Source of the DNA: Deltaproteobacteria bacterium
Lineage (GTDB): Bacteria; Desulfobacterota; Dissulfuribacteria; Dissulfuribacterales; S140-46
Direction: 5' to 3'
Length of the DNA: 29,834 nucleotides
Assembly (NCBI GenBank): GCA_015491585.1
Contig: WFVQ01000041.1
Span: 1 to 29,834 of the forward strand
Below the pieces are notes generated by a model, which did not search any database, had not been told where the DNA came from, and saw only the letters and a program-made list of their open reading frames with translations. The translations under genes and the position numbers were made by a program. Positions 1 through 29,834 of the stretch are shown here, one piece after another (position 1 is the first letter of the stretch; every line of letters starts with the position of its first letter).

Positions 1-2
1 CC

Positions 3-812
3 TTTGTATCTGTGGACTGTTCCACCCTGGTCCCCTCCCTCTTCGAGAGCGAGCTCTTTGGTCACACTAAGGGGGCGTTCACCGGTGCCACATCCGACAA
101 GATCGGCAAGTTCGAGCTGGCCAACGGGGGAACCCTATTCCTGGACGAGATCGCCAACATAAACCTGGAACTGCAGGCCAAGCTGCTGAAGGCAGTGGAG
201 GAGAAGGAGATCTCCAGGGTGGGCAGCAGCCGCATCACCCACGTGGACGTGCGGATCATAGCTGCGACCAATCAGGATCTTAGGAGGGCGGTCAGGCGCG
301 GCGAGTTCCGGGAAGACCTCTTCTTCCGCCTCAACGTTGTGGCGCTTGAGACCCCGCCCCTGCGGGAGAGGAGGGAGGACATCCCCCTGTTGGTGAGGCA
401 CTTCCTCGGCAGGTTCGGGGAGAAGTACCGGCGCCACGGGATACGGCTCTCCGACAGTGCTATGGCCATGCTAAACATGTACTCCTGGCCTGGAAACGTC
501 AGGGAGCTGGAAAACACGGTGGAACGCCTTGTGATCTTCGCCAGGGACGATGTCATAGACGTACAGGATGTAAAGTTGGCCGGCCTGCCCTTCATGGAGC
601 AGGAGCGCCAGCATGGGGAGGATGAAAAGGGGGGCCAGGGCGCCGGTGAGCCCGATGTCCCGCTGCCTCCCCTTGAGGAGATACAGAAGGAGTACATACT
701 CAAGGTGCTCGATGCCACCGGCGGCAACCGCTCCGAGGCGGCCTCCATCCTGGGCATAGACCGGAAGACCCTGAGACAGAAGCTCAAGAAATGGGGATAT
801 GAGCAGGGTTGA
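3..812 (+). CDS. Sigma-54-dependent transcriptional activator (NtrC/Fis family), C-terminal part; 5' end lies outside the window
   Basis: The frame is open from the window edge (FVSVDC...). It shows [15 protein letters not shown] (GAFTGA loop), GGTLFLDEI (Walker B), [21 protein letters not shown] and a C-terminal Fis-type HTH ([22 protein letters not shown]). Confidence 0.95.
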
Positions 813-1653
813 CGTCATAATCGTCAACTACCTGGCCTGCGACTGCCTCGAGAGGTGCCTGGAGGGGCTTTATCTCATCGAGGGGCCGTCATTGGGACAG
901 GTGGTGGTGGTGGATAACAGCCCGAAACCGCCTCCCGCCGCCCTTAGGGAGCGTTTCCCTTGGGTGAGGTGGCTGATACAGGATAAGAACCTGGGGTTCG
1001 CCCGGGGGGTCAATGCCGCCCTCGATGTGATGGATGCCCGTTTCGTATGCCTATTAAATCCGGACAGCAGGGTGGACGCTCCATTTCTCGCCAGGACAGC
1101 GGAGTGGATGGAGCGCCATGAGGACGTGGCTGCATTGGCTCCTTTAGTCGTCGATCCTGACGGGCGGGAGCAAGGTGCGGCGAGGCGCTTCCCCTCCCTG
1201 AGCACAGCGTTCTTCGGGCGTTCCTCTCTTCTCTCCAGGTGGTTACCGGACAACCGTTTCACCCGTTCCAATGTCATACGGGGCACAGCAGGCCCTGTGG
1301 AGGTGGACTGGGTCTCAGGGGCGTGCATGGTGGTGAGGATGGAAGCAGTGCGGCAGGTGGGCGGGCTGGATACCCGCTTCTTCATTTACTGGGAGGACTG
1401 CGACTGGTGCACCAGGTTCAGGCGGGCTGGGTGGAAGGTGGTTTACCACCCTGGCCTGGGTCCGGTGATCCACGAGGGCGGGAGGTCGAGCTCCAGGAAG
1501 CCGCTCTTTTCCCTATACCATTTCCACCGCAGCGCCGTGCTCCTCTATGCCAAGTATGACCGTTCGCCGTTTCGGGTGGGGTCTCTCCTTGCGACCCTTG
1601 GAGCAGGTTTCAGAATGATATTGTTGAGTGCCTTGTCGTGGCGGGGGCGTTAG
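799..1653 (+). CDS. Family 2 glycosyltransferase (WbbL/rhamnosyltransferase-like)
   Basis: N-terminal [28 protein letters not shown] (DxD-like), [26 protein letters not shown]. The start overlaps the activator stop by 14 bp. Confidence 0.9.
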
Positions 1654-1771
1654 GGATCCGCATCGGCTTGGACGTTTGAAAGGAGATAGGGAAGGTCGGT
1701 TGTGGGCAACACGAAGGGAGTTTAAGTATGCCACCTCTCTTCCTGGTGAGAAGCAGGCCTGCTCAATAATA

Positions 1772-1805
1772 AAGACGGGCGGAGGCTTAAGCCCGCGCCC
1801 GTCTT
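1772..1805 (-). terminator. Rho-independent terminator-like hairpin downstream of the pilin gene
   Basis: AAGACGGGCG (1772-1781) and CGCCCGTCTT (1796-1805) are a perfect 10-bp inverted repeat around an inner palindrome GGCTTAAGCC. On the minus strand it is followed by U-rich TATTATT. Confidence 0.7.
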
Positions 1806-1863
1806 GGAGTGGTTATAGTTTTTTTGTAGTAGGCCAGTCAGGTTGAATCAGCCACAAAATAGA

Positions 1864-2280
1864 TCAATTTGTGCAATAAATAGTAGCGTTGGCTGTGTGG
1901 GTATATGCGGAGTCGGTTGATTTTATGCCGCAATGTCCCGCGCTGACAGAGGTACAATCAATGTTTGCAGGAGTATTCGCCACATCATAACCATCGGGAA
2001 TCTGGCCATCCGCAAGGAATTGAGCCAAGTTGGCTGCACTACAAGCGAAAGTTCCATTCACGGCTACAGCACCTGCCTTGTTGAGCTGCTTTGCCGCAAG
2101 GTTCATTTTCGAACCGGCTGTTATCTCTGCAGCGATACCATCAATCGTAGCATTGAGAGCCTCCTCTTTCAGATCGACGTACTTCGACGTGGCCGCCACC
2201 GCCAGGATACCCAAGATAACGATGACCATGATGAGCTCGATCAATGTGAAACCTGCCTGCCCCTTCGCAACTTTCTTCAT
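1864..2280 (-). CDS. Type IV (class III signal peptide) major pilin, MshA-like, 138 aa
   Basis: MKKVAKGQAG|FTLIELIMVIVILGILAVAA gives a prepilin cleavage site with G-1/F+1/E+5. There are four Cys in the C-terminal domain. AGGAGG lies just upstream of the ATG at 2280, so I prefer it to the ORF-track start at 2319. Confidence 0.92.
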   Translation of the reverse strand: MKKVAKGQAGFTLIELIMVIVILGILAVAATSKYVDLKEEALNATIDGIAAEITAGSKMNLAAKQLNKAGAVAVNGTFACSAANLAQFLADGQIPDGYDVANTPANIDCTSVSAGHCGIKSTDSAYTHTANATIYCTN

Positions 2281-2302
2281 TATGGAACCTCCTGTAGAAA
2301 GA

Positions 2303-2593
2303 TTAACTTTCGTTTTCATTGAGTTTTCTTCTCAATACCCCTGACGGATGGAATGTGACCACTCTCCTGGGTTCCAGTATGAGGTCCTCACCCGTATGAG
2401 GATTGCGCCCGCGTCTAGCGCGTTTGTCTTTGATGGCGAACTTCCCAAATCCGCTTATGAGAACATTCTCACCCGCCTCAAGACGGGACTTAATAATCTC
2501 CAACAGCGTCTCTACCGCCCTTACCGATTCAGGACGTGAAAGAGTGGTGCGGTGCTGGACCCTTTCTACGAGATCTGCCTTTGTCAGCGTCAT
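2303..2593 (-). CDS. ihfA: Integration host factor subunit alpha (HU/IHF family)
   Basis: MTLTKADLVE...VLISGFGKF...RRGRNPHTGE...RRVVTFHPS is the HU/IHF signature, with IHF-alpha-like residues. Confidence 0.88.
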   Translation of the reverse strand: MTLTKADLVERVQHRTTLSRPESVRAVETLLEIIKSRLEAGENVLISGFGKFAIKDKRARRGRNPHTGEDLILEPRRVVTFHPSGVLRRKLNENES

Positions 2594-2623
2594 AGTATCA
2601 CTTCCTCGCTCGCAAGTTAGTTA

Positions 2624-2652
2624 AAAATAGTATTGGTTTGCCACATTTTCAA
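2624..2652 (-). promoter_or_regulatory. Putative sigma-70 promoter for ihfA-pilin
   Basis: Minus strand reads TTGAAA (2652-2647), 17 nt, TATTTT (2629-2624), about 30 nt upstream of the ihfA ATG. Confidence 0.5.
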
Positions 2653-2684
2653 GGGAAAATAGCGGCACTCGAAGCCATTGCTTC

Positions 2685-3380
2685 CTAAAGTCCGCCTTCT
2701 CTCCCCAGGCTCTCCAATATCTCTCGGGCGACATCCACGCCGATCTGGCCCGCGGCCGTAGTTTCGTTTTCAGACAGAGAGACATAGGTGAACGGGGCGC
2801 CCAGAGCCAGACAGGCGATCCTGCTCATAGTCCCCGTTGATCCCATAGCAAAGGCTATCATTTCAAACGGCAGCACCGGCGCATGGCAATAAGCACCGAG
2901 GATGGCCCGCGCATCGAGTTCTGTATGGGCAGTGGTGACGATCTTGGCTATGTTGGGGCCTACCAAGGCCATGCGTTTGAGCAGTTCCTTCAACTCGCCT
3001 GTTCCAGGCGTGGCCTCGAAGTCGTGGTGTGACACAATGAGACGGCACCCGAAGGAAGAGCAACACTCTAAGATGGGTGTCTTCCTGGCCTCTATCGTGG
3101 CAAGCTCTATGTCCACGAAGTCCGCCCCTGCCTCCACCGCCTGCTTGAGGAGCGAGATCCTCTCCTCCTCGCTGCCGTCGAACTCCCCTCCCTCCCACTT
3201 GGGGCGGTTGGTGGCTATTACCGGCAAGGGGCACGAGGAGATAGCCTTCAATGCAGCGTCCCGGCCTCCAGGAGCCAGCATGTCGAGCCGCACCTCTACC
3301 AAGTCGGCCCTGCCCTCTGCCCTGGCCATCTTGCCTGCCAGTGTCTCCGCGTCCTTTGCCCCTATGCTGACGCAAAGCAT
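2685..3380 (-). CDS. aroD: Type I 3-dehydroquinate dehydratase
   Basis: ADLVEVRLD, IATNRPKWEGGEF, DFVDIEL, LIVSHHDFEATP, IAKIVT, AFAMGSTGTMSRI, APFTY. Confidence 0.93.
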   Translation of the reverse strand: MLCVSIGAKDAETLAGKMARAEGRADLVEVRLDMLAPGGRDAALKAISSCPLPVIATNRPKWEGGEFDGSEEERISLLKQAVEAGADFVDIELATIEARKTPILECCSSFGCRLIVSHHDFEATPGTGELKELLKRMALVGPNIAKIVTTAHTELDARAILGAYCHAPVLPFEMIAFAMGSTGTMSRIACLALGAPFTYVSLSENETTAAGQIGVDVAREILESLGREGGL

Positions 3381-3383
3381 GGG

Positions 3384-3980
3384 TTAGATCTCTACGGATT
3401 CGAGATAGGTGGTAATGGCTCCGTCATACCGGCTGGTGGTGGCGAAGACCTTGCGTGCCAGTTCGAATCTGGTCTTGAGCGTGGTCGTTCCGTTGTTCTC
3501 CTTCATCTCTAAGAGCACTTTGGAGTAATCGGCCGGGTCCACCACCACCGTCACGTACTTGAAGTTCTTGGCCGAGGAGCGGAGGAGGGTGGGCCCGCCT
3601 ATGTCTATGTTCTCTATAGCCTCTTCCAGGGTCACGCCCTCTTTGGCCACGGTCTTCTCAAAGGCGTAGAGATTGACCACTACCATATCTATAGGGACGA
3701 TGCCGTTCTCTTCCATTTGCCGGCGGTGTTCCTCGTTGTCGCGTATGGCCAATATGCCGCCGTGGACCTTGGGATGGAGCGTCTTCACCCTGCCGTCCAT
3801 CATCTCTGGAAAGCCGGTCAGGTCCGATACGTCACGCACTTCCACCCCGGACTCCCTGATGACCCTGGCAGTGCCGCCGGTGGAGATGATCTCCACGCCC
3901 ATTCCAGCCAGCTCCTTGGCGAACTCCGCGACCCCCGTCTTGTCGGTGACGCTGATGATGGCCCGTTCTATCTTGGACAT
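3384..3980 (-). CDS. purH: IMP cyclohydrolase (PurH N-terminal MGS-like domain only, 198 aa)
   Basis: [67 protein letters not shown]. It ends before the AICAR transformylase domain. Confidence 0.92.
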
Positions 3981-4045
3981 TTCAAACCCTCCCTTTTCGC
4001 ATGAGACAGTTCACTATGATGCAACACCCCTTCTTGGGTGTCAAC

Positions 4046-5170
4046 CTACTGGTCCACATCGTCGAGGTGGGCGGGATCCATGATTTCTGTCCTGACCCTG
4101 CGCCTGCGATCATGGGGAAAGGCCAGTTCCACGGTGGTCCCCTTGCCCAGCTGGGACTTGATCTCCAGCCTGATTCCTTGCTCCTGGCATATCCTCTGGG
4201 CGAACGTCAGGCCCATGCCCACGTGGCCTGTCTTGGTGGAGAAGAAGGGGTCGAAGACATGAGGGAGAATGTGCTTCCCGATACCGCATCCGTTGTCGCT
4301 CACGACGATGCGGCAGCTCTCCGGCCAGTTCTCCCCAGGGGCCACCGACGCCCTCACCTCTGCCAAGCGGTCGATGCCATCGAAGGCCTCGCAGGCATTC
4401 TCGAATATGGCGAGTATGGCCCGCGAGATCAGCTTGGTGTCCAGGAGGATTCCGGTCCGCTCCAGGGACGTGTCGCCTTCGAGCAGGAAGCTGACGCCGT
4501 ATTCCCTGGCCTTGGCCCTGAGCATGGGCGCGACTTCGTTTAGAATATGTTCGAGAGAGACACGTCTCATGGCCGGCTTGGGAAGGTGGATGAATTCCTG
4601 GAGGGTGTTCAGGAGCCGTTCCAGGTGGCCACACTCCGCCAAGATCACCTCTATGTATTTGGAGGGCGTGGCCTGGGAGCTGGCTAATCTCCTGGCGAAT
4701 CCGCCTATGGAGAGGATGGGGTTCCTGATTTGATGGCTGATGTCGTCCAGCATGTTCCCTAAAAAGGCCATCCGCTCGGACTCCCTAAGGGTGCGCTCCA
4801 GGGACTTGAGCCGGGATATGTCGTGGATGGAGATGATGGCTTCCGCCTCGCCTGGAGCCGCCCCTGGTATCTTCGATGTGGTGAGCAAGGCGATGAACGA
4901 GGTCATGTCCAGCCTGTTCAGCATCACTTCTCCCTCGAATTCTCCGCGTTTCATCGTGAGGGAGACGATGTTCGCAAACAGGATGGACCGGTCCTCAGGC
5001 ATGAACAATGAGCTCAACCCAAGACCGCATAAGGCCGCCTGGTCCGCTTTGAACATTTCCTCGGCCTTGCGGTTGGCGTGGAGGATGGTGAACTCCCTGT
5101 CCACGAGGATGACCCCGCAGTTTATCAGGTCGAAGAGCTGTTGGAGAAGTGGGTTGCGATGGTGCTCCAT
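4046..5170 (-). CDS. PAS-domain sensor histidine kinase (cytoplasmic)
   Basis: N-terminal PAS (GVILVDREFTILHANRKAEEMF), H-box (ISHQIRNPILSIGGF), N-box (IFENACEA), G1 (DNGCGI), F-box (FDPFFSTK), G2 (GMGL). No TM segment is visible. Confidence 0.92.
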   Translation of the reverse strand: MEHHRNPLLQQLFDLINCGVILVDREFTILHANRKAEEMFKADQAALCGLGLSSLFMPEDRSILFANIVSLTMKRGEFEGEVMLNRLDMTSFIALLTTSKIPGAAPGEAEAIISIHDISRLKSLERTLRESERMAFLGNMLDDISHQIRNPILSIGGFARRLASSQATPSKYIEVILAECGHLERLLNTLQEFIHLPKPAMRRVSLEHILNEVAPMLRAKAREYGVSFLLEGDTSLERTGILLDTKLISRAILAIFENACEAFDGIDRLAEVRASVAPGENWPESCRIVVSDNGCGIGKHILPHVFDPFFSTKTGHVGMGLTFAQRICQEQGIRLEIKSQLGKGTTVELAFPHDRRRRVRTEIMDPAHLDDVDQ

Positions 5171-5177
5171 ATTTTGT

Positions 5178-7166
5178 TTAGCTGCGGATCATCTCCACAT
5201 GGCGCTCCTTAGACGCCACCCGCCATCCCGAGGGAACCAGTATGGTGGTGTACTCGTCTGTAACGACGCACGGGCCAGGAGTGGATGCCGTAGTGAGGCG
5301 TGACCTGGGCAGAATCAGGGCTTCCACCGCACCTTCCCTGAACACGACCTTGGCCCGCTCCGGCCCGCTTATATTTACTTGGGCAGGAGCCGGGGCACTA
5401 CCTTCCTCTCTCTCCCACCTTTCGACCTCTATCCTGGCCCTGACGGTAGTGACCTCTATCCTTGCCGAGGGCAGATGGTAACCGTATAAGCGGCTATGTT
5501 CCTGGGCGAATCTTTCGGGCCAGTCCTCATCAAACGGGACGGTTATCTCGAAGGATTGTCCCTTGTATCTTGCATCGAGGGCAAGCTGGACGTTATAGGT
5601 GCTGCCGCCGTAGCCGCATTGCTCCAGGTCTCTTCGCAGTGCCTGGACGAGGGTGTCCACCTCCCTGGCCAGCCTGTTTCGCTCACCTATACCGTCTTTA
5701 ACCATTATAGAGCGCGACGTGTCGAATGAAAGGCTGGAGCCGGCCATCCCCTGTGCTGAAAAGACTCCTGCCATCGCAGGGATCAGGATGCGTTTCATGC
5801 CCAGGGCCTCGGCCAGTTCTGCCGCGTGGAGGCCTGCCGCTCCGCCGAAGCAGACTAGCGTGAACTCCCTGGGATCGTAGCCCCGCTCCAGGGAGACGTG
5901 CCTGATGGCCCTGGCCATGTTTGCGTTGACCAATTCTATTATTCCCAGTGCGGTCTCCAATGGTGAAAGCCCTGCCTGCCGGGCGAGCGCGGCCATTGCG
6001 GTCTCCACGGCATGGCTATGCAGCCGCATCCTGCCTCCCAGAAAGCTGGATTCCCTCAGCCTTCCGAGGAACAGATTGGCGTCGGTGACCGTGATCTGGT
6101 GCCCCTTGCCGTAGCATACCGGACCCGGATCCGCTCCAGCGCTTTCCGGGCCCACCTGGAGGAAACCGCCGCGGTCGAGCCATGCGATGGAGCCTCCTCC
6201 TGCTCCGACGGTGTGTATGTCGAGCATGGGCACGGCCACAGGAAAGCCCTCGATCTCATACTCTCTGGTATAGGTGAGGCCCCCTGGGCAGATGGAGACG
6301 TCGGTGGAGGTCCCTCCCATGTCCAGGGTGACAATCTTGTCTATGCCCAGGGCCCCGGCGAGTCTCCATGCCGCCTCTACCCCGCCGGCAGGCCCTGACA
6401 GCAGGGTGTGGACCGCCTTCTGTCCTACCTGCGCCGCGGGGAGGGCGCCGCCGTTGGAGAGCTGTATAAATATCCTGGCCCCTGGAAGCCGCCCTTCCAA
6501 CCTCTGGATGTATCGGCCCACTACTGGATTCAGGTAGGCGTTTATGAGCGTGGTGGAAAAGCGTTCGAACTCCCTGAATTCAGGTATCACTTCGTGAGAG
6601 GCACAGGCGGGTATGCCAGTGGATTCCAGGGCCTGTTTGAGGAGGCGTTCGTGGAGCGGGTTGGCATAGGAGTGGAGGAGACAGACCGCAACGCTTTCGG
6701 CGCCGCGTGCCCTGCAGAAGCGGACCGCCCGCTCCACCTCTGGTTGCGCCAGGGGCCGGAGCACGTCGCCGCGCCAGTCCACTCGCTCGGCCACGCCGGT
6801 CACGCTCCTTCTGGCAATTATCTCAGGGGGCCTGGTCACATCGAGGTCATACAGGCTGGGACGCGCCTGCCTGCCTATCCAGAGGATGTCCTCGAACCCC
6901 TTGGTGGTGACGAGTGCCGTCCTGGCACCCTTGCGTTCGAGGAAGGCATTGGTGCCGACAGTGGTGCCGTGGACCACTTCCAGCGCGGCCTCTTCCCCTA
7001 CGAGCCGGGCTATGCCCTCGAGGATGGCCCTTGACGGATCGTCTGGAGTGGAGAGTGTCTTCCACCGCATCCACTCCCCGCCGGGCGCCAGGCATGCGAA
7101 GTCAGTGAAGGTGCCGCCGGTGTCGATGCCCAGCCTGAACAGGCCTTTCGTCCATTTGCGGTTCAT
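5178..7166 (-). CDS. Hydantoinase/5-oxoprolinase family protein, A (ATP-binding) subunit
   Basis: LGIDTGGTFTD, HGTTVGTNA, TLLSGPAGG, DMGGTSTDV, IHTVGAGGGSIA, GPESAGADPGPVCYG, FGGAAGLHA. Confidence 0.93.
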   Translation of the reverse strand: MNRKWTKGLFRLGIDTGGTFTDFACLAPGGEWMRWKTLSTPDDPSRAILEGIARLVGEEAALEVVHGTTVGTNAFLERKGARTALVTTKGFEDILWIGRQARPSLYDLDVTRPPEIIARRSVTGVAERVDWRGDVLRPLAQPEVERAVRFCRARGAESVAVCLLHSYANPLHERLLKQALESTGIPACASHEVIPEFREFERFSTTLINAYLNPVVGRYIQRLEGRLPGARIFIQLSNGGALPAAQVGQKAVHTLLSGPAGGVEAAWRLAGALGIDKIVTLDMGGTSTDVSICPGGLTYTREYEIEGFPVAVPMLDIHTVGAGGGSIAWLDRGGFLQVGPESAGADPGPVCYGKGHQITVTDANLFLGRLRESSFLGGRMRLHSHAVETAMAALARQAGLSPLETALGIIELVNANMARAIRHVSLERGYDPREFTLVCFGGAAGLHAAELAEALGMKRILIPAMAGVFSAQGMAGSSLSFDTSRSIMVKDGIGERNRLAREVDTLVQALRRDLEQCGYGGSTYNVQLALDARYKGQSFEITVPFDEDWPERFAQEHSRLYGYHLPSARIEVTTVRARIEVERWEREEGSAPAPAQVNISGPERAKVVFREGAVEALILPRSRLTTASTPGPCVVTDEYTTILVPSGWRVASKERHVEMIRS

Positions 7167-7663
7167 TCCCTGTTAAGCCTCATCCTCTCGATGGAAAAGG
7201 GTTTCGTCTCTATGAGGGCCCAACCAGGACTCTCCTTCTTGCCCAGGATCTCCCCGGGATTGAGCAATATGGTGTCCTTGAGGTGTTCCTCGCTCCACCG
7301 GTGGGTGTGTCCATAGCAGACCAGACGGTAGCTGCCGGTCTGGGCCAGGGACCAGGCGAGATGGGGATCGTGTATCCAGGCGATCTTTATCCCATCGATA
7401 GTTATCTCGCCGGTCACACCGTAATGGATGAACTTGCCGCCGCTTGCCAGGCAGGCCCTGGTAACCAGGCCGCGGTCGCCGGGGTTGTTGCCCCACACCA
7501 GGTGGACCGTTGCCTCCAGAGGGGCGAACTCCTCCAGCATGAACGCCGAGACCAGGTCCCCGCAATGGATTACATGCCGGATGTCCAGGCTCTTGGCCTG
7601 ATCGACGAACTTTTTGAGGTTCCATACGTGATCGTGGGTGTCGCTAATGACCGCTATCTTCAT
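7163..7663 (-). CDS. YfcE-family metallophosphoesterase
   Basis: MKIAVISDTHD, IHCGD, GNN, HD, YGHTH, LLNPGE calcineurin-like motifs. ATGA overlap with the next gene. Confidence 0.9.
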   Translation of the reverse strand: MKIAVISDTHDHVWNLKKFVDQAKSLDIRHVIHCGDLVSAFMLEEFAPLEATVHLVWGNNPGDRGLVTRACLASGGKFIHYGVTGEITIDGIKIAWIHDPHLAWSLAQTGSYRLVCYGHTHRWSEEHLKDTILLNPGEILGKKESPGWALIETKPFSIERMRLNRE

Positions 7664-8111
7664 TCAACGAGCCCTCTATCTTCAGCAAGATCTCCTTGAT
7701 CCACGTCCCGCATGAGTAGCCGCCCAGCCCCTTTGATGCAACCACTCTGTGGCACGGCACTACTATGGGTAGAGGATTCGCCTTGAGCGCCTGGCCCACG
7801 GCCTGCGGAGAGCCGCATTTCAACGCCCTGGCCAACTCCCCGTAGGTGACTACCCGCCCCCGGGGTACTGCGGAGACAGCACTCCACACCTTCTTTTGGA
7901 ACGGGGTCCCCTCGGCCCTCACGGAAACGGAGAGTGCCGTCCTTTCGCCCATGATTATCTCCAGGAGCTCCCGGCCCGTAGGGGAAAGCCTCTGCTCGGA
8001 GCCAGGAGCCGCGGCGCCCAGGCATATGCCGGTGAGGACGCCGGCATTCCACCTCTCTTCTATGCGCAGGAGCCAGGAACCTATCGAGATCACGCTCTCT
8101 TCAGTGTTCAT
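7644..8111 (-). CDS. ogt: Methylated-DNA-[protein]-cysteine S-methyltransferase
   Basis: GTPFQKKVW, VPRGRVVTYGELA, AVGQALKANPLPIVVPCHRV (active-site PCHRV). The start is placed at MNTEES (8111), overlapping the thiL stop; the exact start is uncertain. Confidence 0.88.
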   Translation of the reverse strand: MNTEESVISIGSWLLRIEERWNAGVLTGICLGAAAPGSEQRLSPTGRELLEIIMGERTALSVSVRAEGTPFQKKVWSAVSAVPRGRVVTYGELARALKCGSPQAVGQALKANPLPIVVPCHRVVASKGLGGYSCGTWIKEILLKIEGSLNEDSGH

Positions 8112-9114
8112 AGCCCTGGAACGATATCTCCACTTCTCGCCCGGCATGGGAGAGGAACACACCAGAGCCCTCTGCGACCTCTCCTATGATTGCGGCCTTC
8201 CGCCCCAGGATCGAGCCGGCCAGAGCGGCGGACCTCGCAGCCATGTCCCTGGGCGCGGTCCACAGGAGTTCGAAGTCTTCGCCTCCTGAGAGTATCCACT
8301 CTAATGGCGTGCTCCCGAAGACGCGGGCAGCCACGGCCAAGGCCCTGGATACAGGCAGCCGGCCGCGGTGGAGAACGATCTTGACCCCGCTTCTCTGGGC
8401 CAGGTGTGCAAGGTCGGTGGCCGGTCCATCGGATGCGTCTATGCAGCTCGTGGCTAATCCTTCTCTGAGAAGGGCCCTGCCAAGCATAAGCCTTGGTTCC
8501 GGCCTGAGATGACGGGCCTCAAGCCTGCGCCTCACTGCCGGAGGCACCAGTCTGGCGAGGCGGGGAGTGCGTATGAGTTGGAGCCCGGCCGCCGATTCCC
8601 CTAACCATCCCGAGCAAAGCACCAAGTCCCCTGGTCTTGCCCCGTTCCTGGAGAGCCACTTTCCGCCGTCTGTGGTGCCCACCACGGTGAGCGTGACCAC
8701 CAGCGGCCCTGGAGACGAGACGGTGTCTCCGCCCGCGAGCAGGCAGCCGTAGGATTCCAGTGTGCGGGACAGTGACTCTGCGAACCGGGATATGAACTCG
8801 ATCTCAATGCGCCGGGGCACCGCAACGCTGAGGAACGCCCACCTGGGCACGGCGCCCATAGCGGCCATGTCGCTGAGGTTTACAGCCGCGGCCTTCACTC
8901 CTACGTCTGCGGCGGAGTGGCCTGTTCGAGGCCAGCCGGTTCCTGCCTGGAGTTCGAAGTGGACCCCTTCCACCAGGGTGTCCGCGGTCACCACCAGGTG
9001 CTGCCTCGGCGGCGCATCAAGGACCGCTGCATCGTCCCCTATTCCCTCTACGACAGATGGGTGGTCGGAGACGAGGGCAGCTATGCGGCCTATGAGCTCC
9101 AGTTCCCTGCCCAC
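8101..9114 (-). CDS. thiL: Thiamine-monophosphate kinase
   Basis: GIGDDAAV, DTLVEGVHF, AVNLSDMAAMGA, LAGGDT, CIDASDGPATDL, LSGGEDFELL. GTG start. Confidence 0.93.
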   Translation of the reverse strand: MGRELELIGRIAALVSDHPSVVEGIGDDAAVLDAPPRQHLVVTADTLVEGVHFELQAGTGWPRTGHSAADVGVKAAAVNLSDMAAMGAVPRWAFLSVAVPRRIEIEFISRFAESLSRTLESYGCLLAGGDTVSSPGPLVVTLTVVGTTDGGKWLSRNGARPGDLVLCSGWLGESAAGLQLIRTPRLARLVPPAVRRRLEARHLRPEPRLMLGRALLREGLATSCIDASDGPATDLAHLAQRSGVKIVLHRGRLPVSRALAVAARVFGSTPLEWILSGGEDFELLWTAPRDMAARSAALAGSILGRKAAIIGEVAEGSGVFLSHAGREVEISFQGYEH

Positions 9115-9121
9115 GCCCGGT

Positions 9122-9535
9122 TTAGCAGATCTCCAGCTCGCTGAAGAAGTATGCTATCTCGGTCTTGGCGGTCTCCGGCGCATCGGAACCGTGGACCACG
9201 TTCTTCTCGATGTCTGTAGCGAAGTCTGCCCTGATGGTGCCGGGCTTGGCCTCCTTATAGTTGGTGGCCCCCATAAGCTCGCGGTAGCGCTTGATCACGT
9301 CTTCCCCTTCGAGCACCATCACCACTATGGGGCCGGAGCTCATGAAGTCAGTTAGGCTGTCGAAAAAGGGTTTTTCCTTGTGGACTGCATAGAATCCCTG
9401 CGCGACCTCCTTGGTCATGTGGATCATCTTCATCGCCGCAATCCTTATGCCGTTTGCCTCGAGACGCTTGATTACTTCTCCTATCAGGCCTCTTTTTACG
9501 CCATCGGGTTTGATTATGGACAGTGTCCTTTCCAT
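9122..9535 (-). CDS. ndk: Nucleoside-diphosphate kinase (137 aa)
   Basis: [49 protein letters not shown] (phospho-His). GGGAGG RBS before the ATG at 9535. Confidence 0.97.
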
Positions 9536-9575
9536 TTGCGAACCTCCCTTTGATCTTCGATGTTTTGCACCGCCC

Positions 9576-9604
9576 TTTTTATAGGCAAGCCAGGGGCAAG
9601 TCAA
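9576..9604 (-). promoter_or_regulatory. Putative sigma-70 promoter for ndk
   Basis: Minus strand reads TTGACT (9604-9599), 17 nt, TAAAAA (9581-9576). An alternative TATAAA sits at 15-nt spacing. Confidence 0.5.
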
Positions 9605-9609
9605 TCTAT

Positions 9610-9623
9610 GATTCCGATTTCTT
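9610..9623 (+). repeat. 14-bp direct repeat, left copy (GATTCCGATTTCTT)
   Basis: Identical to 10388-10401. The pair brackets an AT-richer segment. Confidence 0.85.
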
Positions 9624-9739
9624 ATTTCTGTTGTATTTCTTGAACCTTTTTCCTCTGCAGATTACGAATATAGAAATGAGAGTTTCGCACCGTTCCATTA
9701 TCCCAGGCCAAACGGCTTCACCTCGAAAGGAGAAAGAAG

Positions 9740-10303
9740 GTGAAACTGTCTCAAACAAGCAAAGCCCTTTTTTTGTTTCAGCTAATCCTGTGCAGCGCCA
9801 TATCATTATTTTTATGGGCTTCGCCGGATATGTGTCATGCATTCCGGATAAATGCTCCCCACAATATTGCCAAGGCACCCCAGCCAACAAACAGTGCGAT
9901 TTACACTGGCATGTGCCAATCGGCTATGCATTCCATAAAGATGCCCGGCGGCGGCAAACTCCCCCTCATCATAAAACCCTCCAAATTTATAACCGTAACA
10001 GAAAAGGATATCCGCTCGAATAGCCCGTGCCGATGGACCTACGCTACGGTGGTGGTGTGCATTGACACCTCTAAAAACACGCTTTTTCTTGATCTCCAAG
10101 GCACTGATGAGGATGGCAGGCCAGCGTCCGTAGCATTTGAGTTCCCCTTGAGAAACCAGCAGGTCTTGGTGGATCGAGAATTTGGGGTCTGTGTGAATAC
10201 TAACTACCGCCTGAGGGCAAGCTATGACAAAAGGCATTGGAGCCCCTGGATAACTTTTAGGATCAATGCGCCTCCTAAGGCACATCCCTTCCCCTCCCAC
10301 TGA
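9740..10303 (+). CDS. Hypothetical secreted protein (187 aa)
   Basis: AAGGAG RBS upstream of the GTG start. The N-terminus (MKLSQTSKALFLFQLILCSAISLFLWASPDMCHA) is signal-peptide-like. No family recognised. Confidence 0.6.
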   Translation: MKLSQTSKALFLFQLILCSAISLFLWASPDMCHAFRINAPHNIAKAPQPTNSAIYTGMCQSAMHSIKMPGGGKLPLIIKPSKFITVTEKDIRSNSPCRWTYATVVVCIDTSKNTLFLDLQGTDEDGRPASVAFEFPLRNQQVLVDREFGVCVNTNYRLRASYDKRHWSPWITFRINAPPKAHPFPSH

Positions 10304-10387
10304 AATTATAGCCTTTCATGAGGAATCGAGCCTTCAGGCTGGCGCTCGTAGGTTCCTTCCTGCTTTATGTATCCCTCGGAGAATAGA

Positions 10388-10401
10388 GATTCCGATTTCT
10401 T
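10388..10401 (+). repeat. 14-bp direct repeat, right copy (GATTCCGATTTCTT)
   Basis: Identical to 9610-9623. Its last two bases begin the -35 hexamer of the tRNA-Leu promoter. Confidence 0.85.
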
Positions 10402-10428
10402 GACGCCTTATGGGGTATAGATTAAATT
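10400..10428 (+). promoter_or_regulatory. Putative sigma-70 promoter for tRNA-Leu
   Basis: TTGACG (10400-10405), 17 nt, TAAATT (10423-10428), about 60 nt upstream of the tRNA. Confidence 0.6.
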
Positions 10429-10487
10429 TTTTGCGAGTTGGCCGTCCTGGAAGGCTGCCGTAGCGCCTGCGTCCGCAGGCCGGGTTC

Positions 10488-10573
10488 GCGAGAGTGGCGG
10501 AATTGGCAGACGCACTGGACTTAGGATCCAGCGGGTTTATCCCATGCGAGTTCGAGTCTCGCCTCTCGCACCA
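10488..10573 (+). tRNA. tRNA-Leu (anticodon TAG), CCA encoded
   Basis: Acceptor stem GCGAGAG/CTCTCGC-A-CCA; D arm GGCGGAATTGGCAGAC; anticodon arm CTGGA-CTTAGGA-TCCAG; long variable arm; T arm GCGAG-TTCGAGT-CTCGC. It sits directly upstream of tig. Confidence 0.97.
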
Positions 10574-10777
10574 CTTTCAAGAGCGGGGGTCACCGCTCGC
10601 CCGCCTCTCTTTTTCCAAGGTCAAGCCGTAGAGAATTGCATGGTGTTGTAAAATTTACGGTTTGGTTCTTTTGGGGTGTGGTGCCAAAGGGATTTATGCG
10701 GTAGTCTTCCAAGTTGCCGATGCGGCCGCGCCTCCGCCATGTGGCGGGGAGTTTTGATGGTGGAAAGGAAAGGGCTT

Positions 10778-12073
10778 ATGAAGATAACCGTCGAAGATGT
10801 GAACGAGATCCAGAAGCGCCTCTCTGTGGAGATCCCGGCAGAGGATGTGAGCAAGGAATTCGAGAAGGTCTACAACCGCCTGCGCCGTCAGGTCTCCATC
10901 AAGGGGTTCCGCAAGGGCAAGGCTCCCAACAGCGTGCTCGCTAAGGAGTATGGCGAGGATATCCGCGAGGAGGTGATGAGGAACCTGATCCTCGACACCC
11001 TGGACAAGGCTGTGGAGGATGCTGGTGTAGAGCTCATCTTGCAGCCACAGGTGGAGGATGCAGGGGAATTGAAGGAGGGCAGTGCCTTTACATATACCGC
11101 GCTCCTGGATCTCTGGCCCAAGTTCGAGCTTCCGGAATACAAAGGGCTTAGGCTGGAGCGTCCGCCTGTTGATGTCACCGACGAGGAGGTGGACGAGCAG
11201 TTGGAGGCCCTCCGCAAGCATTTCTCCCTCATAGACGAGCTGGATGAGGAGAGGCCCGTGGCCAGAGGAGACATAGCGGTCATACGCTACAGGGCCTTCA
11301 TAGATGGAGAAGAGGTGGAAGAGCTATGCGAGGATGATTACTTTCTGGAGGTGGGAAGCGGAAACCTCCACGAGAAGGTGGAGGAGGCCTTGGTGGGCAT
11401 GGCCAAGGGCGAGGAGAAGCGGGTGACCGTCTCCTATCCAGAAGATGCCATCAACCAGCTCGTGGCCGGCAAGGAAGTGGAATATGCCGTAGAGATTAAG
11501 GACATAAAGCAGAGGGTCCTTCCAGACCTCGATGACGATTTTGCCAGCAAGGTGAATCCCTCCTTCAAGACCATGGACGAGTTGAAGGAGCGGCTCAGGG
11601 AGCAGATTCGCATGGACAAGGAGGAGGCGGCCCAGCGCAGCCTGGTGCGCCAGTTGCTGGATCAGATAGTGGACAATGTGGATTTTCCGGTGCCGGAACG
11701 GCTGGTGGAATCCAAGCTCACCCAGATGGTGGACAATGTCCGTTCCCACTTCGAAGAGCGGGGGGTGGAGTTCTCCAGGGCCGGCATCTCCGAGGAGCGG
11801 CTCAGGGAGAACATGAGGCAGGACGCCATAGACCAAATCAAGACGGAGATGATCCTCGACAAGATCGCAGAGCAGGAGAACATCTCTCTGACCAACGAGG
11901 AGATAGACAACTATGTAGAAGGATATGCGGCAAGGGCCCAGTTGCACAAGGAGCAGGTGCAGCAGGCGGTGTTACAGCACGTCCTTCCCAAGTTGATAGC
12001 CAACAAGACTGTGAATTTTCTCTTGGAGCAGGCCGAAATAGTAGATGCGCCAGCGGATGCAGCGGAGGAGTAG
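10778..12073 (+). CDS. tig: Trigger factor (431 aa)
   Basis: MKITVEDV...IKGFRKGKAP ribosome-binding signature, FKBP-like middle domain and synteny with clpPX. ATG at 10778 follows AAGGAAAGGG. Confidence 0.95.
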   Translation: MKITVEDVNEIQKRLSVEIPAEDVSKEFEKVYNRLRRQVSIKGFRKGKAPNSVLAKEYGEDIREEVMRNLILDTLDKAVEDAGVELILQPQVEDAGELKEGSAFTYTALLDLWPKFELPEYKGLRLERPPVDVTDEEVDEQLEALRKHFSLIDELDEERPVARGDIAVIRYRAFIDGEEVEELCEDDYFLEVGSGNLHEKVEEALVGMAKGEEKRVTVSYPEDAINQLVAGKEVEYAVEIKDIKQRVLPDLDDDFASKVNPSFKTMDELKERLREQIRMDKEEAAQRSLVRQLLDQIVDNVDFPVPERLVESKLTQMVDNVRSHFEERGVEFSRAGISEERLRENMRQDAIDQIKTEMILDKIAEQENISLTNEEIDNYVEGYAARAQLHKEQVQQAVLQHVLPKLIANKTVNFLLEQAEIVDAPADAAEE

Positions 12074-12079
12074 CGCGCC

Positions 12080-12679
12080 ATGCAGTTGATACCAATGGTC
12101 ATAGAACAGACGCCGCGCGGCGAGCGGGCGTACGATATCTACTCCAGGCTCCTGAAGGAGCGGATCATCTTCCTTGGAAGCGCCATAGACGACAATGTGG
12201 CCAATCTGGTCATAGCCCAGTTGCTGTTTCTGGAGGCGGAAGACCCGAAGCGGGACATCACGCTCTACATCAATTCTCCTGGCGGGTCGGTGACCGCGGG
12301 GCTGGCCATCTATGACACCATGCAGTACATAAAACCCGACGTATCCACCTTGTGCATAGGGCAGGCGGCGAGCATGGGCGCCCTGCTGCTGGCCGCCGGG
12401 GCCAAGGGCAAGCGCTATTCCCTCCCAAACTCGCGGATACTCATTCACCAGCCAATGGGCGGTTTCCACGGCCAGGCCACGGATATCGACATCCACGCCC
12501 GGGAGATCATCAGGCTCAAGGAGAGGCTGAATGCCATCCTCTCGCACCATACCGGCAGGCCGGTGGAGAAGATCCAGGAGGATACCGAGCGGGACTACTT
12601 CATGGGCGGAGAAGAGGCCCGTGAATACGGCCTGATAGACGAGGTGATAGTAAGCCGTTCTGCTTCCCAGGAGGAGTGA
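12080..12679 (+). CDS. clpP: ATP-dependent Clp protease proteolytic subunit
   Basis: [44 protein letters not shown] (catalytic Ser), IHQP (His), ERDYFM (Asp). Confidence 0.98.
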
Positions 12680-12683
12680 TACC

Positions 12684-13949
12684 GTGGCGAAACATGGCAA
12701 TGAAGAAAGTGGACGCAACGGCGGTTTCAGTTGTTCGTTCTGCGGGAAGGGCCAGGACGACGTGAAGAAGCTCATCGCCGGGCCCGGCGTCTTTATCTGT
12801 GACGAGTGTGTTGAACTCTGCAACGACATCCTTGCCGAGGAGTACGAGAAGGAGGATGATCAGGCCGGATATCCATCCGGTCTCCTCAAACCGGCCGAGA
12901 TCAAGTCCATGCTCGATCAGTACGTCGTTGGCCAGGAGCACGCCAAGCGCATTCTCTCGGTGGCCGTCCACAACCACTACAAGAGGATAGATTCCCGCAT
13001 CGAGACCGAGGACGTGGAGCTGGAGAAGAGCAACATCCTGCTGGTAGGGCCTACGGGCAGTGGAAAGACCCTCCTGGCGCAGACCTTGGCCAAGGTCCTG
13101 AACGTGCCGTTCACCATCGCCGATGCCACAACCCTCACCGAGGCGGGCTACGTGGGCGAGGATGTCGAGAACATCATCCTGAATCTTCTGCAGGCGGCCG
13201 ACTATGACGTGGAGCTGGCCCAGAGGGGGATCGTCTATATTGACGAGATTGACAAAATCGCGCGCAAGGCGGACAGTCCTTCCATCACCCGCGATGTGTC
13301 GGGCGAGGGCGTGCAGCAGGCGCTTCTCAAGATCATAGAGGGTACAGTGGCCAACGTCCCCCCCAAGGGTGGACGGAAACACCCCCAGCAGGAGTTCGTG
13401 AAGGTCGATACCACGAATATCCTCTTCATCGTGGGCGGAGCCTTCGTCGGCCTCGACGCCATAGTCAAGACCAGGATGGGAAAGTTCTCCATAGGATTCG
13501 GCAAGGACGTCCAGGGGGCCAGGGAGATGTCCCTGGGCGAGGTGCTGCGCCAGGTCCAGCCCGAAGATCTCATTAAGTTCGGGCTTATCCCGGAGTTCGT
13601 GGGCAGGATTCCAGTGATAGCCACCTTGGACGAGTTGACCAAGGAGGACCTCAAGCGGATAATGGTGGAACCCAGGAACGCTATCATAAAGCAGTTCCAG
13701 AAGCTGTTCGCCATGGACAACATCGATCTCCATTTCTCGGACGAGGCCCTCGAGGCCATAGCAGAAAAGGCCCTGGAGAGGAATACCGGCGCCAGGGGGT
13801 TGCGGGCCATACTCGAAGAGGCGATGCTGGATGTCATGTACGAGCTGCCTTCCAAGGAGGACGTGCGGGAGTGCCTCATCACCGAGGAGGTGATAAAGAG
13901 CGGCAAGGAGCCCATTCTCCTGTATGAACCTCAGGCAAAGGCATCCTGA
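12684..13949 (+). CDS. clpX: ATP-dependent Clp protease ATP-binding subunit
   Basis: Zinc finger CSFC...[63 protein letters not shown]. Confidence 0.98.
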
Positions 13950-13965
13950 GTCCTGCCGAGGCGGT

Positions 13966-13995
13966 AGGAGGCCTGAGGCCATTTTGGGGCCTCCT
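13966..13995 (+). terminator. Hairpin between clpX and lon (possible terminator/attenuator)
   Basis: AGGAGGCC (13966-13973) pairs with GGCCTCCT (13988-13995). There is no clean U-tract. Confidence 0.35.
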
Positions 13996-14079
13996 TCGTT
14001 GCCCAATCGTTGTGGTGGATGTATCCTGTAGATAGAATTACTCCATGGGCCGGCGGGCCCTGAAACACGCAGGTCATCT

Positions 14080-16491
14080 ATGAGCGAGCCAAAGCGCATG
14101 ATAATGCCCATGCTGCCATTGAGGGACATCGTCCTGTTTCCTCATATGGTGGCCAGGCCCTTCATCGGCAGGGAGAAATCCGTCCAGGCCGTAGAAGAGG
14201 CCATGAACAATAACCACGAGATCTTCCTTGCCGCCCAGAAGGATGCCAAGGTGGACGATCCCAAAGAGAGGGATATCTACCGTTTAGGCACGGTGGGTAC
14301 CATCCTTCAGTTGCTCCGCCTTCCCGATGGGACGGTCAAGGCCCTGATAGAGGGCAAGCAGCGGGCCAGAGTCGTGGGGTTCGTGCAGTCCTCGCCCTAT
14401 TTCTCGGTTGAGATCGAGTTGCTTCCTGAGGTGCAGCAGCGGGGGCCAGAGGTGGAGGCCCTCATGCGTCTCACTGTGGAGGCCTTTGACGAATATGTGA
14501 AGCTCAACAAGAAGATTCCTCCCGAGGTGGCGCTTTCCATCTCCTCCATCACCGATCCCGTGCGCCTTGCAGACACCATAGCAGGCCACATTCCCTTGAA
14601 GGTTGCGGACAAGCAGGTCCTGCTGGAACAGCTCAATCCTGTGCGCCGTCTCGAGAAGCTCTACCAGCTCATGCGGGCCGAGGCCGAGGTCATCCATCTG
14701 GAGCAGCGGATCAAGGAGCGGGTCAAGAAACAGATGGAGAAGAACCAGAAGGACTACTACCTTAACGAGCAGATCCGCGCCATTCAGAAGGAGATGGGGC
14801 AGAAGGACGATGCCCAGAGCGACCTGGCCGATCTCGAGAAGAGGATAAAACGCAAGAAACTTCCCAGAGAGGCCGCTGCAAAGGTAAGGCACGAGCTCAA
14901 GAAGCTGAAACTCATGTCGCCTATGTCCGCTGAGGCGACGGTGGTGAGGAATTATATAGACTGGGTCCTGTCGCTCCCCTGGTACGAGACCACCAAGGAC
15001 AAGCACGACCTCAATGAGGCGGAGCGCATATTGGACGAGGATCACTACGGTCTCGAGAAACCCAAGGAGAGGATCTTAGAGTATCTCGCCGTCCAGAGCC
15101 TGGTCAAGAAGATGAAAGGACCCATCCTCTGCCTGGTGGGGCCTCCTGGAGTGGGCAAGACCTCGCTGGCCAAGTCGGTAGCCAGGGCGCTGGGCCGCAA
15201 TTTCGTCAGGCTTTCCCTGGGAGGAGTGAGGGACGAGGCCGAGATAAGGGGGCACCGCCGCACATACATCGGCTCCATGCCAGGGAAGATAATCCAGTCC
15301 CTGAAGAAGGCCAGGAGCAGCAATCCGGTCTTCTGCCTCGATGAGGTGGACAAGATGAGCGCGGACTTCAGAGGCGATCCCTCGGCAGCGCTTCTCGAGG
15401 TGCTGGACCCTGAGCAGAACTACGCCTTCAATGACCACTACCTGGACCTGGACTACGACCTCTCCAAGGTGATGTTCATAACTACGGCCAACACCCTTCA
15501 TACCATTCCTCCTCCCCTGCAGGACAGAATGGAGATAATCGAGATCCCAGGGTACACCGAGGAGGAGAAGCTTGAGATAGCAAAGGGTTATCTGCTGCCC
15601 CGTCAGCTCGAGGCCCACGGCCTGAAGCCGGACCAGGCATCCATCACCCAGCGGGCGATCCTGGAGATGATCCGTTCCTACACCAGAGAGGCCGGAGTCC
15701 GCGGCCTGGAGAGATGCTTGGCTGCCATATGCCGCAAGATAGCCAGGGAGATCGTCACTTCTGATCAGAAGGATAGGACCATAAAGGTCACCCAGGCGTC
15801 CCTTGGAAAGTACCTCGGCGTGCCGAAATACCGTTTTGGCCAGGCCGAGGAGAAGGAACAGGTGGGAGTGGCTACCGGCCTTGCATGGACCGAGACCGGA
15901 GGGACGCTTCTCCAGATAGAGGCGGCTGTTATGCCAGGCAAGGGCAAGCTCACCACCACAGGCAAGCTGGGCGACGTAATGCAGGAGTCGGTGCAGGCGG
16001 CCATGAGCTATGTGCGCAGCCGGGCCCATCAACTGGGGTTGCCCTGGGATTTCTATCAGAAGGTGGATATCCATGTCCATGTGCCGGAAGGGGCGATCCC
16101 CAAGGACGGCCCTTCGGCGGGCATCACCATAGCCACGGCCATAGTCTCCGCGCTCCTGAAGGTGCCGGTGAAGCACAACCTCGCAATGACCGGAGAGATC
16201 ACCCTGCGGGGTCGGGTGCTTCCCATAGGCGGATTGAAGGAGAAGCTGCTCGCCGCCCGCCGTGGCGGTATCGAGAAGGTGCTCATACCAGGCCAGAACG
16301 AGAAGGACCTCAAGGAGATTTCGACGAAGATCACCAGGTCGGTCAAGATCGAGCGGGTGGATCACATGGACGAGGTGCTCAAGCTGGCGCTCTCAGACGA
16401 GGCGGCCGACATCATGGCGAATCTGGACTCGGTGGAGGCGCCGGACTGGTTCAGGGGAGAAGGTGTCTCGACGGAGCTGCCCGCCCATTAG
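14080..16491 (+). CDS. lon: Lon (La) ATP-dependent protease
   Basis: N-domain [12 protein letters not shown], Walker [46 protein letters not shown] (catalytic Ser), GGLKEK (catalytic Lys). Confidence 0.98.
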
Positions 16492-16502
16492 CGGTCCGCA
16501 CT

Positions 16503-17531
16503 CTAATTTATGAAGATAGACTGGTATTTCTTGAAGTCCTCCAGGCAGCGGCCGGCACCCTCCACTACCGTGTAGAAGGGGTTCGGGGCCAGGTTGAACT
16601 TCAGTCCGCAGCTGTTCTCCAGGAATTTCTGGATCCCCTTCAATAGTGCCCCTCCCCCCACGAGGGTCACACCGTTCTCTGAGATCTTCTTTATGTCGCT
16701 CCTGGACTGCTCGTTGAGGAGGTTCACGATTACGCTGCTCATGGCCTCGAGGGGCTCCATGAGCGCCTCCCTCAGCTCTGCAGGCCGTATCTTTACTGTG
16801 AGCGGCTGCCCTGTCGCGACATCCTTGCCTGAGATCTCGTAGGGCACCTGGTCCCAACTGAAGGACCAGGCCGAGCCCCGCTCCCATTTCACCTTTTCCG
16901 CATGGTTGGGTCCTATCTCCAGGCCGTACCTCTGGAGGAGCCACTCCCTGATGGCCTCGTCGAGTTCGTCTCCAGCCACCTTTGCGGCATCGTTCGCCAC
17001 ATATGCCATCTCCGCCACGATGGCGACCTCGGTGGTGCCGCCTCCGATGTCCACCACCATGTGTGGGGTGGTCTCCTCTATGGGCAGCCTGGTGCCGATG
17101 GCTGCGGCCATGACCTCCTCCAGCAGGAAGATGTTCTTGATACCCGCCTCCCTGGCCGCGTCCAGTACGGCCTTTTTCTCCACCTGTGTGATGTTGGATG
17201 GGACGCATATTATAGTGCGCGGTGGCAATATGCCCTTGGCCTGCTGGGCCTTGGACAGGAGATGTTTTATCAGGAGGGTCATGGCGTCGAAGTCCTCTAT
17301 CACCCCGTCTTTCATGGGGCGCAGGGCCTTCAGACCCGATGGGGTGCGGCCCAGGTACTCCTTTGCCTCAGCGCCGAAGGCCACGGCATCTCCCTCCTGG
17401 TTGAGGCATATGGCAGTGGGCTCGTTGAGGACCACCCCTTCGCCCTGGAGATATATCAGGGTGTTGGCAGTCCCAAGATCCATGGCGAAGTCCTGTTTGA
17501 CTAAGCTTTTCAAAAGTTTGATGGCAGACAT
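16503..17531 (-). CDS. mreB: MreB-family actin-like ATPase (solo paralogue, no mreC/mreD)
   Basis: AMDLGTANT (phosphate 1), VVLNEP, RPMKDGVIEDF, EEVMAAAIG, VVDIGGGTTEVA (phosphate 2), AGDELDEAI, TLVGGGALL. Confidence 0.88.
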   Translation of the reverse strand: MSAIKLLKSLVKQDFAMDLGTANTLIYLQGEGVVLNEPTAICLNQEGDAVAFGAEAKEYLGRTPSGLKALRPMKDGVIEDFDAMTLLIKHLLSKAQQAKGILPPRTIICVPSNITQVEKKAVLDAAREAGIKNIFLLEEVMAAAIGTRLPIEETTPHMVVDIGGGTTEVAIVAEMAYVANDAAKVAGDELDEAIREWLLQRYGLEIGPNHAEKVKWERGSAWSFSWDQVPYEISGKDVATGQPLTVKIRPAELREALMEPLEAMSSVIVNLLNEQSRSDIKKISENGVTLVGGGALLKGIQKFLENSCGLKFNLAPNPFYTVVEGAGRCLEDFKKYQSIFIN

Positions 17532-17558
17532 GACGTTCCTCCTCCCCTGCGGCCGGAT

Positions 17559-18446
17559 CTATGAGCACACAAAGCCGCCTTGCCCGGCCCCTTTGGCCGC
17601 CAACGCTAAGATGGCTTCGAATCCCTTTGGATAGGAAGAGAGATCGAAGTCCCCGTTGAAAGCCATGACATTAGACCATCCATCCTCCTCGACGTGGATA
17701 ATAACCAGTCTGCCCGATTTTTGCACCCTTTCGCCCTTGTAGAGTAGAAACTGTCTCGGGGAGAGGGGTTTCCGTAGGCGAAGGTGGCGTCTATACCGGA
17801 AGCACCAGCCCACCAGCCCTTCCGACACGGAGATGGACCTGCCGAGGATCGAGGGCGAGCGCCACTGTCCCAGGGCATCAGTCACTCGGTATTGGTCGGA
17901 TCCTTTCGGCAGGCAGGCGGATAGGGCCCCCTCCGCCTCCAGATGGGCGGCTATGACGTGGAGAGGGGGGAGGTGCGAGAGGGCGAGCTGGGACTGGAGC
18001 GCATAGAAGCTCTTAAGTCCCTGGAGCTCTGCCTTCTGGTGTTCCAATTCCAGGAGGGAAGCGGCGATGCCAGGGCAGTTGCGGAATATCTTCTGGCGCT
18101 TCTCGGTGAATGCGTAACGGCTCTTGCTGTCTATCATGAGTACGCCCTCACCATCGGGCAGGGGTGCGGCCAGCAGCGCCTTTATTCCAACATCCCGCTG
18201 ATATATGCCAAGTGTGCGTGTATCCCTGTCGAAGCGCGTCACGTGAACGGTCTTTCCCTCCCTGTAGATCCAGCCCAAGATGCCCTGACCGGGCGCGATG
18301 GCTGCGCCTGGCATCAGCGCGTCGCTCAATGTGCAATAGTGGGAGACCACGAGCCTCTCCCTGGCCTCGCGCAGTACGAGGGCCACAGTGTGGGCCTCGA
18401 AGAAATTGGCCAGCAGGTGGAGATAGTTGTCAAGCCTGGAGGACAC
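17559..18446 (-). CDS. GAF-domain protein (probably tandem GAF-like), no recognisable output domain
   Basis: GQGILGWIYREGK and a second SEGLVGWCFRYRR are GAF-type GxGxxGW motifs. LLAAPL and GVLMIDS are typical GAF strands. GTG start overlaps mtnA. Confidence 0.75.
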   Translation of the reverse strand: MSSRLDNYLHLLANFFEAHTVALVLREARERLVVSHYCTLSDALMPGAAIAPGQGILGWIYREGKTVHVTRFDRDTRTLGIYQRDVGIKALLAAPLPDGEGVLMIDSKSRYAFTEKRQKIFRNCPGIAASLLELEHQKAELQGLKSFYALQSQLALSHLPPLHVIAAHLEAEGALSACLPKGSDQYRVTDALGQWRSPSILGRSISVSEGLVGWCFRYRRHLRLRKPLSPRQFLLYKGERVQKSGRLVIIHVEEDGWSNVMAFNGDFDLSSYPKGFEAILALAAKGAGQGGFVCS

Positions 18447-19506
18447 TTTCGATGGCCCGGTGGAATGGAGGCTTGAGCACTCCCTTTTCGGTGACGATGG
18501 CGGTCACCAGGTGGGCGGGAGTGATGTCGAACACCTGGTTCACGGCCCTTGCACCAGGAGGTGCCAGAGGGCTCGACAGCAGGGTGAGCACCTCCTCTTC
18601 GGGACGCTCCTCTATCACGATCTCTTCCCCGGTGGCGGTGGCGGGATCGAGAGTGGAGGTAGGCGCAGCCACATAGAAGGGGATGCAGTGGGCGCGGGCC
18701 AGCACAGCGAGGTTGTACGTCCCTATCTTGTTGGCCACGTCTCCGTTGGCGGCTATCCTGTCCGCGCCCACGACCACCGCCTGTATCCTTCCCTGTCTCA
18801 TGAGCGAGCCTGCCGCGCCTTCCACCACGAGTGAGACAGGGATGCCATCCTTCAGGAGTTCCCATGCAGTGAGGCGGGAGCCCTGGAGCCACGGTCTGGT
18901 TTCGTCGGCCAACACGGAGATTCCATTCTTGACCCTATAGGCGCTTCTGATCACCCCCAGGGCCGTGCCATAGCCCCCCGTGGCGAGGGCCCCTGCATTG
19001 CAGTGGGTGAGTATCGTGGCTCCGTCGGGAATGAGAGCGGCTCCTGCATCGCCCATAGCCAAGTTGGCCTCGACATCCTCCTCCCAGATGGAGACCGCCT
19101 CTGTCTCCAGGTTGCCCACTGGATCGTCCAGCCCCTCGCGGGCCCTTCCCAGCATCCGTTTCACGGCCCACGAGAGGTTGACCGCGGTGGGGCGCGCTTC
19201 ACTCAATCCCTTTCCAGCCTCTTCCAGGCGTTCGATCAGGGCCTCCCCCCATCTCTCACGATTGGCCTTGGCGGCGAGCACCATCCCGAAGGCCGCGGTG
19301 ATGCCTATGGCCGGCGCTCCCCTTACGACCATGTCGGTGATGGCCTTGGCGGCCTCCTCCCACGAGGAGAGGTGGAGCCACCTCTCCTCATGTGGCAGCA
19401 GCCGCTGATCCAGCAGCGAGAGGAGCTTGCCGTCCCAGTCTATGGGGACCACGGAGGAACCTCCTCTCTCTCTCAATCTGGCCCTTATCCGCTCCGCCTT
19501 GCTCAT
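18430..19506 (-). CDS. mtnA: S-methyl-5-thioribose-1-phosphate isomerase
   Basis: [88 protein letters not shown]. Confidence 0.96.
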
Positions 19507-20933
19507 TTGTTCAGCTTTTTCAGCAGCAGTTCGTTGACGACCTTAGGATTGGCCTTGCCCTTTGTCTCGCGCATAATCTGCCCAACGAAGAATCCCATGA
19601 CCTTGGTCTTGCCCGCGCGGAATTTTTCGACCTCAGCGGGATGGCGCTGGATTATGGAGTCCACCACCGCCTCGAGCTCGCCGGTGTCGCTGACCTGCTC
19701 CAGCCCCTTCTCCTTCACGATATCCCTCGGCGACCGGCCGGATTCGAAGACCTCGGCGAGTATGGATTTGCCTATCTTGCCGCTTATGGTGCCCTCCTTG
19801 ATCAGGGAGAGTATCTCGGCGAGGTGGGAGGGAGTCAGGCGGCTCTCTTCTATCTCCACGCCGTATTCGTTGAGTAGCTTGGCCACTTCGCCCATCATCC
19901 AGTTGCTCACCCCTTTTGGGTCGTCGAACAGGGAGACGCACTCCTCGAAGAAGTCCGCCATCGGCCTGGACGAGGTGATGATCGCAGCATCATAATCAGG
20001 AAGCCCATACTGTGAACGGAAGCGCTCCCTCTTGGCCTGGGGGAGCTCCGGCAGTGATGCGGCCACTGATTCAAGCCAGCTTTCATCGATCTCTGTGGGA
20101 ACCAGGTCTGGATCCGGGAAGTAACGGTAGTCGTGGGCCTCTTCCTTGCTCCGCATGGAGAGGGTGACACCCTTCGCCACGTCCCATAGCCTGGTCTCCT
20201 GCACCAGCTCTTGCCCGTCGAGCAGCAGTGCCGACTGCCGCCTTATCTCGTATTCAAGGGCCTTCTGCACGTGACGGAAGGAGTTCATGTTCTTGAGTTC
20301 TACCTTGGTGCCGAGCTTTTCCTCTCCCCTTGGCCTCAGCGATATGTTTGCATCGCACCTGAGGCTGCCCTCCTCCATGTTGCCGTCGCTGATGCCCAGG
20401 TAGCGCACTATTTCTCTCAGTGCCTTTAGGTATGCGGCGGCTTCCTCGGGGCTTCGCATGTCGGGCTCGCTTACGATCTCTATGAGAGGAACGCCGGTTC
20501 GGTTTAGGTCCACGTAACTGATGGGGCGGGTCTCGTCGTGGACCAGCTTTCCAGCATCTTCCTCCATGTGTATCCTGGTGATTCCTATGCGCTTCCTGCC
20601 ATCAGCAGTCTCTATCTCGATGTGGCCGTGTTCAGCTATTGGGAGATCGTGCTGGGATATCTGGTACCCTTTGGGTAGATCTGGATAGAAATACTGTTTC
20701 CTTGCGAATACGAAACGCCGGTTTATCCGGCAGTTGGTGGCAAGGGCCATCTTCATGGCGTATTCCACCACCTTGCGGTTGAGAACAGGAAGGACTCCAG
20801 GCATTCCCAGGCACACTGGGCAGGTGTGGGAGTTTGGAGGGGCCCCGAAGGTGGTGGAACAGGAACAGAATATCTTGCTTTCGGTCTGGAGCTGGACGTG
20901 GACCTCCAGGCCGATTACGGCTTCAAAATCCAT
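19503..20933 (-). CDS. gatB: Asp-tRNA(Asn)/Glu-tRNA(Gln) amidotransferase subunit B (476 aa)
   Basis: [92 protein letters not shown] before the ATG at 20933. Confidence 0.97.
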
Positions 20934-20979
20934 GGCACTCTCCTGGTGCGGCATACAGACGAGGTTTCGGGCGAGACTA

Positions 20980-21008
20980 TTGATACCACGTCGCGGAGGG
21001 TGTAGCAA
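20980..21008 (-). promoter_or_regulatory. Putative sigma-70 promoter for gatB-mtnA-GAF-mreB
   Basis: Minus strand reads TTGCTA (21008-21003), 17 nt, TATCAA (20985-20980), with a TG at the extended -10 position. Confidence 0.4.
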
Positions 21009-21060
21009 TCCTCCTCTCTGCTGCGCGTGTGAAGGAAGTGGCGTCTGGCGGGCGAAGTGT

Positions 21061-21087
21061 GCCCCGGGGCCGTTATGACCCCGGGGC
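21061..21087 (-). terminator. GC-rich hairpin downstream of the basic HTH gene
   Basis: GCCCCGGGG (21061-21069) and CCCCGGGGC (21079-21087) are a perfect 9-bp inverted repeat. The U-tract is weak. Confidence 0.45.
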
Positions 21088-21113
21088 GCGGGCCGGTATG
21101 GGGTTGCGTCGCT

Positions 21114-21386
21114 TTAAGTCTGTTCTTTCTTCTTTCTTCCCCTGCGTCCCCTCTTGGGCTTTATGCCCAGCTCTTCCACGTACTGGACCACAGGATTCTT
21201 GCGCTTGGCGCTCTTCCGCGGCAGCTTTATCCCGTTCTTGCGGAGCTCGCTGACGATCTTGGCCACCTGGAAACGGGAGAGACCACGGGCTTCTGCAATC
21301 TCCTGCGCTGTCATCTCGGCGTAATTCTCGTGGACGAACTTGACATCTTCCTTGGTGAATGGTCTGTTCCGTTTTCTTTCAGCCAT
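21114..21386 (-). CDS. Small, highly basic HTH-like DNA-binding protein (90 aa)
   Basis: The segment MTAQEIAEARGLSRFQVAKIVSELRKNG has an HTH pattern. 26 of 90 residues are K/R, and the tail is KPKRGRRGRKKK. GGGG RBS upstream. Confidence 0.8.
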   Translation of the reverse strand: MAERKRNRPFTKEDVKFVHENYAEMTAQEIAEARGLSRFQVAKIVSELRKNGIKLPRKSAKRKNPVVQYVEELGIKPKRGRRGRKKKEQT

Positions 21387-21528
21387 GTTATATCCCCTAA
21401 CATCTCAATTGATATAATGAAATATAATATAATGCTTGATGCATTGGTACTTACTTCGGAAGTAAATAAAAAAAACTTGAGGGCTTCATTAAAAAAAATT
21501 CCCCTTCCATCAGTCCAGGCGATACGCC

Positions 21529-22308
21529 TTACGCACCATTAGTAATGAATGTGTTCAACTGGTTGATAACTTTTGAGATATTCGTTATGGCTATGTCGTC
21601 GCTTAGGTGGTGTGAGACAGGGGTGATGGTGATGTATCCCCTTTTCAATTCAGATATATCGGTCCCCTCGCCCCCTCCATTTGGGAAGCCCTGGGGCGAA
21701 TGCCAGTAATAGATATTGCCACGGGGGTCGGTGCGTTTTTCGAAACACTCGACGAAACGCCGCTGATCTTGGACTGTGACCTTTAGCCCCTTTATCTCTT
21801 GGGGCGGCAGCCTGGGCACATTGATGTTGATGGCCCGTTTCAGCGATATGGAGAGGTCTGCCAGTAGTTTTACGTTTGCAGCGACCAAGGAAGCTGAGAA
21901 GCAGAAATCGGGCGTGGTGAGAGAATCCAGTGATACAGCTATGCCCGCCGTGCCCATTATTACGGCCTCCGTTGCGGCAGACACGGTCCCGGAATAGAGG
22001 ATGTTTATCCCCACGTTTGCCCCTTGGTTTATGCCTGAAATCACGGCATCTACCTCGCCTCCGGCCAGTTCGGCGAGGCCGAGCTTGACGCAGTCGGCAG
22101 GAGTTCCGTTGACCGCCCAGCCCATGAATCCTCCCATGCATATCCGTCGTACACGCAAGGGATCGGCGAGGGTTATGGCGTGCCCAACCGCGCTCCTCTC
22201 GCTTTCCGGGGCTACCACTACCACTTCGTGTTCATCCTTCAACGCATAGTAGATGGCGCAAATACCCGGAGCGTGTATGCCGTCATCGTTGGTCAGAAGT
22301 ATCCTCAT
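21529..22308 (-). CDS. surE: 5'/3'-nucleotidase SurE
   Basis: MRILLTNDDGIHAPGI, VVAPESERSAVGHAIT, GTPADCV, SGINQGANVG, YSGTVSAATEA, ININVP, GYITITP. Confidence 0.96.
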   Translation of the reverse strand: MRILLTNDDGIHAPGICAIYYALKDEHEVVVVAPESERSAVGHAITLADPLRVRRICMGGFMGWAVNGTPADCVKLGLAELAGGEVDAVISGINQGANVGINILYSGTVSAATEAVIMGTAGIAVSLDSLTTPDFCFSASLVAANVKLLADLSISLKRAININVPRLPPQEIKGLKVTVQDQRRFVECFEKRTDPRGNIYYWHSPQGFPNGGGEGTDISELKRGYITITPVSHHLSDDIAITNISKVINQLNTFITNGA

Positions 22309-22456
22309 TGGGCCTGTCCCGGAGCTTCTGTTCCCTCTCCTTCTGGAGAAAGTGGATCATGCACGCCTGCCTGAACTGGCAGTAGTCCTTGGGGTGCCTG
22401 CAACCCCTATCCAGCGGAACCTCCTTGGCGTCCTTCTGGCAGTAACCCGAGTCCAT
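22283..22456 (-). CDS. Small Cys-rich protein (57 aa; C-x12-C-x6-C-x5-C)
   Basis: MDSGYCQKDAKEVPLDRGCRHPKDYCQFRQACMIHFLQKE.... Strong GGAGGAG RBS before the ATG at 22456; the 3' end overlaps the surE start. Confidence 0.7.
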   Translation of the reverse strand: MDSGYCQKDAKEVPLDRGCRHPKDYCQFRQACMIHFLQKEREQKLRDRPNEDTSDQR

Positions 22457-22585
22457 AGGTCTCCTCCTGGCCCCAGAGTCTAAGCCCGGCCAGGCCAAAA
22501 GGCAAGCCGCCCGTGCGGGTTGAAGAGGTCGCAGGTTATCTGTTATCTCTTATGGCTATTGGAAAAGTCAAGGAGGTATCACGAT

Positions 22586-23554
22586 ATGGAGCAGGTCAAG
22601 ATCGTAATCGCCGGGGCGGGGCCGGCTGGCATCGCCACTGCCGTGGAGGCCAAGGAGGCTGGTATCGATCCGGTGGTGGTCTGCGAGAAGGCCGGACACC
22701 TTTGTGACACGGTGGTGACGCTATTCCACGAGGGCAAGAGGGTGGATCCGGTATACCGAAAGGTCAAGGTGGAGCCCAAGGGGCTGCTCTCCTTCGACAC
22801 CGAGTCCAGGGAGGAGTTCCTCGACCGCATGGAGCGGGTGGTTAAGGAGTACGGAATAGATGTGCGGTTCCGGAACGAAGTCCAGAAGATAGAGCGTCAG
22901 GACGACGGGAGCTTCAAGGTCATCACTGGCGGAGGGCTGGAGTTCCAGGCACCAGTAGTAGTGGTGGCCATAGGCATTTTTGGAAAGCCCAACAAGCCCA
23001 GCTATCCGATACCCAAGGAGATCAAGGACAAGGTCTTCTTTGCCCTGCCAAAGAAGCCTATCACTGGCAAGAAGGTGCTAATAGTCGGGGGCGGGGACTC
23101 TGCGGCAGAAGCGGCGTGTTTTCTCGCTAAGGAGAACGAGGCGTTTCTCTCGTACAGGAGAGAGAAGTTCTTCAGGATAAACGAGGTGAACATGTGCGCC
23201 CTGGACGACTACAGCTCAAAGGGGAGCCTGACGCTGATGCTTGGGACCGACATCGAAGGGCTTGAGCCCAAGGATGACAAGGTCCTGGTCCATTTCAAGG
23301 ATGGGCGCGATATGGAGTTTGATGCCGTCTTTTATTTCCTTGGTGGAATGGCGCCATCGACGTTTCTCGAGGGTATAGGCGTGGAATGCGACGGCCGGAA
23401 GCCAAAGGTCGGGCCAGATGGGGAGAGCAACATTCCGGGCCTCTTTCTGGCTGGTGACCTGGTGCTGGACAAGGGCAGCATAATGGGGGCTTTCAACTCA
23501 GCCAAAGATGTTGTGGATGCCATAATCGCAAAATATGGAGACAAGGTGAAATAG
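22586..23554 (+). CDS. FAD/NAD(P)H-dependent oxidoreductase, thioredoxin-reductase fold without CxxC (FqrB/HP1164-like), 322 aa
   Basis: AGGAGG RBS before the ATG at 22586. VIAGAGPAG (FAD), VLIVGGGDSA plus SYRR (NADPH-type), PGLFLAGD. No CxxC. The segments GKRVD, AIGIFGKPNKP and FFRINEVN recall H. pylori FqrB (recalled similarity, not searched). Confidence 0.85.
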   Translation: MEQVKIVIAGAGPAGIATAVEAKEAGIDPVVVCEKAGHLCDTVVTLFHEGKRVDPVYRKVKVEPKGLLSFDTESREEFLDRMERVVKEYGIDVRFRNEVQKIERQDDGSFKVITGGGLEFQAPVVVVAIGIFGKPNKPSYPIPKEIKDKVFFALPKKPITGKKVLIVGGGDSAAEAACFLAKENEAFLSYRREKFFRINEVNMCALDDYSSKGSLTLMLGTDIEGLEPKDDKVLVHFKDGRDMEFDAVFYFLGGMAPSTFLEGIGVECDGRKPKVGPDGESNIPGLFLAGDLVLDKGSIMGAFNSAKDVVDAIIAKYGDKVK

Positions 23555-23555
23555 G

Positions 23556-23578
23556 GATGGGGCCTCAGCGGCCCCATC
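23556..23578. terminator. Hairpin between convergent oxidoreductase and selenoprotein genes
   Basis: GATGGGGCC (23556-23564) and GGCCCCATC (23570-23578) form a perfect 9-bp stem, followed by TTGTGT on the + strand. Confidence 0.6.
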
Positions 23579-23597
23579 TTGTGTCTCCTCCCTGGGA

Positions 23598-23936
23598 TCA
23601 TTCCCTCTCTTCAGCCCCATGATCTATCAAGATCTTTTCCAGCTCTTCTTCTGAGATGACGCCGTTGCCCGGCCCCTTGTCCCATACAACGGCCTTACCA
23701 TCTATCTTGACCGCTGGCACCGGTTCCCCTTTCTTGATCATCTCCTGGGGAGTCACGATCAGTCTCACCCCTTTCAGGTCGTCGAGCACGCCCACGGCGG
23801 TGTTGAGGTTGGAGCGTCATCTTCCCCCCATTGGCGATCTGACCAGCAGTTCGAGATCGACCGCCATGACGGTGGCCGCAGTGATCATCCCAATCACAAC
23901 GGCCAGTGCCGTGGGTTTCCACCAGCTTTTCTTCAT
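23598..23936 (-). CDS. Putative secreted thioredoxin-like selenoprotein (112 aa, Sec40 encoded by the UGA at 23817-23819)
   Basis: AGGAGG RBS 7 nt before the ATG at 23936. It reads MKKSWWKPTALAVVIGMITAATVMA-VDLELLVRSPMGGR-UGA-RSNLNTAVGVLDDLKGVRLIV...PVPAVKIDGK...GVISEEELEKILIDHGAEERE in one frame. Signal peptide, Trx-like topology and a downstream SECIS-like hairpin. Confidence 0.8.
23787..23802 (-). promoter_or_regulatory. Candidate bacterial SECIS element
   Basis: mRNA CAC(C)GCC-GUG-GGCGUG forms a stem with one bulged C. The apical loop starts with GU and lies 21 nt 3' of the UGA, which fits the published bacterial SECIS model (G early in the loop, roughly 16-37 nt from the UGA). Confidence 0.6.
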
Positions 23937-23997
23937 GGCTATACCTCCTGGCTCTTTTATCCATTGTACGCTTTTCTTCATCACCATGCGAGGGTAG

Positions 23998-24042
23998 TTT
24001 TAGAGAGAAACTCCTCGGAAAAAGGGATTTCCTCCTCTAAAA
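23998..24042. repeat. Imperfect 45-bp inverted repeat in the divergent intergenic region
   Basis: TTTTAGAGAGAAACTCC ... GGGATTTCCTCCTCTAAAA; the terminal TTTTAGAG/CTCTAAAA match is perfect. Confidence 0.55.
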
Positions 24043-24120
24043 TGGTTGATATCATCGTCATGTTCTAAAAGACGGCCTCATGAAGAGGTGGTCGTGATCC
24101 TTTAGGGAAGGAGAAGAAGC

Positions 24121-24978
24121 ATGGAAAAGATAGGGTTTATAGGCATGGGAATCATGGGGAAGCCTATGGCACTAAATGTGTTGGCGGGCGGCTTCCAGGT
24201 AATGGCCTACAACAGGACGGCGGCCAAGGTGAAGCCGCTTGAGGACAGTGGGGCGAAAAGGGCGGGGACACCGGCAGAAGTCGGTCAGTGGGCAGATGAC
24301 GTGATCCTGATGCTGACCGGGCCGGACGCCATCGATGCTGTACTTGAGGGTGAGGATGGGCTGTTCGGAAGGCTCGGGCCGGGTAAGACAGTAATAAACA
24401 TGAGCACTGTCCCTCCCGCTTATACCCGTTCCCTTGGGCAACGTATAGCTAACACCGGGGCGGGGTTCATCGATGCGCCGGTTTCAGGCTCCAAGGTCCA
24501 GGCAGAGCAAGGGATCTTGGTGATATTGGCCGGTGGAGACGAGAATGAGATCCAGGCCAGGGAGAAGTTGTTTGGCTGTATCGGCAAGCAAGTTGTCCAT
24601 TGTGGCCAGGTCGGAGATGGCTCAACGATGAAGATGGTGATCAACCTGCTTCTTGCCGTCATGATGGCCGGGTTTTCTGAGGCCATTGCAATGGGGGAAA
24701 GGTGCGGCCTGGAGACGGAGGCCATTTTGGAGGCGGTGTTGTCAGGAGCAATGGCTTGTCCTCTTTTTAAGATCAAGGGCGAGATGGCTAAAGAGGGAAA
24801 ATTCCCTCCACAGTTCCCCCTGAAGCACATGGAGAAGGACCTTGGATTCATACTCCACACTGCCGAGGAGTGCGGCATACCAATTCCCGTGGGCAGAGAG
24901 GTTTGGAAACGCTTCAATGCGGCCATGCAAAAGGGATTTGGTGACCAGGACTTTGCGGCGGTGAAGCAAATCTATTGA
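24121..24978 (+). CDS. NAD(P)-dependent beta-hydroxyacid dehydrogenase (3-hydroxyisobutyrate dehydrogenase / glyoxylate-succinic semialdehyde reductase family)
   Basis: IGFIGMGIMGKPMA, YNRT, INMSTV, FIDAPVSGSK, LAGG, MKMVIN (catalytic Lys), FPLKHMEKDL. AGGAG RBS. Confidence 0.93.
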   Translation: MEKIGFIGMGIMGKPMALNVLAGGFQVMAYNRTAAKVKPLEDSGAKRAGTPAEVGQWADDVILMLTGPDAIDAVLEGEDGLFGRLGPGKTVINMSTVPPAYTRSLGQRIANTGAGFIDAPVSGSKVQAEQGILVILAGGDENEIQAREKLFGCIGKQVVHCGQVGDGSTMKMVINLLLAVMMAGFSEAIAMGERCGLETEAILEAVLSGAMACPLFKIKGEMAKEGKFPPQFPLKHMEKDLGFILHTAEECGIPIPVGREVWKRFNAAMQKGFGDQDFAAVKQIY

Positions 24979-25118
24979 CTCGCAATGGAATTGAGCGCGC
25001 ATTTCAGTAAGCTAAAGTTACAAGGATGTTAAAATTGTTTTAGTGTACTAGACTTTTTGGCAGAGGCCTTATATTTTTTGAATATGTGATTGTAAAGGGC
25101 GCTTTTCTTTTGGGGTGA

Positions 25119-28100
25119 ATGGGTTTTGATGTGTTGGATATAGTGGAAAAATTGCCGGAACTGTCCGGGCACGAAGAGTTGCTAAAGGTCCTTTTTCAGG
25201 TCATTCCTGATGTCGTTTGTTTTAAAGACGGTCAGTCCCGTTGGCTCGTTGCCAACAATGCTCTGTTGAAACTTTTTGAACTCCAGGAGGTGGATTGGAG
25301 ATACAAACGTGATTCTGAATTGGCCGAGCTTTCTCCGGCCTTCAGGAATGCCCTGATGGTGTGTCAGGAGAGCGACGAGGAGGCGTGGAACAAGGGCGGT
25401 ATTTGGGACCGCCGGGAGTTTGTCAAGACTCCAGGCGGCGGGATAAGGGCCTTCGATATCTGCAAGATCCCTTTGTATCACTCCGATGGCAGCAGAAAGG
25501 CGCTGGTGGTATATGGCCGCGACATAACTTCCATTGTTAAGATGGAGTTGGAGATGAAGGCATATGCCTGTCAGCTAGAGGCGTTAAATGAGGCGATGCT
25601 GATTGGCTGGCAGGATAAGCCTCTTGCTGTGCGCATTACAAAGATTTTTGAGCGGTTACTCGCTTGCAACTTCCTGGGGAATATAGCCAAGGCGGTATTT
25701 TGGGCATACGATGAGAGAAAAGGGCGTCTTTCTCTTCTTGCCCAGGTCGGTCTAGATATTGGGATGCAGGAACGGTGTTCCACAGTAGAGTTGGCTGAAT
25801 GCCTGTGCGGAACCGCAGCCGTGCAGCGTCAGTTGATGTTTACCACTGATACGGAGCGGGCCCGTTGCATTATACATGATAGTGGAGGGGATTACGGCCG
25901 TTATGCCGTGCCGGTGATGGTTGGCGATGATTTGCTAGGCGTCTTTTGCCTACATCTCTCCACTGGCCACACTGAAGGGGAAGAGGGGAAACATTTTCTC
26001 AAAAGTCTTTCCACTATTCTTGGAAAGATCCTCATGCACGACAGAAGGAGACGAGAGATGGAAGCTCGTCTCAGGAGAAGCCGAATCCATTTAGCCAATG
26101 CCCAGCGTCTGGCAAGAGTGGGTAGTTTTGAATACCGGCCTGAGGAAGGTGTCGCCGTCTGCAGCGAGGAGCTTAAGCGTATCTTATCCCTTGATTTCCA
26201 AGGCGATATCCTGCCCATCTCCCGGCTGCTGGATGCGTTCGAGGCCGGAGACCAGGACCGGCTAAGATCTGCCCTCGACAGAGTCGCCGCCGGTAAGGAA
26301 CCGGTGGCTCTCAATCTGGTTGTAGAGCGCAAAGGAGTGCGTCATGTGCTTCATTGCGAGCTGGCTGTGCTGGGTGATGGTGACGATTGGGTCGTGACAG
26401 GAGTTTTTCAGGATATAACTGGCTTTATCGAGACAGAGACTCAACTTGAGTTGGCCAAGGAGATCTTCGAGAGCAGTATAGAAGGCATTACCATAACCGA
26501 TGCAAAGGGCAACATTATTTCGGTCAATCCTGCATTTACTCGGATTACCGGCTATTCGGCGGAAGAGGTCCTAGGCCAGAATCCCCGTGTGCTAAAGTCC
26601 GATCGCCACGACAAGGAGTTTTACGAGGCCATGTGGCGCACTTTGCTGGAGAAAGGAGAGTGGAGCGGTGAGATTTGGAATAGAAGGAAGAGTGGTGAGG
26701 CATATCCTGAGTGGTTGACCATCAAGGCTATAAAAAATTCAAAGGGAGAGGTTACGAATTATGTTGCCCTTTTCCATGATATGTCTGAGATACACGAAAT
26801 TAAGGAGAATCTGGAGGTCAATGTAAACTACGATGCTGTAACCGGCCTCCCCAACAGGAAGCTTTTCACCGATCTCCTGGGCAAGGTCATAGGACATGCG
26901 GCCATACACGGTGAGAAGTTAGCTGTCATTTCGGTAGACATCGATGACTTCAGGCTGGTTAACGAGGCCATAGGATTTAATGTCGGTGACCAAGTTCTTC
27001 AGGAGATGGCGCGCAGGCTGGCAAGTTGTGTGAGAAAAGACGATATCGTCGGAAGACTGGGAGGCGATGAGTTTGTGGTGGTGATAGCTGATCTCACGGA
27101 GGGAGCCCAGGTGCTGGAGGTGACCAGCCGGATCCTGGAGGCCGTTTCCCGTCCCTTCAAATATAAGGGCAGAGAGATCCGGCTCTCCGTTAGCATGGGG
27201 ATCGCTTTCTATCCTGACGATGGAGTGGATGTTGAGGTGCTTTTAAAGAACGCTGAGATCGCAATGTATCGTTCCAAAGAGGAGGGGAAAAATTCGTTTC
27301 ACATTTTTACTCCTAAGATGAACGAGAAGGTGGTCAGGCGGCTCATATTGGAGGAGAGGCTACACAACGCCCTGCAAAAAGAAGAACTATTTCTTTATTA
27401 CCAGCCGAAGTTGGATCTCCGCAGTGGCAAGGTGGTAGGAGTTGAGGCCCTTTTGCGCTGGATCGATGAGACGGGCGAGCTGGTCCCTCCGGCCGAATTT
27501 ATACGTGTAGCCGAGGAGAGCGGGCTCATCGTGCCTATAGGGGAATGGGTGGTGAAGACCGCGTGCGAGCAACTGTCCGCTTGGCGTGCCCAGGGGCACA
27601 ATGTCTCTTTGGCCGTAAACTTATCCCCCAGACAGTTTAGGAGCAAGGGGCTAGTGCAGCACATAAAGATGCTCCTGGAGTTGCATGCCTTACCTGCTGG
27701 AGCCCTTATAATTGAGGTTACAGAGGGGGTGGTGATGGATGACGAGGAACGCGCAATGGAAGTGATGATGGAATTGAAGGGACTCGGGCTCCAGATTTCC
27801 ATGGACGATTTCGGCACTGGTTATTCCTCCATGTATTACCTCAAGCATTTGCCAATAGACGAGTTGAAGATCGACCGTTCGTTCGTGAGCGGCCTCCCTT
27901 ACAATAAGGATAGCGTTGCCATCACCAAAGCCACGCTTTCACTCTCCAAAAGCCTTGAGCTCAGGAGCGTTGCTGAGGGTGTGGAAAATGGGGAACAGCT
28001 CGCCTTCCTTCGCGGTCTAGGTTGTGATCTCGTGCAGGGGTTTCATGTTGGGCGGCCCATGCCCGCTGACAAAGTGGTGGAGACCTTTACATATTCTCTG

Positions 28101-28121
28101 GGAGATGTGCATGGGATGTGA
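25119..28121 (+). CDS. c-di-GMP metabolism protein: PAS-GAF-(degenerate PAS)-PAS-GGDEF-EAL, 1000 aa
   Basis: PAS (IPDVVCFKDGQSRWLVAN; EGITITDAKGNIISVNPAFTRITGY), GAF (ECLCGTAA), GGDEF with RKDD I-site (VGRLGGDEF), EAL (YQPK, VEALLRW, AVNLSPRQF, IEVTE, DDFGTGYSS, LKIDRSFV, VAEGVE, QGF). Confidence 0.95.
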   Translation: MGFDVLDIVEKLPELSGHEELLKVLFQVIPDVVCFKDGQSRWLVANNALLKLFELQEVDWRYKRDSELAELSPAFRNALMVCQESDEEAWNKGGIWDRREFVKTPGGGIRAFDICKIPLYHSDGSRKALVVYGRDITSIVKMELEMKAYACQLEALNEAMLIGWQDKPLAVRITKIFERLLACNFLGNIAKAVFWAYDERKGRLSLLAQVGLDIGMQERCSTVELAECLCGTAAVQRQLMFTTDTERARCIIHDSGGDYGRYAVPVMVGDDLLGVFCLHLSTGHTEGEEGKHFLKSLSTILGKILMHDRRRREMEARLRRSRIHLANAQRLARVGSFEYRPEEGVAVCSEELKRILSLDFQGDILPISRLLDAFEAGDQDRLRSALDRVAAGKEPVALNLVVERKGVRHVLHCELAVLGDGDDWVVTGVFQDITGFIETETQLELAKEIFESSIEGITITDAKGNIISVNPAFTRITGYSAEEVLGQNPRVLKSDRHDKEFYEAMWRTLLEKGEWSGEIWNRRKSGEAYPEWLTIKAIKNSKGEVTNYVALFHDMSEIHEIKENLEVNVNYDAVTGLPNRKLFTDLLGKVIGHAAIHGEKLAVISVDIDDFRLVNEAIGFNVGDQVLQEMARRLASCVRKDDIVGRLGGDEFVVVIADLTEGAQVLEVTSRILEAVSRPFKYKGREIRLSVSMGIAFYPDDGVDVEVLLKNAEIAMYRSKEEGKNSFHIFTPKMNEKVVRRLILEERLHNALQKEELFLYYQPKLDLRSGKVVGVEALLRWIDETGELVPPAEFIRVAEESGLIVPIGEWVVKTACEQLSAWRAQGHNVSLAVNLSPRQFRSKGLVQHIKMLLELHALPAGALIIEVTEGVVMDDEERAMEVMMELKGLGLQISMDDFGTGYSSMYYLKHLPIDELKIDRSFVSGLPYNKDSVAITKATLSLSKSLELRSVAEGVENGEQLAFLRGLGCDLVQGFHVGRPMPADKVVETFTYSLGDVHGM

Positions 28122-28500
28122 ATACCACTTCGACATGGAGCAAAAGGTGTTGTTCCTCAGACGTTACGGCCGAGTTGATGGCCCCGAGCTCCATTCCACA
28201 GTAAAGGAGATAACGGCTCTCCGCCCCTTTGCGGAGATGGACAAATTTCTAATCGACCTGGAAGACGCGGATCTCTCCTGCCTTGATACAAGAGATCTGG
28301 AGAAACATGCCGCCTACGTGGGACAACTTTTTGCCGGAAGGCGGGTCAAGGCCGCAATAATTGCGCCATCTGATCTGGCGTTCGGTCTATCCAGGATGTA
28401 CGAGTTCCTCTCCGCTGTAAGGACTATAATGGTATTCCGCTCCAGAGAGGAAGGTATCAAGTGGCTTGAGATAGAGGACATACAGGGTGCAGGTGGTTGA
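28111..28500 (+). CDS. Small SpoIIAA/STAS-like alpha/beta protein (129 aa), tentative
   Basis: GGAG 6 nt before the ATG at 28111; overlaps the EAL stop. The pattern LIDLEDADL...KAAIIAPSDLAFGLSRMYE...VFRSREEGIKWL resembles SpoIIAA-like stand-alone domains. Confidence 0.6.
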   Translation: MGCEYHFDMEQKVLFLRRYGRVDGPELHSTVKEITALRPFAEMDKFLIDLEDADLSCLDTRDLEKHAAYVGQLFAGRRVKAAIIAPSDLAFGLSRMYEFLSAVRTIMVFRSREEGIKWLEIEDIQGAGG

Positions 28501-28502
28501 GT

Positions 28503-28532
28503 ACGGAAGCCGTTTGGTTTAGCGGCTTCCGT
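28503..28532. terminator. Hairpin between convergent genes (possible bidirectional terminator)
   Basis: ACGGAAGCCG (28503-28512) and CGGCTTCCGT (28523-28532) form a perfect 10-bp stem that includes the epimerase stop codon. Confidence 0.55.
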
Positions 28533-29346
28533 TGATAATGTGGTCCAATGCCTCTCCTATCTCGCCATGCCCGTAATCGAATCCGGCATCCATTAGCCGC
28601 CGGGGGACGGCGACCTTGGAGGCCGTAAGGACCGTTGCTCCCTCCCCGAATATGAGGCGCAGGAGCAAGGAGGGGACGGGAATGAACGCAGGCATCCCAA
28701 CGGCCCTGGATAGGGCGGCCGTGAACTCCCTGTTGGTGACGGGCCTGGGGGCCACCGCATTTACCACTCCTGTAATCCGGCGCTCCAACACGAATTTATA
28801 TATCTCCATCAGGTCGTCTATGTGCAGCCAGCTCATCATCATGGAGCCGTCGCCGATAGGGCCGCCAAGGCCCAGCCTGAAGGGGAGGAGCATCTTGCCC
28901 AGCGCTCCGCCCTCCCGGCCCAGGATGATCCCGAATCTGAGCACGGTCACCTCCCTGGAGAAGCGGAAGGCCTCCTCTTCCCACGCCTTGGCGAGGGAAC
29001 CCAGGAAGTCGTCGGCCAGGTGAGGGCAATCCTCGCTGCATTCGGTGTCGTCGGGATAGATGCCCACAGCGGAGGTGGAGATTAGGCGAGGGACATCGCT
29101 CTTCTCCATGGCCTCGACCACCTTCCGGGTGGTACTGATGCGGCTTTCCCACATTAGCCTTTTATGAGAGCCGCTCCACCGTTTCATGATGGGCGCGCCG
29201 GCCAGGTTCACCACCGCGTCCACGCCCCGGAGCTTCCGGTGTATCTCCGCCACCGAGTCTCCCCGCGCCAGGATCACGTGGTCCTTGAAGCGTTCGCGCA
29301 GATGGGTTCCAACAAAGCCGCTGGCCCCGGTTAAGGCTATTTTCAT
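28519..29346 (-). CDS. TIGR01777-type NAD-dependent epimerase/oxidoreductase (YfcH-like)
   Basis: MKIALTGASGFVG, VVNLAGAPI, SRISTT, STSAVGIY, FLGSLAKAWE, LRFGIILG, GLGGPIGDG, SWLHIDD, PVTNREF. Confidence 0.9.
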   Translation of the reverse strand: MKIALTGASGFVGTHLRERFKDHVILARGDSVAEIHRKLRGVDAVVNLAGAPIMKRWSGSHKRLMWESRISTTRKVVEAMEKSDVPRLISTSAVGIYPDDTECSEDCPHLADDFLGSLAKAWEEEAFRFSREVTVLRFGIILGREGGALGKMLLPFRLGLGGPIGDGSMMMSWLHIDDLMEIYKFVLERRITGVVNAVAPRPVTNREFTAALSRAVGMPAFIPVPSLLLRLIFGEGATVLTASKVAVPRRLMDAGFDYGHGEIGEALDHIINGSR

Positions 29347-29348
29347 TT

Positions 29349-29834
29349 CTATGTGCGGTAGTCTGCGTTGATGTGAACGTACTCAGGGGTGAGGTCCGTG
29401 GTGTAGAGCCAGTATTCGCCCTCTCCGACACCGAGGTCGAGCCGCACCTCGAACCTGCTCTCCTGCATAGAACGCGCTGCCTTCTGCTCCGCCTCCTTGC
29501 CTGTGGCCCGTCCATTTTCTACGATCACGGTGTTGTTCACGGCTATGGAGGCCTGCTCTGGAGCCAGGGCCGCGCCGCTCCTGCCCGCGGCGGCCAGTAT
29601 CCTGCCCCAATTGGGATCCTGGCCGTAGAATGCAGTCTTCACCAGTGGAGAGGCCCCGACAGTCCTTGCCACGAGCTCGGCCTCCCGGTGGTTCGCCGCT
29701 CCTGTGACCACCAGTTTCACCACTTTGGTCACGCCCTCTCCGTCCTCGGCTATCTGGAGGGCAAGATCGAGACAGAGCCGGGAGAGCGGCCCTGCCAGTG
29801 CCTCGCCTTCTCCGGGCGGCGACCCTGCCAGACC
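29349..29834 (-). CDS. argJ: Bifunctional ornithine acetyltransferase/N-acetylglutamate synthase, C-terminal part; 5' end lies outside the window
   Basis: IAEDGEGVTK, SPLVKTAFYGQDPNWGRILAAAG, TDLTPEYVHINADYRT. The frame is open to the window edge. Confidence 0.95.
   Translation of the reverse strand, partial: GLAGSPPGEGEALAGPLSRLCLDLALQIAEDGEGVTKVVKLVVTGAANHREAELVARTVGASPLVKTAFYGQDPNWGRILAAAGRSGAALAPEQASIAVNNTVIVENGRATGKEAEQKAARSMQESRFEVRLDLGVGEGEYWLYTTDLTPEYVHINADYRT

Follow-up and report, generated by a model that had tools for sequence, protein, structure and literature searches.

The window, a stretch of 29,834 nucleotides from a member of the Desulfobacterota, contains on its minus strand (23936..23598) a frame of 112 codons that is opened by an ATG and carries one in-frame TGA before its end. 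The question raised by this locus is whether it holds a single gene in which the UGA is read as selenocysteine, and what the product of such a gene might do. In the original prediction it was described as the gene of a secreted thioredoxin-like selenoprotein that had been split at the UGA by the ORF caller. The conserved TGA, homologues with an aligned Cys and the presence of the selenocysteine machinery support this description, and we regard the locus as very probably one selenoprotein gene that gene callers split at the UGA.

Reading frame and translation signals

The start codon (ATG at 23936) is preceded by the Shine-Dalgarno sequence AGGAGG (23944..23949, minus strand), read directly 7 nt 5' of it, and in the orthologue of genome G001 an AAGGAGG is found at the identical spacing. 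The start codon and a predicted Sec-type signal peptide occupy codons 1-25 (23862..23936, minus strand), with a basic n-region, a hydrophobic core and a V-M-A / V-D cleavage site in the translation. The precursor thus begins with M-K-K-S-W-W-K, followed by a hydrophobic stretch and by V-M-A / V-D-L. An AxA/V(D/E)L site is kept in the alignment by all the homologues that have an N-terminus, which supports the export signal that had been proposed.

The only TGA within the frame is codon 40 (23817..23819, minus strand), which is read here as selenocysteine because its column is conserved in orthologues and occupied by Cys in homologues, and the frame continues for 72 codons past it. The true stop, also a TGA (23598..23600, minus strand), lies where homology stops in all the orthologues. 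The mature domain (codons 26-112; 23601..23861, minus strand), delimited with the help of an AF2 model, Foldseek and alignments, includes the SPMGGR-U motif, a cis-Pro-like loop (VPAV) and, towards the C-terminus, a conserved HGA, and the translated 112-residue chain contains no Cys at all. The 65-aa ORF called at this locus begins at GTG 23795 with no Shine-Dalgarno in front, and this same GTG forms the GUG apical loop of the hairpin described below. In all these respects, namely the AGGAGG and ATG at 23936, the internal GTG start without a ribosome-binding site, the single UGA at codon 40 with 72 further codons and the lack of any Cys, direct reading of the sequence agreed with the original prediction.

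Conservation of the UGA in orthologues and strains

Homologues with a Cys or a conserved TGA at position 40 had been proposed as a check, and both kinds were found. The TGA occupies the same column in the window and in L023, L022, G001 and L058, with the flanks SPxGGR before it and xxN(L/I)xxA after it. The conserved motif SPxGGR-U-xxN(L/I)xxA is shared by four intact orthologues (53-92% identity) and by one frameshifted copy. The most distant of these, at 53% identity and with one TGA, comes from G001, which belongs to another genus of the same family and provided the sole homologue in a six-frame search of 60 relatives; its read-through product shows a signal peptide followed by A-V-D-L-K-L-Y-T-R-S-P-M-G-G-R-U-A-R-N-L-E-A-A-V. 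The copy on contig L023 is 92% identical to that of the window and the L022 copy is 64% identical, both with conservation of the TGA column and of the residues on its two sides, and most differences between the window and L022 in the 14 codons before the TGA are synonymous. Eight residues, R-S-N-L-N-T-A-V, separate the TGA from the GTG; no called ORF covers them, yet they are conserved in frame. Since other organisms keep the TGA in frame together with the sequence on either side of it, the in-frame continuity across the TGA is more than chance.

The same TGA was present in contigs from four sequencing runs of two studies of hydrothermal-vent metagenomes. A strain variant in one run carried 8 substitutions over the 451 nt compared and left the TGA untouched; four of the changes were in third positions and are probably silent, and the other four were conservative first-position changes (I15L, G49S, I60V and D79N). 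The L058/L059 copy, recovered from two JGI samples at a locus that adjoins aprAB-qmoAB, also keeps the TGA and has two 1-nt deletions in upstream homopolymer runs of its N-terminal part, being either decaying or mis-sequenced.

Cys-containing homologues and their domain fusions

When 1.84 billion representative proteins were searched exhaustively with phmmer, six matches were obtained in total. The alignment with P0008 (332 aa, E 1.8e-9) covered the selenocysteine site and showed a Cys there, in V-N-E-P-Q-S-D-R-C-R-Q-N-I, and its relative P0012 (335 aa) has N-E-P-Q-G-G-R-C. A further Cys form, from genome G067, has N-N-P-M-G-V-R-C. A Cys is aligned with the UGA column in these three more distant homologues, within SDRC, GGRC and GVRC, respectively. 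Protein P0010 (1349 aa, WD40 repeats) was discarded as a false positive, since its match arose from a V-W-D-K-G-G-K repeat.

All the multidomain homologues found were fusions, two to a tandem rhodanese and one to DUF5714. In both P0008 and P0012, a signal peptide with a site of the same type, A-x-A / V-E, precedes two rhodanese domains, the best match of which was TsoB; the P0012 contig also encodes TusA/DsrE, MauE and another rhodanese. The G067 form lacks a signal peptide, and its fusion partner is DUF5714, which is related to the C_GCAxxG_C_C putative redox proteins. A DUF5714 gene was also located two genes downstream of the selenoprotein gene in G001, and on another contig in the genome of the window.

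Selenocysteine machinery of the genome

The window belongs to a 2.06-Mb metagenome-assembled genome of 268 contigs that is 87% complete. SelA (611 bits), SelB (371 bits), SelD (375 bits) and tRNA-Sec (75 bits) were all detected above their curated cut-offs, so that selA, selB, selC and selD, whose presence had been suggested as a check, are all encoded there. The selD gene carries its own in-frame TGA, and at least one further selenoprotein gene is present, on contig C57, for a thioredoxin-like protein of the UxxC type. A string 'RSPPGGRURS' on the same contig was rejected as a paralogue, being an out-of-frame coincidence antisense to an aspartokinase gene. The features by which selenoprotein genes are recognised in silico, a conserved TGA, conserved flanks, Cys homologues and Sec machinery (PMC13188914), were thus all found, which by accepted computational practice marks this gene as that of a selenoprotein.

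Predicted fold and position of the selenocysteine

An AF2 run on the seven-sequence alignment returned a model with pLDDT 79 and pTM 0.68 in which the mature domain adopts a minimal thioredoxin fold, b1-a1-b2-b3-b4-a2, with strands at residues 26-32, 57-63, 73-78 and 81-86 and helices at 38-51 and 96-105; the signal-peptide region appeared as a low-confidence helix (9-21). When the model was compared with the PDB by Foldseek, the best 50 matches listed were all of thioredoxin fold, mostly thioredoxins and thioredoxin-like domains; their probabilities reached 1.0, and their E-values were weak (1e-2 and above). In the model, Sec40 sits in the first turn of helix 1. The predicted small thioredoxin/glutaredoxin-like fold, with the selenocysteine at the start of helix 1, is therefore supported by these data.

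The position of the selenocysteine was refined by a MAFFT alignment with two Thioredoxin_3-type proteins, in which it falls on the second Cys of C-P-R-C and the Gly of G-x-x-U falls on the first, while V-P-A-V is aligned with the T-P-A-(I/V) cis-Pro loop. The earlier assignment of the UGA to the catalytic Cys/Sec position holds as to the start of helix 1; the alignment places the residue at the second, not the first, Cys of CxxC. With Thioredoxin_3 (PF13192, 'redox-active disulfide protein 2') the protein shares the minimal b-a-b-b-b-a fold of about 80 residues; in both, the active site sits at the N-terminal end of helix 1, and D-G-K comes directly after a T/V-P-A-(V/I) cis-Pro loop. It differs from that family in having no CxxC (its G-G-R-U presents Gly first and Sec second), in matching no Pfam model and in its predicted export. 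A thioredoxin-fold GxxU protein with no other Cys would be a clean natural system for the study of a lone selenolate at the second CxxC position. In the ESM Atlas, the nearest feature clusters were of Thioredoxin_3/glutaredoxin type, with scores of about 0.8, and are taken as a lead only.

Relationship to TsoC

It had been suspected that the protein might belong to a described selenoprotein family of the PxGxxU type. One such family is the 'NEPxGxxU motif selenoprotein TsoC' (NF045708; Haft & Tolstoy 2025, as given in a 2026 review on the selenoproteomes of prokaryotes, PMC13188914, Table 1), named alongside TsoB, a rhodanese/DsbD fusion (PMC13188914 table and NCBIfam model names), and Sec.1/Sec.2 thioredoxin-like selenoproteins are found among the Thioredoxin_3-type/small glutaredoxin-like proteins (PMC13188914). 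When the window protein was compared with Pfam (E <= 1) and NCBIfam, no model was matched, an NCBIfam hit to OXA-60 (E 0.15) being noise, and the TsoC model itself gave no match even at E <= 10. The scores of its relatives against NF045708 were all under the cut-off of 45 bits (P0012, 35.2 bits, E 8.8e-9; P0008, 19.8; the G001 orthologue, 15.7), and two Thioredoxin_3-type genes also matched this model weakly.

A link to TsoC was detected by comparison of alignments. Nineteen bona fide TsoC genes of the same phylum, each with one TGA, in N-E-P-N-G-K-P-U, and each starting directly at strand 1, were aligned with the window family by hhalign over 77 columns, with U on U (E 7.2e-6, probability 84%); when the Cys forms were left out and only members of the Sec type were used, the significance fell to E 2e-3. 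Genome G003, from the same order as the window, encodes an intermediate form with N-H-P-P-G-R-R-U-R, which scored 52.7 bits.

The likeness to TsoC extends to the domain length of about 90 residues, to a single Sec in x-P-x-G-x-x-U directly after strand 1, to an A/V-P-A-V loop before strands 3-4, and to a C-terminal helix followed by an H-x-G-type segment. A rhodanese link is also common to both, through the rhodanese/DsbD protein TsoB there and the rhodanese-fused Cys homologues here. In contrast, the window protein has a cleavable predicted signal peptide, whereas all 19 of the TsoC proteins compared are without one, and it has a G-P-G-N-G insertion after strand 4. Its motif is R-S-P-M-G-G-R-U, the family having R/K-S-P in place of N-E-P with P, G and U kept, although the Cys-form homologues, unlike the window protein, do have N-E-P-x-(G/S)-x-x-C. 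Most TsoC proteins have a Cys in a C-terminal I-C-R-H, where the window family shows an invariant H-G-A and no Cys. Of 401 genomes sampled from the phylum, 30 gave a TsoC match above the cut-off, compared to two matched by the window family.

From these comparisons the window protein appears to be a homologue of TsoC, as a distant relative and not as a member of the TsoC equivalog family, and we read the window family as a new, separate subfamily of the TsoC/Thioredoxin_3 superfamily, predicted to be exported and free of Cys. The suspicion of a described PxGxxU family was thus borne out as homology to TsoC (hhalign E 7e-6, U on U), but the relationship is distant only and the protein fails the NF045708 model. 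This variant, predicted to be exported, extends the TsoC family, and its Cys homologues tie TsoC to rhodanese and to DUF5714 by fusion. In the genome of the window (87% complete) there was no TsoA match, no TsoB near the cut-off and no TsoC, and neither tsoA nor tsoB was present within the window.

Proposed role

The best explanation overall is that the gene encodes an exported selenoprotein precursor of 112 residues, with a thioredoxin fold and decoded through SelB, which we consider probable, and that the product may act together with a periplasmic rhodanese-type sulfurtransferase. Its signal peptide (residues 1-25) would send the precursor out of the cytoplasm via the Sec pathway, with cleavage presumably after V-M-A, and would leave a mature domain of about 87 residues in which selenocysteine 40 would be the only redox-active residue. 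The UGA itself would be decoded by SelB, presumably through the small hairpin with a G-U loop 21 nt downstream. Since a lone selenolate can form no intramolecular bond, it would have to act through an intermolecular Se-S intermediate. It might attack a sulfane sulfur, a persulfide or a mixed disulfide on a partner protein, for which a periplasmic rhodanese-type sulfurtransferase is the likeliest candidate; the resulting Se-S adduct could then be carried or resolved, and the cycle would be closed by an external thiol.

The fusions to rhodanese and DUF5714, the nature of TsoB and the presence of TusA/DsrE and a further rhodanese on the P0012 contig make a role related to sulfane sulfur the most likely one. 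More specifically, the protein may accept, carry or resolve sulfane sulfur (or selenium) in partnership with periplasmic rhodaneses, an assignment that we propose tentatively for an organism living at sulfur-rich vents. Small proteins with a single reactive Cys, such as TusA and DsrE, are known as carriers in sulfur relays or as acceptors from rhodaneses, and thioredoxin accepts sulfur from GlpE-type rhodaneses. The window protein resembles these carriers in being small, in having one reactive chalcogen and in its proposed work with a rhodanese, a likeness that is an analogy of mechanism only, because TusA/DsrE-type carriers have another fold and no sequence relationship to it; a Sec-based or periplasmic version of such a carrier is a proposal only. 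The fusions to rhodanese and DUF5714 also give a testable hint on the role of the uncharacterised Tso proteins.

The alternative that fares best is that selenocysteine is inserted but that the product is a classical thiol/selenol oxidoreductase unrelated to sulfur transfer, for example a 1-Sec peroxidase, or a reductase of the disulfide or methionine-sulfoxide type recycled by a small thiol or by a DsbD/CcdA-fed partner. Its thioredoxin/glutaredoxin-like fold would suit such an enzyme, most prokaryotic selenoproteins are redox enzymes (PMC13188914), and the gene of a disulfide-reductase-type flavoprotein adjoins in the window and in L022. However, that flavoprotein has no signal peptide and is convergently transcribed, the chain offers no resolving Cys, and the multidomain homologues are fused to rhodanese or DUF5714 and never to peroxidase or reductase modules. 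An oxidoreductase of this kind is accordingly judged rather unlikely.

Returning to the rhodanese-associated selenoprotein, we can conceive, somewhat speculatively, that it is the founding member of an exported, Cys-free, lone-Sec branch of TsoC/Thioredoxin_3 proteins in hydrothermal-vent Desulfobacterota, which would carry sulfane sulfur (or selenium) in a periplasmic relay for rhodanese-type sulfurtransferases by selenopersulfide (Se-S) chemistry and be decoded through an unusually minimal SECIS.

Candidate SECIS element

The original prediction included a SECIS element immediately after the UGA. A stem-loop with a GU-starting loop 21 nt after the UGA is indeed present and conserved, although its energy is weak, the fold of the 76 nt after the UGA was no better than chance when compared to shuffles (z = +1.7), and significant covariation was absent among the five sequences available. 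The candidate is an interrupted hairpin (23782..23806, minus strand; nt 14-38 counted from the U of UGA) with a local MFE of -5.3 kcal/mol. Its core, CGCC-GUG-GGCG (23799..23789, minus strand; -3.7 kcal/mol alone), has the apical loop GUG at 23795..23793. In the orthologues the local MFE was -5.9 to -7.3 kcal/mol, always with the same G-U apex and with a register of the lower stem that varies between sequences.

The bSECIS model requires an apical loop of 3-9 nt, with G in its first two positions, at 16-37 nt after the UGA, an upper stem of at least 4 bp and an MFE <= -7.5 kcal/mol (PMC13188914). The geometry of the candidate conforms to this model (GUG loop at 21 nt, 4-bp upper stem), whereas its energy lies above the -7.5 kcal/mol threshold, i.e. 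the hairpin is too weak. For comparison, in the same genome the hairpin of selD reaches -17.6 kcal/mol (3-nt loop GGC, 17 nt from the UGA) and that of the thioredoxin-like gene -14.2 kcal/mol.

Across the five aligned sequences, no variation is seen in G25, U26 or three of the four core pairs. The pair that closes the loop does vary: the window has C-G, G001 and L058 have U-A, and L022 and L023 show a C.A mismatch. An extended version of 10 pairs with a bulged C had 84% of its cells paired, compared to 26-50% for slid controls, but was not better than column shuffles. The conserved bases of the hairpin also encode A-V-(G/S)-V, so that constraint on the protein could explain their conservation. 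Two other structures were rejected, an alternative helix from RNAalifold whose 9-nt loop lies only 13 nt from the UGA and misfits the bSECIS geometry, and a -12.9 kcal/mol hairpin of the window, with GCUCG as its loop at 29 nt from the UGA, that is absent from the 92%-identical L023. The SECIS, canonical in geometry and low in stability, is thus a candidate only and the weakest element of the case; if functional, so small an element would help to define the minimal SelB-binding element in the phylum.

This weakness bears on a second alternative, that no selenocysteine is inserted and the hairpin is not a SECIS, the UGA being either suppressed at low level by a near-cognate Trp, Cys or Arg tRNA or used as a stop that yields a 39-residue peptide. 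A hairpin short of the bSECIS energy threshold, far weaker than the SECIS elements of selD and of the thioredoxin-like gene and with no covariation seen in five sequences, would be expected in that case. Against it, at least four diverged lineages retain the TGA, the codons on either side of it are under purifying selection and homologues carry an aligned Cys, a combination that is the standard mark of Sec; the invariant G-U apical loop lies at a canonical distance; and the genome has the full Sec machinery. Absence of selenocysteine is thus considered very improbable. Even less credible is a pseudogene, or a pair of unrelated small ORFs with accidental in-frame continuity, since the 39-aa and 65-aa pieces given by gene callers and the two 1-nt deletions in the N-terminal part of L058/L059 are outweighed by the in-frame conservation of R-S-N-L-N-T-A-V outside any called ORF, by the lack of a ribosome-binding site for the 65-aa piece and by the unlikelihood that a nonsense mutation is kept at the same codon over 53-92% identity.

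Distribution and genomic neighbourhood

The selenoprotein family was found in 2 of 61 genomes, comprising that of the window and its relatives, by six-frame search (G000 and G001), and in 2 of 401 genomes of the phylum (G000 and the Cys form of G067), the 399 others giving no match at E <= 0.001. A scan of metagenome contigs with the family alignment returned nothing, and that of genome contigs returned only G001, already known; about five independent lineages are known in all. Among some 15 billion predicted proteins, the gene was present only as fragments of 39 aa, 48 aa and 64-65 aa, the kind of mis-annotation that had been anticipated; L022 and L023 are the contigs from which such fragments derive. 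The gene is thus missed by standard annotation, and no curated model names its family. With over 110 families of prokaryotic selenoproteins on record, the new gene leaves the overall picture unchanged.

No conserved operon partner was present among the loci compared, and the gene stands alone. Upstream, a 3-hydroxyisobutyrate-dehydrogenase-like gene is divergently oriented, and the rest of the window is of housekeeping character (tig, clpX, lon, mreB, gatB and surE), plus a PAS-GGDEF-EAL protein. A lone gene in such surroundings gives no operon-level clue to function within the window.

On the other side, a convergent gene (22520..23554, plus strand) encodes a Pyr_redox_3/YpdA-like flavoprotein disulfide reductase (Pfam 1.1e-40; NCBIfam TIGR04018 4.8e-27, below cut-off). 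This neighbour also occurs at L022, but at neither the G001 nor the L058 locus; with this distribution, its convergent orientation and its lack of a signal peptide, it was rejected as a reductase partner and is taken as synteny only. Between the two convergent genes, a GC-rich hairpin recognised by eye (GGGGCC-GCUGA-GGCCCC; 23559..23575, minus strand) is a probable shared terminator; with its poor T tract it was missed by a consensus terminator scan, and a similar hairpin follows the L022 orthologue.

Selenoprotein genes and tRNA-Sec elsewhere in the genome

In the MAG that contains the window (G000), selD was found to be a selenoprotein gene too, with its TGA at position 1528 of locus L009 on contig C19, in the context C-A-S-G-U-A-A-K. 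Its SECIS is a textbook one (-17.6 kcal/mol), with a perfect 6-bp stem and the loop GGC at a distance of 17 nt from the UGA, and is a useful reference for what the SelB of this organism binds. A thioredoxin-like selenoprotein gene that looks unannotated was also detected, on contig C57 (L057:3109-3700, plus strand); it encodes a UxxC motif (F-N-P-G-U-I-G-C), and a strong hairpin (-14.2 kcal/mol) with the loop AGUUAC lies 23 nt after the UGA. For tRNA-Sec, two matches with identical scores (75 bits) were obtained in this MAG, at C55:5024-5117 and C196:107-200, corresponding either to a gene duplication or to redundant contigs.

Relatives of the predicted exported selenoprotein and of TsoC

An orthologue of the predicted exported selenoprotein of the window is present in two JGI samples (L058:5866-6198 and L059:337-669), where it adjoins aprBA-qmoAB. 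Both the TGA and the hairpin are kept in this orthologue, which also carries two 1-nt deletions in the signal-peptide and motif region (7 T vs 8, and GG vs GGG), attributable either to a decaying copy or to a systematic homopolymer error.

A TsoC-like selenoprotein was found in G003, a genome of the window's order (L052, contig C31, 111327-111569). It carries N-H-P-P-G-R-R-U-R and scored 52.7 bits, barely above the TsoC cut-off (45 bits); judged by its sequence, it is placed between TsoC and the exported family. On contig C87 of another genome, G217, two matches to the TsoC model lie side by side (L054, 80163-80676), both without a TGA. One of them is of the Cys type, with D-E-P-R-G-K-T-C and an apparently degenerate C-terminal half, and the other is a C-terminal fragment; L054 as a whole may be a decaying tso locus.

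DUF5714 and neighbouring genes

In genome G067, a minus-strand gene (L053:1715-2716) joins a Cys-form TsoC-like domain (N-N-P-M-G-V-R-C, without a signal peptide) to DUF5714 (E 3e-48), which is related to C_GCAxxG_C_C. G001, a genome from the other genus of the window's family, has a DUF5714 gene (L060:9533-10234) as the second gene downstream from its selenoprotein gene. A functional link between DUF5714 and the TsoC-like or selenoprotein domain is possible.

In the same G001 locus, the selenoprotein gene is followed at a distance of 44 nt by a 395-aa gene in the same orientation (L060:8191-9378), which L061 and L062 share and which is absent from the window. A Pfam search with this 395-aa gene gave no match; judged by its N-terminus, the product looks like an outer-membrane beta-barrel preceded by a signal peptide.

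In the window itself, a small, very basic 90-aa ORF (21114-21386, minus strand) is located between surE and gatB, with weak matches to helix-turn-helix domains (FaeA-like, E 1e-3).
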